Origin: Acidobacteriota bacterium
GTDB taxonomy: Bacteria > Acidobacteriota > Vicinamibacteria > Vicinamibacterales > CAVVIG01
Direction of reading: 5' to 3'
Assembly: GCA_043743165.1 (NCBI GenBank)
Contig: JAYTXA010000055.1
Location: forward strand, 11,123 to 75,122
Length of the DNA stretch: 64,000 nucleotides
A model generated the notes under the pieces. That model saw only the letters and a list, made by a program, of their open reading frames with translations, made no database searches and had not been told where the DNA came from. The position numbers were made by a program, and so were the translations under genes. Below, piece after piece: positions 1 to 64,000 of the stretch. Numbering within the stretch: position 1 is the stretch's first letter; every line of letters starts with the position of its first letter.

Positions 1-550
1 GCGCAGGCGCCGAGAGGGGCGCTGACGCCTGCCGCATCTCGAACAGCCGTTCATCAGCCTTCCGAAGCTCGCGCCGCAGATCCGACGCGTTGGCTTTGGT
101 CCGGCGGTCCACGCGAGGCGCATCAACGGGCGAATGCACCGCAGACACCTGCGCGCTGCGCTCGAACAGCTCGCGCACAACCTGCTCGCGTCTGCCGCAT
201 TCGAAACGCTCGAGCGACGCTGCCAGGGCCGCTCGCGACGCGAACGGTGGCGCGTCGGCGCCGCCGCAGGCGCGGGCAATCGTGAAGCGCAGTGCACCAG
301 GAACGCGGAGTCCGTTGCCGAACGGCAGCAAGGTGTCGAGCAGACAACCGACCGCATCGACCGACGGCACACCGGCACCACAGCTGGCGACACCGTCCGC
401 GTCCAGCATCACGCCGTCAGGTGCGGCAACAGTCTCGCCCGCCTCCTCGTCACGCGCGGCAAGGAGTTGCTGGGCGATGGCGACGGCCTCGTGAGGCGCG
501 ATGCGTGCTCCGGTGTCGAGCAGCTCCTGCAGCGATGCGGTGTGAACCAT
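1..550 (-). CDS. Hypothetical protein, 3'-truncated by the window edge (MVHTASLQELLDTGARIAPHEAVAIAQQL...)
   Basis: Manual translation: ATG at 550, frame open to position 1; absent from the ORF track because no stop falls in the window. Confidence 0.6.
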   Translation of the reverse strand, partial: MVHTASLQELLDTGARIAPHEAVAIAQQLLAARDEEAGETVAAPDGVMLDADGVASCGAGVPSVDAVGCLLDTLLPFGNGLRVPGALRFTIARACGGADAPPFASRAALAASLERFECGRREQVVRELFERSAQVSAVHSPVDAPRVDRRTKANASDLRRELRKADERLFEMRQASAPLSAPA

Positions 551-849
551 GGTGCCGGCACGCATTGCGAGCGCCGGGCCAACCGCATGACACGAAAACG
601 ACCGCCATTTGCAGTCGAGGTAACGGCGGAGGTGTCGTCATGCGGGGACGGATCGGGTCGATCGAAGACACTGGCGTCGGCACGGCCGAGCCGTCCGCTG
701 ACGGACCACTGACACCGTGTCGGTGACGATGGCGGCTATGGGCGCGACGTCTCCGACGGAGAGGACTCCAGCGCCCGAAGGCGAACTCGAGCGCGTCGCA
801 CCGGCTGGTCTGCATCTTGGATTATCGCCGACGAGCGATTGGACACATT

Positions 850-1383
850 ATGGACACGGTTTGCTACGCGGTGGACTCGCACGATCGCGTGATTTCGATT
901 GGTGGAAAATGGGCGACCTTCGCGCGCGTGAATGACGCACCGCATCTGGCCGAGGGCGTGCTCGGTCGCTCGCTGTGGGAGTTCATCGACGGCGGGGTCA
1001 CCCGGCAGGTCTATCGAGATTTGCTGGTTCGCGTCCGTCAGGGCGTTGTGGTCCGCTTTCCGTTCCGATGCGATAGCCCGACAGAAACACGCGACCTGAC
1101 GATGACCATGCAACCCGCAGGTGGCGGTGATGTCGAATTCACGACCCACACGGCTGCGGTCGCCGCACGTGTGAGTCACCCGGGTGGACCGGTTCCCGAC
1201 CTGATCCGGGTGTGCAGCTGGTGCAAGCGCGTATGGGGCGATGGCGCATGGTGCCAGCCCGAGTACGTTATCGAGCGCCTCGAGTTGTTCAGCCATCCTG
1301 AGGCGCGATTGACCCACGGAATCTGCGACCGCTGCGAGGAGATGCTTGGGGTGCCTTCCCCCCGCCCGCAGCACCACTCCTGA
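850..1383 (+). CDS. PAS-like protein with C-terminal Cys/His metal-binding motif
   Basis: MDTVCYAVD...GRSLWEFI (PAS-like); CSWC...THGICDRC motif. Confidence 0.7.
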   Translation: MDTVCYAVDSHDRVISIGGKWATFARVNDAPHLAEGVLGRSLWEFIDGGVTRQVYRDLLVRVRQGVVVRFPFRCDSPTETRDLTMTMQPAGGGDVEFTTHTAAVAARVSHPGGPVPDLIRVCSWCKRVWGDGAWCQPEYVIERLELFSHPEARLTHGICDRCEEMLGVPSPRPQHHS

Positions 1384-1515
1384 CCGGAAACCCGGCATGG
1401 CGAGCGATGCTGTCGCCGAAAGCGGCGCGACGCTCCCCAGACGCGGCATCTGCACCCTGCAACCGCAGTGACAGCGCCCGTTCCGGCGCGGTATTGTCGG
1501 AGGGGCGAATGAGAC

Positions 1516-2817
1516 GTGAAACTTACTGACCTGCGCGGCATCCTCCAGTACGTCCCCCAGTTCCGCGAGAAGACGTTCGTCCTCGCGGTCGACGCCGGCA
1601 TCGTCGGCAACGAAAACTTCCCGACGCTGCTGCTCGACGTCTCGCTGCTGCGGTCGCTCAACATCCGCGTCGTGCTGGTGCACGGTGCGGCCGAGGGGAT
1701 CCGCACCCTGGCCCGCGCGCAGCAGGTTGAAGCGTCGGACCTCGAGGGTACCGGCGTCACCGATGCGCGCACCCTCGAACTGGCCCTCACCGCCGCCAAC
1801 CGCCTGACGCACGAGATCCTCGAAGGGCTGTCGGCCAACGACCTGAGGGCCGCCTGCCCGAACGTCGTCACCTCGCACCCGGTCGGCATCATCCAGGGTG
1901 TGGACCACCTGTTCACCGGCCGCGTCGAGCGGATCGACATCGAGTTCCTGCAGTCGCTGCTCACCCTCGGGGTCGTGCCCATCCTGCCGCCGCTCGGCTT
2001 CGACGGCGACGGCAAGACCTACCGCGTCAACTCGGACGATGTGGCGGTGGCGGTGGCGGCGCAGTTGAAGGCGGTGAAGCTGATCTTCATCACCTCGCAG
2101 AAAGGGCTGATCTATCGCGACCAGCCCATTCGCCAGATGCAGGTCGGCGACCTGCTCCACCGGCTGCAGCACGACAGCGCCGGCTTCACGCCCGAGATGC
2201 TGTCGCGGGCGCAGCACGCCGTGCAGGCGTGCACGGCCGGAGTGCCGCGCGTGCATGTCATCGACGGCGGCCTCGAGGAAGGGCTGCTGGCCGAGGTCTT
2301 CGATAATCACGGGCTCGGCACGCTCATCCACGCGAACCAGTACGAGTCGGTGCGGCCGGCGAGGAAGAAGGACGTCCGCGCCATCCTGATGCTGACGCGG
2401 CAGGCCGTTGCCTCGGCGGAACTGGTGCGGCGGACCGGCGCGTCGATCGAGAAGCTGATCGACGATTACTTCATCTTCGAAATCGACGGTAACCCGGTGG
2501 CATGTGTCGCGTTGCACGTCTTCCCGGACCAGCGGACTGGCGAACTGGCGAGCCTCTTCGTCAGCCCGGCGCACGAGAACCAGGGGATTGGGCGGAAGCT
2601 GACGCAGTTCGTCGAAGACCGGGCACGCGCGTACGGCGTGACGACGTTACTGGCGCTGTCAACGCAGGCGTTCACCTGGTTCCAGTCGAAGGCCGGCTTC
2701 ATCGAAGGCACGCCCGACGACTTGCCGCCAGCGAGACGCGAGCGCTACGAACAGAGTGGGCGGAAGTCGAAGGTGCTGGTCAAGCGTCTGAGCTCCAGCG
2801 GAACAGGGCCGACCTGA
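1516..2817 (+). CDS. argA: Amino-acid N-acetyltransferase (N-acetylglutamate synthase)
   Basis: AA-kinase-like domain (YVPQFREKTFV, VLVHG) plus C-terminal GNAT (GELASLFV, NQGIGRKL, GRKSKVLVK). Confidence 0.92.
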   Translation: MKLTDLRGILQYVPQFREKTFVLAVDAGIVGNENFPTLLLDVSLLRSLNIRVVLVHGAAEGIRTLARAQQVEASDLEGTGVTDARTLELALTAANRLTHEILEGLSANDLRAACPNVVTSHPVGIIQGVDHLFTGRVERIDIEFLQSLLTLGVVPILPPLGFDGDGKTYRVNSDDVAVAVAAQLKAVKLIFITSQKGLIYRDQPIRQMQVGDLLHRLQHDSAGFTPEMLSRAQHAVQACTAGVPRVHVIDGGLEEGLLAEVFDNHGLGTLIHANQYESVRPARKKDVRAILMLTRQAVASAELVRRTGASIEKLIDDYFIFEIDGNPVACVALHVFPDQRTGELASLFVSPAHENQGIGRKLTQFVEDRARAYGVTTLLALSTQAFTWFQSKAGFIEGTPDDLPPARRERYEQSGRKSKVLVKRLSSSGTGPT

Positions 2818-2831
2818 AAGTCGGCAGCTAC
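2808..2831 (-). repeat. GTAG-type REP palindrome overlapping the argA stop codon
   Basis: Reverse complement GTAGCTGCCGACTTTCAGGTCGGC, one mismatch from the copies at 18335 and 33978. Confidence 0.75.
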
Positions 2832-2863
2832 GTACGTGCCCTGCCCGAGCCGCCTGGCCCCCT

Positions 2864-4384
2864 TCACCCTAAGAACAACCGATACGCCGGGTTGTCTGTC
2901 TCAATCGCGTGCGCGTATCCCAGCCGGTCGAGGAACGCCTCGAACGCCTCGAGCTGATCGTCCTGCACCTCGAGTCCGGCGAGGACGCGGCCGAAGTCGG
3001 CGCCGTGGTTCCGGTAGTGGAACAGGCTGATGTTCCAGCGTCCAGCCAGCGCCTCGAGGAAGTCGGCGAGCGCGCCCGGACGTTCCGGGAATTCGAAACG
3101 AACGAGTCGCTCGTTGGCCACATCCGGCGCGTGGCCGCCCACCATGTGGCGCACGTGCAGCTTGGCCATCTCGTTGTGGGTGAGGTCGACCGCGTCGTAG
3201 CCTTGGCTGTGCAACTGCGCCACGAGCGCTTCGGCGTCCTGACGTGAATGCGTGGCGAAGCCAACGAAGATATGCGCCTGCTGCCGGCCGGACAGGCGGT
3301 AGTTGAACTCGGTGACGACGCGGCGGCCGAGTGCGCCGCAGAACTCGCGAAACGCCCCTTTACGCTCGGGAATCGTCACGGCGACCAGCGCCTCACGCGA
3401 CTCACCCACTTCGGCCCGCTCGGCCACGAACCGCAGCCGATCGAAGTTCATGTTGGCGCCGCTCAGGATCGCAACAAGCGTCTGCTCGCGTGCACCGTCG
3501 CGCGCCGCCCAGCGTTTCAGTCCGGCCACGGCCAGCGCACCGGCCGGCTCCATGATGGTGCGTGTGTCGTCGAAGATGTCCTTGATCGCCGCGCACACTT
3601 CGTCGTTGCTGACCCGGATGACCTCGTCGACGGTCTGGCGCGCAATCTCGAACGGCAAGGCCCCCACCTCGCGCACCGCCACGCCGTCGGCGAAGATGCC
3701 GACCTGGTCGAGCCGCACACGCCGCCCTTCGGCCAGCGACTGGTACATCGCATCCGCTTCGAACGGTTCGACGCCGATCACCCGCACATCGGGACGCAGC
3801 ACCTTGATGTAGCCGGCAACGCCCGCGATCAGCCCGCCGCCGCCAACCGGGACGAAGACCGCCGACAGGTCTTCCTGGCTGTGACGAAGGATCTCGGCGC
3901 CAACGGTCCCCTGCCCGGCGATCACCAGCGGATCGTCGAACGGGTGCACGAACGTCATCCCGGTGTCGGCGACGAGACGATTGCAGTGCACCTGCGCGTC
4001 GCTGTAGCTGTCGCCGTGCAGCACCACCTCGGCGCCCAGCGCCCGCACCGCGTCCACCTTGATCCGCGGCGTGGTCTGCGGCATCACGATCACAGCGCGA
4101 AGGCCAAGTGTGCGCGCCGAATAGGCCACGCCCTGGGCGTGGTTGCCGGCACTGGCCGCGATGATGCCGCACGCCCGTTCCTCGGCGGTGAGGCTGGCGA
4201 TCTTGTTGTAGGCGCCGCGCAGCTTGAAGCTGAACACCGGCTGCAGATCTTCACGCTTGAGCAGCACGCGGTGGCCCAGCCGATGCGTCAGGCCGGCGGC
4301 CAGGTCGAGCGGTGTCTCGCGCGCGACGTCGTAGACGCGGCTGGTGAGGATGTCGTGCAGGAGCGTGGTGAGGCTGGTGCTCAT
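2864..4384 (-). CDS. ilvA: Biosynthetic threonine ammonia-lyase
   Basis: KREDLQPVFSFKLRGA PLP lysine motif, ASAGNHAQG, two C-terminal regulatory domains (FHYRNHGAD). Confidence 0.96.
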   Translation of the reverse strand: MSTSLTTLLHDILTSRVYDVARETPLDLAAGLTHRLGHRVLLKREDLQPVFSFKLRGAYNKIASLTAEERACGIIAASAGNHAQGVAYSARTLGLRAVIVMPQTTPRIKVDAVRALGAEVVLHGDSYSDAQVHCNRLVADTGMTFVHPFDDPLVIAGQGTVGAEILRHSQEDLSAVFVPVGGGGLIAGVAGYIKVLRPDVRVIGVEPFEADAMYQSLAEGRRVRLDQVGIFADGVAVREVGALPFEIARQTVDEVIRVSNDEVCAAIKDIFDDTRTIMEPAGALAVAGLKRWAARDGAREQTLVAILSGANMNFDRLRFVAERAEVGESREALVAVTIPERKGAFREFCGALGRRVVTEFNYRLSGRQQAHIFVGFATHSRQDAEALVAQLHSQGYDAVDLTHNEMAKLHVRHMVGGHAPDVANERLVRFEFPERPGALADFLEALAGRWNISLFHYRNHGADFGRVLAGLEVQDDQLEAFEAFLDRLGYAHAIETDNPAYRLFLG

Positions 4385-5406
4385 CACCGCCACCCCAGTT
4401 CCGGCGCCACGTACTTGAGGATGCTCTCGATGACGTGCGCGTTGTAGGCGACGCCCAGGGTGTTCGGCACCGTCAGCAGCAGCGTGTCGGCGGCGGCGAT
4501 CGCCTCGTCGTCGGCGAGCCGTTTCACCAGTTCTGCGGGTTCGGCGGCATACGAACGGCCGAAGATGGCACGCGTGTTCCCGTCGATGTAGCCGATCTGA
4601 TCGTGCTCGCGCCCTTCGCGGCCGAAATAGAGACGGTCGTGATCATTCACCAGCGCGAAGATGCTGCGGCTTACCGAGACGCGCGGTTCACGCGTGTGCC
4701 CCGCCGCCTTCCACGCCTCGCGGTAGACCTCGATCTGCTTGCGTTGCTGCACGTGCAGCGGCTCGCCGCCTTCGTCGAACTTCAGCGTCGAACTTTGCAG
4801 GTTCATGCCCAGCGTCGCCGCCCACTCGGCGGTGGCGTTCGAAGCCGACCCCCACCAGATGCGCTCGCGCAGCCCTGCCGAGTACGGTTCGATACGCAAC
4901 GGACCCGGCGGGTTGGGAAACATCGGCCGGGGGTTGGGCTCGGCGAAGCCGTGCCCTTCGAGCGTGTCGAGGAAGACGTTCGCATGCCGCCGCGCCAGCG
5001 CCGCATCGTCTTCACCGTCAGCGGGCGCGTAGCCGAAGTGACGCCAGCCGTCGATCACCTGCTCTGGTGACCCACGACTGATACCGAGCTGCAGGCGACC
5101 GGTCGCGATGAGGTCGGCCGCACCGGCGTCCTCGGCCATGTACAGCGGGTTCTCGTAGCGCATGTCGATGACCGCCGTGCCGATCTCGATCCGCGTCGTG
5201 CGCGCACCGACCGCGGCCAGCAGCGGGAACGGCGACCCGAGCTGACGCGCGAAGTGGTGGACGCGGAAGTAGGCGCCGTCGGCGCCAAGCTCCTCGGCGG
5301 CCACCGCCAGATCGATCGACTGCAGCAGCGCATCGGACGCGCTCCGCACCGCCGAGCCCGGCGTCTCTCCCCAATGACCAAACGACAGGAACCCGATCCG
5401 TTTCAT
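4384..5406 (-). CDS. LLM-class flavin-dependent oxidoreductase (luciferase-like)
   Basis: MKRIGFLSFGHW, AYFRVHHF, GTAVIDMRYENP; TGATG overlap with the ilvA start. Confidence 0.9.
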   Translation of the reverse strand: MKRIGFLSFGHWGETPGSAVRSASDALLQSIDLAVAAEELGADGAYFRVHHFARQLGSPFPLLAAVGARTTRIEIGTAVIDMRYENPLYMAEDAGAADLIATGRLQLGISRGSPEQVIDGWRHFGYAPADGEDDAALARRHANVFLDTLEGHGFAEPNPRPMFPNPPGPLRIEPYSAGLRERIWWGSASNATAEWAATLGMNLQSSTLKFDEGGEPLHVQQRKQIEVYREAWKAAGHTREPRVSVSRSIFALVNDHDRLYFGREGREHDQIGYIDGNTRAIFGRSYAAEPAELVKRLADDEAIAAADTLLLTVPNTLGVAYNAHVIESILKYVAPELGWR

Positions 5407-5407
5407 C

Positions 5408-6709
5408 TCAGTCTCCCTCGAATGGACGCTCGATGCTCCGCGACGGCGGCGTCAGCAATTCGGCACCGTCGGCGGTGATGAGCATGTCGTCCTCGAGCCG
5501 CACGCCGAATTCGCCCGGAATGTAGATGCCCGGTTCGTTGCTGAACACCATGCCCGGCTGCAACACCGGCGACTCCCAGCCGTACATGTTGTGATCCACC
5601 AGGTACGGCCACTCGTGCATGTCCATGCCGAGGCCATGGCCGAGGCGATGCGTGAAGTAGGTGAAGCCCGGTCCGAAGCCGGCGTCCACAACCACCTTGC
5701 GCGCCGCGGAATCGACCGACGCCAGGCTGCCGCCCGGGCGCGCTGCCGCCAGCGCCGCTCGCTGCGCTGCGGCAACGATATCGAACACGCGCCGCATCTT
5801 GTCCGTGGCTTTGCCCAGCACGAAGGTGCGCGTCAGGTCCGACTGATACCCCTCGGCCACGCACCCGTCGTCCACCATGACGATCGAGTTCTGGCGAAGT
5901 GTCTGCGGTTGATCGGAACCGTGCGGAAGCGCCGTGTAGCTGTCGGTCTGCACGCTGACGCTGCCGCGGAAGCCAAGACGGGAATAGCCGGCAGCAACGA
6001 GTGCGCGCGCGGTCGCCTCGGTCATCCCAGGCTGCAGCGCCTTGAACAGCGCACCGTAACAGGCCAGCGTCGCGCGCGACGCCACACGCAGCAGTTCCAC
6101 TTCGTGCGCATCCTTGATCATGCGGCAGCCGGCGGTGACCGGTGTGGCGCTGGCGAGGGTGAGCGACGGGCTCGCCGCCGCAATGCCATTCGCGAAGACA
6201 TAGCGCACCGTCTCCTCGATGCCGAGGCGTCCGCTCGCAATGCCGCGATCGCGGAGCGTGGTGGCCACAAGCTGGTACGGGCTCTCGGTCTCCTGCCACG
6301 CACGGATGTCCACCCGCTGCAGCGGCGACTGGTGAAGCTGCTCGTTCAGCCGGTCCACTTCGAAGGCCGGGCAGACCACGAACGGCTCCCCTTTCGCGGG
6401 CAGCACGAGGGCCATGAGACGTTCGCTGGTCCCGAAGCGGAGGCCGGTGAAGTAGGTGAGCGAGGTGCCGCCGGTCAACAGGATGGCATCGAGCTTCGAC
6501 GCTCCCATCAGCCGTCGCGCCTTGTCGAGGCGCCCGAGGCGCTCGGCGTTGGTGATGGGGCGGGCCTGGGCGCTCATCGACGGCAGGGCGGCAATGGACG
6601 GCGGCAGTGGCTCGGCTGGCGCACTCTGCGCATCTGCAGTCCCCGAATCCGCGAGGCCGGCGAGGGCGAGCAGCCCGCCGGATTGCAGCAGTTGTCGTCG
6701 GGTGACCAT
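5408..6709 (-). CDS. M24 family Xaa-Pro peptidase with Tat signal
   Basis: TRRQLL Tat motif; metal ligands in DDG..SDLTRT, HRLGHGLG, NEPG, RLEDD. Confidence 0.9.
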   Translation of the reverse strand: MVTRRQLLQSGGLLALAGLADSGTADAQSAPAEPLPPSIAALPSMSAQARPITNAERLGRLDKARRLMGASKLDAILLTGGTSLTYFTGLRFGTSERLMALVLPAKGEPFVVCPAFEVDRLNEQLHQSPLQRVDIRAWQETESPYQLVATTLRDRGIASGRLGIEETVRYVFANGIAAASPSLTLASATPVTAGCRMIKDAHEVELLRVASRATLACYGALFKALQPGMTEATARALVAAGYSRLGFRGSVSVQTDSYTALPHGSDQPQTLRQNSIVMVDDGCVAEGYQSDLTRTFVLGKATDKMRRVFDIVAAAQRAALAAARPGGSLASVDSAARKVVVDAGFGPGFTYFTHRLGHGLGMDMHEWPYLVDHNMYGWESPVLQPGMVFSNEPGIYIPGEFGVRLEDDMLITADGAELLTPPSRSIERPFEGD

Positions 6710-6772
6710 GCGTCGAGTATACGGGCGCGAAGCAGCACGCCGTGCGGCGGCCATTCGCGCCTACAATCGCGC
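6710..6772. promoter_or_regulatory. Divergent, probably leaderless promoters
   Basis: TATACT (minus, 6716-6721) 6 nt before ATG 6709; TACAAT (plus, 6762-6767) 5 nt before ATG 6773; no Shine-Dalgarno. Confidence 0.6.
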
Positions 6773-8119
6773 ATGGCATGGGTCCGGCGCGGCCTGACGC
6801 TCCTGGCGCTGACGATGGGCCTTGTGGGGCTCGTCCACAGTCAGGCGCCGCCGTCGCGCCGTGCAGTGCTGATTGCCGAATTCGATGGCATCATCCACCC
6901 GATCGCTGCCGAGTACCTGACCGCGGTCATCGACGAGGCCGACACCTCCGACGCGGCGCTCGTCGTCATCGTGCTGCGTACGCCAGGCGGACTGCTCGAC
7001 TCGACCCGCACCATCGTCTCGCGCATGATCACGTCGCGCGCACCGGTGGTGGTCTTTGTCGGACCGTCCGGTGCCCGTGCCGCGTCGGCCGGCTTCGTGC
7101 TGACCATCGCCGCCGACGTCGCCGCCATGGCGCCGGCCACGCACATCGGTGCCGCCCACCCGGTGTCGGGCAACGGCCAGTCGACCGACGACACGATGGC
7201 GAAGAAGATCGCGTCGGACACCGCCGCCTACGTCCGCTCGCTGGCCGAGGCGCGCCACCGCAACATCGCGCTCGCCGAACAGGCCGTCCTCGAAAGCCGC
7301 TCCTTCACCGACTCCGAAGCGGCGCAGGCCACGCCGCCGCTCGTCGACCTCATCGCACCCGACGTGAACGACCTGATTCGTCAACTCGACGGTCGCACCA
7401 TCACACGGTTCGATGGCCGCTCGGCCACCCTTCACACCCGCGATACGGAACGACGGTCCATTCCCATGTCGCGCCGGCAGCGGTTCCTCGGCACCATCGC
7501 CAACCCGCAGATCGCCTACCTGCTGCTCACCCTCGGGACGCTCGGCCTGACCATCGAAATGTGGAGCCCTGGCGCCGTCCTGCCGGGCGTAGCAGGCGGC
7601 GTGAGCCTGCTGCTCGCGTTCTTCGCGTTTCAGATCGTGCCGGTGAACACCACCGGGCTCCTGCTGATTCTGCTCGGCCTCGGGCTCGTCGTCCTCGAAC
7701 TCAAGGTGCCCAGCTTCGGCACCCTCGGCATCGGCGGCACCGTGAGCCTGCTCATCGGCTCGCTCATGGTGACCCGTGAGGTGCCAGGAGTGCAGGTGGG
7801 CCTCTGGCTGATCGTGCCGGTGGTGCTCGTGCTCTCGGCCGGCATGCTGCTGCTTGGTCGCCTGGCGCTGGCGGCGAAGCGGCAGGCGCCGGTTACCGGC
7901 ATCGGCACGATGGTCGGCCAGCAGGTCGTCGTCCGCGCCGCCACTGCGCCGACAACGCCCGGCATGGTGGACGTGCACGGCGAGCTGTGGCGCGCCCTGA
8001 GCGCGGAGCGTGTCGAGCCCGGCCGGTTGGTTCGCATTACCGAGGTGAACGGGCTTACGCTCACCGTCGTGCCAGTCACACCGTCGGTTCCCGAAGGAGA
8101 CCCCGCATGGAAGGCCTGA
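6773..8119 (+). CDS. nfeD: Long-form NfeD membrane-bound serine protease
   Basis: [21 protein letters not shown] ClpP-like domain; TM block; [12 protein letters not shown] fold; adjacent stomatin gene. Confidence 0.9.
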
Positions 8120-8883
8120 CTATCTCGCCCGCGCTGATCATCGCCGCGCTCGTCGTCTTCTACATCGTCAGCTCCATCCAGATCCTTGCGGAGTATGAAC
8201 GGGGCGTCATTTTCCGCCTCGGCAAGCTGCTGCCGCAGCCGAAGGGACCTGGTGTGGTGCTCGTCTTCAGGCCGATCGACCGCATCGTCCGGATCAGCCT
8301 CCGCACCGTGGTGCACGACGTGCCGCCGCAGGACATCATCACGCGCGACAACGTCTCGGTGAAGGTGAACGCCGTCGTGTTCTTCCGAGTCACCGAGCCG
8401 AGGAAGGCGGTCGTCGAAGTCGAGAACTTCGTCTACGCCACGTCACAGCTTGCCCAGACGACGCTCAGGAGTGTCCTGGGGCAGGCCACGCTCGACGATC
8501 TGCTGGCCGAGCGTGATCGCCTGAACCAGGAACTGCAGCGGATCCTCGACCACCAGACCGACCCGTGGGGCATCAAGGTGTCGTCAGTGGAAGTGAAGCA
8601 CGTCGATCTGCCCGAGAACATGCAGCGGGCGATGGGGCGTCAGGCAGAAGCCGAGCGCGAGAAGCGCGCGAAGATCATTCACGCTGAAGGCGAGCTGATC
8701 GCGTCGGACAAGCTAGCGCAGGCAGCGGCGGTCATCGACCGCGAGCCGTCGGCCATCATCCTGCGCTACCTGCAGACGCTGACCGAGATCGGCGCCGAGA
8801 AGAACACGACGGTGGTGTTCCCGCTGCCGATGGAACTGCTGCGGATGATTCCTGGCCCGAGGGCGGCGGCGCCGAAGGAGTAG
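8107..8883 (+). CDS. SPFH/stomatin (slipin) family protein
   Basis: [45 protein letters not shown]. Confidence 0.95.
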
Positions 8884-8895
8884 CGATGTGCGCAG

Positions 8896-9669
8896 CTACG
8901 ACGTCATCCAGGTCATCGCTTCGGCGGCAACGGCCGGCGGCAGTTCGTGAATGCCGTCGAACTCGCGATAGGTGACGTCGTAGCGCATCGACTGCAGACG
9001 CGGGACGATGACGCGGCTGCAGCGGTCGATCGGTAGCACCTGATCCGAGCGGCCGTGCGAGATGAAGACGCGCGGCCGCCCCTGCGCCGGCGCCTGCACG
9101 ATGAACCCTGGTGAGCAGCCAATCACCTGCGGGAAGAGCTCGCCGTTGGCGAGGCCGATCGAGAGCGCGTAGGTGGCGCCGTCCGAGAAGCCGCCGATGG
9201 TGATGCGCGCTGGGTCCACCGCCACGCGCGCGAACACATGCGTCAGCACCCGGTTCAGGAACTCGACGTCGTCGCCGAAGTCGTCGCGGATGGCGTCCCA
9301 GGTGCGGCCCCGCGAGTCGGGCGCCACCACCACCACGCCGGCGGCGTCCGCGGCCGGACCGATGCGGCGCAGCGAACCGGCCCCGCTCTGGCCGGCTCCA
9401 TGGAGCCACAGCAGCAACGGCGCGGCAACCGCTCGCCGCGTCGCCGGCATCTGCACCACGCCGTCGCGATCGCCCGTGCCGAGACCAAGCGGTCCGCTGG
9501 TGAGCGTGCCGGTGACCCCAGCACCTGGCCGCGCCGAGAGCCGGGCGCGGCTCTCCGTGGCCGACTGTGCGGAGGTGACGCGGCGGCAGCCGAGCGCGGC
9601 GAGGAGCGCACCACTTGCGGTGGTGATGAAGCCGCGGCGTGTCGGACGGGAGTCGTCGGATGGTTTCAT
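8896..9669 (-). CDS. Phospholipase/carboxylesterase-type alpha/beta hydrolase with Tat signal
   Basis: TRRGFI; LHGAG; GFSDG nucleophile; HGRSD; FDGIH. Confidence 0.85.
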   Translation of the reverse strand: MKPSDDSRPTRRGFITTASGALLAALGCRRVTSAQSATESRARLSARPGAGVTGTLTSGPLGLGTGDRDGVVQMPATRRAVAAPLLLWLHGAGQSGAGSLRRIGPAADAAGVVVVAPDSRGRTWDAIRDDFGDDVEFLNRVLTHVFARVAVDPARITIGGFSDGATYALSIGLANGELFPQVIGCSPGFIVQAPAQGRPRVFISHGRSDQVLPIDRCSRVIVPRLQSMRYDVTYREFDGIHELPPAVAAEAMTWMTS

Positions 9670-9704
9670 GCGGTCGAATCACTCATGGCGGTCACGCACA
9701 AGCA

Positions 9705-9878
9705 CTACCGTTCGCGCTGAGGCTGGGGCGCCGGTTCAGTCTTCTCCCGCACGCGACGCCACGCCTCGATGTCGGCACGCACCCGCTCGGCCTGGCGCAC
9801 CTTCTCCGTCCACGACTGCTGCCGACGCTCCGCCTGCCAATTCGCCGCTCGTTCCAGATCGCGAATCGCGTCACTCAT
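9705..9878 (-). CDS. Small helical hypothetical protein, probable partner of a nucleotidyltransferase-like gene
   Basis: MSDAIRDLERAANWQAERRQQSWTEKVRQAE; ATG overlaps the stop of an upstream gene remnant (GATGAGTGA). Confidence 0.5.
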   Translation of the reverse strand: MSDAIRDLERAANWQAERRQQSWTEKVRQAERVRADIEAWRRVREKTEPAPQPQRER

Positions 9879-9995
9879 CCGGAAACCTCTGCTCGAAACG
9901 GGTCCACCTGTCCGTGAGGTTATACCTCGAGGCCAGAGCGGCGACTTGCCCACGTGCGACGCTGCCGGCCTGAAGGAGGGACAGCACGCGCAGCA
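9872..9995 (-). pseudogene. 3' remnant of a gene, recalled as nucleotidyltransferase-like
   Basis: Frame reads LRVLSLLQAGSVARGQVAALASRYNLTDRWTRFEQRFPDE*; in-frame TAG shortly upstream; family from memory only. Confidence 0.4.
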
Positions 9996-10070
9996 GGTTT
10001 CGTTCGACGCGCACAGCGAAGAGCCGGCGTATGACCGGACCTGACACCCCCGGGTTCTACCATCCGGTTC

Positions 10071-10883
10071 ATGACAGATCGATCGCTATCAGCGGCCAAC
10101 CCGCACGGGTTTCGCACCCTGCTGGACACGGCGGAGGAGGTCTACTTCCGCTACACCCTCGAGCCGACGCGCGGTTTTTCCTACGTCAGTCCGTCGGTGG
10201 CTCTTCTGACCGGGCATGCAGCGGAGGCGTTCTACGCCGACCCGGCGATCTGCGTGTCGCTCGTGGCCAGGGAAGACCGCCGGTTGGTTGGCCAGGTACT
10301 GCGCGCCCGGCGCACCCTGACGTTGACCATTCGTCTCGAGCGAGGCGAGTACCAGGTGGCGCTCGAGGTCAGGACCGTGCCGGTGGTACGAGAGCGTCGT
10401 GTGGTAGCCGTCGAGGGCGTCGCGCGTGTGGCGGCCCAGGCACCACCCGCCACGCAGGCAGGGGCGACCGCCTCCGAGCCGACGCAGGCTCGCCTGGCAG
10501 CGCTGATGTACGAAGTGCATGAACTGCTGCACCGCGTGCTGCCACCGGCCCAGCGCAAGGGGGAACCCGAGCGGAACGCCGTCACCATCGGCCGTCTCAG
10601 CTTCGACCTCCATCGGCTCGTGGTCACCGAGGACGGCCGTGCGGTGGCGTTGACCAGTCGCGAACTGATGGTACTCCGGTATCTCCTGCTGCACCTTGGC
10701 CGTGTCGTCACCCGCGAACAGCTGCTTCTGGACGTCTGGGGACACGTCTACACCGGCGACGATCGGACCGTCGATGTGCATATCTCGCGTCTGCGGCGGA
10801 AGCTGCCGTCACTGGCCGGTCGTCTGGTGGCGATCAAACATCTCGGGTATCGCATCGAGGCCGACGAAGACTGCGCCGCATGA
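10071..10883 (+). CDS. One-component regulator: PAS plus OmpR/PhoB winged helix, no receiver domain
   Basis: FSYVSPSVALLTGH (PAS); LTSRELMVLRYL...REQLLLDVWG...RTVDVHISRLRRKL...LGYRI. Confidence 0.88.
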   Translation: MTDRSLSAANPHGFRTLLDTAEEVYFRYTLEPTRGFSYVSPSVALLTGHAAEAFYADPAICVSLVAREDRRLVGQVLRARRTLTLTIRLERGEYQVALEVRTVPVVRERRVVAVEGVARVAAQAPPATQAGATASEPTQARLAALMYEVHELLHRVLPPAQRKGEPERNAVTIGRLSFDLHRLVVTEDGRAVALTSRELMVLRYLLLHLGRVVTREQLLLDVWGHVYTGDDRTVDVHISRLRRKLPSLAGRLVAIKHLGYRIEADEDCAA

Positions 10884-11013
10884 TCAGGCGGAGTCCTTGG
10901 CGACCCTGCTGAGCATTGCGAAGAGTTCGTCTCACCGCAATCCCAGCGCAATGTCCGGTTCGTAGAGTGAGTGCGCGCGGTTCGGTGGCCGTGCCATTCC
11001 CGGAGACCATTCG

Positions 11014-11766
11014 ATGAACAGACATCTGCTGTATGCGGTGGCGTTGGTAGTTGCGAGCGCCTCGACAGGGTTCGCGCAGGATTACAACAAGGGCTGAGTG
11101 GACGTGAACGTCGGGGTCGCGACCGCGGCCGAAGACTCGTTCAGCTCGACGCGCGTCCTCACCATCGCGCAGGAACGTGGCGGTGGCTCGGTGGCGTACG
11201 GCGTGCCGCGCGGCGGCTCGTTCGACGTTGGCGGCGGTTACATGTTCAGTCGACGCGTCGGGCTTGGTGTCAGCCTGGCCGGGACGGCACACGAAGACAT
11301 TGCCGGCCTTGCCGTGTCGGTGCCACACCCCCTTGTCTTCAATGCGTCGGCGACCGATGCCACCGTCACCGACAGCGCGCTGACCAGGACCGAGGGCGCC
11401 TGGCACATCCAGGCCATGGCCGTCGCCGTTGACACCCCGCGTGTGCGCGTTCGTGTGTTTGGCGGGCCGTCGTACATCCGTGCCGAACAGCAGGTCATCG
11501 ACGGCATCAAGTACGACCAGGCGTTCCAGGTCTTCGGGCGCGGCAACGTCGTCGACATCACGTCTTACACCTCGACGAAGTCGGTCGGTACCGCGTGGGG
11601 CTTCCACGCCGGCGGCGATGTCTCGGTCTTCTTCAATCGCGTCGTCGGCGTCGGCGGCTTTGCGCGTCTGAGCCGCGCGACGACTGAAATCGACGACTAC
11701 GGCGGGGCGCACGACATCAAGCTGGGCGGGCTGCAGGCCGGCGCGGGCTTGCGTCTCCGGTTCTGA
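11014..11766 (+). pseudogene. Outer-membrane beta-barrel protein interrupted by an in-frame TGA (11095-11097)
   Basis: GGAG then ATG 11014; signal peptide MNRHLLYAVALVVASASTGFAQ; same frame resumes VDVNVG; ends AGLRLRF. Confidence 0.75.
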
Positions 11767-11775
11767 GGAAGAGCT

Positions 11776-12210
11776 ATGACTGCGAGAACGTTCGTTTCGT
11801 CGTTGCTGCTCATGCTGGCGCTGCTGGCTGGCGCCGTGGGCGCGCAGGCGCCGCGTCCAACACTGTTCATCACGCCGTCCGGCGACAACTTCGACACCTA
11901 TCTGGCGGCCGCGATGACGAAGAAGAAGGTGCCGATCACGCTGGTGACGCGTGAGGAGGGTGCCGACCTTGTGCTGAAGACGACGGCTGTCGAGATCCAG
12001 CAGCAGTCGACCGGTTCGAAGATTGCGCGCTGCCTGTTTGCCTACTGTGCGGGCATGGAGGACCGCGGGCTCACCAGCGTGCAGGTGCTGCAGGGCGAGG
12101 TGATTGCCTGGTCGTACTCCGTCAACAAGGGGCGCGGCCAGAAGAACCGGCAGTCACTGGCTGAGGCGATTGCCAAGCACCTGAAGAGCGACTACTTTCA
12201 CGTGCGCTGA
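11776..12210 (+). CDS. Secreted hypothetical protein
   Basis: Signal peptide ending AVGA-Q; GAGG upstream; starts 9 nt after the barrel gene. Confidence 0.75.
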   Translation: MTARTFVSSLLLMLALLAGAVGAQAPRPTLFITPSGDNFDTYLAAAMTKKKVPITLVTREEGADLVLKTTAVEIQQQSTGSKIARCLFAYCAGMEDRGLTSVQVLQGEVIAWSYSVNKGRGQKNRQSLAEAIAKHLKSDYFHVR

Positions 12211-12220
12211 CCGGCGGCGG

Positions 12221-12286
12221 TCACGCCGTCGGCAGGCGCAGCAGCGCGAACGGCAGCGCCGGCTGAAGGCTTGGATCGACCGGCCG
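12221..12286 (-). pseudogene. WYL regulator 3'-end fragment A (66 bp)
   Basis: Encodes RPVDPSLQPALPFALLRLPTA*; 62/66 nt identical to 12960-13025. Confidence 0.9.
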
Positions 12287-12327
12287 CGTCGCCGCAGGTG
12301 GCAGCCGGTGCGCGCCCGATGCTCCGG

Positions 12328-12651
12328 TCAGGCCGGACCGCGCCGTCGGTCCCAGAGCGAGTGTTCCCAGCCGCGAATCACGCCGTTTACGCCGCACATG
12401 GGACAGTGCCAGGCGATCTCCGGCGAGCCCTGCCGCAGGTCCGCGACCAGTTCGCCGCGGCAGCGCTTGCCACCCGCACGACGCCAACACCACACGTTCG
12501 TGGGCCAGACACTTTCGGGCTCATGGTCCGTCGCCCATGCGACGACGGACGTCAAGACCATCGCCAGATTGAGCGCCGGCCCAGGCAGGTCCGCGAGGTC
12601 TTCGCTGTCATCCAGGTAGTGACGCAGATCCGTGACGTACGTGTTGGCCAT
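12328..12651 (-). CDS. Hypothetical Zn-ribbon-like protein
   Basis: CWRR-x5-C...WHCPMCGVNGVIRGW; typical codon usage. Confidence 0.7.
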   Translation of the reverse strand: MANTYVTDLRHYLDDSEDLADLPGPALNLAMVLTSVVAWATDHEPESVWPTNVWCWRRAGGKRCRGELVADLRQGSPEIAWHCPMCGVNGVIRGWEHSLWDRRRGPA

Positions 12652-12663
12652 GAGTATTTGCGC

Positions 12664-12686
12664 GGTCGGGCGGAACGCGCCCGACC
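12664..12686. other. GC hairpin between cargo genes
   Basis: GGTCGGGCG-gaacg-CGCCCGACC. Confidence 0.5.
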
Positions 12687-12717
12687 CACCGTCGGTTGCA
12701 TGCCGTTCCGCAGCCCG

Positions 12718-12930
12718 TCAGGCCGGCACCGTCTCGAGGTCCACATGCAGGGAGTCTGATTGCGGGATCGAGAAGTTCAGCTTCTCGAAACCCAGGACTC
12801 GACCTGACGCGTCCTTCATCAGGACGACCTCGTCGCCTGTTTCCTCGCAGATGTACTCTCGCGAACGCTCCGTGAACCAGACGGTCAGCGTCTTACCTTC
12901 GCGGTCGTAGAACACTTTTACTTCGGCCAT
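12718..12930 (-). CDS. DUF2283-like putative antitoxin, orphan
   Basis: VKVFYDREGKTLTVWF...EETGDEVVLMKDASGRVLGFEKLN. Confidence 0.8.
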   Translation of the reverse strand: MAEVKVFYDREGKTLTVWFTERSREYICEETGDEVVLMKDASGRVLGFEKLNFSIPQSDSLHVDLETVPA

Positions 12931-12959
12931 ATCTGCACTCTTCCCCGCCATTCTACCCG

Positions 12960-13218
12960 TCACGCCGTCGGCAGGCGCAGCAGCGCGAACGGCAGCGCCG
13001 GCTGCAGGTTCGGGTCGACCGGCCGTCGCTCGCCGTCCGGATACAGTCGCCGGCTCGACTCGAGTTCATCCATCGCCCACTGCACCAGGGACGCCGGCGC
13101 CAGCACGCGAACGCCGCTGCCGAAGCTCAGAATCCAGCTGCGGAGGGCGTAGTCGTCGCTGACATTCAGGGTCATGTCCGTCGCGCCGTCGGGCCGGTCG
13201 CGGAACTGCTGCGACGGG
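12960..13218 (-). pseudogene. WYL regulator 3'-end fragment B (259 bp)
   Basis: 16 mismatches versus 13876-14134 by manual alignment. Confidence 0.92.
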
Positions 13219-13325
13219 CGTCTCCCGTGGGGCGCGTTACGAACGTCGCCGATGTTCCGCTCCGTGGGGAAAGAAACCGTGCAACCGCTTTCTGACGGCC
13301 GAAGCGCAGGTGTATATTCGGAGCC

Positions 13326-13565
13326 ATGGCGAATCGGCTTCCAATCCCGCCGCCCGGCTTCGATGAGCTTCCGGTCGAAGACCAGATCGAATACGTCCAG
13401 AGCCTGTGGGACCGTATCGCCGCGTCGGTCAACCAGGTTCCACTCCACGAGTGGCAACGGCGGTTGCTGGAAGAGCGTCTGGCCGAGCACCGGGCGAACC
13501 CTGACGACACGGAGTCGTGGGAGGAATCGCTCGTCGCGCTGAATGAGGAACGCCGCGCGCGGTAG
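13326..13565 (+). CDS. Addiction module antitoxin (TIGR02574-like)
   Basis: LPVEDQIEYVQSLWDRI...WQRRLLEERLAEHRANPDDTESWEE; directly upstream of the toxin. Confidence 0.85.
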   Translation: MANRLPIPPPGFDELPVEDQIEYVQSLWDRIAASVNQVPLHEWQRRLLEERLAEHRANPDDTESWEESLVALNEERRAR

Positions 13566-13868
13566 ATGTCTCGGCTCCGACTCCGCCGCGCTGCCAGGCG
13601 CGACATCGCATCGGCCATCAAGTGGTACGACTCCGAACGCCCCGGGCTTGGTGCAGAGTTCCTGACCGACGTCGACACGACGCTTCGACGCATCCGCGAG
13701 TCGCCCCTGATGTTCCCGGAAGTCGTGCCCCAGACCCGCCGGGCACTCCTGGCACGGTTTCCCTACGGCGTGTTTTTCATGCTCGGGGCCGAAGACCTCG
13801 TCGTCCTGACCGTGAGCCATCTGCACAGGAATCCTGAGAGCTGGCGTTCGCGCAAGTGGGCTCTTTGA
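13566..13868 (+). CDS. RelE/ParE family toxin
   Basis: AARRDIASAIKWYDSERPGLGAEF...RRALLARFPYGVFF...HLHRNPESW. Confidence 0.88.
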   Translation: MSRLRLRRAARRDIASAIKWYDSERPGLGAEFLTDVDTTLRRIRESPLMFPEVVPQTRRALLARFPYGVFFMLGAEDLVVLTVSHLHRNPESWRSRKWAL

Positions 13869-13875
13869 GCATCGC

Positions 13876-14887
13876 CTACGCCGTCGGCAGCCGCAGCAGC
13901 GCGAACGGCAGCACCGGCTGCAGGCTCGGGTCCACCGGCCGGCGCTCGCCGTCCGGATAGAGCCGACGGCTCGACTCGAGCTCGTCCATCGCCCACTGCA
14001 CCAGCGACGCCGGCGCCAGCACGCGAACACCGCTGCCGAAGCTCAGAATCCAGCTGCGCAGGGCGTAGTCGTCGCTGACGTTCAGGGTCATGTCCGTCGC
14101 GCCGTCGGGCCGGTCGCGGAACTGCTGCGACGGGTGCCAGGTGCGTTCCTTCAGGCGGTCTGCGAGAGCAGGTGCGAAGCGCAGGCGGACACGCACTGCC
14201 GGTCCGCGGTAGATGCCGAGCGAGTTGGCGTACGGGTCGGTCTCGAGTTCATCGAGCATCTCGAAGGTGAGCTTGTCGGCCGCTGCCTGGCGAATTCTTT
14301 CAACCGCAAACGTTCGCAGCTCCTTGTGTTCGGGCACCCAGGCCAGCAGGTAGAGGCCGCTCTGCGCATGGACGATGCGGTAGGGGTGGACGACACACCA
14401 CACGGGTGTCCATGATCGCCTCGACCAGGCGGATGGTGATGGCGTGGGTCTGTTCCGTCTGCTTCTTGGCTTGCGGCGACCTCGCGCTGATCGCCTTCGG
14501 CATCAGTTCGAGGAAGCGGCGCATGCTGGGCGACAGTGCGGCGTCCATCTTGTCGAAGGCGCCTTGCAGGTCTTTCAGGAGGGCGCTCTCGGCGAAGCAC
14601 TCGAACAGCGCGCGGCTCATATGCAGCGTGGCCAGTTCGGCGATGGTGAACCCGTCTCTCTCCAGTCTGGCCAGCGCGCGCGGCGGCAACGACCAGTACT
14701 TGCCGTGTTCGTCCTGGTCTTCCTCGAGCGGAAAGCCGGCGGCCTCGAGGGCTTTCAGGTCCCTCCGCACCGTGCGCTCGGTCTTCCCTGTTTCCTCTGC
14801 CAGATGCGCGATGGTGGTGCGGCGGTTGCTGGCCAGGATTCGGAGTATCGACCACTGGCGAATGAGTTCGCTGTTGCGTCCGGGCAA
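13876..14887 (-). pseudogene. HTH-WYL-WCX transcriptional regulator (PafB-like), copy C, frameshifted by a deletion near 14395
   Basis: N-terminal HTH (KTERTVRRDL) in ORF 14300..14887; WYL/WCX (HPYRI, LYLLAW, RTFAVERI, RSWILSFG) in ORF 13876..14403 in another frame. Confidence 0.88.
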
Positions 14888-14919
14888 GCGGGCTCCTGTG
14901 TGGGGCGGTGCTGGTGATT

Positions 14920-16593
14920 CTAGGCGTCGCGCGGCTGCCAGTCGTATCCCGGCTCGGTAGTCAGGCGAGTGTCGTCAACCGCCTGGCCAACGGTGAAGTG
15001 ATAGAGGCTCTGGAACGCATGACCCGTCAAACCGAGAAGGTCGTGCACGCCATCGTCGAAGAAGCAGCCGATGCCGGTGGCGCGGGCACCGGCAGCTTCG
15101 GCGTCCAGGTAGAGCCTCTGTCCCACCATGCCCGTCTCCCAGAACAGCTGCCGGTAGAACGAGGAACCGTACTCCTGCAGGCTCTCGCTGAAGTCGGCGA
15201 GCATGCCCAGGCTGAAGTAGCCGTCGGAGGCGATGGCCTGGCCGCAGCTCAGGCGAGCTGCCATGGCGCGCGCGTCCTGGCGCGACAGCCGCCACAGCGG
15301 CAACGAGTCGTCTGCCTGGTCCCATACGAGTTCAGGCCCGCAGGCTGCACGCAGCCGGTCGAGCACCTGCGCGTCACGCACCAGCACGTACACGCCAGGC
15401 TCGACAGCGTCCACGCGGTGCACGAACAGCACGAGGTGCACGCGCGGTGTCCACCACGCGCTGTCCCATGGAGGCCCCGCCTGTGGCAGCACACTCGAGA
15501 GCATGTCGAGGAAGGTCGACCGGTCGAGCATGGCTCCGCCGTCGAAGGCGACGGCGCTGCGACGCTGCAGCACGAGGGCGCGCGCGTCGATCGCGGGGGT
15601 GCGGGATGCGTCGCGATGGCGCGGTGCGAGCCGCGCCACGATGACGTCGCTCCTTGCCGGCTGCTCCGACGCCTTCGCCACTTCGTCGATGAATGACCAG
15701 GTGACGTGGTCTTCGCTCAACTGGCTCGCGTGTCCCGACCACCGACCGTTGGCCACCGCGTGCACGAGCGACAATGCGGTGTCCTCGGACAGCTGCGGCG
15801 GGTCGCCGGCAGTCAGCGCGATCACGCAGCCGGGTTCCTCGCGCTCGGCATCGATGAAGTCCTGGTCGCGATCGATACCCGCCAGGGCGGCCATCGCCCC
15901 GTGCGAAAAGACCGGCAGCAGCGTGGCGTGCCAGCCCACCAGTGCCACGCCGAACGAGAGCGCGGCCACGGCATGACCGAGGTCGTGCTGGCAATAGCGG
16001 AATGCTCGCTCGCCGTACTTCCACGCCTCGCGCCAGTGAATGGAGGTGAGCACCACGAACAGCAGGTCCGGCTGTCCGCTCAGGGCATCGTTCCACGCCT
16101 CGACATCGACAGAACATCGTTGCTCGAGCAGGTGCCGGTCCGGTGCGTAGTGGTACACGCCTGGCACCACGGCGACCGGCGGCAACGGACCGCAGACGAC
16201 GTAGGCCTCGGTCGGGTGCAGGTTACCGCTGGACGGGTTCACCCGCAGCGGCCAGCGCGCCGCGCCCGCCTGCTTCCAGGCGGAGAGCCCCAGGGAGTGC
16301 CGCAGCACGTCACCGACCAGAGCCGCGGAGAGCGGCTCGGCCACTGCAGGCCGCTGCCGCAGCGCGGCGAAGGATGCCGGCGGTGGCGAGTATTCGCCGG
16401 CATCCACGTCGGGCGACGGATACAGCGGGATCGTTGCCGCCCCGACGTAGGCGCGAAACGGCGCTGGCTGGGACGCCCAGTCCAGGTAACCGAGCGAGCG
16501 CGCGAACCGATGAACGTGGTGCTTGGTACCGTCGTGATAGCGGTAGATCGTGTCGAGCGACGCGGCGTTGCCGAGGGCGTGCTCGCTACACAT
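14920..16593 (-). CDS. SagB/ThcOx-like tandem nitroreductase-domain protein
   Basis: YHDGTKH, LRVNPSSGNLHPTEAY, WKYGERAFRYCQHDLGH, QRRSA, TGIGCFFDD; start uncertain. Confidence 0.88.
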   Translation of the reverse strand: MCSEHALGNAASLDTIYRYHDGTKHHVHRFARSLGYLDWASQPAPFRAYVGAATIPLYPSPDVDAGEYSPPPASFAALRQRPAVAEPLSAALVGDVLRHSLGLSAWKQAGAARWPLRVNPSSGNLHPTEAYVVCGPLPPVAVVPGVYHYAPDRHLLEQRCSVDVEAWNDALSGQPDLLFVVLTSIHWREAWKYGERAFRYCQHDLGHAVAALSFGVALVGWHATLLPVFSHGAMAALAGIDRDQDFIDAEREEPGCVIALTAGDPPQLSEDTALSLVHAVANGRWSGHASQLSEDHVTWSFIDEVAKASEQPARSDVIVARLAPRHRDASRTPAIDARALVLQRRSAVAFDGGAMLDRSTFLDMLSSVLPQAGPPWDSAWWTPRVHLVLFVHRVDAVEPGVYVLVRDAQVLDRLRAACGPELVWDQADDSLPLWRLSRQDARAMAARLSCGQAIASDGYFSLGMLADFSESLQEYGSSFYRQLFWETGMVGQRLYLDAEAAGARATGIGCFFDDGVHDLLGLTGHAFQSLYHFTVGQAVDDTRLTTEPGYDWQPRDA

Positions 16594-16814
16594 ACAGGCG
16601 CCGTAGCATCTCGGCCGCTGAATCGTCCAGCAGTTCGGCCCGGCGCATCCGCTCGCCGTCCCGGTAGCCACGCCAGGCGAGCGCGTCGATCGGGCCCCGG
16701 ATGTAGAGGATGGAATGGAAGTGGGGCGACACGGCTCAGCCGACAGTCATCTTCAGCGTTTCAGTTCCCCAGAGCAACCATGAAATGCATCCGTTATGAG
16801 GGAAGCGCCGCGCA

Positions 16815-17299
16815 CTATCTGCTGTGCGCTCGGGGCGAGTCGTATTTCATCGACACCACGCGGGTGTCCATGATCGCCTCGATCAGGCGGATGGTGATGG
16901 CGTGGGTCTGTTCCGTCTGCTTCTTGGCTTGCGGCGACCTGGCGCTGATCGCCTTCGGCATCAGCGCGAGGAAGCGGCGCATGCTGGGCGACAGGGCGGC
17001 GTCCATCTTGTCGAAGGCGCCTTGCAGGCCTTTCAGGAGGGCGCTCTCGGCGAAGCACTCGAACAGGGCGCGGCTCATATGCAGCGCTGCCAGTTCGGCG
17101 ATGGTGAAGCCGTCTCTCTCCAATCTGGCCAGCGCCCGCGGCGGCAGCGACCAGTACTTGCCCGCTTCGTCCTGATCTTCCTCGAGCGGAAAGCCGGCGG
17201 CCTCGAGGGCTTTCAGGTCGCGCCGCACCGTGCGCTCGGTCTTGCCTGTTTCATCCGCAAGCTGCGCGATGGTGGTGCGACGGTTGCTGGCCAGGGTTC
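16815..17299 (-). pseudogene. WYL regulator 5'-half fragment D
   Basis: Closely similar to about 14395-14841; cut at the 5' side by the IS end at 17300; ends ...DTRVVSMKYDSPRAHSR*. Confidence 0.9.
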
Positions 17300-17637
17300 T
17301 GTCAGTAATCGTGTGAAAGTCCCCCCAGTGTCTATCAGGTGAAAGTCCCCCCTCCCTTCCGAGGGAGAGGACGATGGACGATCAGACGAAGGACGTAGGC
17401 TCGACACCGGTGCCCGGAGCGCCGGTGGAGGGCTGGATGCTGGGAGAAGACGTCGTGCGCGAGGTGCTGGCCCGGTTGGCCCGCGGCGAGCACATCAAAG
17501 CGATCGCGCGCGAGCTGGGGGTCGACAAGAAGACGATCAAGCGGTGGCGGCAGCGCGGCGCCTGGCGGCCGCGCACGCCGCGGGTCTATCCGAAAGCGAT
17601 CGACGCGCATCGGGACTTTCTGGAGCGACGCGGGCCG
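17300..17637 (+). mobile_element. istA: IS21-family remnant: left end plus 5' part of the transposase
   Basis: TGTCAG terminus; GTGAAAGTCCCCCC repeated at 17313 and 17339; HTH IKAIARELGVDKKTIKRW from ATG 17374; no DDE domain or istB. Confidence 0.75.
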
Positions 17638-17642
17638 ACGCG

Positions 17643-17996
17643 ATGCGCAAGTTCGAGTCGATGCCGGAGGTGCGTGAGCTGTTCTGCGCCGGCGGGGTCG
17701 TCGAGGCCGACTACGACAGCATTCGCACTGCGGTGGTGCATCACTGCCTGCTCGAGGAACTCGACGGGTCGCATCCGTACTGGCGCCTGACGTCGCTGCT
17801 GAAGGATGCCGATGGCCTCGACCGGGTGCGCCTGCGCGACCTCGACCCTCTGTTCCTGCGTTACGACGTGTCGCGAACGATGGTGAGCTTCGCTCAGGCA
17901 CTCTTCGATGCGACCCGCGGCCGGATCCCGGCCGGCGACGGACACTTCGGGGAACTGTGGGCCAGCGTCCCGGCTGCCCTTGTGGGTCCCCCCTGA
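17643..17996 (+). CDS. Hypothetical protein or 3' gene fragment fused to the IS remnant
   Basis: Protein-like frame MRKFESMPEVRELF...; no clear RBS. Confidence 0.45.
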   Translation: MRKFESMPEVRELFCAGGVVEADYDSIRTAVVHHCLLEELDGSHPYWRLTSLLKDADGLDRVRLRDLDPLFLRYDVSRTMVSFAQALFDATRGRIPAGDGHFGELWASVPAALVGPP

Positions 17997-18019
17997 AACC
18001 CATACAGTACGAAGCCGAT

Positions 18020-18247
18020 ATGCCCTCTCCCTCATCCTCGACGGCGGCTGCCTCGTTCCAGGCCACCCTCGACCTGTTCCAGACCGGAATGGACCTGATG
18101 CGGCGGAACCTTCGGCGCCGCTTTCCGGACGCCAGCGATGAGGCCATCGAGCAGCGGCTCGGCCAGTGGCTTCGTGATCGGCCGGGTGACGCCGCCTCCA
18201 GCGACCGCTCGGGATCTCAGACCCGCCGCGAGCCGTCCTCGCTGTGA
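18020..18247 (+). CDS. MenA1 (Rv0078B)-like small antitoxin, orphan
   Basis: FQATLDLFQTGMDLMRRNLRRRFPDASDEAIEQRLGQWLRDRPG resembles MenA1 as recalled. Confidence 0.6.
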   Translation: MPSPSSSTAAASFQATLDLFQTGMDLMRRNLRRRFPDASDEAIEQRLGQWLRDRPGDAASSDRSGSQTRREPSSL

Positions 18248-18334
18248 CCGCGCTCGAATCCGCACTGCGGCAGATGCTGGCGCACCCAGTCGACGCAGCC
18301 GCGTCAGCCCGCTAAGGCGTTTTCCAGTATGTGC

Positions 18335-18441
18335 GTAGCTGCCGACCTTCAGGTCGGCCGCGGTCCAGCGCACCTGACCAGCCTCCGCCAAGGCTACGGC
18401 GGTCCGCCGAAGCAGTGCGAAGGCGGAAGGTGCGCGGCTAC
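18335..18441. repeat. Inverted REP pair; the second REP carries a nested insertion
   Basis: GTAGCTGCCGACCTTCAGGTCGGC at 18335-18358; 18368-18441 matches 38360-38433 at 72/74 nt. Confidence 0.85.
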
Positions 18442-18480
18442 GCCACGCCGAAATCGCTCCAGGGCACTGGCGGCCAGCCC

Positions 18481-18912
18481 TCAGAGGCCTTCGATATCGC
18501 CGAGGTCTTTCGTACGACCGGTGGCACGCTTGTTCCGGATGAACGCGTCGCGACCGATGAACGCAACAGCCACGTCGCCCAATGCGCCAGGCTCACGCGT
18601 CGCCCACGCCTGCTCGAACTGGATGCCGGTCAACTCGGTGAGGACGTCGATGCGGCCAGGCGGCACGCCCATCTGGAAGACGACGCCGGGACGAGCAAAG
18701 TCGTCCTGTGCCACTTGGTCGAGCGGCGCGCCGAAGGCGGCCAACGCCCGCATCACCCTCGGCGCATTTTCGGCTGTCGCCTCCACCCAGACATCGAGGT
18801 CGCCAGTAGCGCGCGGCCGGCCGTGGTGCGCGAGTGCATAGGCACCAACCACCAGGAAGCGGACGTCAGCCGCGGAGAAGGCGCGCAACAGATCGACAAA
18901 GTCCGGGTTCAT
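18481..18912 (-). CDS. Pol-beta superfamily nucleotidyltransferase (DUF6036-like)
   Basis: VVGAYALAHHGRPRATGDLDVWV; NKRATGRTKDLGD. Confidence 0.85.
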   Translation of the reverse strand: MNPDFVDLLRAFSAADVRFLVVGAYALAHHGRPRATGDLDVWVEATAENAPRVMRALAAFGAPLDQVAQDDFARPGVVFQMGVPPGRIDVLTELTGIQFEQAWATREPGALGDVAVAFIGRDAFIRNKRATGRTKDLGDIEGL

Positions 18913-19078
18913 CAGGCTTCCGTCCGAGAAGTTCCCACTGCTCGACCGACAACCGCCATGCAAACCGGACACGTTCGTCGGGCGCGATGCTGCGCCAGTA
19001 CGCGGCATCGTGACGGTCGGCCTCAGCGTTCGACGCGAACCGCTGAACCGTCATGTTGGCGCGAGTCACAGGGGGCAC
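18866..19078 (-). CDS. Small partner protein, putative antitoxin
   Basis: EADRHDAAYWRSIAPDERV; overlaps the NTase start; TATACT 6 nt before GTG. Confidence 0.7.
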   Translation of the reverse strand: MPPVTRANMTVQRFASNAEADRHDAAYWRSIAPDERVRFAWRLSVEQWELLGRKPDEPGLCRSVARLLRG

Positions 19079-19115
19079 GAGGGGAGTATAGCGGGACGCG
19101 CACCCGGCCGCGGAT

Positions 19116-19682
19116 TCATCGCTCGCAGTCGACCCGGGTACGCTCGAGACGTGCCATCAACTCCGGCTCGTCCTTCAACTCCGCCAGCGGTGCAAGCTGC
19201 GTGCGGACATACGCCCAATCCAGCACACCAGGCTGCCGGATAATGACGCCCTCGATATCCATCCAGTCCTTCGGACGGCCGGCGAACGCCTTGAGCACAA
19301 TCAGGTCCTCCGCCGAGCAGGTGCGAAGGGGTAGGTCGCCCGGATAGGTGAACACCGTCGAACGCTCGACGGCGCGCTCCTCGAACGGCAGGCCTCCGAG
19401 CGCGATATCGAGTCCAACGCCGGACGCGGTGCGCAACAACAGCACGCGGTTCACCAGCGCGAATGCCGCCGCATCGTCGATACGCGGCTCGAAGGCCGCC
19501 GCGAGGACCGTCACGAAGTCGGCTTCCTGACCGAAGCCTGTGATCAGGGTGAGATCGACGTCGACCGTTTCGCGCGGGTCGCCCCACCGCAGCACAGCAA
19601 GCCCGCCGATGAAGCAGAAGCGCCAGCGATGCGCGTCGCAGACCGCCTGCAGATCCGCCGCGGCACGAATCAGCGCGTTCAC
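19116..19682 (-). CDS. AbiEii/MenT-like nucleotidyltransferase
   Basis: FIGGLAVLRWGDPRETVDVD; SAEDLIVLKAFAGRPKDWMD. Confidence 0.85.
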   Translation of the reverse strand: MNALIRAAADLQAVCDAHRWRFCFIGGLAVLRWGDPRETVDVDLTLITGFGQEADFVTVLAAAFEPRIDDAAAFALVNRVLLLRTASGVGLDIALGGLPFEERAVERSTVFTYPGDLPLRTCSAEDLIVLKAFAGRPKDWMDIEGVIIRQPGVLDWAYVRTQLAPLAELKDEPELMARLERTRVDCER

Positions 19683-19936
19683 GCGCGGCGTAACCGCGAA
19701 AACAGCCGCTGCTGCTCGATCAGGCCGGACGTCGGCCTGGGTGCACGCGGTGGTTGGTGGTAGTCGGCTGGACCGCACAGCCGGGCGATCGCGGCGAAGG
19801 TGTCGAGTTCGCGCAACTCGCGTCGGCGAATGGCTTCGAGACGCGGCGCCGCATGACGCCAGCGCTCCACCATGGCGCGCCCCTCGGCTACCTGTTCCGG
19901 CGTCCAGTCGGCGAGTGGCGAGCGGGGCGGCTCCAT
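19679..19936 (-). CDS. Small partner protein, putative antitoxin
   Basis: GTGA overlap with the NTase; TAGAAT 6 nt before ATG; TSGLIEQQRLF motif. Confidence 0.75.
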   Translation of the reverse strand: MEPPRSPLADWTPEQVAEGRAMVERWRHAAPRLEAIRRRELRELDTFAAIARLCGPADYHQPPRAPRPTSGLIEQQRLFSRLRRA

Positions 19937-19980
19937 GCGTCGATTCTACCCATGTGACCGGGTCTATTGGAACTCCTGAG

Positions 19981-20020
19981 CCAGCCTCCGCCGACTACGG
20001 CATGTCCCGACGGCAGCTAC
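19981..20020. repeat. Degenerate copy of the composite REP
   Basis: CCAGCCTCCGCC..CTACGGC...CGGCAGCTAC; supplies the TAG stop of the HAD gene. Confidence 0.5.
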
Positions 20021-20583
20021 GTCGTACTCAATCGCAGCGGCGACTCGTCGAGCCGGGCGAGCAGGTCCGACGGTCCGTCGTAGATCGCGATCGCACCCTT
20101 CAGATCGGCGTCCGCCCACCCGCCGCAGCGGAACGCGATGATGTCCGGATCCGGCTTCGAATGCCTGGCATCGTCACTCGACGTTGTCTCGTCCATCAGG
20201 TGCTCGGCCTCCGCCACCTGCAGCAGCGGCTTCAACTCGTCCCGCTTGGCTGAACTCGCGGCGACAACCGTGAAGCCCTGCTCCTTGAGGACGGCGACGA
20301 GTCGGCCGGCATCCGGAAAGGGCTTCAGCGTCGGCAGGAACTGGTTGGCGAAGATGCGGGACCGCCGCGCCGAGATGGCGGCCCCGAGTTCCGATTCCAG
20401 TTCCACGCCGGTGAGTGCCGGCAGCAGCTTGTCGCCACCCATGCCGATGCAACGCCGCACCGCCGCGAAGCCGACGCTGATGCCGTGCTCGGCCAACGCC
20501 GCCACCCATGCGTTGGCGTGCGCGTCGTTGCTGTCCACGAGTGTCCCGTCGACATCGAACAATACTGCGGTGGGTATGGACAT
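20017..20583 (-). pseudogene. HAD hydrolase with an in-frame deletion of motif IV
   Basis: FDVDGT and SKPDPD present, joined directly to IAFRCGG; GDxxxD absent. Confidence 0.7.
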
Positions 20584-20610
20584 GCGCGTATGCGTCTTCA
20601 GTGCCACCTA

Positions 20611-21441
20611 TCAGGCCCGCGCCAGGCCTCCACGCCCGTGAAACGTCCCCACCAGCGCGTCGCGCACCATCGCTTTCACCTCGTCCGAAAAGTCCTTGCG
20701 CAGGATCCACTCGAGGAAGCCGCGATCGGCGGCGGCCAGATCCTGCAGCGAGCGTCCCGCCTGCGCGCCAAAGCCGATGCAGGCCACGCCGTCCACCCAT
20801 ACCAGCTTGCCGTCGGCATCGATACGGTTCGGGTTGCTCGGCACCAGCCACTCGTAGATGGCGTTCACGGTGTTGGGAAGGTCGCTGTACCCCTTCACCT
20901 GTGCGGTGAGCACGGCGAGTGCGGCCTCGACGTCACTGGCGGCTTCGTGGGCGCGACGGTCGGTCACCTGCTCCTCGACGCCGTAGAACCGCAGTGCCGC
21001 ATCGAGGCTGCGCGGTTCGCGCCGCGCGAAGATGAGATACGCGTCGACCGTGCAGGCGCCGACGGTGGGATCGGGCAGATTGATGCGACGGAACTCGGCG
21101 CCCAGCAACCGACGGTCGAACCGCTCGACGTTGTAGCCGGCAAGGTCGCTGCCCAGCAGCAGCGCCATGAGGGTGGGCGCCACCTGCGCAAAGGTCGGCG
21201 CCGACGCCACCATCGCGTCGGTGATGCCGTGCACCGCGGTGGTCTCGGCCGGAATGGACATCTCGGGGTTGACGAGCGTCTGCCAGGTGGTGACCGCGCC
21301 GTTCGGCAGGACGGTGGCCGTGGCGATCTGCACGATGCGGTCGCGGCCCAGCATGACGCCGGTCGCTTCGAGGTCGATACAGACGAGCGGGCGCGTGAGG
21401 ACGAGATGCGACGCCAGTTCCTGCGCCACGCGTTCGATCAT
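20611..21441 (-). CDS. DEDDh 3'-5' exonuclease (DnaQ-like)
   Basis: DLEATG, VHGITD, GYNVERFD, AHEAASDV. Confidence 0.9.
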   Translation of the reverse strand: MIERVAQELASHLVLTRPLVCIDLEATGVMLGRDRIVQIATATVLPNGAVTTWQTLVNPEMSIPAETTAVHGITDAMVASAPTFAQVAPTLMALLLGSDLAGYNVERFDRRLLGAEFRRINLPDPTVGACTVDAYLIFARREPRSLDAALRFYGVEEQVTDRRAHEAASDVEAALAVLTAQVKGYSDLPNTVNAIYEWLVPSNPNRIDADGKLVWVDGVACIGFGAQAGRSLQDLAAADRGFLEWILRKDFSDEVKAMVRDALVGTFHGRGGLARA

Positions 21442-21697
21442 GAGGATGGGCTCGCGCAGTTCGCGCCGACACCAATAGCCTCGAGTCGTGGCCCCGCGTT
21501 GCACCAGCGCTCTACCCAGGCGCGTCCCTGGGCCACCTGTTCGGGCGTCCAATCGTCGAGCGGCGAGCGGGCGGATTCCATGTCGGAATCTTACCTCTGG
21601 ACAGCGCTGTTCCCTCTGGCCACAGCGTGTCACGCTAGCGCTAATATTCAGGCTCTTGACGTTACATATCGCTGTAGCAAGCCAACTGCTGCTCCCC

Positions 21698-22528
21698 ATG
21701 CCTGAACTTCCCGAAGTTGAACGCGAACGCCGCCGCCTGGCACCAGCCCTGACCGGCGCGCGTTTCGTGCGCATCCGCCTCAATCGCCCCGACCTGCGCG
21801 TCCCGTTCTCCGACCGCTTCGCCGAACGCCTGCGCGGCCGCACCGTGACCGCGCTCACGCGTCGCGGCAAGTACCTGCTTGCCACTCTCGACTCGGGCGA
21901 GACACTGGTGATGCACCTCGGGATGTCGGGATCGTTCCGCATCGAGCCGACCAGCACGCGCCGCGCCGCCGACGACGACCGCGATACGCGCCACGACCAC
22001 GTGGTGTTCGTGATGTCGTCCGGACAGACGGTGACCTTCAACGACCCGCGGCGCTTCGGGCTGATGCAGTTGCTGGCGGCCGGCGACGCCAGCACCAACG
22101 GCGCCGCCGCGCTCGGTCCGGAACCGCTGTCGCGCGCCTTCACCGCCAGCACCCTCGCGACGCGCGCCGCCGGACGTCGCACCCCGCTGAAATCGTTCCT
22201 CCTCGATCAGCACGTCGTTGCCGGCCTGGGCAACATCTACGTCAGCGAAGCGCTGCACCTGGCGAAGCTGTCGCCACTGCGCGCAGCCGGCACCCTTGCC
22301 ACCGACACGGGGCGGCGGCACGCCTCGGCGCGCACGCTCACCGCCGCCATCAAGGCGGTGCTGCGCACGGCGATCGGTTCACGCGGCACCAGTGCGTATC
22401 GCCAGGCACGCTTCCGTGTCTACGGCCATGAAGGCGAGCCGTGCGTAACGCCGCGCTGCACAGGCACGGTGCAGCGCATGGTCCAGGCGGGCCGCTCGAC
22501 GTTCTACTGTGAGGAATGTCAGCGCTAG
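21698..22528 (+). CDS. mutM: Formamidopyrimidine-DNA glycosylase
   Basis: MPELPEVE, RRGKYL, HLGMSG, GLGNIYVSE, C-terminal Zn finger (GRSTFYCEECQ). Confidence 0.96.
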   Translation: MPELPEVERERRRLAPALTGARFVRIRLNRPDLRVPFSDRFAERLRGRTVTALTRRGKYLLATLDSGETLVMHLGMSGSFRIEPTSTRRAADDDRDTRHDHVVFVMSSGQTVTFNDPRRFGLMQLLAAGDASTNGAAALGPEPLSRAFTASTLATRAAGRRTPLKSFLLDQHVVAGLGNIYVSEALHLAKLSPLRAAGTLATDTGRRHASARTLTAAIKAVLRTAIGSRGTSAYRQARFRVYGHEGEPCVTPRCTGTVQRMVQAGRSTFYCEECQR

Positions 22529-22734
22529 ATTGAATGGAAAGCGCGACGTGTGAAATGCGAAGTGCGAGGGAGACTCGGAACATGCGCGGCCGCAACCGCA
22601 CTGAGTCCTACGACTCCAGCCAAACACAGGTGAGCAGTCATTCGGCTTTTCATGCATCCCTCCAGTTGTCCGTCAACAGCGAGCACTGCACGCAAGGTGT
22701 CCTGTTGCCGTCAAGCTCTGTCACAATCACAGCA

Positions 22735-23520
22735 ATGCCTGACGCTGCCGCTGCCCCCTCGCCTCTCCAGACCCTCTTCAACGACCTCCTCGACCGTCGC
22801 CCGTTCGGCGACCCGTGGATGGCCGCCCTCTGGCAGGCGGCCGCCCGCACCAGGCCCGGCGCGGCATCGAAGCAACCGGCGGAGATCGGCAGTCTGCTCG
22901 CGGACGACGCGCCTGGCGAGCGCGAGGCACGACAAGGCAAAGTGTTCGATCGCGCCCTTGCTCCCTCGTCGGCGTTCCTGCGCTGGCTGATCGAACACCC
23001 GGAAGAGATGACGGTGGACGACCGCGAGACCTTCGGCGCCAAGAGCGACGACGTCCGGACGTGGCGCCGCCGGTTGTTCTCCGACGACGTGGACGAGATG
23101 AGCATGGCGAAGTCGGAGGGGCTGCGGCAGCTCTCGAGCCGACTCGCGCAACGCGGACGCAACAAGTGGTGGCTGTTCGAGGGCTTCGCGCGAGTGGACG
23201 CCTGCTTCGTCACCGATACCACGGTCCTGGTGGTGGAACAATGGCGCGACAGCCTGACGACCGCGTCGAGCCGCTGGTACCCGGAGCGTATCCAGTTGTG
23301 GCGCGACGTCGACGCCCTGCGTGAGTTCGCCGCCAGCCGGAAGTTCGGCGTCATCCTCGCGGTAGACGACGAGGCGCAAGGTGCAGCCGCGCTCGCGGCC
23401 GCCGCCGAGTCGATGTCGGTCAGCTTCCCGCACCTGGTGTTCGAGGAGCAGGACAAGCTGGAACGCCACCTGCTCGGGTTCGTCACGCTGTCCGCGCTGT
23501 CCGACGCCGCACATGCCTGA
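22735..23520 (+). CDS. Hypothetical protein, possibly a degenerate PD-(D/E)xK fold
   Basis: WWLFEGFARVDACFVTDTTVLVVEQW...RIQLWRD; overlaps the sigma gene start. Confidence 0.65.
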   Translation: MPDAAAAPSPLQTLFNDLLDRRPFGDPWMAALWQAAARTRPGAASKQPAEIGSLLADDAPGEREARQGKVFDRALAPSSAFLRWLIEHPEEMTVDDRETFGAKSDDVRTWRRRLFSDDVDEMSMAKSEGLRQLSSRLAQRGRNKWWLFEGFARVDACFVTDTTVLVVEQWRDSLTTASSRWYPERIQLWRDVDALREFAASRKFGVILAVDDEAQGAAALAAAAESMSVSFPHLVFEEQDKLERHLLGFVTLSALSDAAHA

Positions 23521-24103
23521 CTCGACGCCTCCCGCCGCGTCGCAGGTCACCCAGTTACTGCGCGAGTGGCAACAGGGCAACTCGTCGGCGGCCGGCGATC
23601 TGGCCACGCTCATCTACGGCGAACTGCGCCGGCTGGCGGCGCAGCGCCTGCGCGGCGAACGCAAGGAACACACACTGCAACCGACCGCGCTCGTCCATGA
23701 AGCCTGGCTGCGACTGGGCGACATGCGTGCCGACTGGCAGAACCGCGGCCACTTCCTGGCGATGGCCGCCGTGGCGATGCGTCGCATCCTTGTCGACCAC
23801 GCCCGGCAGCGCGACGCCGCGAAGCGCGGGCTGGGAGCGCAGCACGTTTCCTTCGACGATGCGCTGCACGACGTGCCGGGGCCGATGCCCGACCACCGCC
23901 TGCTGGCGCTCGACGCCGCACTCACCCGCCTCGACACACTCGACCGGCGCCAGGCGCAGGTGGTGGAGCTGCGCTACTTCGCCGGTCTCTCGATCGAGGA
24001 AACCGCCGACGCCATCGGCACCTCCACCGGCACGGTGAAGCGCGAGTGGGCCGCGGCGCGGGCCTGGCTCTACGACGCGATGGAAGGCCAGGCCGGTGTC
24101 TGA
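23513..24103 (+). CDS. ECF sigma factor, TIGR02999-like (kinase-associated)
   Basis: VTQLL, YGELRRLA, HTLQPTALVHEAWLRL, VELRYFAGLS, TVKREW. Confidence 0.92.
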   Translation: MPDSTPPAASQVTQLLREWQQGNSSAAGDLATLIYGELRRLAAQRLRGERKEHTLQPTALVHEAWLRLGDMRADWQNRGHFLAMAAVAMRRILVDHARQRDAAKRGLGAQHVSFDDALHDVPGPMPDHRLLALDAALTRLDTLDRRQAQVVELRYFAGLSIEETADAIGTSTGTVKREWAAARAWLYDAMEGQAGV

Positions 24104-26720
24104 CGCGCTCGACGCCGCCGCCTACGCCGACGTGAAGACGGCGCTGCTCGAGGCGCTCGATCTCCCGGCCACCCGCCTGACCGACTGGCTCGACGCGCTC
24201 GACCGCGAGCGGCCGGCCACTGCGCAGCGTGTGCGGCGCCTGCTCGACGCGCACCGCGACGCCGGCACGTTCCTCGCTGTGCCGGACGAAGGGCTGTTTC
24301 CACCCGAACCCGCTCCCGCCGTCGTCGTCCCGGGCCAGCGCATCGGCGCGTTCACGATCGAGCGCGAACTCGGGCACGGCGGCATGGGCACGGTGCTGCT
24401 CGGCACACGCACCGAAGGCGGATTCGTGCAGCGGGTGGCCATCAAGGTGCTGCGTGGCGCCGGCTTCGGGCCGCGCGCGGCAGAGCGGCTGAAGGACGAG
24501 CGCCGCATCGTGGCGGGGCTGAACCATCCGCTCATCGCCCACTTCGTCGACGGCGGTGCCACCGACGACGGCCAGCCGTATCTGGCGATGGAGTACGTGG
24601 AGGGTGTGCCCATCACGCGGTACGTCGAGGCAGAGCACCTCGGAGTGCGCGAGCGGGTGCAGCTCTTCATGCAGGTGTGCGCCGCCGTGCGCTTCGCGCA
24701 CACGCGCCTGGTGGTGCATCGCGACATCAAGCCCTCGAACATCCTCGTCACCGCCGACGGCACACCGAAGCTGCTCGACTTCGGCATTGCGAAGCTGCTC
24801 GATCCGCTCCAGGAACCGGACGCGCCAACCTTCGGCGTGCTGACGCCGCACTACGCCAGCCCAGAGCAGGCTTCCGGTGCACCGGTCACCACCGCCACCG
24901 ACGTCTACTCGCTGGGCGTGCTGCTCTACGAGCTGCTGACTGGCACCGGACCCTACCGCAGCGTGTCGCAGGACTCGCCACTTGGTGCCGTGCTCGATGC
25001 CATCCGGCACGAAGACCCGGAAGCGCCGGCAGTCGCCGCACGGCGGGTCGGGCGCGAGATCGGCGAGGACCTCGACGCCATCCTGCTGAAGGCGCTGCGC
25101 AAGGACGAGAACGACCGCTATGCCTCGGTCGATCACCTGCGCGACGACCTCTCGCGGGCGCTCGACGGACGCCCGGTGCTGGCGCACGACGGGTCGCGTG
25201 CTTACCGAATCCGCCGCTTCGTCGTGCGCAACCGGACCGCGGTGGCCGCCGCGAGCATCGCGCTGGTCAGCCTGCTGCTGGCGGCCGGCGTGTCCACCTG
25301 GCAGGCGCGGGTGGCCCGCCACGAACGTGCCCGTGCTGATGCCCGCTTCAACGACGTCCGCTCGCTCGCCAACGCTGTCGTCGGGCCGCTGTACGACGCC
25401 ATTGCGAAGGTGCCTGGCTCGACCGAAGCGAAGCAGATCCTGGTGAAGGAGGCGCTGGCGTATCTCGACCGGCTCGCCAGTCAGGATACCGGCGACCTGG
25501 CGCTGCAGACGGAACTGGCCGCGGCCTACCAGAAGATTGGCGACGTGCAGGGCAACATGTTCGACGCCAACCTTGGCGACGTGCCCGGCGCCAAAGCGAG
25601 CTACGCGCGGCTGCTGCAACTGCGCCAGACCGTGTTCGACGCGCGGCCGTCCGACCCGGCGGCGCGGCGCGAACTGGCACGAGCGCACGCCAGCATGGCG
25701 GACCTTGCTCTCGGCGAGACCCGCTTCGACGACGCGCTGGCGGGATACCGGCGTGGGCTCGCCGTGCTGGACGGACCGGCACCGCCCGACGACAGCGAGC
25801 CGACGCTGCTGCTGCGCGCCTCGGCACTGCAGCACCAGGGCGTGGCGCTGAACTGGAGCGGCAAGCACGATGACGCGGTGCTGAGCTTCGAGCAGGCGAT
25901 TGCGCTGGTCGAGGCGAAGGCCAAGGCGCCGTCCGCATCCGAGGCGGTGCGGCGATCGCTGATGGGTGGTCGCGGCAACCTTGGCGACGTCTTCTACTAC
26001 CGCGAGCAATATGCCGAGGCGCTCGTGCACTACAGGGCCGCACGTGAAGCGGCACTGCTGATTGCGGCGACGTCCACCGACGCGGCGACCGCGCAGCGCA
26101 ACGTCTACCTCACCACCGGCCGCGTTGCCGCGGCGCTGGTGGAAGTGGGCGACATGGACGAAGCGGCCATTCGCCGCGCCGAGGCGCTGGCGATTCAAAC
26201 GGAAGCGGCCGCGCGCGATCCGCGCAACATCGTGGTGCAGTTCGACCTGTCGAACGACCTCCAGTCGCTCGGGGTCATCCACTACACCACCGGCCACTAC
26301 GCCGAGGCGCGCGCCGCGCTGCTGCGCGCACGCGACATCGCGGACGCGGCGCTGAAAGTGAGCCCGGGCCAGCGCTCGCACCTCTACGACTACGCCGGCA
26401 TCCTCGCCTGGCTGGGCAAGACGGAGGTGACACTCGGCCGGCTGCAGAGCGGCGTCGACCTTCTCCGGCAGGCCGTGGCCATCACATCGGGCAAGGACGT
26501 CGACACGCGCAAGCCGGCGGACCGCCACGAATACCAGCAGGCACTCGGCGACGCCCTGGCGCAGGTGGCGGACCGTACCGGGTCGGCCGAGGCCAGGCGC
26601 GAGGCGCGCGAGGCGTGGCAGGCCGGTCTCGACGGCTTTCGCCGTCTGCAGGCAGCGGGCGAACTGCCGGCCTCCTATGTGTTCCGGATGACCCTGCTCG
26701 AACAATCGCTCAGCCACTGA
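24096..26720 (+). CDS. Membrane Ser/Thr protein kinase with TPR-like C-terminus
   Basis: LGHGGMG, VAIK, HRDIKPSN, DFG, TPHYASPEQ, DVYSLG; one TM segment. Confidence 0.93.
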   Translation: MSDALDAAAYADVKTALLEALDLPATRLTDWLDALDRERPATAQRVRRLLDAHRDAGTFLAVPDEGLFPPEPAPAVVVPGQRIGAFTIERELGHGGMGTVLLGTRTEGGFVQRVAIKVLRGAGFGPRAAERLKDERRIVAGLNHPLIAHFVDGGATDDGQPYLAMEYVEGVPITRYVEAEHLGVRERVQLFMQVCAAVRFAHTRLVVHRDIKPSNILVTADGTPKLLDFGIAKLLDPLQEPDAPTFGVLTPHYASPEQASGAPVTTATDVYSLGVLLYELLTGTGPYRSVSQDSPLGAVLDAIRHEDPEAPAVAARRVGREIGEDLDAILLKALRKDENDRYASVDHLRDDLSRALDGRPVLAHDGSRAYRIRRFVVRNRTAVAAASIALVSLLLAAGVSTWQARVARHERARADARFNDVRSLANAVVGPLYDAIAKVPGSTEAKQILVKEALAYLDRLASQDTGDLALQTELAAAYQKIGDVQGNMFDANLGDVPGAKASYARLLQLRQTVFDARPSDPAARRELARAHASMADLALGETRFDDALAGYRRGLAVLDGPAPPDDSEPTLLLRASALQHQGVALNWSGKHDDAVLSFEQAIALVEAKAKAPSASEAVRRSLMGGRGNLGDVFYYREQYAEALVHYRAAREAALLIAATSTDAATAQRNVYLTTGRVAAALVEVGDMDEAAIRRAEALAIQTEAAARDPRNIVVQFDLSNDLQSLGVIHYTTGHYAEARAALLRARDIADAALKVSPGQRSHLYDYAGILAWLGKTEVTLGRLQSGVDLLRQAVAITSGKDVDTRKPADRHEYQQALGDALAQVADRTGSAEARREAREAWQAGLDGFRRLQAAGELPASYVFRMTLLEQSLSH

Positions 26721-26809
26721 CGCGCCGCGCCCGCCGTCCTGTCGGCGGACGACACCAGCGACGCCCTGCGGTTCTGCCGCAAGCATGCCGGACCGGTGGA
26801 GGGTGGGAC

Positions 26810-27004
26810 CTAGTTCGGGTCGCGGCGCGGCGGGTTCGGCCGCAAGGGCAACTCGAAGAGGCCGGCTTCGTTGAACCACTTGCCGCAGCGCAGGCAGGCA
26901 CCTATCTTGGTCGGCACCGACCGGCCGTCGTCGAGGTGCTTCTGGATCGTCATCACGTCAACGGCGCCACCGCACACGTTGCACGATCGGGGTTCCTCGA
27001 GCAT
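26810..27004 (-). CDS. Small Zn-ribbon protein
   Basis: CNVC...CLRC; G-rich RBS; follows the LVIVD gene. Confidence 0.55.
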   Translation of the reverse strand: MLEEPRSCNVCGGAVDVMTIQKHLDDGRSVPTKIGACLRCGKWFNEAGLFELPLRPNPPRRDPN

Positions 27005-27035
27005 CGCCACCCCCAACCTCTGAACCTCCCGTCTC

Positions 27036-28928
27036 CTACCGCAGCGCTGCGGCTCGAGCCTTCAGCAGGGCGGCCAGCGCTCTCACGCGCGCCTTGTCCG
27101 CCGCAACGGCGGGCGAGTCGGAGTCGAGTTGCGACCCGAGCGCGTCGAGCTGCGACGCCGCTTCCGTTCCGCGCGCCGACTCTGGCGTCACGGTGTCGGC
27201 CCGGTCCAGCGCGGAACGAACCGCGTTGGCACGGGCTGCCGGCACGGCGTTCGACCGTGCGAGCTGGTCCAGATACGCACGCCCGACGACAGCGGTGGCG
27301 GGCCAGCTCGTTCGCGTCTGCTGCTGCGGGTTGAAGGTGTCCAGGTGCGCGAGCGTCGCCGCGGTGATCTCGTTCTGTGACAGGAACTCGCTCGGCTTCA
27401 GCTTGAGGATGTCGAGCCCGCGCGCAATCTCGCTGGCGTAGATCTGGCCGTTGAACCAGTACGCCGACCAGTAGCCGCCAAGGAACAGCTGCTTGGCGTC
27501 GAGCGGACCGCGGTCGAAGAACGCAATCTCCACCGGCTTCGCCGCATCGGTGAAGTCGAACACCGAGATGCCGCCCTGGTACCACGCCTGCACCATGATG
27601 TCGCGGCCAGGCACCGGGATTAGCGAGCCGTTGTGCGCGACGCAGTTCTCCTGGTCGCTCTGCACCGCGGGCATCTTGTAGTAGCCGGCGAACTTCAGCT
27701 TCCTGTCGACGATATCGAAGATGGCATCGGCGCCCCAGGTGATCGGGTCGATCGCGCGGCAGCGCGGGCGGGAGCCGCCACCCCACTCGTCAGTGAAAAT
27801 CACCTTCGAACCGTCGTTGTTGAACGTGGCCGAGTGCCAGTAGGCGAAGTTCGTGTCGAGCACCTGGTCGAGGCGCGACGGGTGTTCCGGGTCGGACACG
27901 TCGAGCAGGATGCCGTTGCCCGAGCAGGCGCCGGCGGCAATCCCGAGTTGCGGGAAGACGGTGATGTCGTGGCACTGGTTGGTCATGCTCGTCTTCTGCG
28001 TGCCCTCCCCGTGCGTGCCGCCCATCCACAGGCCGGCGATGCTGCCCGAGTTCGGGTCGGCGAAGATGCGCGGACGGTTCACGATCTTCGCGTCCTCCGG
28101 CCTGGCCAGCGGCACCTTGATGACGTCGATGCTGAACAGCGCCGTGTTCTGGTCGTCCTGCGGCTCCTTGTCCGAGCAGCCGGCGAGTTCGTCGCCCGAG
28201 CGCACCGGACCGGTGCCGGATCCGTAGACGTAGATGTTGGATGGATCCTTTGCGTCGGGCACCAGCGTGTGCGTGTGCGAGCCGCGGCAGCTCTGGACGG
28301 CCGCCACCTGGCGCGGCTTCCTGATGTCGGTGATGTCGAAGATGCGGACGCCGCGGAAGCGCTCGTTCGACACGGCGCTCTCGTGCCCCTGCGAGCCGCA
28401 ATCGAGCCGGCCGCGCACCTGCTCGACCGACATGAACAGCAGGTTCTTGTAGACCGACACGTCGCCCTGGCCGCCGGGGCAGACGACCGAGGCGATCACC
28501 TTCGGGTCTTTCGACTCCTCGATGTCGTAGACGTTGAAGCCATGGTAGTTACCCATGAACATGCGATGACCGTCGAACGCCAGGTCGGTATTGTTGAAGT
28601 CGAGACGGTTGGCCGTCTTCGGATCGTAGACGGGCTGGGCCGGAGCCTCGGCCAGCTGACCGGCAGCCGCAGGCGTTTCGGACCTCTCGGGTTGGATGAC
28701 GTTGCCGAGCGGTGTCTCCGGATTGAAGAACCCGGCCGGTTTGCCCAGCGACGACACCAGTTCCAGGTTGCGAATTGCCTGTCCGGCGTCGCGGACGCCG
28801 GCCTTCAGCCCGACGCGCGGATCCGCCTTTCCGGTTGTCGCGCGCCGGTCCTGTGCACCCATCACCACGAGTCCGCACGACAGCAGCGCCGCCGCAGTCA
28901 GCCCGTACTTCAGTCCGTTGACGCTCAT
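27036..28928 (-). CDS. LVIVD-repeat secreted protein
   Basis: CPGGQGDVSV, CRGSHTH, QCHDI, FTDEWGGG, ENCVAHNGS; paired with DUF305. Confidence 0.85.
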   Translation of the reverse strand: MSVNGLKYGLTAAALLSCGLVVMGAQDRRATTGKADPRVGLKAGVRDAGQAIRNLELVSSLGKPAGFFNPETPLGNVIQPERSETPAAAGQLAEAPAQPVYDPKTANRLDFNNTDLAFDGHRMFMGNYHGFNVYDIEESKDPKVIASVVCPGGQGDVSVYKNLLFMSVEQVRGRLDCGSQGHESAVSNERFRGVRIFDITDIRKPRQVAAVQSCRGSHTHTLVPDAKDPSNIYVYGSGTGPVRSGDELAGCSDKEPQDDQNTALFSIDVIKVPLARPEDAKIVNRPRIFADPNSGSIAGLWMGGTHGEGTQKTSMTNQCHDITVFPQLGIAAGACSGNGILLDVSDPEHPSRLDQVLDTNFAYWHSATFNNDGSKVIFTDEWGGGSRPRCRAIDPITWGADAIFDIVDRKLKFAGYYKMPAVQSDQENCVAHNGSLIPVPGRDIMVQAWYQGGISVFDFTDAAKPVEIAFFDRGPLDAKQLFLGGYWSAYWFNGQIYASEIARGLDILKLKPSEFLSQNEITAATLAHLDTFNPQQQTRTSWPATAVVGRAYLDQLARSNAVPAARANAVRSALDRADTVTPESARGTEAASQLDALGSQLDSDSPAVAADKARVRALAALLKARAAALR

Positions 28929-29578
28929 CTGGTGAACTCCCGCAGCATGGCGCTCATGCGCTCGATTTCCGCCGACTGATCGGCCACGACGTCCGCCACG
29001 AAGCTGTAGATGTCGGACTCCTGCGCGGCGCCCGGCTTCTTCATCAACGCATCGACCATGGTGATGGCGCCCTGGTGGTGCGCAATCATCCCTTCGAGGA
29101 ACAAGCGATCGAACTCCGGGCCGCGCGCGGCGGCCAGTTGCTGCATCTGCTCGGGCATGAGCATGCCGGGCATCATCGTGTGCTCGCCGTGATGCGCGTG
29201 CTGCTCGGGCGCGGCCTGTCCGCGCCGCGTCAACCATTGCTGCATCATCGCGATCTCGTCCACCTGCGACAGCTCGATACGCTGCCCGAGCCCGCGCATC
29301 TCCGGACGCGCGGCGCGCGTCTTCAGGAGTTCGACCATCTCCACGGCCTGCGCGTGATGCCCGATCATGCCTTGCATGAACTCGACGTCAGCCGAGGTGA
29401 AGCCGACCTTCGAGAGGTCGACGGCGCTGACCGCGTCGATGTTCTGGCTGGGTTGTCCCGGTGCACCGGGCTGGACGATGGGCGCGGCCTGCGGCGCGGG
29501 TACGGCGCTCTGGCAGGCGGAGAAGACGAGGCAGGTGGCTGAAGCTGCTGCACAGGCTGTAAGGCCAACGATACGCAT
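28925..29578 (-). CDS. DUF305 ferritin-like lipoprotein
   Basis: ADVEFMQGMIGHHAQAVEM; FLEGMIAHHQGAITM; FSAC lipobox. Confidence 0.9.
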   Translation of the reverse strand: MRIVGLTACAAASATCLVFSACQSAVPAPQAAPIVQPGAPGQPSQNIDAVSAVDLSKVGFTSADVEFMQGMIGHHAQAVEMVELLKTRAARPEMRGLGQRIELSQVDEIAMMQQWLTRRGQAAPEQHAHHGEHTMMPGMLMPEQMQQLAAARGPEFDRLFLEGMIAHHQGAITMVDALMKKPGAAQESDIYSFVADVVADQSAEIERMSAMLREFTR

Positions 29579-29597
29579 TGCGGTACCCTGCCCAAGC

Positions 29598-31304
29598 TTA
29601 CCGCGAGAGTCCCTTCCCTTCGGTGACGACGTACGCCGTGCCGGTTCCGACATTCTTGAACTCTTCGGTGCGACCATTGGGCCACGTCACCACTACCCGC
29701 TCGACGACGTCGCGGGTGCCGACGCCGAAGGTGACCGGCAGCTCGGACTGCGACAGGTAGCTCGAGCCGCTGCGGACCATGCGCGTCTGCGTGACGCCGC
29801 CGTGCATGACACGGACGGTCGCTCCGATCGCATCACGGTTCGACACCACGCCGCGCAGCGTGAACCGCAGACTCCGGTTCGCAGACGTGCGATCGTTGCG
29901 AAACAGCACAGCCGCGCCGTTGTTCGTCGTCATCAGCAGATCGAGATCGCCGTCGTTGTCGAAGTCGCCGACGGCCAGGCCGCGGCCGACGCGAGCCTGC
30001 TCGAAGCCGCCGCCCGCCAGCGAGGCGACATCGCGGAACGCGCCGCGGTCGTTCAGAAACAGGTGTGGTGGTTGTGCGAAGCCCACATTACCGGGAATGC
30101 TGCGGACGGTGTCGTCGATGTGACCATTCACAACGATGAGGTCCTGGTCGCCGTCGAGATCGAGGTCGGCAAAGAGACAGCCGAAACCGAGGCGGTTCTT
30201 CGACGGCAGGCCGACCCCGACGCGCGTCGCCACATCGCGGAAATGCCCCGGCTGATCGGCGCGGTACAGGCCGAGCATCTCGCCTTCGAAGTTGGTGACC
30301 GCCACGCTCGTGCGACCGCTGTTGTCGAAGTCGGCGGCATCCACCCCCATGCCGGCGCGTGCCTTGCCGTCCTCGCTCAGCGCCACGCCGGCGGCAAGCC
30401 CGACGTCCTTGAACGTGCCGTTGCGCTGGTTGCGATACAGCTTGTTCGGTTCGGTGTCGTTCGCCACGAACAGGTCTGGCCAGCCGTCGCCGTCATCGTC
30501 GAGCAGCGCAACCCCGAGCGCCTTGGAGCCCGAGTCGAAGATGCCGCAGCTGGCGGTAATGTCCTCGAACGTGCCGTTGCCGCGATTGCGGAACAGCCAG
30601 CAGGTTTCGCCTCGATACGCTTCGGGCGTGCAGTACGACTTCTGCCGGCCGTCGAGGCTGCAGAAGACGTCGCGTTCCGGCGACCAGCGGACGTAGTTGC
30701 AGACGAACAGGTCGAGGTGCCCGTCGCGATCGATGTCCACCCACATCGCCGACGTGCTGAAGGCCGACCGTCCGCCGAGGCCGGCCGCCCGCGTGACGTC
30801 GACGAACGTGCCCTTGCCAGTGTTGCGGAACAGGCGGCTCTGCCCGACGCAGGTGATGAAGAGATCCGGAAAACCGTCGTTGTCGAAGTCGCCGACGGCC
30901 ACGCCCATCCCGTACATCTCGACATCGAGCCCGGCGGCTTTCGTCACGTCGGTGAACGTGCCGTTGCGGTTGTTGTGGAAGAGGGCCAGCGTCGAGCGCT
31001 GACGCCGGTGCCCCGGCCAGTCCATGCCGTTCACCAGCAGGATGTCCTGCCAGCCGTCGGCGTCGTAGTCGAGGAACGCGCAGCCGGAGCCGAGGGTTTC
31101 CGGGAGGAACGTGCCGCCGTAGGCGCCGTTGTTGTGACGGAAGTTCAGCCCCGCGCTCTTCGTGACGTCGACCAGCCGGAAGCCGGGGCCGGCCTGCGCG
31201 GCGAGCAACTCGCCGAGCGTGACCGTGGCCGCCGCGCCAAGCGCCGACCGGCGAAGGAACTCGCGGCGCGTCACCGCGCGGTGATTCACGGCAGCATGCG
31301 TCAC
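29598..31304 (-). CDS. CRTAC1 family protein (FG-GAP plus ASPIC/UnbV), Tat signal
   Basis: TRREFL; repeated DxDxDG; NRDAIGA; GSSYLSQS; FGVG; start uncertain. Confidence 0.9.
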   Translation of the reverse strand: MTHAAVNHRAVTRREFLRRSALGAAATVTLGELLAAQAGPGFRLVDVTKSAGLNFRHNNGAYGGTFLPETLGSGCAFLDYDADGWQDILLVNGMDWPGHRRQRSTLALFHNNRNGTFTDVTKAAGLDVEMYGMGVAVGDFDNDGFPDLFITCVGQSRLFRNTGKGTFVDVTRAAGLGGRSAFSTSAMWVDIDRDGHLDLFVCNYVRWSPERDVFCSLDGRQKSYCTPEAYRGETCWLFRNRGNGTFEDITASCGIFDSGSKALGVALLDDDGDGWPDLFVANDTEPNKLYRNQRNGTFKDVGLAAGVALSEDGKARAGMGVDAADFDNSGRTSVAVTNFEGEMLGLYRADQPGHFRDVATRVGVGLPSKNRLGFGCLFADLDLDGDQDLIVVNGHIDDTVRSIPGNVGFAQPPHLFLNDRGAFRDVASLAGGGFEQARVGRGLAVGDFDNDGDLDLLMTTNNGAAVLFRNDRTSANRSLRFTLRGVVSNRDAIGATVRVMHGGVTQTRMVRSGSSYLSQSELPVTFGVGTRDVVERVVVTWPNGRTEEFKNVGTGTAYVVTEGKGLSR

Positions 31305-31930
31305 AGCGGGTTGATGAGACCGTTCTGCATGGCGTACATGACGAGTTCCGCGGTCTTGTGCACGCCGAGCGCGTTCATGATGCGGGCGCGGTGCACCGCC
31401 ACGGTGTTGGCGCTGAGCCCGAGGCGCGCGGCGATCTCCTTGTTCGACAGGCCGTCGCAAATCAGCTGCAGCACCTCGAGTTCGCGCGGTGTCAGGCGGG
31501 TGCGTTCCGCACCGTGAGCCGGTGTCCGCACGATGGCCGGATCGACCACCAGTTCGCCGGCATCCACCTGCTTGATGGCCGACGCGAGATCGAGGTCGAG
31601 CGCGCTCTTCAGCACGTAGCCGCGGGCGCCGGCGGCGAGCGCCTGCCGCACCAGCGTCTCCTCGGAGTGCATGCTGAGCATGAGGATGCGCGCGTCGGGC
31701 CGTGATTCGCGGATGGTACGGATGGCGGCCAGGCCGCCCATGCCGGGCATGGCCGAGTCCATGACGATGACGCGCGGGTCGAGTTCGGCGACGCGCTGGA
31801 CCGCCTCTTCTCCGGTGCTCGCCTCACCGACCACCAACAGCGCCGGGTCGTCTTCGAGGAGGCGGCGGAAACCGCGCCGCACCAGAGCGTGGTCGTCGAC
31901 CAGCAGCACGGTGATGGGTGTGTGTGTCAT
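31301..31930 (-). CDS. NarL/LuxR family response regulator
   Basis: LVDDHALVRRG; LTPRELEVLQL...GLSNKEIA. Confidence 0.93.
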   Translation of the reverse strand: MTHTPITVLLVDDHALVRRGFRRLLEDDPALLVVGEASTGEEAVQRVAELDPRVIVMDSAMPGMGGLAAIRTIRESRPDARILMLSMHSEETLVRQALAAGARGYVLKSALDLDLASAIKQVDAGELVVDPAIVRTPAHGAERTRLTPRELEVLQLICDGLSNKEIAARLGLSANTVAVHRARIMNALGVHKTAELVMYAMQNGLINPL

Positions 31931-33261
31931 GCAGGAGGCTGCGGGCGGATCGGCACGCGCAGGTGCACGAGTGTACCGCCAGAGGGGCCTGGAGCAAGCC
32001 CCAGCGTGCCACCCACCAGTCCCGCCCGCTCGCGCATCGTCACCAGACCGAGCCCCTGCCGCGGGTGCGGGCCACCGAGCCCCGCGCCATGATCCTCGAC
32101 TTGCAGGTCGATCTCGTGGCCGTTGCAGCGCAGGCGGACCCAAGCTTCCTGAACACCCGCATGCTTGGCCACGTTCGTCAGCGCTTCCTGCAGCACCCGG
32201 TAGACATGAATGGCCGTGGTGTCGTCAACGCGCGGAAACGCCTGGTCGCGCTCGTAGTGCACCGTCAGCCCGAGCTGTTTCTCGACGGTCGTCATGTACC
32301 AGTCGACCGTGCTGCCGAGGCCCAGCTCTTCGAGAATCGAGGGGTGCAGCGACTGCGAGAGGCCGCGCACGTTGTCGAGGGCGTCCTGCGCCACCTCGGC
32401 GATTTCGCGCAGGTCGCCCCGGAGCGGCGACGCCTCGGGGGCATGACGGCCCGCACGCCCGAGCATCGAGCCGATGGCGGTGAGAACCTGGCCGAACTCG
32501 TCGTGCAGTTCGCGCGCGATCTCGCGGAGCGTCGTTTCCCGGGCGTCGATGAGCTGCTGGGTCAGTTCGCGCCGCTGGTCGGACAGCGCCGCCAGTTGCT
32601 GGAACAGGCGCTGGTTCGACCGGATCAGGAAGACGCTGGTGGCGGCGATGGCAGCAAGCGACGCGATCAGGAACCAGCGCACCTGCCGCTGCACCGTGGC
32701 GTAGATCTCCTGCACCTGGCGCGCGGTCTCGGCTTCGCTCTCGTTGTTCAGCACGAGGAAGCGCGCCACCGTGGTGCTGATGGCTGCCTGCCGCGGCTGC
32801 AGCGACAGCCTCACCTGGCTGCGCGCTTCCATTTCGTTTCCCTGCGCCGCCAGCGCGAACATGCGCGACGCCGCATCCCAGAACTGCGTGATGGAGGTGG
32901 CCAGGTAGCGCGACTGCTCGGGTGTCCGGCGCGAGACGGCGACGGTCTCCTGCTGCTTCAGCGCGTCGTCGAGGTCGGTGCGGATCCGCTCGAACTGCGA
33001 CGACCAGGCCGCCACCTGGTACGCCTCGTCCGGATCGAGCATGTCGCGCATGGCCAGCGCGAGCTGGTTCAGGTCGCCCTGAATGCGCAGCAGTTGCAGG
33101 GAATCGCGACGGTTGCGATCGGTGAGGTCGGTCTGCAGCTGGCGCAGCCCGGTGATCTGACGCGAAATGTACACCGAGTACGCCAGCACCACGGCCAGCG
33201 TCACGACGAGACCGAGCAGCAAGGTGGCCGTGGGGGCACGGCTGGAGACACGCGAAGCCAT
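31927..33261 (-). CDS. Sensor histidine kinase (HisKA_3)
   Basis: Two TM segments; IARELHDEFGQ; QEALTNVAKH; EDHGAG; GLGL. Confidence 0.93.
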   Translation of the reverse strand: MASRVSSRAPTATLLLGLVVTLAVVLAYSVYISRQITGLRQLQTDLTDRNRRDSLQLLRIQGDLNQLALAMRDMLDPDEAYQVAAWSSQFERIRTDLDDALKQQETVAVSRRTPEQSRYLATSITQFWDAASRMFALAAQGNEMEARSQVRLSLQPRQAAISTTVARFLVLNNESEAETARQVQEIYATVQRQVRWFLIASLAAIAATSVFLIRSNQRLFQQLAALSDQRRELTQQLIDARETTLREIARELHDEFGQVLTAIGSMLGRAGRHAPEASPLRGDLREIAEVAQDALDNVRGLSQSLHPSILEELGLGSTVDWYMTTVEKQLGLTVHYERDQAFPRVDDTTAIHVYRVLQEALTNVAKHAGVQEAWVRLRCNGHEIDLQVEDHGAGLGGPHPRQGLGLVTMRERAGLVGGTLGLAPGPSGGTLVHLRVPIRPQPPA

Positions 33262-33380
33262 CAGGGCAGACGGGGCTCAGCTTACATCGCCGCCGGCGGT
33301 GGGCGGTAGGCGATGGGCGAGGGGATGGGACCTCGCACCGGTCAGCACGCCCACACGCACAGCACGTCAGATGCGTGCAA

Positions 33381-33797
33381 TCAGGAGCAGCCGGTCTTCA
33401 GGTTGTGCGTGTGGTTCCATTCCGGCAGGCTGCCGCCAGGCAGGTTGATGGTTTCGGTCTCACCGCACACGCTGTTCCAGTTGGCCACCTCGAAGGTGAA
33501 CGACGTATCCTGCGCCGGCAACACGAAGGTCACCGAGCCGCGCGCGCTCACAATCAGGGTCTGCTCTGCCGTCGAGGCGGACCACACAACCACCGGCATA
33601 CCAACCGGGCGCCTGCCAACTTGCAGGCCGTTGACCAGGAAGTACAGCGTGATCGTGTGTGTGGTGCTGGCGGGATTCGGCTTGTGGTCCTGCTCAGTCA
33701 GGACGGCCGCGGTTCCCGTGTCGAGCGACGGCGATGTCGGTGTTGCACTGCAGCCGATCGCCAGGGCTGCTATGAGGGCCAGTCCGATGGCTTTCAT
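33381..33797 (-). CDS. Hypothetical lipoprotein
   Basis: GAGGAGG RBS; MKAIGLALIAALAIGC lipobox. Confidence 0.75.
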   Translation of the reverse strand: MKAIGLALIAALAIGCSATPTSPSLDTGTAAVLTEQDHKPNPASTTHTITLYFLVNGLQVGRRPVGMPVVVWSASTAEQTLIVSARGSVTFVLPAQDTSFTFEVANWNSVCGETETINLPGGSLPEWNHTHNLKTGCS

Positions 33798-33862
33798 GAT
33801 GGACCTCCTCGTTCCCTTCGCTGCTCGTTGGTACTACAAGTTGCAGACCACAGCGGTACAGG

Positions 33863-33888
33863 AAAAAGGCCGGGCTTTTCGCCCGGCC
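33863..33888 (-). terminator. Intrinsic terminator of the ABC operon
   Basis: GGCCGGGC-gaaaa-GCCCGGCC-TTTTT on the minus strand. Confidence 0.75.
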
Positions 33889-33977
33889 GTGACAGCGAGT
33901 CCGACAGAGCTACCGGAAGTCCGGAGGTCGCCCGGAATCCGCCACCGGTAGCACGGCACACGCTCGTTCCCGGCGGC

Positions 33978-34001
33978 GTAGCTGCCGACCTTCAGGTCGG
34001 C
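33978..34001 (+). repeat. GTAG-type REP
   Basis: Identical to 18335-18358. Confidence 0.85.
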
Positions 34002-34014
34002 CGTCCTCCACCCG

Positions 34015-35205
34015 TCACAGCTCGCGCAGCGCCGACGGGATCGGCAACCGTGCAGCGCGCAGGGCCGGCAGCAACCCGCCGATGGCCCCCATCGTCAGCG
34101 CGTAGAAGAGGCCGAGCCCGAGCAGGTCCGGTGTCACGCGGAACGCGAACGCCACCTGGCTGAAGGTCTGGAAGTTGATCGTCGACGCCTGATAGCCGTT
34201 GAAGCCCAGATAGGCGGCGCCGCCGCCGATCACGCCGCCGAGCAGTCCCAACGCCATCGACTCCACAAGCACCGACACGACCACGGAGCTGGTGTCGAAC
34301 CCGAGCGCGCGCAGCGTGGCGATCTCGCGCGAGCGCGTGGCGACAGCGGTGTACATGGTGAGGATCGCCCCGAAGATGGCGCCGATGCCCATCAGCCCGG
34401 CAATCGCGAAACCCACTGTCTGAATGAGCCGCGTCAGCGTCTGCGACTGACCCGCGTAGTACTCGTTCTCGCGCCGGATGGAGACGTTCAGTTGCGGGTT
34501 CGCCGTGAGCCAGTCGCGGAAGGTGTCGAAGGTGTCGGGCGACTCGAGCTGCGCCAGGAGCGACTGATAGGAGTTGCCGCGGCGATAGGCGCCCTGCAGC
34601 GCCCGCGCGTCGCACCAGACTTCGGTTTCCGACACGCCGCCGTCGGCCTCGAACAGCCCGACCACCTCCCAGCGGTTCTGTCCCGACACCACGACGTCGC
34701 CGACCGCGAGGTTCATGAACTGTCCGTTCGCGCCGCGGCCGGCGATGACCTCGTTGGTGCCGAAGCGGAACATCCGCCCCTCGACAATCGAGACCTCCGA
34801 ACGCAGCGTCATGCCGGGCGGCTCGATGCCGCGCATCGGCACGTTGGCCGACGACCCGGGCGACGACTTCTTCGGCAGATCGATGATGACGTAGAGTTCG
34901 GCCGAGGCCAGCGCCACCTGGCCGTCGCGCGCCAGCCCCGGCGCCTGCCGGACGATATCCACTTCCGCGCCCGAGAGTCCGCTGGTCAGTTCGCTGTCGG
35001 CGCCGCTGCGCATGACCAGCGCGCGCCCTCGCGACCCGGATCCCTGCATGGCCGCAGAAAAGCCTGCGGCGATCGACAGCACGGAGACAAACACCACCAC
35101 AACGCCGGCGATGCCGACAATGGCGACGAAGGAAGAGCTCAACCGGGAGGGAATCGTCCGCAGGTTCAGCAGCATGATCGCGAACGTCTGCCGGAGCCAG
35201 AACAT
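34015..35205 (-). CDS. ABC transporter permease (FtsX/MacB-like)
   Basis: RSREIATLRALGF; four-TM layout. Confidence 0.9.
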   Translation of the reverse strand: MFWLRQTFAIMLLNLRTIPSRLSSSFVAIVGIAGVVVVFVSVLSIAAGFSAAMQGSGSRGRALVMRSGADSELTSGLSGAEVDIVRQAPGLARDGQVALASAELYVIIDLPKKSSPGSSANVPMRGIEPPGMTLRSEVSIVEGRMFRFGTNEVIAGRGANGQFMNLAVGDVVVSGQNRWEVVGLFEADGGVSETEVWCDARALQGAYRRGNSYQSLLAQLESPDTFDTFRDWLTANPQLNVSIRRENEYYAGQSQTLTRLIQTVGFAIAGLMGIGAIFGAILTMYTAVATRSREIATLRALGFDTSSVVVSVLVESMALGLLGGVIGGGAAYLGFNGYQASTINFQTFSQVAFAFRVTPDLLGLGLFYALTMGAIGGLLPALRAARLPIPSALREL

Positions 35206-35206
35206 G

Positions 35207-36351
35207 TCAGTTCCTCCGCAGCGCGTCGGTGATCTTCAGCCGCATGGCCGCGACCGCCGGCATGACACCGGCCAGCACGCCCATGGCCAGCATCAGGCCC
35301 CCGCCCAGCCACAGGTCGCGGGGGGGCAACGTGAAGACGGCCAGGAGACCGCCGGTCGGGTCGCCCTGCTGGGCGATGATCCACGCGAGGCCGAGTCCGA
35401 GCCCGCCGCCGAGGCAGGCGATGAACAGCGACTCGGCAAGCACGAGCACCAGGATGACCGGGCCGGTGAAGCCCAGCGTCTTCAGCACCGCAAGTTCGGC
35501 TGTGCGCTCGCGCACCGACTGCGCCATGGTGCTGGCGGCCACCAGCCCGAACATCACCAGCACGACGGACGACACGGCGATCATGATCGAGCCGATGTCG
35601 CCGATCTGCTTGGCGAAGCTCTCGACGAAGCCCTTCTCGGTGGTGGTCTTGGTCTCGGCGGACGAGTTCTCGAACATGGCATCGAACGCGCGGCTCATCT
35701 CCACGGCCTTCGAGCCGTCGGCAATCTTCACGATGTACCAGCCGACATCGCCGACGCCTAGCGTGCGGTTCTCCTCGAGGTAGTCGTAGCGGAAGAAGAA
35801 CTGCGTCTTGTCGATGCCGTCGGCAGCGTCGTAGATGCCGCTGATGTTGAACTCCCACACGTCGCCGGTCTTCGGGCGATAGATGGTGCCCTGCAGCGGC
35901 ACGCGGTCGCCCACCTTCCAGCCGAAGCGGTCGGCGAGGTCGCGCCCGACGATCGCCCCCTGCCGGTCGTCGAGCCACGCCTGCATCTGCTCGGGTGGCA
36001 GTACGAACTCCGGGTAGAGCGTCATGTACGGTTCAGGGTCGACGGCGATGTTGGCAAAGAAGTTGGCCGGGTCCTGGTAGATGCCGTTGAACCAGGTGTT
36101 GTGCGTCACCATCTCCACGCCTGGCGCCGCCTCGAGGCGCGCCTTGTAGGCGAACGGCAGCGGCATGATGAGGCTCACCTTGTTGATGAGCACGAGGCGG
36201 TCCAGCCCCGCAATCTCCACGCCGAGCGCGAACGAGTTCCGGATCGTCATCAGGATCCCGAAGAGCAGGAACGCGATGAAGATGGACAGCAGCGTAAAGG
36301 TGGTGCGGAACTTCCGCCGCCAGATGTTCTTCCAGACCAGCGGCAGGAACT

Positions 36352-36355
<4 letters not shown>
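35207..36355 (-). CDS. ABC transporter permease (FtsX/MacB-like)
   Basis: WKNIWRRKFRT; SVRERTAELAVLKTLGF. Confidence 0.9.
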
Positions 36356-37044
<689 letters not shown>

Positions 37045-37054
37045 GTCGGATCTC

Positions 37055-38269
37055 CTACTTCGTCACCACGGTCATGCCGGACACCAGCGTCGAGGGTGGC
37101 GACAGGATGACGCGCTCGCCCGAGGACAAGCCGGCGATGACCTCGAGCTTGTCGGCGTCGGCACCGCCCGTGCGCACGGCGCGGCGATCGACGACTCCGG
37201 CGTTCACGACGAACGCGTAGCTCTGGTTGTTCTCGGTGCGGATGGCGCGCTTCGGCACGAGCATGACCGGCCGCGCCGACGCGTCGGCCTCCGCCGTTGC
37301 CTGCTTCATGAAGGTGACCTTCACGCCCATGTCCGGCAGGATGCGCGGGTCGAGCGCCGCGAAGCCGATGCGCACCAGCACGGTCGCCTTCTGGCGGTCG
37401 GCTTTCGGGATCGTGGTGATGACCCTGGCCGCAATTTGCCAATCGGGATAAGCATTGAGCACGGCGGTGACCGGCTGCCCGTTCTCGACCCGGTTGATGT
37501 AGTTCTCGTTGACGTCGACCTCGATTTCGAGCGAGGCCATGTCGACCAGCGTGCAGATGCCGGTGCGGGTGAAGCCGCCGCCCGCGGAATTGGGCGACAC
37601 CATCTCACCCGGCTGCGCGTCTTTCGAGACGGCGACGCCGGTGAACGGCGCGCGGATCACCGTGTTGTCGAGGTTCGTGCGCTCGACGTCGATCTGGCGT
37701 TCGGTCACGCGCACCTGCTCGCGCGCCGCGTCGATGCGCGCCACCAGCGAGTCGACCGCGGCACGAGCGGTGTCGAGGTCGGCCGCGGTGTTCAACCGAT
37801 CGGCAGCCAGACGCTGCGCCCGGTCGAGCGCCAGCTGCGCCTCGACCAGCCGCACCTCGCTCTCACGGACGTTGCGGCGCGCCGCCTCGGCCTGCGCCAT
37901 CGCCAGCGCCAGCGACGCTCGGAACTGCGCGTCGTCGAGCCGCGCGAGCACCTGCCCCGCCGTGATGGCCATACCCTCTTCGACGTTCACTTCCACGACC
38001 TTGCCGGTGATTTTCGACGAGACCGTGGCGCGGCGCCGCGCCGTGACGTATCCGGAGGCGTTCAGCACCGAGGCCTGCACGCCGGCAGCCCGCTGGCCCA
38101 CCGCGGCGGTCTCAACCTCGCCCGGCTGTGGCCGGTTCAGGAAACGGAACGCGCCTCCGCCCACGACGCCGAGCAGCAGCAATGCCACCACCCATTTCAC
38201 CCAGGGGCGCGGCGGGGCTGCGGCAGGACGTTCGATCTTCAGGGCAGCGAGTTCGTCTTTGAGTGCCAT
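37055..38269 (-). CDS. Periplasmic adaptor (MacA-like MFP)
   Basis: ASGYVTARR, VEEGMAITAGQVLARLD, IRAPFTG. Confidence 0.9.
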   Translation of the reverse strand: MALKDELAALKIERPAAAPPRPWVKWVVALLLLGVVGGGAFRFLNRPQPGEVETAAVGQRAAGVQASVLNASGYVTARRRATVSSKITGKVVEVNVEEGMAITAGQVLARLDDAQFRASLALAMAQAEAARRNVRESEVRLVEAQLALDRAQRLAADRLNTAADLDTARAAVDSLVARIDAAREQVRVTERQIDVERTNLDNTVIRAPFTGVAVSKDAQPGEMVSPNSAGGGFTRTGICTLVDMASLEIEVDVNENYINRVENGQPVTAVLNAYPDWQIAARVITTIPKADRQKATVLVRIGFAALDPRILPDMGVKVTFMKQATAEADASARPVMLVPKRAIRTENNQSYAFVVNAGVVDRRAVRTGGADADKLEVIAGLSSGERVILSPPSTLVSGMTVVTK

Positions 38270-38359
38270 TCGGGTCAGAACATAGGACGGCCAAACCGCG
38301 GACGGCGTTCCGCGCATCGAGAGGGTAATCGAAGAACGGGAGGGCTGATCGACGGCACG

Positions 38360-38433
38360 GCGCACCTGACCAGCCTCCGCCAAGGCTACGGCGGTCCGCC
38401 GAAGCATCGCGAAGGCGGAAGGTGCGCGGCTAC
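38360..38433. repeat. Composite nested REP, second copy
   Basis: 72/74 nt identical to 18368-18441. Confidence 0.85.
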
Positions 38434-38446
38434 GGCGGCAGGCGGG

Positions 38447-39649
38447 TCAACAGGCCAGCGAATCGCTCTCGGCAAGCACGCAGCGGTCGCGGCCCTGGCC
38501 CTTGGCGGCATACAGCGCGCGGTCGACACCGACGAAGAGGCCATGCAGCGTCGAGAACTGGTCGACCACGGCCGCGCCGAAGCTGGCGGTCACGCGGATC
38601 CCACCGAACGGCGCGCGCGCCATCAGCGTGCGCAGGCGTTCGGCCACTTCCATGACGCGCGGCGCATGCGCAGTATCGACCACCGCGAGGAACTCCTCGC
38701 CGCCGTAGCGGCCGAACACGTCGTTCGTGCGCAGGCCGCGCGCCATGCGACGCGCCGCTTCCGCCAGCACCCGGTCCCCCACGACATGACCATACGAGTC
38801 GTTCACGGACTTGAAACGATCGATGTCGCACATGATGACGCTGAACGTGGCCTGGCCACTCGCGTATCGCCGCCACGCGCGCGCCAGCGCCTGATCGAGA
38901 CCGCGCCGGTTGAGGACGCCGGTCAACGGGTCGGTGGTGACAGCCTGCTGCAGCCGGCGCCGCTCGGCCAGGAGCCGGCGACCGTGAGTCAGCCCGCGCC
39001 CATAGGTTCGCGTCTTCTGCACCACCACAGACACCTGGCGAGCCAGCCGCTGGAACGCCGTGACGTGACCGGGCTGATAGACGCCCTGTTCCCGGCTCGT
39101 AAACAGCAGGAAGCCGAGCGGCTGTCCATCGGCGACGAGCCGGCAGGTCAGGCTGGAGCGGGCACCGTCCGATTCCAGACGTTGCAGCAGGTCGCTGCCG
39201 GGCCTGGCGGCCATGCGCGCCACGAGATCATCGACGATTTGGGGCTGATCGCCGACCGCCGCCTCGTAAAGGCCGCTGTCGACGATGGGCGAGGTGTGGC
39301 CGACGGGGATGCCGATGGTGCTGTCGTGCGAGCGCATCCAGTAGACCACGGCGGTCTTGCCCTCATCACCGAGGAACGAGCAGATCACCTGGTCGAAGGG
39401 GATGAAGCCGGCGAACCCCTCGAACAGGCGGTTCAGTACCGCGTCGAGCAGCTGGTTCCGCTCGGTGGAGATCTGCTTCACCAGCAGGTTCAGCTGCTCC
39501 TCACGCCGGGTCACGTCCGAGGAAAACGCATCGAGGGCACTGCCCAGGCGCTCGACCGGATCGAGCAGGTCGGAGGCGCGTGCGCGGTCGAACGCGGTCG
39601 GCAGGGTCAGCGTGGCGACGGAGCGGCGGGCGGCGACGGGGGAAGGCAT
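38447..39649 (-). CDS. GAF-GGDEF diguanylate cyclase
   Basis: TDPLTGVLNRR, DIDRFKSVNDSYGH, RTND I-site, GGEEF. Confidence 0.92.
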   Translation of the reverse strand: MPSPVAARRSVATLTLPTAFDRARASDLLDPVERLGSALDAFSSDVTRREEQLNLLVKQISTERNQLLDAVLNRLFEGFAGFIPFDQVICSFLGDEGKTAVVYWMRSHDSTIGIPVGHTSPIVDSGLYEAAVGDQPQIVDDLVARMAARPGSDLLQRLESDGARSSLTCRLVADGQPLGFLLFTSREQGVYQPGHVTAFQRLARQVSVVVQKTRTYGRGLTHGRRLLAERRRLQQAVTTDPLTGVLNRRGLDQALARAWRRYASGQATFSVIMCDIDRFKSVNDSYGHVVGDRVLAEAARRMARGLRTNDVFGRYGGEEFLAVVDTAHAPRVMEVAERLRTLMARAPFGGIRVTASFGAAVVDQFSTLHGLFVGVDRALYAAKGQGRDRCVLAESDSLAC

Positions 39650-39792
39650 GCCTGATCAGGTAGCATCGGCGCTGCCGGACGGCCGAGTCGCCTGCATTCA
39701 CACGAATTCGCGATTTTGCCCAATCTGCAGGTGTCGGTCCGCCGACACATTGACGGCCTCAAGTCCAGCGCGGACGTGCCGATTACCGGTTC

Positions 39793-40563
39793 CTAGGGAA
39801 TCGTGATGTCGCGGACGTAGTACGGAACGGCCGTCACACCGAGCAGCACCTGCGACCCATCGAACAGCGGCGCCAGCGCCGGACCGGTGGCACTGAAGGA
39901 CAACTGCCTCACCCGATCGGAGGCGTTCGCGCTCCGCACGACATCGGTGGCCTGATCGATGTGATAGGTGCGCTGGAACTCGGGTCGGCGCCCCGAACGC
40001 ACCACGCTGTCCGCGTGGCTTCTCGTCGCGGCTCCGCGCGCGTAGGTCACTCGCAGTTCCACCCGCTCCCCCGTCGTCGCCACGAACGTCCAGGCTTCGC
40101 GCACCTCGGCCGGCGTCTCGGCCTCGCCGCTCGTCGTGCGTTCGAGGGTGGCGGTCGCCGCCGTGAGATAGACGCCGTAGGCGCCGGCGCCTTCGGGCGA
40201 GAGACCGCTGATGATGAGCGTGTTGGCCTGGCCGGTCTCCGCGTTGCGCGCCGGAGCCCCCAGCACCATGTAGCGCGATGTGCCGGTGCGCAGCGGCTTT
40301 CCCTGCGGGTCCAGCACGACCTGCCGTTCCATCATGGTCACGTTCAGATTCGCTCCGGGGGTGGCCGGACTCGTGGACGGCGCCGACACCCATCCGGCCG
40401 GCAGCATCCGCTGCAGGGCGTCGGGGTTCACCGTGAACGCCAGGATAATGCGCTGCTCGCTGCTCCACTCCGTCACGCCCTGGGCAGATGCCGAGGACGG
40501 GACACAAGCCGCCAGCGCGGCGAGCAGCAACGCAACGACAGCGTATCGGGTCACTGGGCGCAT
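39793..40563 (-). CDS. Secreted hypothetical protein
   Basis: Signal peptide; typical codon usage. Confidence 0.7.
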   Translation of the reverse strand: MRPVTRYAVVALLLAALAACVPSSASAQGVTEWSSEQRIILAFTVNPDALQRMLPAGWVSAPSTSPATPGANLNVTMMERQVVLDPQGKPLRTGTSRYMVLGAPARNAETGQANTLIISGLSPEGAGAYGVYLTAATATLERTTSGEAETPAEVREAWTFVATTGERVELRVTYARGAATRSHADSVVRSGRRPEFQRTYHIDQATDVVRSANASDRVRQLSFSATGPALAPLFDGSQVLLGVTAVPYYVRDITIP

Positions 40564-40578
40564 ACGGCGCGCATGCTA

Positions 40579-41757
40579 TCAGGAACGCCGTGCCACTGCG
40601 TCGGCCAGTTGCTCGAAGTCGGCCAGCTCGTTGTACACCTGCGCCGAGACCCGCAGGTGGACACGGCCCCGCCAGGCATGCACTTTCACCTCGATGTGCT
40701 CGTCGAGCAGCAACCGGTCGCGCAGCACGGAGGCGTCTGCCGCGGTGCTCCCGGCGTGGGCGGGGGCCATCACCGTCACCATGGCGCCGAGCAGTTCGCG
40801 CGGCGTGTCGAGCGGGGTGCCCCAGCGCCTGGCGAGCAGGCTCGCGCCGTTCCATGCCAGTTCGTGCATGTAGGCGTGCATGGCGGGCAAGCCACCGAGC
40901 GCCTCGATGAACGCGAATGCCGCAGGAGCGGCGAGGTGCGCCGACGGATCGCGCGTGCCGACGAGGTCGAACTCGGTGGTGTAACCCTGGTCGAGCCCCC
41001 ACGAGATGACCGGCGCGTGCGTCATCGCCTGCCGTTCCGGTGACGTCCACAGGAAGCCGCTGCTGCGCGGCACCAACGCCCACTTGTGCAGGTTTGCGGT
41101 GTACCAATCGCAGCCGAGCGACGGCACGTCGAGCGCGATCGACCCTGGCGCGTGCGCGCCGTCAGCAAGCACCGCGACGCCCAGGCGACGCAACCGCGCC
41201 GCGATATCCGCCAGTGGCAGCACCAGCGCCGAGTCGGCCGTGATGTGGTCGACGACCGCAAGCCTGGTGCGCGGTCCGACCGCCCGCTCGAACGCCTCGG
41301 CAAGGGTGCCGGCGCGAAACGGTGGCTCGAGCACGACGGTGCGTACGACCGCGCCCCGTTCACGCGCGGCATATACCGCGGCGTTCGTCACGCCGCCGTA
41401 GCCGAGATCGCTGACCAGCAGTTCGTCGCCAGGCTCGAACAGGAACGAGCGCAGCACCGCATTGGCGCCAGTGGTGGCGTTGTCCACGAAGGCGACATCG
41501 TTGCCGTCAGCGTGCACGAAGGCGCCGACGGCATCCGCCGCGACGCGCATGCGCGGCCGGCCGCCGCCCGGATAGCCGGCTGAAATGGCGGCGAGCTCGC
41601 GCAGCAGGAATCGGCTCGGCTGACGCTCGACGTCGTCCTGTATGGCGCGCTGCGCCTCGAGGACGCGACGGGGGGTCGCGCCGACCGTGCCGTGATTCAG
41701 ATAGGTGATGGCGGGGTCGAGCAGCCACTCGCCCCGAAGCGTGCGACCGAAGGTCAT
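40579..41757 (-). CDS. Class V PLP-dependent enzyme (isopenicillin N epimerase/EgtE-like)
   Basis: YLNHGTVGA, DGAH, ANLHKW, GTRD. Confidence 0.9.
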   Translation of the reverse strand: MTFGRTLRGEWLLDPAITYLNHGTVGATPRRVLEAQRAIQDDVERQPSRFLLRELAAISAGYPGGGRPRMRVAADAVGAFVHADGNDVAFVDNATTGANAVLRSFLFEPGDELLVSDLGYGGVTNAAVYAARERGAVVRTVVLEPPFRAGTLAEAFERAVGPRTRLAVVDHITADSALVLPLADIAARLRRLGVAVLADGAHAPGSIALDVPSLGCDWYTANLHKWALVPRSSGFLWTSPERQAMTHAPVISWGLDQGYTTEFDLVGTRDPSAHLAAPAAFAFIEALGGLPAMHAYMHELAWNGASLLARRWGTPLDTPRELLGAMVTVMAPAHAGSTAADASVLRDRLLLDEHIEVKVHAWRGRVHLRVSAQVYNELADFEQLADAVARRS

Positions 41758-42185
41758 CGGGCCAGGGCGCTGACCTGGATGACGATATCGAGGTTGTTCC
41801 GCTCATCGACGCGGCGGTAGTCGACACTCTTCGCCAGCGTCTTCATGATGTGCACGCCCAGTCCACCGATGCGGCGCTGCTCGATCGGCAGGTCGAAGCG
41901 TGGCACAGGCGCATCGAGCGGGTTGTACGCCACACCGTCATCGTCGATATGAATGGCCAGCAGGTCGCCGTCCAGCGCGAGCGCGACATTGATTGCGTGG
42001 TCCCGGGTGTCCTCGTAGCCGTGGACGATGACGTTGATCACCGCCTCGTCGAGCACCAGCCGGACGTTGAACATGTCCTCTTCCGAGATGCCGTGCAACT
42101 GGCAGAATCCCTCGAGAAGCGTGAACATGCGGGCAATTTCACTGCGCTGATTGCGCAGCGTGAAGTGCAGTGCGGACGGACTCAT
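41754..42185 (-). CDS. RsbW-like anti-sigma factor/ATP-binding protein
   Basis: LVLDEAVINVIVHGY, DDGVAYNPL, GGLGVHI. Confidence 0.88.
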   Translation of the reverse strand: MSPSALHFTLRNQRSEIARMFTLLEGFCQLHGISEEDMFNVRLVLDEAVINVIVHGYEDTRDHAINVALALDGDLLAIHIDDDGVAYNPLDAPVPRFDLPIEQRRIGGLGVHIMKTLAKSVDYRRVDERNNLDIVIQVSALAR

Positions 42186-42381
42186 GCGCTGGGGTCACCC
42201 TGGCGTGTACCCGCACCGTGCGGGACACAACCGCAGGAATCTTCCGCTGTGGCACTCCGGGTGTCAACAGGCTGGGCTTGGTCCCCCCTCGCGCGGCATG
42301 CCCGGCCGTCCCTCCTGCCACCCGGCGACGACCGTGTCGCCAGCCCGAGCCGATGTGGTTGAATGGAGTGTTCGACGACTC

Positions 42382-43368
42382 ATGCCTGCCAGCAGCACCC
42401 CCCTTCGGCTCGCGTTCCTCGGTTGCGGGTTCATCACCCGTGTCCACAGCGGACACCTGCGTGCGCTGCGTCCGCTCATTCGGCCGAGCTTCGCGAGCCG
42501 CCATCTGGCCAGGGCCGAGGACTACCGGCGGCGGTTCGGCGGCGACCGCGCGTTCGCCAGTTACGATGCGGCCATCGCCGATCCGGCCATCGACGCCGTG
42601 GTGGTGGCGGTGCCGCCGAAGTATCACCTCGAATTGACTCTGCGCGCGCTCGACGCCGGCAAGCACGTGCTGGTCGAGAAGCCGGCCTTCCCGACCATGG
42701 CCGACTTCGAGACCGTGCGCGCGGCGCAGCAGCGCACCGGCCGCGTCATCGTGGTCGGTGAGAACGACCACTACAAGCCGTTGGCGGTCACGCTGCGGCG
42801 ACTGCTGGCCGACGATGCCATCGGCGAGATGGTGTTCCTGCAGTTGACGACCGTCGCCCACAGGCTGAAGAACGCCGACGACTGGCGCAACGACGAGTCG
42901 ATGGCCGGCGGCGACGCATTCTTCGAGGAAGGGATCCACTGGCTGCACATCGCCGGCAGCCTCGGACCGACGATCACGTCGATCCAGGGCTACCGTCCTT
43001 CCATCTCGCGCACCGGACCGGACCGGCGCAACAAGAGCATGATGGTAGCCTTCAGGTACGACAACGACGCGGTCGGCACCATCTACTACTCGCGCGAGAT
43101 CCCGTCGCTGTTCCGTGGGCTGCGGGTCTCGACAATCATGGGACGTGCGGGCTCGATTGCATTCGAATCGAACGGCCTGTTCGTCTTCGTTCACGGCAAA
43201 CGGCACTCGTTCGAAGTGCCCGGACTGCTGCGCGATCTCCGCGGCTACCAGGCGATGTATCGCGACTTCGCCACCGCCATCACCACCGGCGCCACGCCCG
43301 GCATGAGCCTCGAGCGTGCCATCGACGACCAGCGGCTCATGGATCGGATCTATGCCAGCCTCGGGTAA
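42382..43368 (+). CDS. Gfo/Idh/MocA oxidoreductase
   Basis: LGCGFI, AGKHVLVEKP. Confidence 0.9.
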   Translation: MPASSTPLRLAFLGCGFITRVHSGHLRALRPLIRPSFASRHLARAEDYRRRFGGDRAFASYDAAIADPAIDAVVVAVPPKYHLELTLRALDAGKHVLVEKPAFPTMADFETVRAAQQRTGRVIVVGENDHYKPLAVTLRRLLADDAIGEMVFLQLTTVAHRLKNADDWRNDESMAGGDAFFEEGIHWLHIAGSLGPTITSIQGYRPSISRTGPDRRNKSMMVAFRYDNDAVGTIYYSREIPSLFRGLRVSTIMGRAGSIAFESNGLFVFVHGKRHSFEVPGLLRDLRGYQAMYRDFATAITTGATPGMSLERAIDDQRLMDRIYASLG

Positions 43369-44893
43369 GCCGCGTTCGCCCCGGTTCGACGCCTACGACA
43401 TCATCGTCATCGGCAGCGGCGCAGGGGGCGGCACGCTGACACGCGCGCTCGCCGACACCGGTGCGCGCATCCTCCTCCTCGAACGGGGCGACTTCGTGCC
43501 GTCCGAGCCCGAGAACTGGGATCCGGAGCAGGTGTGGAAGTTCCTGCGCTACCGCGCGGTCGACCGCTGGCTGGACGAGAACGGCGAGACATTCCGGCCC
43601 TACACGCATTACAACGTCGGCGGCAACACGAAGTTCTGGGGCAGCGTCCTCTACCGCCTGCGGCGCCACGACTTCGGCCAGGTGCAGCACGCTGAAGGCG
43701 TCTCGCCGGCGTGGCCGATCACCTACGACACGCTCGAGCCGTACTACGAGCGCGCCGAGCAGATGTATCAGGTGCACGGCGAGGTCGGGCACGATCCGAC
43801 CGAAGGCACGCGTGGACCGTATCCGCAGCAGCCAATCCCGCACGCGGCCGGCATGTCGGCGCTGGTCGAGCGCATGCGCGGCATGGGCCTGCACCCGTCG
43901 CCGCTGCCGCTCGGGCTGATCGAACCCGGCAACGAGGGCGGCTGCGTTCTGTGCAACACCTGCAACTCGTTCCCCTGCCGTCTGCGCAAGAAGAGCGACG
44001 CCGAGATGTGCGCCGTGCGGCCGGCTACGGCGTTCGACAACGTCGAACTGCTGACGAACGCCTACGCACGACGCCTGCTCACCGACGCCAGCGGACGCCG
44101 CGTCGAAGCGGTGGAGGTGGAGCACGCCGGCGAGGTCAAGACCCTGCGCGCCCCGCTCATCGTCTCGTCGTGTGGCGCCGTTCACTCGGCGGCGCTGTTG
44201 CTGCGCTCGAAAACCGACGTGCACCCGAACGGGCTGGCGAACTCGTCCGACCTGGTGGGCCGCCGTTACATGGCGCACCTGGCGACGATGATGCAGGGGT
44301 TCCATCCGCTGCGGACGAACCACGACGTCTTCCAGAAGACCGTTGCCATCAACGACTTCTACTTTGCCGGGCCGAACACGCCCTTTCCGCTCGGCCAGAT
44401 CCAGTCGCAGGGGCGGACGCACGGTGTGATGGCGCAGATCGTCGTGCCGCGGATTCCGCTGTGGGCCTACAAGGCGTGGGTGGCGCGGGGCGTCGACTGG
44501 CTGGTCATGTCCGAAGACCTGCCGAGCCCGGACAACCGCGTGACGGTGGAACGCGACGGGCGCATCCGCCTGGCGTACGCGCCGAACAACGAACCGGCGC
44601 ACGACGAACTGGTGCGCCGCTTCACCAGGATCCTGCGCGAGCTCGGCTTCTGGAAAGTGATGGCCTATTCGCACCGGAAACAAAACACCACGCATCAGTG
44701 CGGGACACTGGTCTTCGGCAACGATCCGAAGACGTCGGTGCTCGATCCGTTCTGCCGCACGCACGACATCGACAACCTCTTCGTCGTCGATGCATCATTC
44801 TTCCCGTCGTCGGCAGCGGTGAACCCCGGGCTGACGATCGTGGCGCAGGCGCTGCGGGTGGCGGACCATATACGCGGCGCTTACTTTCGATGA
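43352..44893 (+). CDS. GMC family oxidoreductase
   Basis: IGSGAGGG, CVLCNTCNSFPC, HQCGT, VVDASFFPS, NPGLT. Confidence 0.92.
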   Translation: MPASGKPRSPRFDAYDIIVIGSGAGGGTLTRALADTGARILLLERGDFVPSEPENWDPEQVWKFLRYRAVDRWLDENGETFRPYTHYNVGGNTKFWGSVLYRLRRHDFGQVQHAEGVSPAWPITYDTLEPYYERAEQMYQVHGEVGHDPTEGTRGPYPQQPIPHAAGMSALVERMRGMGLHPSPLPLGLIEPGNEGGCVLCNTCNSFPCRLRKKSDAEMCAVRPATAFDNVELLTNAYARRLLTDASGRRVEAVEVEHAGEVKTLRAPLIVSSCGAVHSAALLLRSKTDVHPNGLANSSDLVGRRYMAHLATMMQGFHPLRTNHDVFQKTVAINDFYFAGPNTPFPLGQIQSQGRTHGVMAQIVVPRIPLWAYKAWVARGVDWLVMSEDLPSPDNRVTVERDGRIRLAYAPNNEPAHDELVRRFTRILRELGFWKVMAYSHRKQNTTHQCGTLVFGNDPKTSVLDPFCRTHDIDNLFVVDASFFPSSAAVNPGLTIVAQALRVADHIRGAYFR

Positions 44894-44903
44894 CGCCGCG
44901 GCT

Positions 44904-45008
44904 TCAGGCTCTGGGCTCTGGGCTCTGAGCTCTGGGCTCTGGGACCAGTCGATGTCGGGCCAGAAGCTGACGCCGCCTGGAGCCAGGAGCCCGAAGCCGG
45001 GAGCCTGA
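44904..45008. repeat. Inverted heptamer tandem arrays
   Basis: (GCTCTGG) about 5 times, then degenerate (GAGCCNG)n in the opposite orientation. Confidence 0.6.
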
Positions 45009-45042
45009 ACCGGCGTTCACGACTCACGATGCGAGGTATCCA

Positions 45043-45558
45043 GTGAAAGCACGTTCTTTGAGCCACATCGGCATCACCGTCTCCGACTTCAACACCGCGG
45101 TGAAGTTCTACGCCGACGTGTTCGGCTGTCCGCTGGTGGGCGTCTCGGACGCACCGCCCGACCGCGTGCGCAGCTTCTTCGGCGTCGACGGCCCGGCACC
45201 GGCCTGCAAGATCGGCTGGGTGCGCACGCCGGGCGGCGGCATCCTCGAGATTTTTGCATTCGAGCCGAAGCTGCCGCGCGAGACGACGATTCCGTGGAAT
45301 CGGACCGGCATCACGCACTACTCGTTCAACGTGCGCAATTGCCAGAAGTGGTACGACCACCTGCAGAGCAAGGGGGTTGAGTGCGTGTCGAAGCCGGAGC
45401 AGTCGCCGCGCGGTCACTGGTTCTTCTTCGCGAAGGACATGGACGGCAACCTGATCGAGATGATCGATCTGAAGGGGATGCACTGGATCCTGCAGTGGGG
45501 CGGGGCGCTCGGCGGCTTCCTGTTCCGGCGCGGGCGGTATAAGCAGTATTACGAGTAG
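45043..45558 (+). CDS. VOC/glyoxalase family protein
   Basis: HIGITVSD...FY, LEIF, THYSF, KDMDGNLIE. Confidence 0.9.
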   Translation: MKARSLSHIGITVSDFNTAVKFYADVFGCPLVGVSDAPPDRVRSFFGVDGPAPACKIGWVRTPGGGILEIFAFEPKLPRETTIPWNRTGITHYSFNVRNCQKWYDHLQSKGVECVSKPEQSPRGHWFFFAKDMDGNLIEMIDLKGMHWILQWGGALGGFLFRRGRYKQYYE

Positions 45559-45660
45559 GGCAGGGAGGGCGGGTGAGGCAGGTGGGACTAGGGTCCGGCT
45601 GAAGCCGGACACTACGCGACGGGCTCCCGACCTGCCCGACCTGCCCTTCCCGCCCTCCCC
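45557..45660. repeat. REP (45593-45615) nested in an imperfect G-rich/C-rich inverted repeat between convergent genes
   Basis: GTCCGGCTGAAGCCGGACACTAC flanked by GGGAGGGCGGG... and ...CCCGCCCTCCC. Confidence 0.65.
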
Positions 45661-45661
45661 G

Positions 45662-46189
45662 TCACCGTCTCAACGTGAAGCCGGTGAGCATGCTGACGCG
45701 CATCCCCTGCTTCGAAGGGACCACGGCGAAGTTCATCGGGATATTCAGGACACCGGCCCGGAACGTGACACCCGCGGCCATCGCCAGCGCGACGCCGGCG
45801 GGCGAGATGTTCGGCCCGATGCCGAACTCGGCGCCGTCGCGAGTGCGCAAGCCCACCAGCCAGTTCAGGCTGGGCAGCAGCAACCCCTGGTCGAGCCCAC
45901 CCGCCAGCAGCACCCACTCGTTCAGCACCGACGGTCCGCTTTCCTTGCTGTAGAACTGTTTCTCGAACTGCCAGCCGAACTGCGAAATCCCGTTCTTCAC
46001 CTCGATGTTCTCGTCTCTGAGCCTGGCGACAACCCCGTCGCTGAGGAAGGTGAAGCCGAACCGAGGCCCGGCCAGGCTGACGGTCCTGGCCAGGGGCGGC
46101 GCCACCTGGGTGTTCGAGGATGTGACCGGTTGCGCACAGAGCGGCGCGGCGGCGAGAGCGAGCATGCACGTGAGAAACAGGGACTTCAT
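45662..46189 (-). CDS. Secreted hypothetical protein, probable outer-membrane beta-strand protein
   Basis: AGGAGG RBS; signal peptide; amphipathic strands. Confidence 0.75.
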   Translation of the reverse strand: MKSLFLTCMLALAAAPLCAQPVTSSNTQVAPPLARTVSLAGPRFGFTFLSDGVVARLRDENIEVKNGISQFGWQFEKQFYSKESGPSVLNEWVLLAGGLDQGLLLPSLNWLVGLRTRDGAEFGIGPNISPAGVALAMAAGVTFRAGVLNIPMNFAVVPSKQGMRVSMLTGFTLRR

Positions 46190-46268
46190 AGCAACCTCCT
46201 GCCTTCACGGTAGGACGCCGAGGTGTGGCGAGTCCTTCGAGCGCGGCTGAAAAAGCCTGAAGCCGCGT

Positions 46269-47717
46269 TCAGGCCGCCCGCATCGACAGGCGACCGAGTG
46301 CCGGCGCCCAGCGCGGCGAACCGTCGACCCGCAGGAGCGGCTCGAGCGGCAACAGCCACAGTGCGCTGCCGTCGCCTGCCGATGCCAGGGCGTCGTCCAC
46401 GATTCGGCCGGCGTCGTCCGGCCGCCCGGCAAGCGAGGCGACGATCGCCCGTGCCATGGCGAGTTCGGGCACCGGGAGACGTGCCGCCGCCGGCGCAGCG
46501 AGCAGCGCGCCCCGATCCGTCACTGTCGCGCCGCGGAGGGCAGCCGAGGCGGCGTGGGCCGAGGGATGGAGCGGTACGCGCGCAATGGTTTCGTCGAACG
46601 CGGCCAGCGCCCCGTCCAGGTCGCCCTGCCGCACCCGCACCGCCCCGACGGCGTACCACGCGTTCGCGCAGCACTCACGGGCGTAGAGCTGTCCGCCCTG
46701 CTCACCGGCCAGTTCGCGCGCGAAGTCGGACAGCGCCCCGGCCTCGTCGCCGCGCGCCAGGAGGATGAGGCCGCGCAGCCAGTGGAGCGCCACGCCGCCG
46801 AACCGCGCACGGTCCGCGTGATTCGCCTCGGCGGCAATGCCCGCCGTCAGTTCGCGCTCGGCGTCATCGAAGGCCTGACGAGCCACGTGCACCGTGGCCG
46901 CCAGCCAGTGTGCCAGCGGGAAACCCGGAAGCAGCGCGAGGGTGCGCCGCGCCTCGCGCAGCCGTTCCTCGCCCCAGCTGACGTAGCCCAGGCGCAGATG
47001 ATGGCGCCAGTTGTCGGGTTCGAGCGCGACGGCCATGCGCGAGGCCGCCAGCGCATCGGCGCGGTGCCCCGTGCGGTCGAGTACGAAACCGAGCGTCGCC
47101 CAGGCCTCGCCGTAGCGAGGGTCGAGGCGGCACGCCTCTCGTGCGTGATCGGCGGCAAGCGCCAGCGCTGCAGTGTCCGGCGCCAGCTCGGACCGCGTCA
47201 TCTCGAACTGCATCACCCCGGCGTTGGCCAGACCGACATGGGCCGACGCCTGGTCGGGCACCTGCCGCAACACACGTTCGAACACGTGACGTGCGTGCAC
47301 GATCTGCGAGCGCTCGAGCGTCTCGAGCGCGGCGCGTCCTTCGATCCAGGCGCGGTGCGGCGCCAGCAGGGCATCGAGCGCCTCGAGCGGCTCACGCCGT
47401 TCGGCGCGGCGCACCTCGGCGGTAAACCGGTAGCCTCGCCTGGCCTGCGTCTCGATGTAGGCTGCACCATCAGGCTGGCCAAGCATCCGTCGAAGCGAGG
47501 AGATGGCCTGCTCGAGGCTGTTGTCCGTTACCGCGATGCCTTGCCACGCGGCGTCGATGAGCGCATCCTTCGACAGCAACTGGCCGGCGTGCGTCGCCAG
47601 CAGGACCAGCAGGTCGAACTGGCGCGCTGTGACGGCCACCGGGGCGCCGTCCCGGGTCAGCCGACGCGAGGCAACATCGAGCTGGTAGGCTCCGAACAGC
47701 AGCAGGTCGGCAGGCAC
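46269..47717 (-). CDS. Winged-helix (CadC/OmpR-type) plus TPR regulator
   Basis: RQFDLLVLL...SKDALIDAAW...SLEQAISSLRR...RRGYRF; TPR repeats. Confidence 0.88.
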   Translation of the reverse strand: MPADLLLFGAYQLDVASRRLTRDGAPVAVTARQFDLLVLLATHAGQLLSKDALIDAAWQGIAVTDNSLEQAISSLRRMLGQPDGAAYIETQARRGYRFTAEVRRAERREPLEALDALLAPHRAWIEGRAALETLERSQIVHARHVFERVLRQVPDQASAHVGLANAGVMQFEMTRSELAPDTAALALAADHAREACRLDPRYGEAWATLGFVLDRTGHRADALAASRMAVALEPDNWRHHLRLGYVSWGEERLREARRTLALLPGFPLAHWLAATVHVARQAFDDAERELTAGIAAEANHADRARFGGVALHWLRGLILLARGDEAGALSDFARELAGEQGGQLYARECCANAWYAVGAVRVRQGDLDGALAAFDETIARVPLHPSAHAASAALRGATVTDRGALLAAPAAARLPVPELAMARAIVASLAGRPDDAGRIVDDALASAGDGSALWLLPLEPLLRVDGSPRWAPALGRLSMRAA

Positions 47718-47718
47718 G

Positions 47719-48810
47719 TTACTGCGTCACCGCCCTGCCGTCGATGATCTCGTAGATGCGCCGCACCGCCGCCAGCGACGGCGTCACCCCTTGCCCGTAG
47801 GCGGCGGCGAACGCGTTCAGATCGAGCCGCTTGAGCGCATCGTCCGGAGACACGCCCTGCTGCTTCGCCGCAGACACCTGGCGCCACTCCTCGCGCAGAT
47901 AGCCCTGCATGCTGGTGATGGCTGTTTCCACCGCCGGGCGCCCCTGGATGTGGTCGCCGTGCCCCGGCAGCACCAGCTCGATGTCGAGCTGCTTCAAGGC
48001 GTCGAGCGTGGCGGGATGGTCGTTCGGGAACGCGTCGCCCTGCCAGCCGACCGTGGCCTTGAACAGGATGTCGCCAGTCGCCGCAGCCTTTTCTGAGGGC
48101 ACGTAGACGATGACGTCGCCGGCCGTGTGGGCGCGGCCGATCCACATGATGCGGAACTCCTTGCTGCCCGACCAGACCGACATGGTGCCGGACACCGTCA
48201 GCCCAGGGGCCCGCAGCGGGAAGTTGCCGGTGTAGACGGCGAGCGACGCTTCGGCGGCGGCCAGTTGCTGTTGCAGCGTCGCCTTCTTCGTGGCGTCGGC
48301 TTCAGCGGCCACCTGCGTCTTCAGGGCGGCAATGCGGCCTGGCATCGGGTCGGTGAAATTTTTGAACGTCACCCCCTGGCGCGCCTCGGGGCTGAGCAGC
48401 ATCTTCCGCGTGAAGTCGCTGCCGATCACCTGCACGCTGGGCGGCAGTGCCGCGTTGCCGTACGCGTGATCGATGTGGAAATGGGTGTCGACGAGGTAGG
48501 TCACCGGCTTGTCGGTGATCGACTTCACCCCTTCCAGCAGTGAGCGCGCCGACGCCGGCGACCCTTCCGAGTCGGTGACCAGCACGTCGGTGTCGTTCAC
48601 GAAGACCCAGCTTGTGGAGTTGATGCCAGGCGTGCCAGGGGCGTCAGCCCGGTAGATGCTGTCCGTGATCTTCGTCATCCGGTGACGCACCGTCGCGCCC
48701 TGCGCTGACGCCGGCTGGCCCGGCACGAACCACACCGCCATGCCGCCGCCCGCGATCAGCGCGGCGAGCACGCCCAGGCGCACGCGCCCCTTGTCTGCCG
48801 TCATCGTCAT
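47719..48810 (-). CDS. Secreted MBL-fold metallohydrolase
   Basis: THFHIDH, AHTAGD, TGD, PGHG; GGAGGAG RBS. Confidence 0.88.
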   Translation of the reverse strand: MTMTADKGRVRLGVLAALIAGGGMAVWFVPGQPASAQGATVRHRMTKITDSIYRADAPGTPGINSTSWVFVNDTDVLVTDSEGSPASARSLLEGVKSITDKPVTYLVDTHFHIDHAYGNAALPPSVQVIGSDFTRKMLLSPEARQGVTFKNFTDPMPGRIAALKTQVAAEADATKKATLQQQLAAAEASLAVYTGNFPLRAPGLTVSGTMSVWSGSKEFRIMWIGRAHTAGDVIVYVPSEKAAATGDILFKATVGWQGDAFPNDHPATLDALKQLDIELVLPGHGDHIQGRPAVETAITSMQGYLREEWRQVSAAKQQGVSPDDALKRLDLNAFAAAYGQGVTPSLAAVRRIYEIIDGRAVTQ

Positions 48811-48943
48811 GTCCACTCCTCCTGTGAAGCCGACACGGTAGCACGGGCGCGGTAGGCACCCACCGCGCGAAGCACCGACATGCGTTCCAGGCGCACGGTC
48901 CTATCTTACGGAAGTTGCCGGGAGTTCCCGAGCCACACGTATC

Positions 48944-50629
48944 ATGGGGCGCGTGCCCATCCCCAGAATTCGCCGCGTGCCTGCCGCGCTCCTCGCCACC
49001 GTGATGGCCGCAGCGCTTGCGGCGGTTGTGTCCAACCGCCTCGCGGCCGCCGGCCTGGCCTTCACCTACACCGACGTCACGGCTCGCGCCGGCATTGCCT
49101 TCACCCACGAGAACGGTGCGGCCGGCTCGTTCTGGTATCCCGAACTGTTCGGCGGCGGTGTAGCGGTGCTCGACATCGACGGCGACGCAGCGCCGGACCT
49201 GCTGTTCGTGAACGGACGTTCGTGGAAGCCCGGCGCGACGAAGCCTGCGCATGCGTTGTACCGCAACAATCGTAACGGCACCTTTACCGACATCACACGG
49301 GGCAGCGGGTTCGACACGCTCGACGCCTACGCGCTCGGCGCAACGGTCGGCGATTTCGACAACGATGGCCGCGACGATGTGTTCGTCACGACGACGGAGG
49401 GCGGGCGCCTGCTGCGCAATGCGGGTGCAAACCGCTTCATCGACGTCACCGGGCGCGCAGGCATCAGGAACAGCACGTTCGCCGTGAGCGCGGCGTGGCT
49501 CGACTACGACAAGGACGGTCGACTCGACCTCTTCGTCGGCAACTACGTGCAGTGGTCGCCCGCAGCGGAAGCGGGTGTGCGCTGCACACAGAACGGCGTC
49601 CGCGGCTATTGCGGGCCTGACGCGTACACGCCGGTGGCGCCGAAGCTCTATCGCAACCTCGGCGATGGCCGCTTCGAGGATGTGTCGGTGCGCGCCGGGC
49701 TTGGGGACCCGAGCGACAAGGTGATGGGTGTGGCCGTGCTCGACTACAACGGCGACGGCTGGCCCGACCTGTTCGTCGGCAGCGACCGCGTGCCGGCGAA
49801 GCTCTATCGCAACGACGGCAAGGGACGCTTCGTCGATGACGCCGTACGGGCAGGCGTGGCCCTCAGCGAGAACGGCGTTGCCCGCGCGAACATGGGCGCT
49901 GACGCCGCCGACTACGATCGGTCCGGCCGCCCGCACCTCGTCGTCGGCAACTTCGTCAACGAGATGCTCGGGCTGTACCACAACGAGAACGGCACGCTGT
50001 TCAGGGACGTGGCGCCGCGCTCCGAGGTGGGACGTGCGAGCCTGCTGGCGGTTACGTGGGCCACGTTCTTTTTCGATGCCGACCTCGATGGCTGGCTCGA
50101 TATCTTCGCCGCCAATGGCGGCACCGACGAGTCGCAGGGGCGCGACGCGCGGGCGCGGATCAGCCAGGCGCCGCTGCTGCTGCGCAACCGCGGCACCGGC
50201 AGCTTCGAGAACATCACGTCCACGCTCAGCCCTGGCTTCACGAAGCCGGTGATGGGACGCGGCGCGGCGTATGTCGATTTCGATGCTGACGGCGATCTGG
50301 ACCTGGTGATGACGACGCTCGATGGGCCGGCGGTGCTGTTGCGGAACGACGGCGCCAACGCCAACCGGTGGCTGCGCGTCCGGGTGTCGGGCAGCACGTC
50401 GAACCGCAGCGGCATCGGCGCGGTGGTGAAGGTCACCAGCGCGTCAGGCACACAGACGCAGGTGGTGCGCAGCGGCTCGAGCTACGCGTCGCAGAGCGAG
50501 CTGGTGCTGACGTTCGGGCTCGGCAACGACGCGCAGGTGGCGAAGGTCGAGGTTACCTGGCCGTCTGGCAAGACGAAGACGGTGAGCACCATCGCCGCGA
50601 ACCAGGTGCTGTCGATCGCCGAGCCGTAG
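48944..50629 (+). CDS. CRTAC1 family protein (FG-GAP plus ASPIC/UnbV)
   Basis: DxDxDG repeats; NRSGIGA; GSSYASQS; FGLG. Confidence 0.9.
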   Translation: MGRVPIPRIRRVPAALLATVMAAALAAVVSNRLAAAGLAFTYTDVTARAGIAFTHENGAAGSFWYPELFGGGVAVLDIDGDAAPDLLFVNGRSWKPGATKPAHALYRNNRNGTFTDITRGSGFDTLDAYALGATVGDFDNDGRDDVFVTTTEGGRLLRNAGANRFIDVTGRAGIRNSTFAVSAAWLDYDKDGRLDLFVGNYVQWSPAAEAGVRCTQNGVRGYCGPDAYTPVAPKLYRNLGDGRFEDVSVRAGLGDPSDKVMGVAVLDYNGDGWPDLFVGSDRVPAKLYRNDGKGRFVDDAVRAGVALSENGVARANMGADAADYDRSGRPHLVVGNFVNEMLGLYHNENGTLFRDVAPRSEVGRASLLAVTWATFFFDADLDGWLDIFAANGGTDESQGRDARARISQAPLLLRNRGTGSFENITSTLSPGFTKPVMGRGAAYVDFDADGDLDLVMTTLDGPAVLLRNDGANANRWLRVRVSGSTSNRSGIGAVVKVTSASGTQTQVVRSGSSYASQSELVLTFGLGNDAQVAKVEVTWPSGKTKTVSTIAANQVLSIAEP

Positions 50630-50652
50630 GGCGGCGTGCGGCCAACGTCCAC

Positions 50653-52062
50653 CTACCTCGCGGCGCGCGCCTGGCGCGCCAGTTCCTCTTCAACCAACCG
50701 CTTGAAGTACTCGAACGGCGGCAGGAACGACGGCAGCTCCGGTGCCAGGCGGCCGTTCACCAGCAGGCTGCCTGGCGCGGGAATGTCATAACGGCGCGTT
50801 TCCTCGAGCGCTTGGCCAAGCCGCTCGCGCGTCTGCTCGCCGTCGAGGCAGGCGTCGAACGCCGTCCGGTCGATTCCCACGTCGGTCGCCACGCGCTTGA
50901 AGCGGGCCGCATCAAGCGCGCCGGCCGCACCCAGCAGCGTGTCGTGGAACGGCCAGAACTTCCCCTGCAGGTTCGCGCACGCCGCGGCTTCAGCCGCCTG
51001 GATGGAGGCAGGATTGTTCGCCGGAAAGTGCTTGAACACGAAGCGGACGCGCGCACCGAAGAGATCGCGCACGCGCGGCATCGTCAGCGCGAAGCGCGCG
51101 TACGTCGGGTTCTGGAAGTCGCCGAACATCACCACTTCGACCGGTGCCGACGCGGGCCCAAACGCCGGGTCGTCAGCGGCATGCTCCACCGTGACGCTCG
51201 GCGCATCGAGCAGGACGTCGGCACGGGTCGATACCTTGGTGAGTTCCTCGACGTAGCTCATCTTCGCGAGTTCGGGCTCCACCTTGCGCGCCAGCCACTC
51301 GCGCAGCGCGGGACGCAACTGGTCGATGGTGGCGCCGCGCGCACGATCGCCAAGGCTCTGGTAGAGGCTCGTCACGGCCGTGTCGGGCAACGGCACCGTG
51401 CGCTTCGGCAGTTCCTCGGCCAGCAGCGCGTCGACGGTCAGCTGCCGTGACGCCGCTTCGCGCGTGAGCAACTCCGCGTGCACCATGTCGTTGACGATGC
51501 GTCGGCGAGCGTCGAACAGTTGCCGGCTCGCGACAAGGTAGCCCACCGGATCGATGCGCTGCCATTCACGATCGACGTCGGCCAGCGTGATGCTGCGGTC
51601 GCCAACGCGCGCGGCAGCGTCGCCGGCAGACGGCATCGACGCGGCCGACCTCGGTGCGGGCATCGCCGCGGAGCGGGCGTCACCAACCGCCTGCGGGGCA
51701 GGCGCCGCCGTCGCGGGACCGGCAGGTGCCGAAGCAACGGACCCGAGCTGAACCTGCACCGATGCCGTGTCGCCCGGCTGCGTTCCACGCGTGATCGTCA
51801 GCAGGTAGGTTCCCGGCGGCATCATGCCGAGCGGCGCAACCGCGATCACCCGCTGGTCCATCGCCAACTGAATGTTGAGCGGCACCAGATCGAGCGTGAC
51901 GAACGGACGCTGACCGAAGCCGCTGCCGGCGACGGTCAGCGTGCCGGCGGGCGCGTCGGCTACGGCGCTCTGGATGGTGAGCGGGGCGAGTTGGGCGAAG
52001 CCCCAGGAAGGCGTCAGCGCAGCCAGGGCACACAGCACGGTCGACCGCAACGCGGACGTCAT
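50653..52062 (-). CDS. Secreted protein with Ig-like, SurA-N-like and DsbA/thioredoxin-like domains, lacking CxxC
   Basis: GPASAPVEVVMFGDFQNPTY; FKHFP; AAEAAACANLQGKFWPFHD. Confidence 0.8.
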   Translation of the reverse strand: MTSALRSTVLCALAALTPSWGFAQLAPLTIQSAVADAPAGTLTVAGSGFGQRPFVTLDLVPLNIQLAMDQRVIAVAPLGMMPPGTYLLTITRGTQPGDTASVQVQLGSVASAPAGPATAAPAPQAVGDARSAAMPAPRSAASMPSAGDAAARVGDRSITLADVDREWQRIDPVGYLVASRQLFDARRRIVNDMVHAELLTREAASRQLTVDALLAEELPKRTVPLPDTAVTSLYQSLGDRARGATIDQLRPALREWLARKVEPELAKMSYVEELTKVSTRADVLLDAPSVTVEHAADDPAFGPASAPVEVVMFGDFQNPTYARFALTMPRVRDLFGARVRFVFKHFPANNPASIQAAEAAACANLQGKFWPFHDTLLGAAGALDAARFKRVATDVGIDRTAFDACLDGEQTRERLGQALEETRRYDIPAPGSLLVNGRLAPELPSFLPPFEYFKRLVEEELARQARAAR

Positions 52063-53666
52063 GGCATCTCCTCATCGGTCCACGGTGTACGGCACGGCTC
52101 GGCTCTGTCGTAGAGAGCGAGCCGCGACGTGAGCCGGGCCTTCACAGCCGGCAACTGCGCGCGCTCCGCAGCGGCGATCAGGTCGCGCTGCAGCGCCTGC
52201 GCCTCCTGGTACTGCCCGAGTTCGGCCAGCGTCATCGCGTAGGTCTCGCCGAGTTCGAGCGTCCGGCCCCGCTGCAACATCTGCTGCACCAGTTCCATCG
52301 CACGACGGCCGTCGCGTACGGCGGCGTCAGGAGCGGAGACCAGCAGCCGCGCCAGCGCGTGGGTGACGCTGGGGTTGCCGGTGGTGGCACCCTCGGTGAG
52401 CGTCTGCTTCGCGTCGCGATAGCGGCGCAGCCTGGTCAGCACCATGGCCTGGCCGAGGCGCGCCTCCGCGTTGTCCGGCGCACTGGCGATGGCGAGCTGA
52501 TAGCTGTCCAGCGCATCGTTCAACTTCCCCGAGCGTCGAAGGCTCGAGGCCAGCCGCAGCCGTGCCTCGGTATAGGTGGGGCGTACCTGCAGGGCGGCCG
52601 TGAAGCGTTCGATGGCCTCGGCCTGCCGCCCGTCGGCCTGCGCCATCACGCCGAGGCTGAACAGCGCCGGGAAGTACTCGGGCTGGGTCCGCACGGCGAC
52701 CTCGAACTCACGTCGTGCACCGGCCGCATCGTCCTGCATGCTGAGCGCCGTGCCAAGGCGATGATGCAGCGCGGCGCTCTCCGGTGCGAGCGTCAGCCCC
52801 TTGCGGAACTGCTCCGCGGCACCGGCCCAGTCTTCCGCATCGAGCTTGCGCAGACCGGCGGTCTCGAACGACTGCGGACTCTGGAGCAGCGACTCCAGCT
52901 CCACCATCAACGTGTCGCGAGGCGCAATCTTGCTGTCGCGTCGCAGGCGCAGGTGCTCGGCCGACTTCACCGTGTCGCCGAGCGCGGCGTAGGCCTGGGA
53001 CAGCGGGTAGTGAGCGGCGGTCGCCTTGGGGTTCAAGCGCAAGACGTCTTCCAGGAACTTCACCGCCTTGGGGTGATCGCCTCTCGCGAGTGCCGTGCGG
53101 CCGGCGCCGAACTTCGCCGACACGGAGTTCGGATCGATCTGCAGCGCATGCGCGAACGCCGGTTCCGCCACCTCGGGCTTGCCGGCGGAGAGGCTGACAT
53201 CGCCGAGCCACACCAGCGCGTCGATATCGTCTGGCCGCAGCTGCAGCACGTGCTGGAACAGCTGCGCGGCTTTCGGCAGGTCGCCTTTCGACCGCGCGAG
53301 GTGCGCGAGGTAGTACGGCCACCGGTAGTCGGAACCATCGAGCGACTGGGCCGCGAGGAACTCGGTCTCGGCGGCATCCGGGAGTTGCGCCGCCATGAAT
53401 AGCCTCGCCAGCTCGCCGTGCGCGTTCGCCCGGTCGAGGAGGGTGGCGTCGCCCCTGGCCAGCGTCTTCACCAGCCAGTCGCGCTGGTCAGTGATCTGCT
53501 TCTGGACCGACGGCACGAGCTTCGAGATGTCCGGCACCGGCGCCGCAGTGGCGGACGCTTGCGGCTGTCCGCCCGCAAACGCGCCTGGTGCGCCTGGCGA
53601 CGAGCAGGCGCCTGCAGCGACGCCGAGGGCGAGCAGTAGCGCACACACAGAACCGGCGCGCGTCAC
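52059..53666 (-). CDS. TPR lipoprotein
   Basis: AGAC lipobox; many TPR repeats; GTGA overlap with the upstream gene. Confidence 0.85.
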   Translation of the reverse strand: MTRAGSVCALLLALGVAAGACSSPGAPGAFAGGQPQASATAAPVPDISKLVPSVQKQITDQRDWLVKTLARGDATLLDRANAHGELARLFMAAQLPDAAETEFLAAQSLDGSDYRWPYYLAHLARSKGDLPKAAQLFQHVLQLRPDDIDALVWLGDVSLSAGKPEVAEPAFAHALQIDPNSVSAKFGAGRTALARGDHPKAVKFLEDVLRLNPKATAAHYPLSQAYAALGDTVKSAEHLRLRRDSKIAPRDTLMVELESLLQSPQSFETAGLRKLDAEDWAGAAEQFRKGLTLAPESAALHHRLGTALSMQDDAAGARREFEVAVRTQPEYFPALFSLGVMAQADGRQAEAIERFTAALQVRPTYTEARLRLASSLRRSGKLNDALDSYQLAIASAPDNAEARLGQAMVLTRLRRYRDAKQTLTEGATTGNPSVTHALARLLVSAPDAAVRDGRRAMELVQQMLQRGRTLELGETYAMTLAELGQYQEAQALQRDLIAAAERAQLPAVKARLTSRLALYDRAEPCRTPWTDEEMP

Positions 53667-55444
53667 TTCCCCTCGCCCTGTTTCAACGTGGTCCAGCGAT
53701 CGACCGGCACCGTGCTCCACTTCTCGCGGCTGCCATCGGGCCAGCGCACCTCGGCGTGCAGCGCGCCAGTGGCGGTGCCGAGGCCGACAAGCACGCGCGG
53801 GTCGTTGGCCGACGCATAGCTGCCGTCGGCGCGAGCCCGGCGCCACCGCGTCTTGCCGTCGCCACCCGTCACGCCAACACGAGCCCCCAGCATGTTGCGC
53901 CCGCCGGGGGTGCCGACCAGCTGCAGGCCGACCCAGTGCTGCTGGTTGCCGACGTTGTTGAGCAGCAACCGGGCACGGCCCGCGTCGTTGCCGACGAGGA
54001 TGTCGACGTCGCCGTCGTTGTCGACGTCGCCGAAGGCGGCCCCTCGCCCCGACTCCGACATCGCGAACGTCGCGCCGGCTTTCGACGTGACGTCTTCGAA
54101 GCGGCCATTCCCGAGGTTCCTGAACAGCAACCGGTGCTGGTCGTACGGGAACGACACGGACTGGTGTCCTTCGAGGGTGATGATGGTGCCGTTGGCACTG
54201 AAGGTGTCGAGCCAGCCGTCATTGTCGTAGTCGAACAGTGCAGTGCCCCAGCCGGTGAACGGCGTGCTGGCGGGACCCAGACCGGACACGGCGCCCTGAT
54301 CGCGAAAGCGCGCCTCGCCGTCGTTCACATACAGATTGAACCCCTGGCTGGTGAGCTCGGTCATCATCAGGTCGTCGTCGCCATCGTTGTCGATGTCGCC
54401 CGCGTCAACGCCCATGCTGGCTTCGGCCTTGCCCTCGGCGGTGATCGCCGCGCCGCTCTGCAGCGCGACGTCCGTGAAGGTGCCGTTCTTCTGGTTCAAC
54501 CAGAGGAGGTTGTCCTCGCCGTCGTTGGCGACGTAGATGTCCAGCCAGCCGTCGCCGTTGAAATCGGCGGTGGTGACGCCAAGTGCAGGGCGTGGCCTCA
54601 GGCCAGGCAGCGCCTTCGCGGACACGTCGGTGAACACGCCCGTGCCATCGTTGTGAAGCAGGCGGTCCGGCAAGCCGCCGTAGATCTGCGGCGGGCAGTA
54701 GTCTGGCGCCCCGGCCGGATTCGGGCAGATCTTCTCCTTGTCAAGACCGCGATAGTTCACGTTGTTGCCGATGTAGAGATCGAGCGCGCCGTCGCGGTCG
54801 TAGTCGACAAACGCTGCCGACACCGCGAAACCGGGCTGGTTCGCCGTGCCGCTCGATTTCGTCACGTCGGTGAACCTGCCGTTGCCCTGGTTGCGATAGA
54901 GCGTGTTGCCACCGAAGCTGGTGAGGTAGAGGTCGGTGAAGCCGTCGTTGTCGACGTCGCCGGTGGCCACGCCGAAGCCGAAGCCGCGCGCCTCGATCCC
55001 GCTCTGGGCCGTCACGTCGGTGAAGCGTAGCGACCGGGTGCCGTCTGGCAGAACGGCGAGGTCGTTGCGATACAACCGGCCGCGCAGGTCGGGGTTGGTA
55101 TTCGGGGCGCCGAGCGGATAGCCCTGCACCAGGTAGACGTCGAGGTCGCCGTCGTTGTCCATGTCGAACAGCGCGACGCCGGGCGGCAGAATCTCGGGAT
55201 AGTAGAACTTTCCGGTCGCGCCGTTCACGTGCGTGAAGTCGATGCCCGAGGCCTGTGCAGCATCAGTGAACCACTCCACCGCGGGCGGCGCGCTGCTGGC
55301 GGCTGGCGGCGCCGTCGACTGCGGTGTCGAGTTGCAGGCGCTGAGCGTGAGGACAGCGAGCATCAGCGCGTGTCGCGCGTAGTGTCCGGCTTTAGCCGGA
55401 CTGACACGGTCCGCCTGAAGGCGGACACTACGGCTACTCGCCAC
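53663..55444 (-). CDS. CRTAC1 family lipoprotein (start GTG 55444 or ATG 55363)
   Basis: LSAC lipobox; DxDNDG repeats; DGSYASAND; VGLG. Confidence 0.88.
   Translation of the reverse strand: MASSRSVRLQADRVSPAKAGHYARHALMLAVLTLSACNSTPQSTAPPAASSAPPAVEWFTDAAQASGIDFTHVNGATGKFYYPEILPPGVALFDMDNDGDLDVYLVQGYPLGAPNTNPDLRGRLYRNDLAVLPDGTRSLRFTDVTAQSGIEARGFGFGVATGDVDNDGFTDLYLTSFGGNTLYRNQGNGRFTDVTKSSGTANQPGFAVSAAFVDYDRDGALDLYIGNNVNYRGLDKEKICPNPAGAPDYCPPQIYGGLPDRLLHNDGTGVFTDVSAKALPGLRPRPALGVTTADFNGDGWLDIYVANDGEDNLLWLNQKNGTFTDVALQSGAAITAEGKAEASMGVDAGDIDNDGDDDLMMTELTSQGFNLYVNDGEARFRDQGAVSGLGPASTPFTGWGTALFDYDNDGWLDTFSANGTIITLEGHQSVSFPYDQHRLLFRNLGNGRFEDVTSKAGATFAMSESGRGAAFGDVDNDGDVDILVGNDAGRARLLLNNVGNQQHWVGLQLVGTPGGRNMLGARVGVTGGDGKTRWRRARADGSYASANDPRVLVGLGTATGALHAEVRWPDGSREKWSTVPVDRWTTLKQGEGK
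55379..55431. repeat. Inverted REP doublet
   Basis: GTAGTGTCCGGCTTTAGCCGGAC and GTCCGCCTGAAGGCGGACACTAC. Confidence 0.85.
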
Positions 55445-56450
55445 GACCGCTCCTCTGGTCGAACGCGCGCTTGGCGTCGGCGATGCGGGCGTTGTTCTCG
55501 TCGTATGACAGCGGCGCGGCCGCGTCGACGCGCGGCTGATAGCCGCCCTCACGGTAGACCGGATACGCCTCGGTCCGCAGGTGCGACAGCATGTGGTGCC
55601 CGACGCGCGAGGCGCGCTCGTGGCGCAGCGCCGAAATGTCCACCGGCGCGACGACGATGCGCTCGCCGGGGCCGGGGGAGGCCTCGGCGAGGAGGCGGCC
55701 GTCGAAATCGACGACCTGCGACCCGCCTGGCCACGAGTAGGGTGGGTAGTGCTTCAGGCTGGCGCCCTGGTTCGCCGCCACGACGTACGCCATGTTCTCG
55801 ATCGCACGGGTGCGGTTGATGAGCGTCCACCAGTTCATCGGTTCGGTGGCCCCCCACGGGTCCATGTAGGCCGACACCCGGATGAGCACCTCGGCGCCGT
55901 TCGCCGCGAGCTGGCGGATGGCTTCCGGAAACAGCCAGTCGTAGCAGATGGCACATCCGAGCCGGCCGATCGGTGTGTCGGCCACCGGGAAGAGCGGCTC
56001 GTCGTAGCCCGGAATGTCGTGCGGACTGCTGTGGACCTCGAACGGGATCCACGGGTTCACCTTGCGGTACTTGTAGAGCATCCCCTCTGGCCCGATGAGA
56101 CACGTGGTGTTGAACACCACGCCCGGATACTTCGGGTCTTCCTCCAGCATCGAGCCGCTCTGGATGTAGATGTCGTGTTCGCGAGCCTTGGCCTGCAGCC
56201 GGTCGGTGTGTTCGTTTGGAATCTGCACCGTCAGGTGCGTCAGCAACTCGCCGACCGTGGCGTAGACCGGTGCCGCGTGCGCGAACTCCGGGAAGACGAC
56301 CAAGCGCACCGGCAGGAACGGCACGGCGCCGCCAACCGCGGCGTCGATCATGGCGACCATGCGATCGGTGCTCGCGCGCATGCCGGCGCGCGTGGCCGGA
56401 TTCTGCAGGTCGGTCTGGCAGGCAGCAACGGCGTAACGAAGGTGTGTCAT
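55434..56450 (-). CDS. Nitrilase-related carbon-nitrogen hydrolase
   Basis: Catalytic triad in FPEF, YRK, ICYDWLFPE. Confidence 0.9.
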   Translation of the reverse strand: MTHLRYAVAACQTDLQNPATRAGMRASTDRMVAMIDAAVGGAVPFLPVRLVVFPEFAHAAPVYATVGELLTHLTVQIPNEHTDRLQAKAREHDIYIQSGSMLEEDPKYPGVVFNTTCLIGPEGMLYKYRKVNPWIPFEVHSSPHDIPGYDEPLFPVADTPIGRLGCAICYDWLFPEAIRQLAANGAEVLIRVSAYMDPWGATEPMNWWTLINRTRAIENMAYVVAANQGASLKHYPPYSWPGGSQVVDFDGRLLAEASPGPGERIVVAPVDISALRHERASRVGHHMLSHLRTEAYPVYREGGYQPRVDAAAPLSYDENNARIADAKRAFDQRSGRGE

Positions 56451-59400
56451 GGCAGGGGGACGGACCGCACGACGCGGCGCGTGTTCCAGGTCTCGCGATA
56501 GCGGTTGTGATCCGGCGTGTCCGGATAGCGTTCGGTGGCTGGGTACGGGTAGCCCGACATGCCGTGAAACGGCAGCGGCTCGACCGTGTCCGGGCTGGCG
56601 GAGTTCACATCCATCTCCTTGCTGTAGCCGTCGCCGTGCAGCAGGTAGGTGCGGCTCCAGCCGGGGGCGAGCACGTCGGTCGCGGCGTCGAACTCGAGCG
56701 CCACTTCATCGCCCGGCTTGCCGATGACGAAGTGATCGTCGGCCGTGGTCACGAGCGGCAGCACGTCGCCGACGCGGGTGTAGCTGCCGGCGAAGGTCTT
56801 CCACGGCGACTGCGACGACACGCGCGTGTAGTCGTAGCCGGGTGGGTTTTCGCCGTCCGGCCGCACCTCGGCGGAGAATCCTCGCTCGCGCAGCGTGGCG
56901 ACGCGCGGGTCGGCCACCTGCTGTGCAAAGCCGTCGGTGGCGACCGTGGCGCCGACCTGGATCTGGTCCCAGTAGATGCGCATGTTCGTGGTCAGCCGCA
57001 GCTCGTGCTCGCCGGCGCGCAGCACACCGGTGAGGTCGATCGGAATGGTCTGCGGACGTCCGACGGGAATGCCGATGCCGACGGCGAGCGGGCGCCAGCG
57101 TCCGGCCGCGTCATGCACCTCGAGCCTCGGCTCGGCGGCGACCAGGCCAGCCTGGTAGGCCGCCACGTTGTCGCTCGAGAAGGCGTAGTCGGTCCACGCC
57201 GTGAGCAACAGCGTCTGTGGCGCGGCGGTGGCGCCGATGTCGATGAGCAGCGCATGCGGCTCGGCGTAGCCGCGAATGCGCTTCAACGGGAAGTCGTCGG
57301 GCCAGGTCCGATCGCGCTGCGCGATGCGGGCGGTCACGTCGTGCCCGTGGTCGTCGGTGACGCGCAGCGGCGTGTGCGGAGTGCGGACACCGTGCAGCCG
57401 GAACGGCTTGGCCTCAACGGTCATCCCCTCGTTCGGGAAGACCTGGACGTCAGTCGGGTGCGTCACCGTCATCAACCGCAGGCGGTCCAGGAACAGCACC
57501 TCTTCGAGTTCGTTGGTGACGCGGAGTTGCAGCCGCCCGTTCACCGGCTGCAACTGCTCGCCGCGGATGCGGACGTACTCGACCGGATCGGGATGGTTCC
57601 AGGCGCCGGGACCTTCCCAGTAGCCCATCTCGCCGCCGCCGAGGAAGTCGGTGACGAACTCGAAACGCTCGCCGTTCCAGACGAACAGGAACGGGCACGA
57701 CGACGGCTTGCGGTCGAGTTCTTCGACGAGGAACGGCGACGCCAACGGCACCGGTTCCTGGCTCGCTGCGGTCGCGCCGGTCTCAGCCTGGAGAATGCCC
57801 GACGGCCACAGCACGCGGGCGACGTCGGCACCTGGCCTGGCACCGAGGCCGAACAGCGGCTCGGTGGCGCCGACGGCCGGTGTGCTCGCCGTGGTTTCGA
57901 AGCGGGCGCTGAGGCTGCCGGCGCGAATCTGCACCTTGGCGCCGACGCCGCTGCGGTTCGTCACGCGTCCGCGCAGTTGCAACCGCAACGACCGGTTGCG
58001 TCGGTCGCCGCTGTTCAGCCAGGCCCACGTCTGTTCGCCTGCCGTCAACACCAGATCGGGGTCGCCGTCGCGATCGAGGTCGGCCGACGCGATCGAGCGG
58101 ACCGCGGTCTGGACGCCCGGTGCCGCCGCCGCCACGGCGGTTGCGGTGACGTCGGTCCAGCTCGGACCGACGTTGCGCGCAACGGTGAGCCCGTTCGGTC
58201 CGGCAGCGACGAGGTCGAGCAGGCCGTCGTTGTCGTAGTCGACGAACTGGGCGGCGGTCACGCCGCGCAGGGTCTCCGGCGCATCCGAGACGATGAATCG
58301 TCCGCGGCCGTCGCTGAGCGCCAGCACGCTGGTGCCGCTGCGGCCGAAGAACAGGTCGGGCCAGTCGTCCTTGTTGACGTCGCCGATCGCGACCGCAGTG
58401 ATCGACTCGCCCGGCTTCATCACGGCGCCGAGGCCGACCTCACCCGCCACATCACGGAACGAGCCGTCGCGCTGGTTGGCGTAGAGACGCGGTGCGGTGT
58501 CGGTGCTGACGATGAGCAGGTCGAGGTCGCGATGGTTGTCGAAGTCGGTCGGCACGATGGCGATCACGTGCCCGCGCGCGTCGAGCTTCGCGCTCTTCGT
58601 GATGTCGGTGAACGTGCCGTTGCCATTGTTGCGGAGCAACTGTAGCGGCGCGGCCGCGAAGCCGTCCGGGAAGACCCACGGCCCTCCGGTCTGCCGGCGC
58701 GTCGTGTTCAGTTCGGCCAGTCCGGCCAGCAGCAGATCGACGTCACCGTCGTGATCGACGTCGACGAACGCCGCCGCGCCTGGCAAGCCCGGGAACGCCG
58801 GCAGTTTCGCGGTGCGAGTCGAATCGGTGAAGTGCCCTTTGCCGTCGTTGCGAAACAGGCTGCTGCCGGACGCGCGCAGCACGAACAGGTCGGGTGCACC
58901 GTCGTTGTCGTAGTCGGCGGCCACGACGCCGACGCCGGCGCCGGCGCGCGCATCCGGGGTGAGGCCGGATGCCTCGCTGTCGTCGAACCAGCGGGGACCG
59001 TCGCGGCGATAGAGCCGCAGTCCTGACGCCGAGGCCACCACGAGTTCGAGCGAACCGTCGCCGTCGGTATCGACCAGCGCCTGTCCCCCGCCGAGACCGG
59101 CCGTCAGTTCTCTGGCTCGCGCCCCACCGAGATCGGCGGCGCTGAAGCGACGGCCGAACGGACTGCCGGGGCCGGACGCTGCGGCCGAGTCAACGACCGC
59201 TGTGGGCGTGAACTTCGCCGGCGGCGGCGTCTGGTCGACCAGTTCGGGTTCGGCGCCGGTTGACGCAATCGCTTCGGCGTATCGCCCCTGTTCGAGGTAG
59301 CCGGTGCCGAACGTGACCGCGTAGTTGGCACGGCGGAGGTCCTGCGCCCGTTGCAGCAGGATCTGGCCCTCGTCGGCTTTGCCACCGCGCGTCAGCGCGA

Positions 59401-59962
59401 GGCCGAGCACGTAGGAGGCCGTGACGTGGTACGGCTCCTTCGCCACGATCGGCTGCAGCGCCGCGATCGCCTCGTCGTACCGGCGATCCTCGAGGTTGAT
59501 CTGCGCCAGGTTCACGTTCGCGCCGACGTCGTGCGCATCGAGCCGCCGCACCTTCTCGAACTGCTCGCGCGCCGCCTCGTTCCGGTTCTGCGCGCGGGCG
59601 ATGAGGCCGAGGACATAGGCCGGCTGCGGCGCAGACGGCATGAGGCGAGCGGCCTCCTCCGACTCCTTCGCGGCAGCGTCGAGCTCCTGCTCGTAGAGGA
59701 GGGCGAGGCTCAGGTTCAGGTGGCCGATGGCGAGCGTGGAATCGATGCCGAGCGCGCCGCGGAACGCGGTGGCCGCTTCGGGATACTTCAGCTGCTCGAG
59801 CAGGGCGACACCGACATTGTTCGCGCGGTAGGCCCGCTCACGGGTTTCGCGGGTCGGGGCCGTCTGCGTCGGAGGGGGCGGCGGCCCGCAGGCAGCGGCG
59901 GCGAGGGCGAGGCAGACGCACGCGCGCAGCGTCCAGAGGCGGGTGCAAACGGAAAAGGGCAC
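56447..59962 (-). CDS. TPR plus FG-GAP plus ASPIC/UnbV large lipoprotein with extra C-terminal domain
   Basis: AAAC lipobox; TPRs; DxDxDG repeats; SSCPFLFVWNG; DGYSKEMD. Confidence 0.88.
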   Translation of the reverse strand: MPFSVCTRLWTLRACVCLALAAAACGPPPPPTQTAPTRETRERAYRANNVGVALLEQLKYPEAATAFRGALGIDSTLAIGHLNLSLALLYEQELDAAAKESEEAARLMPSAPQPAYVLGLIARAQNRNEAAREQFEKVRRLDAHDVGANVNLAQINLEDRRYDEAIAALQPIVAKEPYHVTASYVLGLALTRGGKADEGQILLQRAQDLRRANYAVTFGTGYLEQGRYAEAIASTGAEPELVDQTPPPAKFTPTAVVDSAAASGPGSPFGRRFSAADLGGARARELTAGLGGGQALVDTDGDGSLELVVASASGLRLYRRDGPRWFDDSEASGLTPDARAGAGVGVVAADYDNDGAPDLFVLRASGSSLFRNDGKGHFTDSTRTAKLPAFPGLPGAAAFVDVDHDGDVDLLLAGLAELNTTRRQTGGPWVFPDGFAAAPLQLLRNNGNGTFTDITKSAKLDARGHVIAIVPTDFDNHRDLDLLIVSTDTAPRLYANQRDGSFRDVAGEVGLGAVMKPGESITAVAIGDVNKDDWPDLFFGRSGTSVLALSDGRGRFIVSDAPETLRGVTAAQFVDYDNDGLLDLVAAGPNGLTVARNVGPSWTDVTATAVAAAAPGVQTAVRSIASADLDRDGDPDLVLTAGEQTWAWLNSGDRRNRSLRLQLRGRVTNRSGVGAKVQIRAGSLSARFETTASTPAVGATEPLFGLGARPGADVARVLWPSGILQAETGATAASQEPVPLASPFLVEELDRKPSSCPFLFVWNGERFEFVTDFLGGGEMGYWEGPGAWNHPDPVEYVRIRGEQLQPVNGRLQLRVTNELEEVLFLDRLRLMTVTHPTDVQVFPNEGMTVEAKPFRLHGVRTPHTPLRVTDDHGHDVTARIAQRDRTWPDDFPLKRIRGYAEPHALLIDIGATAAPQTLLLTAWTDYAFSSDNVAAYQAGLVAAEPRLEVHDAAGRWRPLAVGIGIPVGRPQTIPIDLTGVLRAGEHELRLTTNMRIYWDQIQVGATVATDGFAQQVADPRVATLRERGFSAEVRPDGENPPGYDYTRVSSQSPWKTFAGSYTRVGDVLPLVTTADDHFVIGKPGDEVALEFDAATDVLAPGWSRTYLLHGDGYSKEMDVNSASPDTVEPLPFHGMSGYPYPATERYPDTPDHNRYRETWNTRRVVRSVPLP

Positions 59963-59975
59963 AGAACAGCTTAAA

Positions 59976-60014
59976 GAAAAAGCCCCACCTGACGCCAGCG
60001 CGCCGGGTGGGGCT
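59976..60014 (-). terminator. Intrinsic terminator
   Basis: AGCCCCACC...GGTGGGGC stem followed by TTTTTCTTT on the minus strand. Confidence 0.65.
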
Positions 60015-60043
60015 CCTGCAATTCCTTGACGTTCGCTCTAGGC

Positions 60044-60067
60044 GCCGACCTAAAGGCCGGCAGCTAC
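60044..60067 (-). repeat. GTAG-type REP variant
   Basis: GCCGACCTAAAGGCCGGCAGCTAC, followed by a partial direct copy. Confidence 0.65.
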
Positions 60068-60107
60068 ACACGTCAAGATCGGCAGCTGCACACGTCCGGA
60101 CAGCGCT

Positions 60108-60425
60108 CTAGTCCTGGCGGGTGCCGAGGCTCGACGGCGTGACGTCCAGCACGTTCTTGTCGATGGTCATGATGCCGCCGACCGCCACGGCTGCGAGGCC
60201 GATGTAGAGCAGGGCCTTCTTACCCTTCGACATGCCGCTGCGCGACAAGTTGCCGCCCTGGCTCTGATACGCCGCGGGCTGCGTGCCCTTCGACGGCTCG
60301 GCCGGCGCGCTCACCGCAATCTGCTGCACGTGGCGTGTACCCGCGCTCAGCAGCGATTCTCCCGCAAAGGCCGCCGACGCATTGCCAATCGACGCCACCA
60401 GTGCGAATACGAGCAACCGGTTCAT
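60108..60425 (-). CDS. Small secreted/membrane hypothetical protein
   Basis: AGGAG RBS; signal peptide ending AFA; C-terminal hydrophobic helix; paralog at 63892. Confidence 0.8.
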   Translation of the reverse strand: MNRLLVFALVASIGNASAAFAGESLLSAGTRHVQQIAVSAPAEPSKGTQPAAYQSQGGNLSRSGMSKGKKALLYIGLAAVAVGGIMTIDKNVLDVTPSSLGTRQD

Positions 60426-60458
60426 TCGAAATCTCCTGACAGAGGTCGTGAAAGGTGC

Positions 60459-60499
60459 TGGCAGACGCCCAGGAGCCCGGGGGCTTCAGGCGTCTGCCA
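60459..60499. other. Intergenic stem-loop after the TonB receptor gene
   Basis: TGGCAGACGCC...GGCGTCTGCCA; no strong U tract. Confidence 0.55.
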
Positions 60500-60507
60500 A
60501 CGCTGGA

Positions 60508-63500
60508 CTAGAACTGGATTGCCGCTGTCACGCGCGCGATCCGGGGATCCAGGAACGTCGTCGGACGCAGCCAGCGCGTGCCATAGGTCGTCTGGACGTT
60601 CTGAATCGAATTGTTGTTCAAGGCATTGTAGAGGTCGAACGCGACACGGAGCTTGGCCCAGCCAATGTCCAGGTTCTTGTTGATGGCGAGATCGAGCTGA
60701 TTGAAGCGCGGCCCATATACCGAGTTTGGCGTGACCAGGTTCACGGCTTGTGGGGTGGTCAGCGTCGATGCCGCGCGGCCGTTCTTGAACGTGATGTTGG
60801 CGGCCGACGCGGTCAGCACCGCATTCTGAAGCGCACCACGGGTGTTGCGGTAGATGAAGCTGCCGTTGAAGCCGCCCTTGATCGGGACGCTGCCGTTGAA
60901 GCGGAAGTCCATGGTGTTCTTCCAGGCAATCACGGCCCGACACGCTCCATCACCGCTGGAGTTGTAGCCGGTGAACGTGGTCCCGCCGAGCGAGCCAGTG
61001 ACGTCGATCGGCTGATTGGGGACGTCGACCGTGAAGCAGTGGTCATCGACGTTTCGGCCCATGTCGATGCCCCCACCAACCTTGACGTTTCCGGGCAGCC
61101 GGCCGTCGAGGCTGACCCAGGCGCCGTCCCAGTACCTCTGCGGCAGTTTGGTATTGCCGTTCTTGTCGACGAAGTCCTTGGCGTTGGTCACGCGCAGCGT
61201 GCCCTGACCGAAGAGCGACGGCTTCACATCGTAGAAGCCGCACCGGGTCTGACCGGAGGTGGACAAGCGCGCGTCGGTCGGAACGGTAATGCAGAACTCG
61301 TCGTAGTCACTCGGTCCGAGGAGGGTGTTCTCGGTAACGGTGAAGTTGCCGTCCCAGTTGTGGTTGTAGCCAACGGAGAGCGAGAGACCGTGGAGGACTT
61401 CGTGTTGCAGGTCGACGTTGACGTCCCACAGGAAGTCCCGGTTGTTGAGCAATACCGAGTCGGAGAAGGTGACGGCGGCGGCGTTGAACTGCCCGAAGAA
61501 CGCGCTGCTCATCGGACCGCAGATGTCCCCCCCGCTGGCGCTGAGGTCCTGGGCCGTCAGATTTCGGATGTCGCAGTCCGGAGTGTAATTGCCGTTCACG
61601 TCCGTCCAGCTGCGGAACGCATTGTTGACCGATGAGTTGATCGGGTTGACCCGCCCGGTCAGGTCGGATCGGCTCAGCTGATTGTAGCGGCCCATCGACA
61701 CCTTCAGCGCCGTCCGGCCGTTGCCGAAAATGTCGATCGCGGTGCCAACGCGTGGGTTGATGTCGTTCCAGAGAGGCACGCTCGAACGCTCGGCTGCCTT
61801 ACGAGCCGGCACATAGGGACCAGCAGCGAGGTTGGCTTCGAGATAGCCGATGTTGATGCGGTCGTACCGAAGGCCGAGATTGAGCGTCATGCGCCCGAGC
61901 TTCCACGCGTCCTGCGCGAAGACACCGAGCTCCATACTCTGGCGGGTCTGGATGAACCACGGCTGGGCGAAGTACTGGAGTCTGATCGGCTTGCCGTTGA
62001 GGAAATCGTAGTTCAGGCCGTCCACCTGATTGTTGCGATCACGCGACTCGTCGTTGAATCCCTGCTCGTTGGTCACACCAACCTTGACGTTGTGCGTGCC
62101 GGTGACATAAGAGACGGTGAAGCGCTCGGCGCTGCGACCGGTCCGGGCCTTCGGTGCGGTCAGCCGCGCTGGCGCGCCATAGCGATAGCCCGTCGCACCT
62201 TCGAGAATCGAGCGATCGTTCTGGGTCACTCCATCCTGCGCGAAATTCACCCAGTTAGCCGTCTGCCACGACGCGCCTGCCTCGAGCAGCAGACGACTCG
62301 TGATGGGAGCCGTCCATGTGCCCTGCACCACACCCGACGGAAACCAGTCCCAGCCGGTCTCGTTCTCGATCGCGTTGGCGCCGGTGAAGGGGCCCGTGGT
62401 GCACCGGCAGTCTTTCTGAATGTCCCCGTACACGTTGATGCGGTTCTTGGGCGTGACCTGGGCGGTGATGCGGCCCGCGTGCGTGCGGTACCAGTCGAAG
62501 CTGTTAGCCGGCCGCACGGTGCCCAGGTTGGGATCGCCCAGCGCCGAACTGGCGTACGGGCTACCGGGCTGACCCGGGTAGAAGAGCGTCGGCGTGACGC
62601 CGGCGAAACCCTTGGCGAGGCCGAACGTTGGATTGCCGGCCTGAGCCTTGCCCTGCAGCGGATTGTAGAACGCGCTCGGCTGCTGAACAGTGGAGCCCCA
62701 CCGTCCAATGGCGGCGAAGAACCAGATCTTGTCCTGCTTGATCGGCCCGCCGAACTGGATGCCCATGCGATAGATCCGCTGAACTTCCGCTGCGGAGTTG
62801 ACGCCCTGACTGGCGGCGAGCGCCGCGTTGCCAAGCGTCCAGTCGTTCAGGTTGCTGCGGACGTTGGCGCCCTGCATGGCACCGTTCGAGAAGTAGCCGT
62901 CGAGGCCACCAGCGAACGTATTGCTGCCGCTCTTCGGAATCGCGTTGAGCGACGTGCTGCCCGAACCCGCTTCCGCGCCCATGCCGCTCGTTTCGATCTG
63001 CAGCTCCTGGATGTTGCCCTGGTCGGTGATGTAGCCGACGCCAGACGCCGCATCAACGAAGTACTGGTTACGGAAGCCGTCGAAGTTGGCGCGCGTGCCG
63101 GTCTTGCCGTGGAACAGCGTGTAGTTGCCCTGCGCCGACCAGGTGTCGCGCGTGCCGCCGACGTCCGCCTGCGTCGCGGCGAAGCCGGGGGTGACATACG
63201 CCAGCGTTTGGAGGCCAACATTTCCGCTCGGCAGCGATTCGAGTTCGCTGGCGTTCAGCGTCTCCTGCTTGCGCATGCTGGTCGTGTCGACGACCGGCGC
63301 CGCGCCGCTGACCGTGATGGTCTCTTCGAGCGACCCCACCTGCATCGCGATGTTCACCGTGGCCGTGAAGCCGGTACCCAGCGTGATGCCGTCGCGCTTG
63401 ACGGTTGAAAAGCCGGTGAGGCTGAACGTCACCGCATACGTGCCGGGGCGGAGGTCGACGACGCTGAAGCGTCCCTCGCCGTCGGTCGTCACAGTGCGCA

Positions 63501-63690
63501 CCTTTTCGATGAGCGCCGGACTTGCCGCCTCAACCGTCACGCCCGGCATCGCCAGGCCCGACGTATCGCGCACAACACCCGCGATACCGCTGGCCTGCTG
63601 CGCCCACGCGGGTGCATTCAGCGCCAGGAATCCGATTGCAACGAGACCGAAGGCTACCGCCCTCGTCTGAACCCTGATCCACTGTGTCAC
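60508..63690 (-). CDS. Oar-like TonB-dependent receptor with carboxypeptidase-regulatory-like N-domain
   Basis: IAGVVRDTSGLAMPGVTVEAASPALIEK; ETITVSG; KSGSN; QDAWK...LNLGLRYD; C-terminal Phe. Confidence 0.92.
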   Translation of the reverse strand: MTQWIRVQTRAVAFGLVAIGFLALNAPAWAQQASGIAGVVRDTSGLAMPGVTVEAASPALIEKVRTVTTDGEGRFSVVDLRPGTYAVTFSLTGFSTVKRDGITLGTGFTATVNIAMQVGSLEETITVSGAAPVVDTTSMRKQETLNASELESLPSGNVGLQTLAYVTPGFAATQADVGGTRDTWSAQGNYTLFHGKTGTRANFDGFRNQYFVDAASGVGYITDQGNIQELQIETSGMGAEAGSGSTSLNAIPKSGSNTFAGGLDGYFSNGAMQGANVRSNLNDWTLGNAALAASQGVNSAAEVQRIYRMGIQFGGPIKQDKIWFFAAIGRWGSTVQQPSAFYNPLQGKAQAGNPTFGLAKGFAGVTPTLFYPGQPGSPYASSALGDPNLGTVRPANSFDWYRTHAGRITAQVTPKNRINVYGDIQKDCRCTTGPFTGANAIENETGWDWFPSGVVQGTWTAPITSRLLLEAGASWQTANWVNFAQDGVTQNDRSILEGATGYRYGAPARLTAPKARTGRSAERFTVSYVTGTHNVKVGVTNEQGFNDESRDRNNQVDGLNYDFLNGKPIRLQYFAQPWFIQTRQSMELGVFAQDAWKLGRMTLNLGLRYDRINIGYLEANLAAGPYVPARKAAERSSVPLWNDINPRVGTAIDIFGNGRTALKVSMGRYNQLSRSDLTGRVNPINSSVNNAFRSWTDVNGNYTPDCDIRNLTAQDLSASGGDICGPMSSAFFGQFNAAAVTFSDSVLLNNRDFLWDVNVDLQHEVLHGLSLSVGYNHNWDGNFTVTENTLLGPSDYDEFCITVPTDARLSTSGQTRCGFYDVKPSLFGQGTLRVTNAKDFVDKNGNTKLPQRYWDGAWVSLDGRLPGNVKVGGGIDMGRNVDDHCFTVDVPNQPIDVTGSLGGTTFTGYNSSGDGACRAVIAWKNTMDFRFNGSVPIKGGFNGSFIYRNTRGALQNAVLTASAANITFKNGRAASTLTTPQAVNLVTPNSVYGPRFNQLDLAINKNLDIGWAKLRVAFDLYNALNNNSIQNVQTTYGTRWLRPTTFLDPRIARVTAAIQF

Positions 63691-63822
63691 TAAGCCCTCC
63701 GGGAATTTTCGGCTGCCATCTCGAGGAACTGAGTTCTGTAAGCCGGGCCGTTTTGTAACACGTTTGTATTAGTGACGCCTGTCGCAAATTGTCGCAGACG
63801 ATCGTCGCAGTTGTCGGAAATG

Positions 63823-63858
63823 AAAAAGCCCACCAGCGGATCCAATCCGCTGGTGGGC
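63823..63858 (-). terminator. Intrinsic terminator
   Basis: 13-bp perfect stem GCCCACCAGCGGA/TCCGCTGGTGGGC followed by TTTTT on the minus strand. Confidence 0.85.
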
Positions 63859-63891
63859 GTGACTTGCCGCGAAGCGTCGTGGCCGGACGGT

Positions 63892-64000
63892 TCAGTCCTG
63901 ACGGGTGCCGAGGCTCGAGGGGGTGACGTCGAGCACGTTCTTGTCGATGGTCATGATGCCGCCGACCGCCACGGCCGCGAGGCCGATGTAGATCAGCGCC
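63892..64000 (-). CDS. 3' part of a paralog of 60108..60425
   Basis: Encodes ...YIGLAAVAVGGIMTIDKNVLDVTPSSLGTRQD*, the same peptide with synonymous changes. Confidence 0.85.
   Translation of the reverse strand, partial: ALIYIGLAAVAVGGIMTIDKNVLDVTPSSLGTRQD

What the first reader, a model, noticed from the sequence alone, without database searches (positions are those of the whole stretch)
12221..17299. WYL-gene-anchored cargo array: four co-oriented pieces of one regulator gene separate different accessory cassettes
Seen: the WYL 3' end occurs three times (A 12221-12286, B 12960-13218, C from 13876) and the 5' half twice (C, and D 16815-17299), all on the minus strand. Different cargo lies between the pieces: Zn-ribbon gene plus DUF2283, then a ParE/RelE TA module, then a SagB-like gene. 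B versus C shows 16 mismatches in 259 bp: 12 synonymous, 2 in the stop codon (TGA/TAG) and 2 amino-acid changes. A versus B shows 4 in 66, 3 synonymous. Inference: these are pieces of separately selected alleles, not a decaying local duplication. The gene may act as a repeated landing pad, where incoming 'WYL allele plus cargo' displaces the old 3' end, as in Rhs/CDI orphan arrays. Known: WYL regulators (BrxR, CapW, DriD, PafBC) sense nucleic acids and often flank defence loci. No integrase is visible in the window, and the fragment 5' boundaries differ.
Basis: partly seen in the sequence, partly recalled or inferred. Interest (0 to 1): 0.85.

Follow-up and report, generated by a model that had tools for sequence, protein, structure and literature searches.

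The report
Stacked scars of imported WYL alleles
Four broken pieces of one regulator gene are really there with different small gene cassettes between them, but no working copy is left and other unrelated genes in this genome carry the same kind of scar, so they are likely leftovers of DNA repeatedly imported from close relatives and then trimmed by deletions, not a dedicated landing-pad system.

Summary
The four co-oriented WYL pieces, the cargo and the mismatch counts are confirmed. The pieces diverged under purifying selection (dN/dS 0.05-0.19). An independent assembly of public reads carries all nine joints at about the depth of the flanks, so a strain chimera is unlikely. A metagenome contig holds an intact allele followed by toxin-like gene + DUF2283; piece B is that haplotype with the toxin-like gene deleted. 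None of 22 relatives' WYL loci has a second co-oriented piece, but most are distant. The same anatomy (gene, cargo, partial diverged copy) occurs at five or more unrelated genes of this genome, including an RlmI-like methyltransferase and tRNA-Ser. Best reading: relatives' versions of a variable locus were likely stacked in tandem by one-sided homologous recombination and then eroded. It works like the Rhs/CDI/T6SS displacement model but is not such an array, and WYL is not special. Interest moderate to low.

The parts
12221..12286 (-). WYL piece A: last 21 codons + stop (weak homology to 12294)
12328..12651 (-). 107-aa Cys-rich hypothetical gene ('Zn ribbon' is a label by eye); only its last 58 nt region survives in G006
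12718..12930 (-). DUF2283 gene, 94% nt identical to the one after the intact allele in L026
12931..12959 (-). Deletion scar: 29 nt from B's stop to DUF2283 here, 327 nt in L026, where a 107-aa partner (likely toxin; no family match) lies
12960..13218 (-). WYL piece B: codons ~267-351 (WCX part) + stop, followed by the same downstream bases as the intact L026 allele
13326..13868 (+). Unstab_antitox antitoxin (13326-13565) + ParE-family toxin (13566-13868)
13876..14394 (-). WYL piece C, 3' part (codons 180-351), out of frame with its 5' part
14395..14887 (-). WYL piece C, 5' part (codons 1-164, HTH_11); 44-nt deletion at 14394/14395; upstream 43 nt resemble those of the intact allele
14920..16593 (-). 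SagB-family nitroreductase; 96% nt identical to G006 against 86-92% for six flanking genes; native start region deleted relative to G006
16594..16829 (-). Spacer of gene shards; 16703-16837 shared with G006 (92%)
16830..17299 (-). WYL piece D: codons ~17-171
17300..17636 (+). Left end and first ~88 codons of an IS21-like element (weak NCBIfam hit, below cut-off), itself truncated
10071..12210 (+). Block after piece A: Trans_reg_C regulator, outer-membrane barrel, secreted protein; the regulator also lies ~4.6 kb downstream of the intact WYL gene in G009

Best explanation
The region is a variable island in which several related versions of the same locus were likely stacked in tandem by imports of DNA from close relatives, and the redundant WYL copies were then cut down by deletions and an IS insertion until none works. 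Shown: four diverged, purifying-selected pieces; no intact copy; natural intact alleles with different neighbours in relatives; recent cross-lineage sharing of the SagB cargo; many deletions inside the locus; the same anatomy at unrelated genes. Inferred: each import paired by RecA-type homology at one end (WYL or another shared gene) and joined illegitimately at the other (homology-facilitated illegitimate recombination), probably after natural DNA uptake. That leaves the donor's or the resident's gene end as an orphan beside new cargo. WYL would be the usual anchor here only because it is the conserved gene shared by otherwise different versions of this island.
For: dN/dS B/C 0.05 (P 3e-6), C/D 0.19 (P 4e-5), dS 0.17-0.20. 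L026 has intact allele + partner gene + DUF2283, with the same bases after the stop as B. A cluster of 17 proteins at 90% identity includes 11 distinct full-length alleles; 104 of 378 pairs of informative sites are four-gamete incompatible, as expected if alleles recombine within the gene. SagB dS to G006 is 0.065 against 0.29-0.51 for six flanking genes. G006 holds the same locus with other cargo and its own decayed WYL remnant. Genome scan: 26 of 163 low-copy diverged repeat pairs lie within 12 kb (0.5% expected), 23 direct vs 3 inverted. At the RlmI-like locus the orphan end plus ~3.6 kb is absent from G006 and G007, which join the flanks almost directly. At the ilvB-like locus G007 lacks the 640-nt shard block and matches the neighbouring segment at 97-98% against 91-94% for the rest. 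ComEC present; no tyrosine integrase on the contig.
Against: No donor or pre-insertion parent of the WYL pieces was found, so insertion joints cannot be told from later deletion joints. Microhomologies at joints are only 5-6 GC-rich bases in a 67% GC genome. The recombination signal in the allele pool is protein-level and its distance dependence is not significant (permutation p 0.058). The four pieces share residues absent from all sampled intact alleles, so they are closer to each other than to any known donor. HFIR is reported to be rare in experiments (PMC5361080, passages). ComEC rang in 10 of 14 control genomes and does not show competence.
Confidence: 0.58

Rival explanations
1. Whole diverged copies of the locus were first placed in tandem (heteroallelic merodiploids or accreted mobile units carrying WYL), and every truncation is a later deletion; no illegitimate joint at import is needed.
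For: Clear post-acquisition damage: 44-nt deletion in C, 298-nt loss before DUF2283, deletion at the SagB start, IS21-like end cutting D, truncated IS. The ilvB-like locus looks like the shredded junction of a tandem repeat of a multi-gene unit. Transformation-made merodiploids are known in S. pneumoniae (PMC3784515, abstract).
Against: No recognisable element or tyrosine integrase. At the RlmI-like locus only the last 134 nt plus downstream cargo is extra. Three of four WYL pieces keep their stop codon and own downstream neighbour, which fits imported or displaced ends.
Confidence: 0.25
2. WYL is a dedicated, repeatedly used landing pad, like Rhs/CDI heads, and the array is kept for a function.
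For: It is the richest such site in the genome (4 pieces). G006 also keeps a WYL remnant at this locus. Homologues sit among shuffled TA and conflict-type genes.
Against: No intact head; codons 172-179 absent from the assembly; 0 of 22 relatives' loci with an extra co-oriented piece; same scar at unrelated genes; the WYL C-terminus is conserved, not a variable effector tip.
Confidence: 0.08
3. Local duplications gave paralogues that stayed functional for a long time (dS about 0.2) and decayed recently.
For: The pieces form their own group against sampled alleles; low dN/dS is also expected for functional paralogues.
Against: Cargo is not duplicated; B carries the downstream sequence of a foreign haplotype; all relatives examined are single-copy.
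Confidence: 0.06
4. Strain-chimeric assembly.
For: Metagenome-assembled genome; no contig spans the whole region; runs X1/X2 may be the source data.
Against: Independent contigs with no mismatch cross all 9 joints (6 with 31 or more bases each side, 3 with 29-30) at depth 9.5-14.1 against 12.7-15.2 in the flanks, and no alternative joint between pieces is listed.
Confidence: 0.03

Closest known systems
Orphan/displacement arrays of Rhs, CDI (cdiA-CT/cdiI) and V. cholerae T6SS effector-immunity loci (PMC5361080, PMC4927057; passages read)
   Same: Co-oriented displaced 3' gene ends from diverged alleles separated by different cargo; no integrase needed; HFIR is the mechanism proposed for them.
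   Different: No intact head gene; the anchor is a regulator with a conserved C-terminus; no immunity gene to retain; 5' pieces occur too; not recurrent in relatives examined.
Homology-facilitated illegitimate recombination (described in PMC2884548 and PMC11751169, passages; PMC3240628, search listing only)
   Same: One homologous anchor, one non-homologous joint, variable boundaries, gain of foreign cargo.
   Different: Inferred here from genome scars only; several events stacked at one site and spread over many sites of one genome.
Transformation-generated merodiploids of S. pneumoniae (PMC3784515, abstract)
   Same: Tandem partial duplications arising from DNA uptake.
   Different: Those are 100-900 kb, identical-copy and repeat-bordered; here 1-8 kb and 82-97% identical.
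PafBC/DriD-class WYL regulators (HTH_11-WYL-WCX)
   Same: Domain order of the intact allele; best solved-structure matches are PafC (7p5x, 1e-8), a WYL-domain protein (9pfq) and 8tp8.
   Different: Distant similarity only; targets and ligand untested; the gene is dead in this genome. That 8tp8 is DriD is recalled, not from a call.

Membership tests
Rhs/CDI/T6SS-type orphan array | Intact head gene upstream of the orphans | tested here: not met
   C frameshifted, D truncated at both ends
Rhs/CDI/T6SS-type orphan array | Co-oriented displaced 3' ends from diverged, selected alleles | tested here: met
   A, B vs C; dN/dS 0.05-0.14 (A vs B alone P 0.09)
Rhs/CDI/T6SS-type orphan array | Variable toxin tip with cognate immunity gene retained | tested here: not met
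   C-terminus is a conserved WCX domain
Rhs/CDI/T6SS-type orphan array | Orphans can recombine with the head to give a working gene | tested here: not met
   Codons 172-179 absent from all pieces and from the assembly (genome 96% complete)
Rhs/CDI/T6SS-type orphan array | Recurrent at the same gene across relatives | tested here: inconclusive
   0 of 22 loci with an extra co-oriented piece, but only one is a close allele and it has 825 nt downstream; G006 has a lone remnant
Integrase-mediated island in a protein-coding target | Integrase gene in or beside the island | tested here: not met
   7 PF00589 matches in the genome, none on contig C55; serine recombinases not searched
Integrase-mediated island in a protein-coding target | One shared crossover (att core) for the displaced fragments | tested here: not met
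   Boundaries at codons ~330, ~267 and 171
HFIR product | Homologous anchor on one side, non-homologous joint on the other | tested here: inconclusive
   Geometry fits at WYL and RlmI-like loci but later deletion gives the same picture
HFIR product | Short microhomology at the illegitimate joint | tested here: inconclusive
   5-6 GC-rich shared bases at the D and A joints using proxy parents
HFIR product | DNA uptake or transfer route and RecA dependence | not testable with these tools
   ComEC homologue present only
PafBC/DriD-class WYL regulator | HTH-WYL-WCX architecture | tested here: met
   Intact allele family
PafBC/DriD-class WYL regulator | Nucleic-acid-dependent transcription control | not testable with these tools
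   needs biochemistry
BrxR/CapW-type defence-operon repressor | Adjacent known defence operon | tested here: not met
   PADLOC on 9 neighbouring proteins: only weak AbiEii and mad8 hits, E about 2e-4

The most novel reading that the evidence does not exclude
This Vicinamibacterales clade has an integrase-free, genome-wide route that stacks relatives' haplotypes in tandem, so that toxin-antitoxin modules and other small cargo spread by hitch-hiking on the end of whatever conserved gene they sit beside. The orphan ends are then a readable, datable record of interspecies DNA uptake in an uncultured Acidobacteriota lineage, and the WYL island is its hottest site.
Probability: 0.35. Interest if true: 0.62.

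Novelty: new variant of a known kind. Interest (0 to 1): 0.37.

Why it matters
It removes the case for a new WYL-based cassette system. It does show that the displacement scars known from toxin loci also form at ordinary genes (regulator, rRNA methyltransferase, tRNA, amidohydrolase) in an uncultured sediment bacterium. If the process is confirmed across the clade, such scars give a simple way to count additive gene imports without integrases and to explain how TA modules move in these genomes.

Tried and rejected
A 52-nt match to the WYL end in G005 (L025) is chance: it lies inside an unrelated oxidase-like gene. L027 repeats the L022 locus and was dropped; L032 and L033 (36% over 69 aa) were not examined; three loci repeat L021-L023 and were counted once. 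The 20-70 nt extra hits (E 0.001-0.04, plus a 41-nt repeat in L030 at the gene's edge) were treated as chance or non-WYL repeats; L031 has a second, distant WYL piece in opposite orientation. Runs X3 and X4 (depth 2-5) cover only parts and bridge no WYL joint by 31 bases among the listed pieces, so they are not counted as support. No tRNA in the window. The repeat at 60110/63894 is an ordinary tandem paralogue pair. In the genome scan C29, C54 and C24:54479 look like tandem paralogues or internal repeats, C13 lies beside a tyrosine integrase, C5 and C43 are non-coding, C9:133506 is a whole-gene pair, C44 is ambiguous; C14, C37 and C59 were not inspected. Earlier scan findings: three look-ups returned nothing. 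No structure or complex prediction was run.
Full report
Observation. The four pieces are real and co-oriented on the minus strand. Nei-Gojobori values are dN/dS 0.05 for B/C, 0.19 for C/D, 0.08 for A/C and 0.14 for A/B (P 3e-6, 4e-5, 0.01, 0.09), with dS 0.17-0.30. The differences therefore built up while the sequences were functional genes. The cargo is DUF2283, an Unstab_antitox/ParE pair and a SagB-family nitroreductase; the Cys-rich gene has no family match.

What was missed. Against a natural intact allele (L026, 351 aa, 86-88% nt), C lacks 44 nt at 14394/14395 and is frameshifted. D covers about codons 17-171 and is cut at 17300 by the left end of an IS21-like element that is itself truncated. 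B starts at codon ~267 and A is the last 21 codons. Codons 172-179 are in none of the pieces, and a search of the 96%-complete assembly finds only a distant paralogue on C69. The gene is dead here and cannot be rebuilt from its pieces.

Assembly. Four runs of one study hold the stretch. In X1, independently assembled contigs with no mismatch or gap cross all nine joints: six with 31 or more bases on both sides (including the deletion in C) and three with 29-30, where contigs end at identical repeats. Their depth is 9.5-14.1 against 12.7-15.2 for the flanks, and no alternative joint between pieces is listed. X1 and X2 may be the source data, no contig spans the whole region and the piece tables were cut, so long-range order rests on the original assembly.

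Relatives. Record titles of most hits name Vicinamibacterales or Acidobacteriota, so the host is likely of that group. Of 11 same-genus genomes, three have one intact orthologue (65-72% aa) and G006 has only a remnant. Across 22 loci with a WYL homologue, 15 of them with 5 kb or more downstream, none has a second co-oriented piece. Most are 27-71% identical; the one close allele has 825 nt downstream, so this test is weak for the nearest relatives. Neighbours vary widely and include TA, ARPP-1, HD and AAA genes (84 of the 150 called neighbours and other proteins were scanned). PADLOC shows no defence system beside the gene. L026 is informative: its intact allele is followed by the same bases as piece B, a 107-aa gene, DUF2283 (94% nt) and the small gene found at window 9727-9886. 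In the window the 107-aa gene is deleted (327 vs 29 nt). G006 has the same flanking genes but other cargo (TonB-type receptor, patatin), a 58-nt remnant of the Cys-rich gene region and a decayed WYL remnant. Its SagB gene differs from ours at dS 0.065 against 0.29-0.51 for six flanking genes, which points to recent exchange at this locus. A 90%-identity cluster of 17 proteins gave 11 distinct full-length alleles among the 15 listed; 104 of 378 site pairs are four-gamete incompatible, though the distance trend is not significant (p 0.058). The window's pieces share residues not seen in these alleles, so no direct donor was found.

The same scar elsewhere. A self-comparison of the genome found 163 low-copy repeat pairs of 50-700 nt at 80-99.5% identity. 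Of these, 26 lie within 12 kb (0.5% expected), 23 direct and 3 inverted; the direct pairs fall at 17 sites. I inspected 13 sites besides WYL. Five show an intact gene, cargo and a partial diverged copy: an RlmI-like methyltransferase (C7), an amidohydrolase (C9), tRNA-Ser (C30), a kinase-type gene end (C63) and an ilvB-type region (C24). The last two names and several TA labels are by eye. The amidohydrolase and kinase-type genes have paralogues, so their orphans could be paralogue pieces. At C7 each of 11 relatives has a single copy of the gene end, and G006 and G007 lack the orphan plus ~3.6 kb. At C24 G007 lacks the shard block and matches the adjacent segment at 97-98%. These other sites were not checked against reads. 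In samples of relatives, G006 gave 5 near direct pairs at 4 sites in 800 kb, two sites with similar anatomy. G005 and G001 gave one each in 400 kb, both short-period repeats. The numbers are too small for a firm contrast.

Mechanism. Most likely (0.58), related versions of a variable island were added next to each other by recombination that is homologous at one end and illegitimate at the other, and redundant parts were then deleted. The pieces, selection, relatives' haplotypes and deletions are shown; uptake route, anchor and order of events are inferred. The main rival (0.25) is tandem stacking of whole copies with all truncations arising later; the deletions in C, before DUF2283, at the SagB start and in the IS show that erosion is strong, and the data cannot separate the two. 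ComEC is present; none of 7 tyrosine integrases lies on this contig.

Comparison with the literature. Sequential displacement by HFIR was proposed for V. cholerae T6SS immunity arrays and for Rhs orphans (PMC5361080, passages), for CDI orphans as a fossil record (PMC4927057, passages) and for P. aeruginosa effector swapping (PMC11751169, passages). PMC2884548 (passages) invokes it for dimorphic loci; PMC3784515 (abstract) shows transformation-made merodiploids. This locus works like those arrays but fails membership: no head gene, no toxin/immunity tip, no route to restoration. Two searches found no paper holding the terms for a WYL fragment array or for such remnants in Acidobacteria; two related searches returned only unrelated or general papers, seen as listings. 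The library lacks most subscription papers. The intact allele has the HTH_11-WYL-WCX layout of PafBC/DriD-class regulators; its function was not tested.

Verdict. Real, read-supported, and a clear example of stacked import scars, but not a WYL-specific system. New variant of a known kind; interest 0.37. The genome-wide pattern is the more promising lead.

Noticed in passing
G000:C7:32393-32526 and 39432-39564 (L061): Last 134 nt of an intact RlmI-like methyltransferase repeated 7 kb downstream at 95.5%; orphan plus ~3.6 kb absent from G006 and G007.
   Followed up: yes
G000:C24:25720-33494 (L064): 640-nt block of shards from three neighbouring genes (88-97% to the intact copies), like the eroded junction of a heteroallelic tandem repeat; absent from G007.
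   Followed up: partly
G000:C30:14483-15501 (L066): 5' part of tRNA-Ser(GCT) with upstream bases duplicated around a two-gene TA-like module, no integrase between.
   Followed up: partly
G000:C63:16112-17169, C44:124255-125122, C9:136267-137274, C5:20639-21985: Diverged direct repeats of 80-145 nt flanking TA-like or nucleotidyltransferase modules.
   Followed up: partly
G000:C13:11512-14635 (L067): 185-nt direct repeats around a HEPN/MNT-like pair next to a tyrosine integrase; possibly integron-related (label by eye).
   Followed up: no
window 17640-19936: The island continues with a gene shard, an Rv0078B-like antitoxin, two nucleotidyltransferase TA-like pairs (one AbiEii-like) and a REP-like repeat at 18300-18450 with dozens of copies in the genome.
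   Followed up: partly
L103-L108 region, G006:C5 about 853000-858000: Two interleaved diverged repeats around TA-like genes in G006, the same anatomy in a second genome.
   Followed up: no
window 60110-64000: Tandem paralogue unit (small secreted protein + large outer-membrane receptor-like gene), 77% over 3.5 kb; ordinary.
   Followed up: yes
L037-L045, L050: More distant WYL homologues (about 55%) sit among a recurring, reshuffled set of genes: DUF2130, Smr, HD, AAA_5, YbjN-like, ARPP-1.
   Followed up: partly
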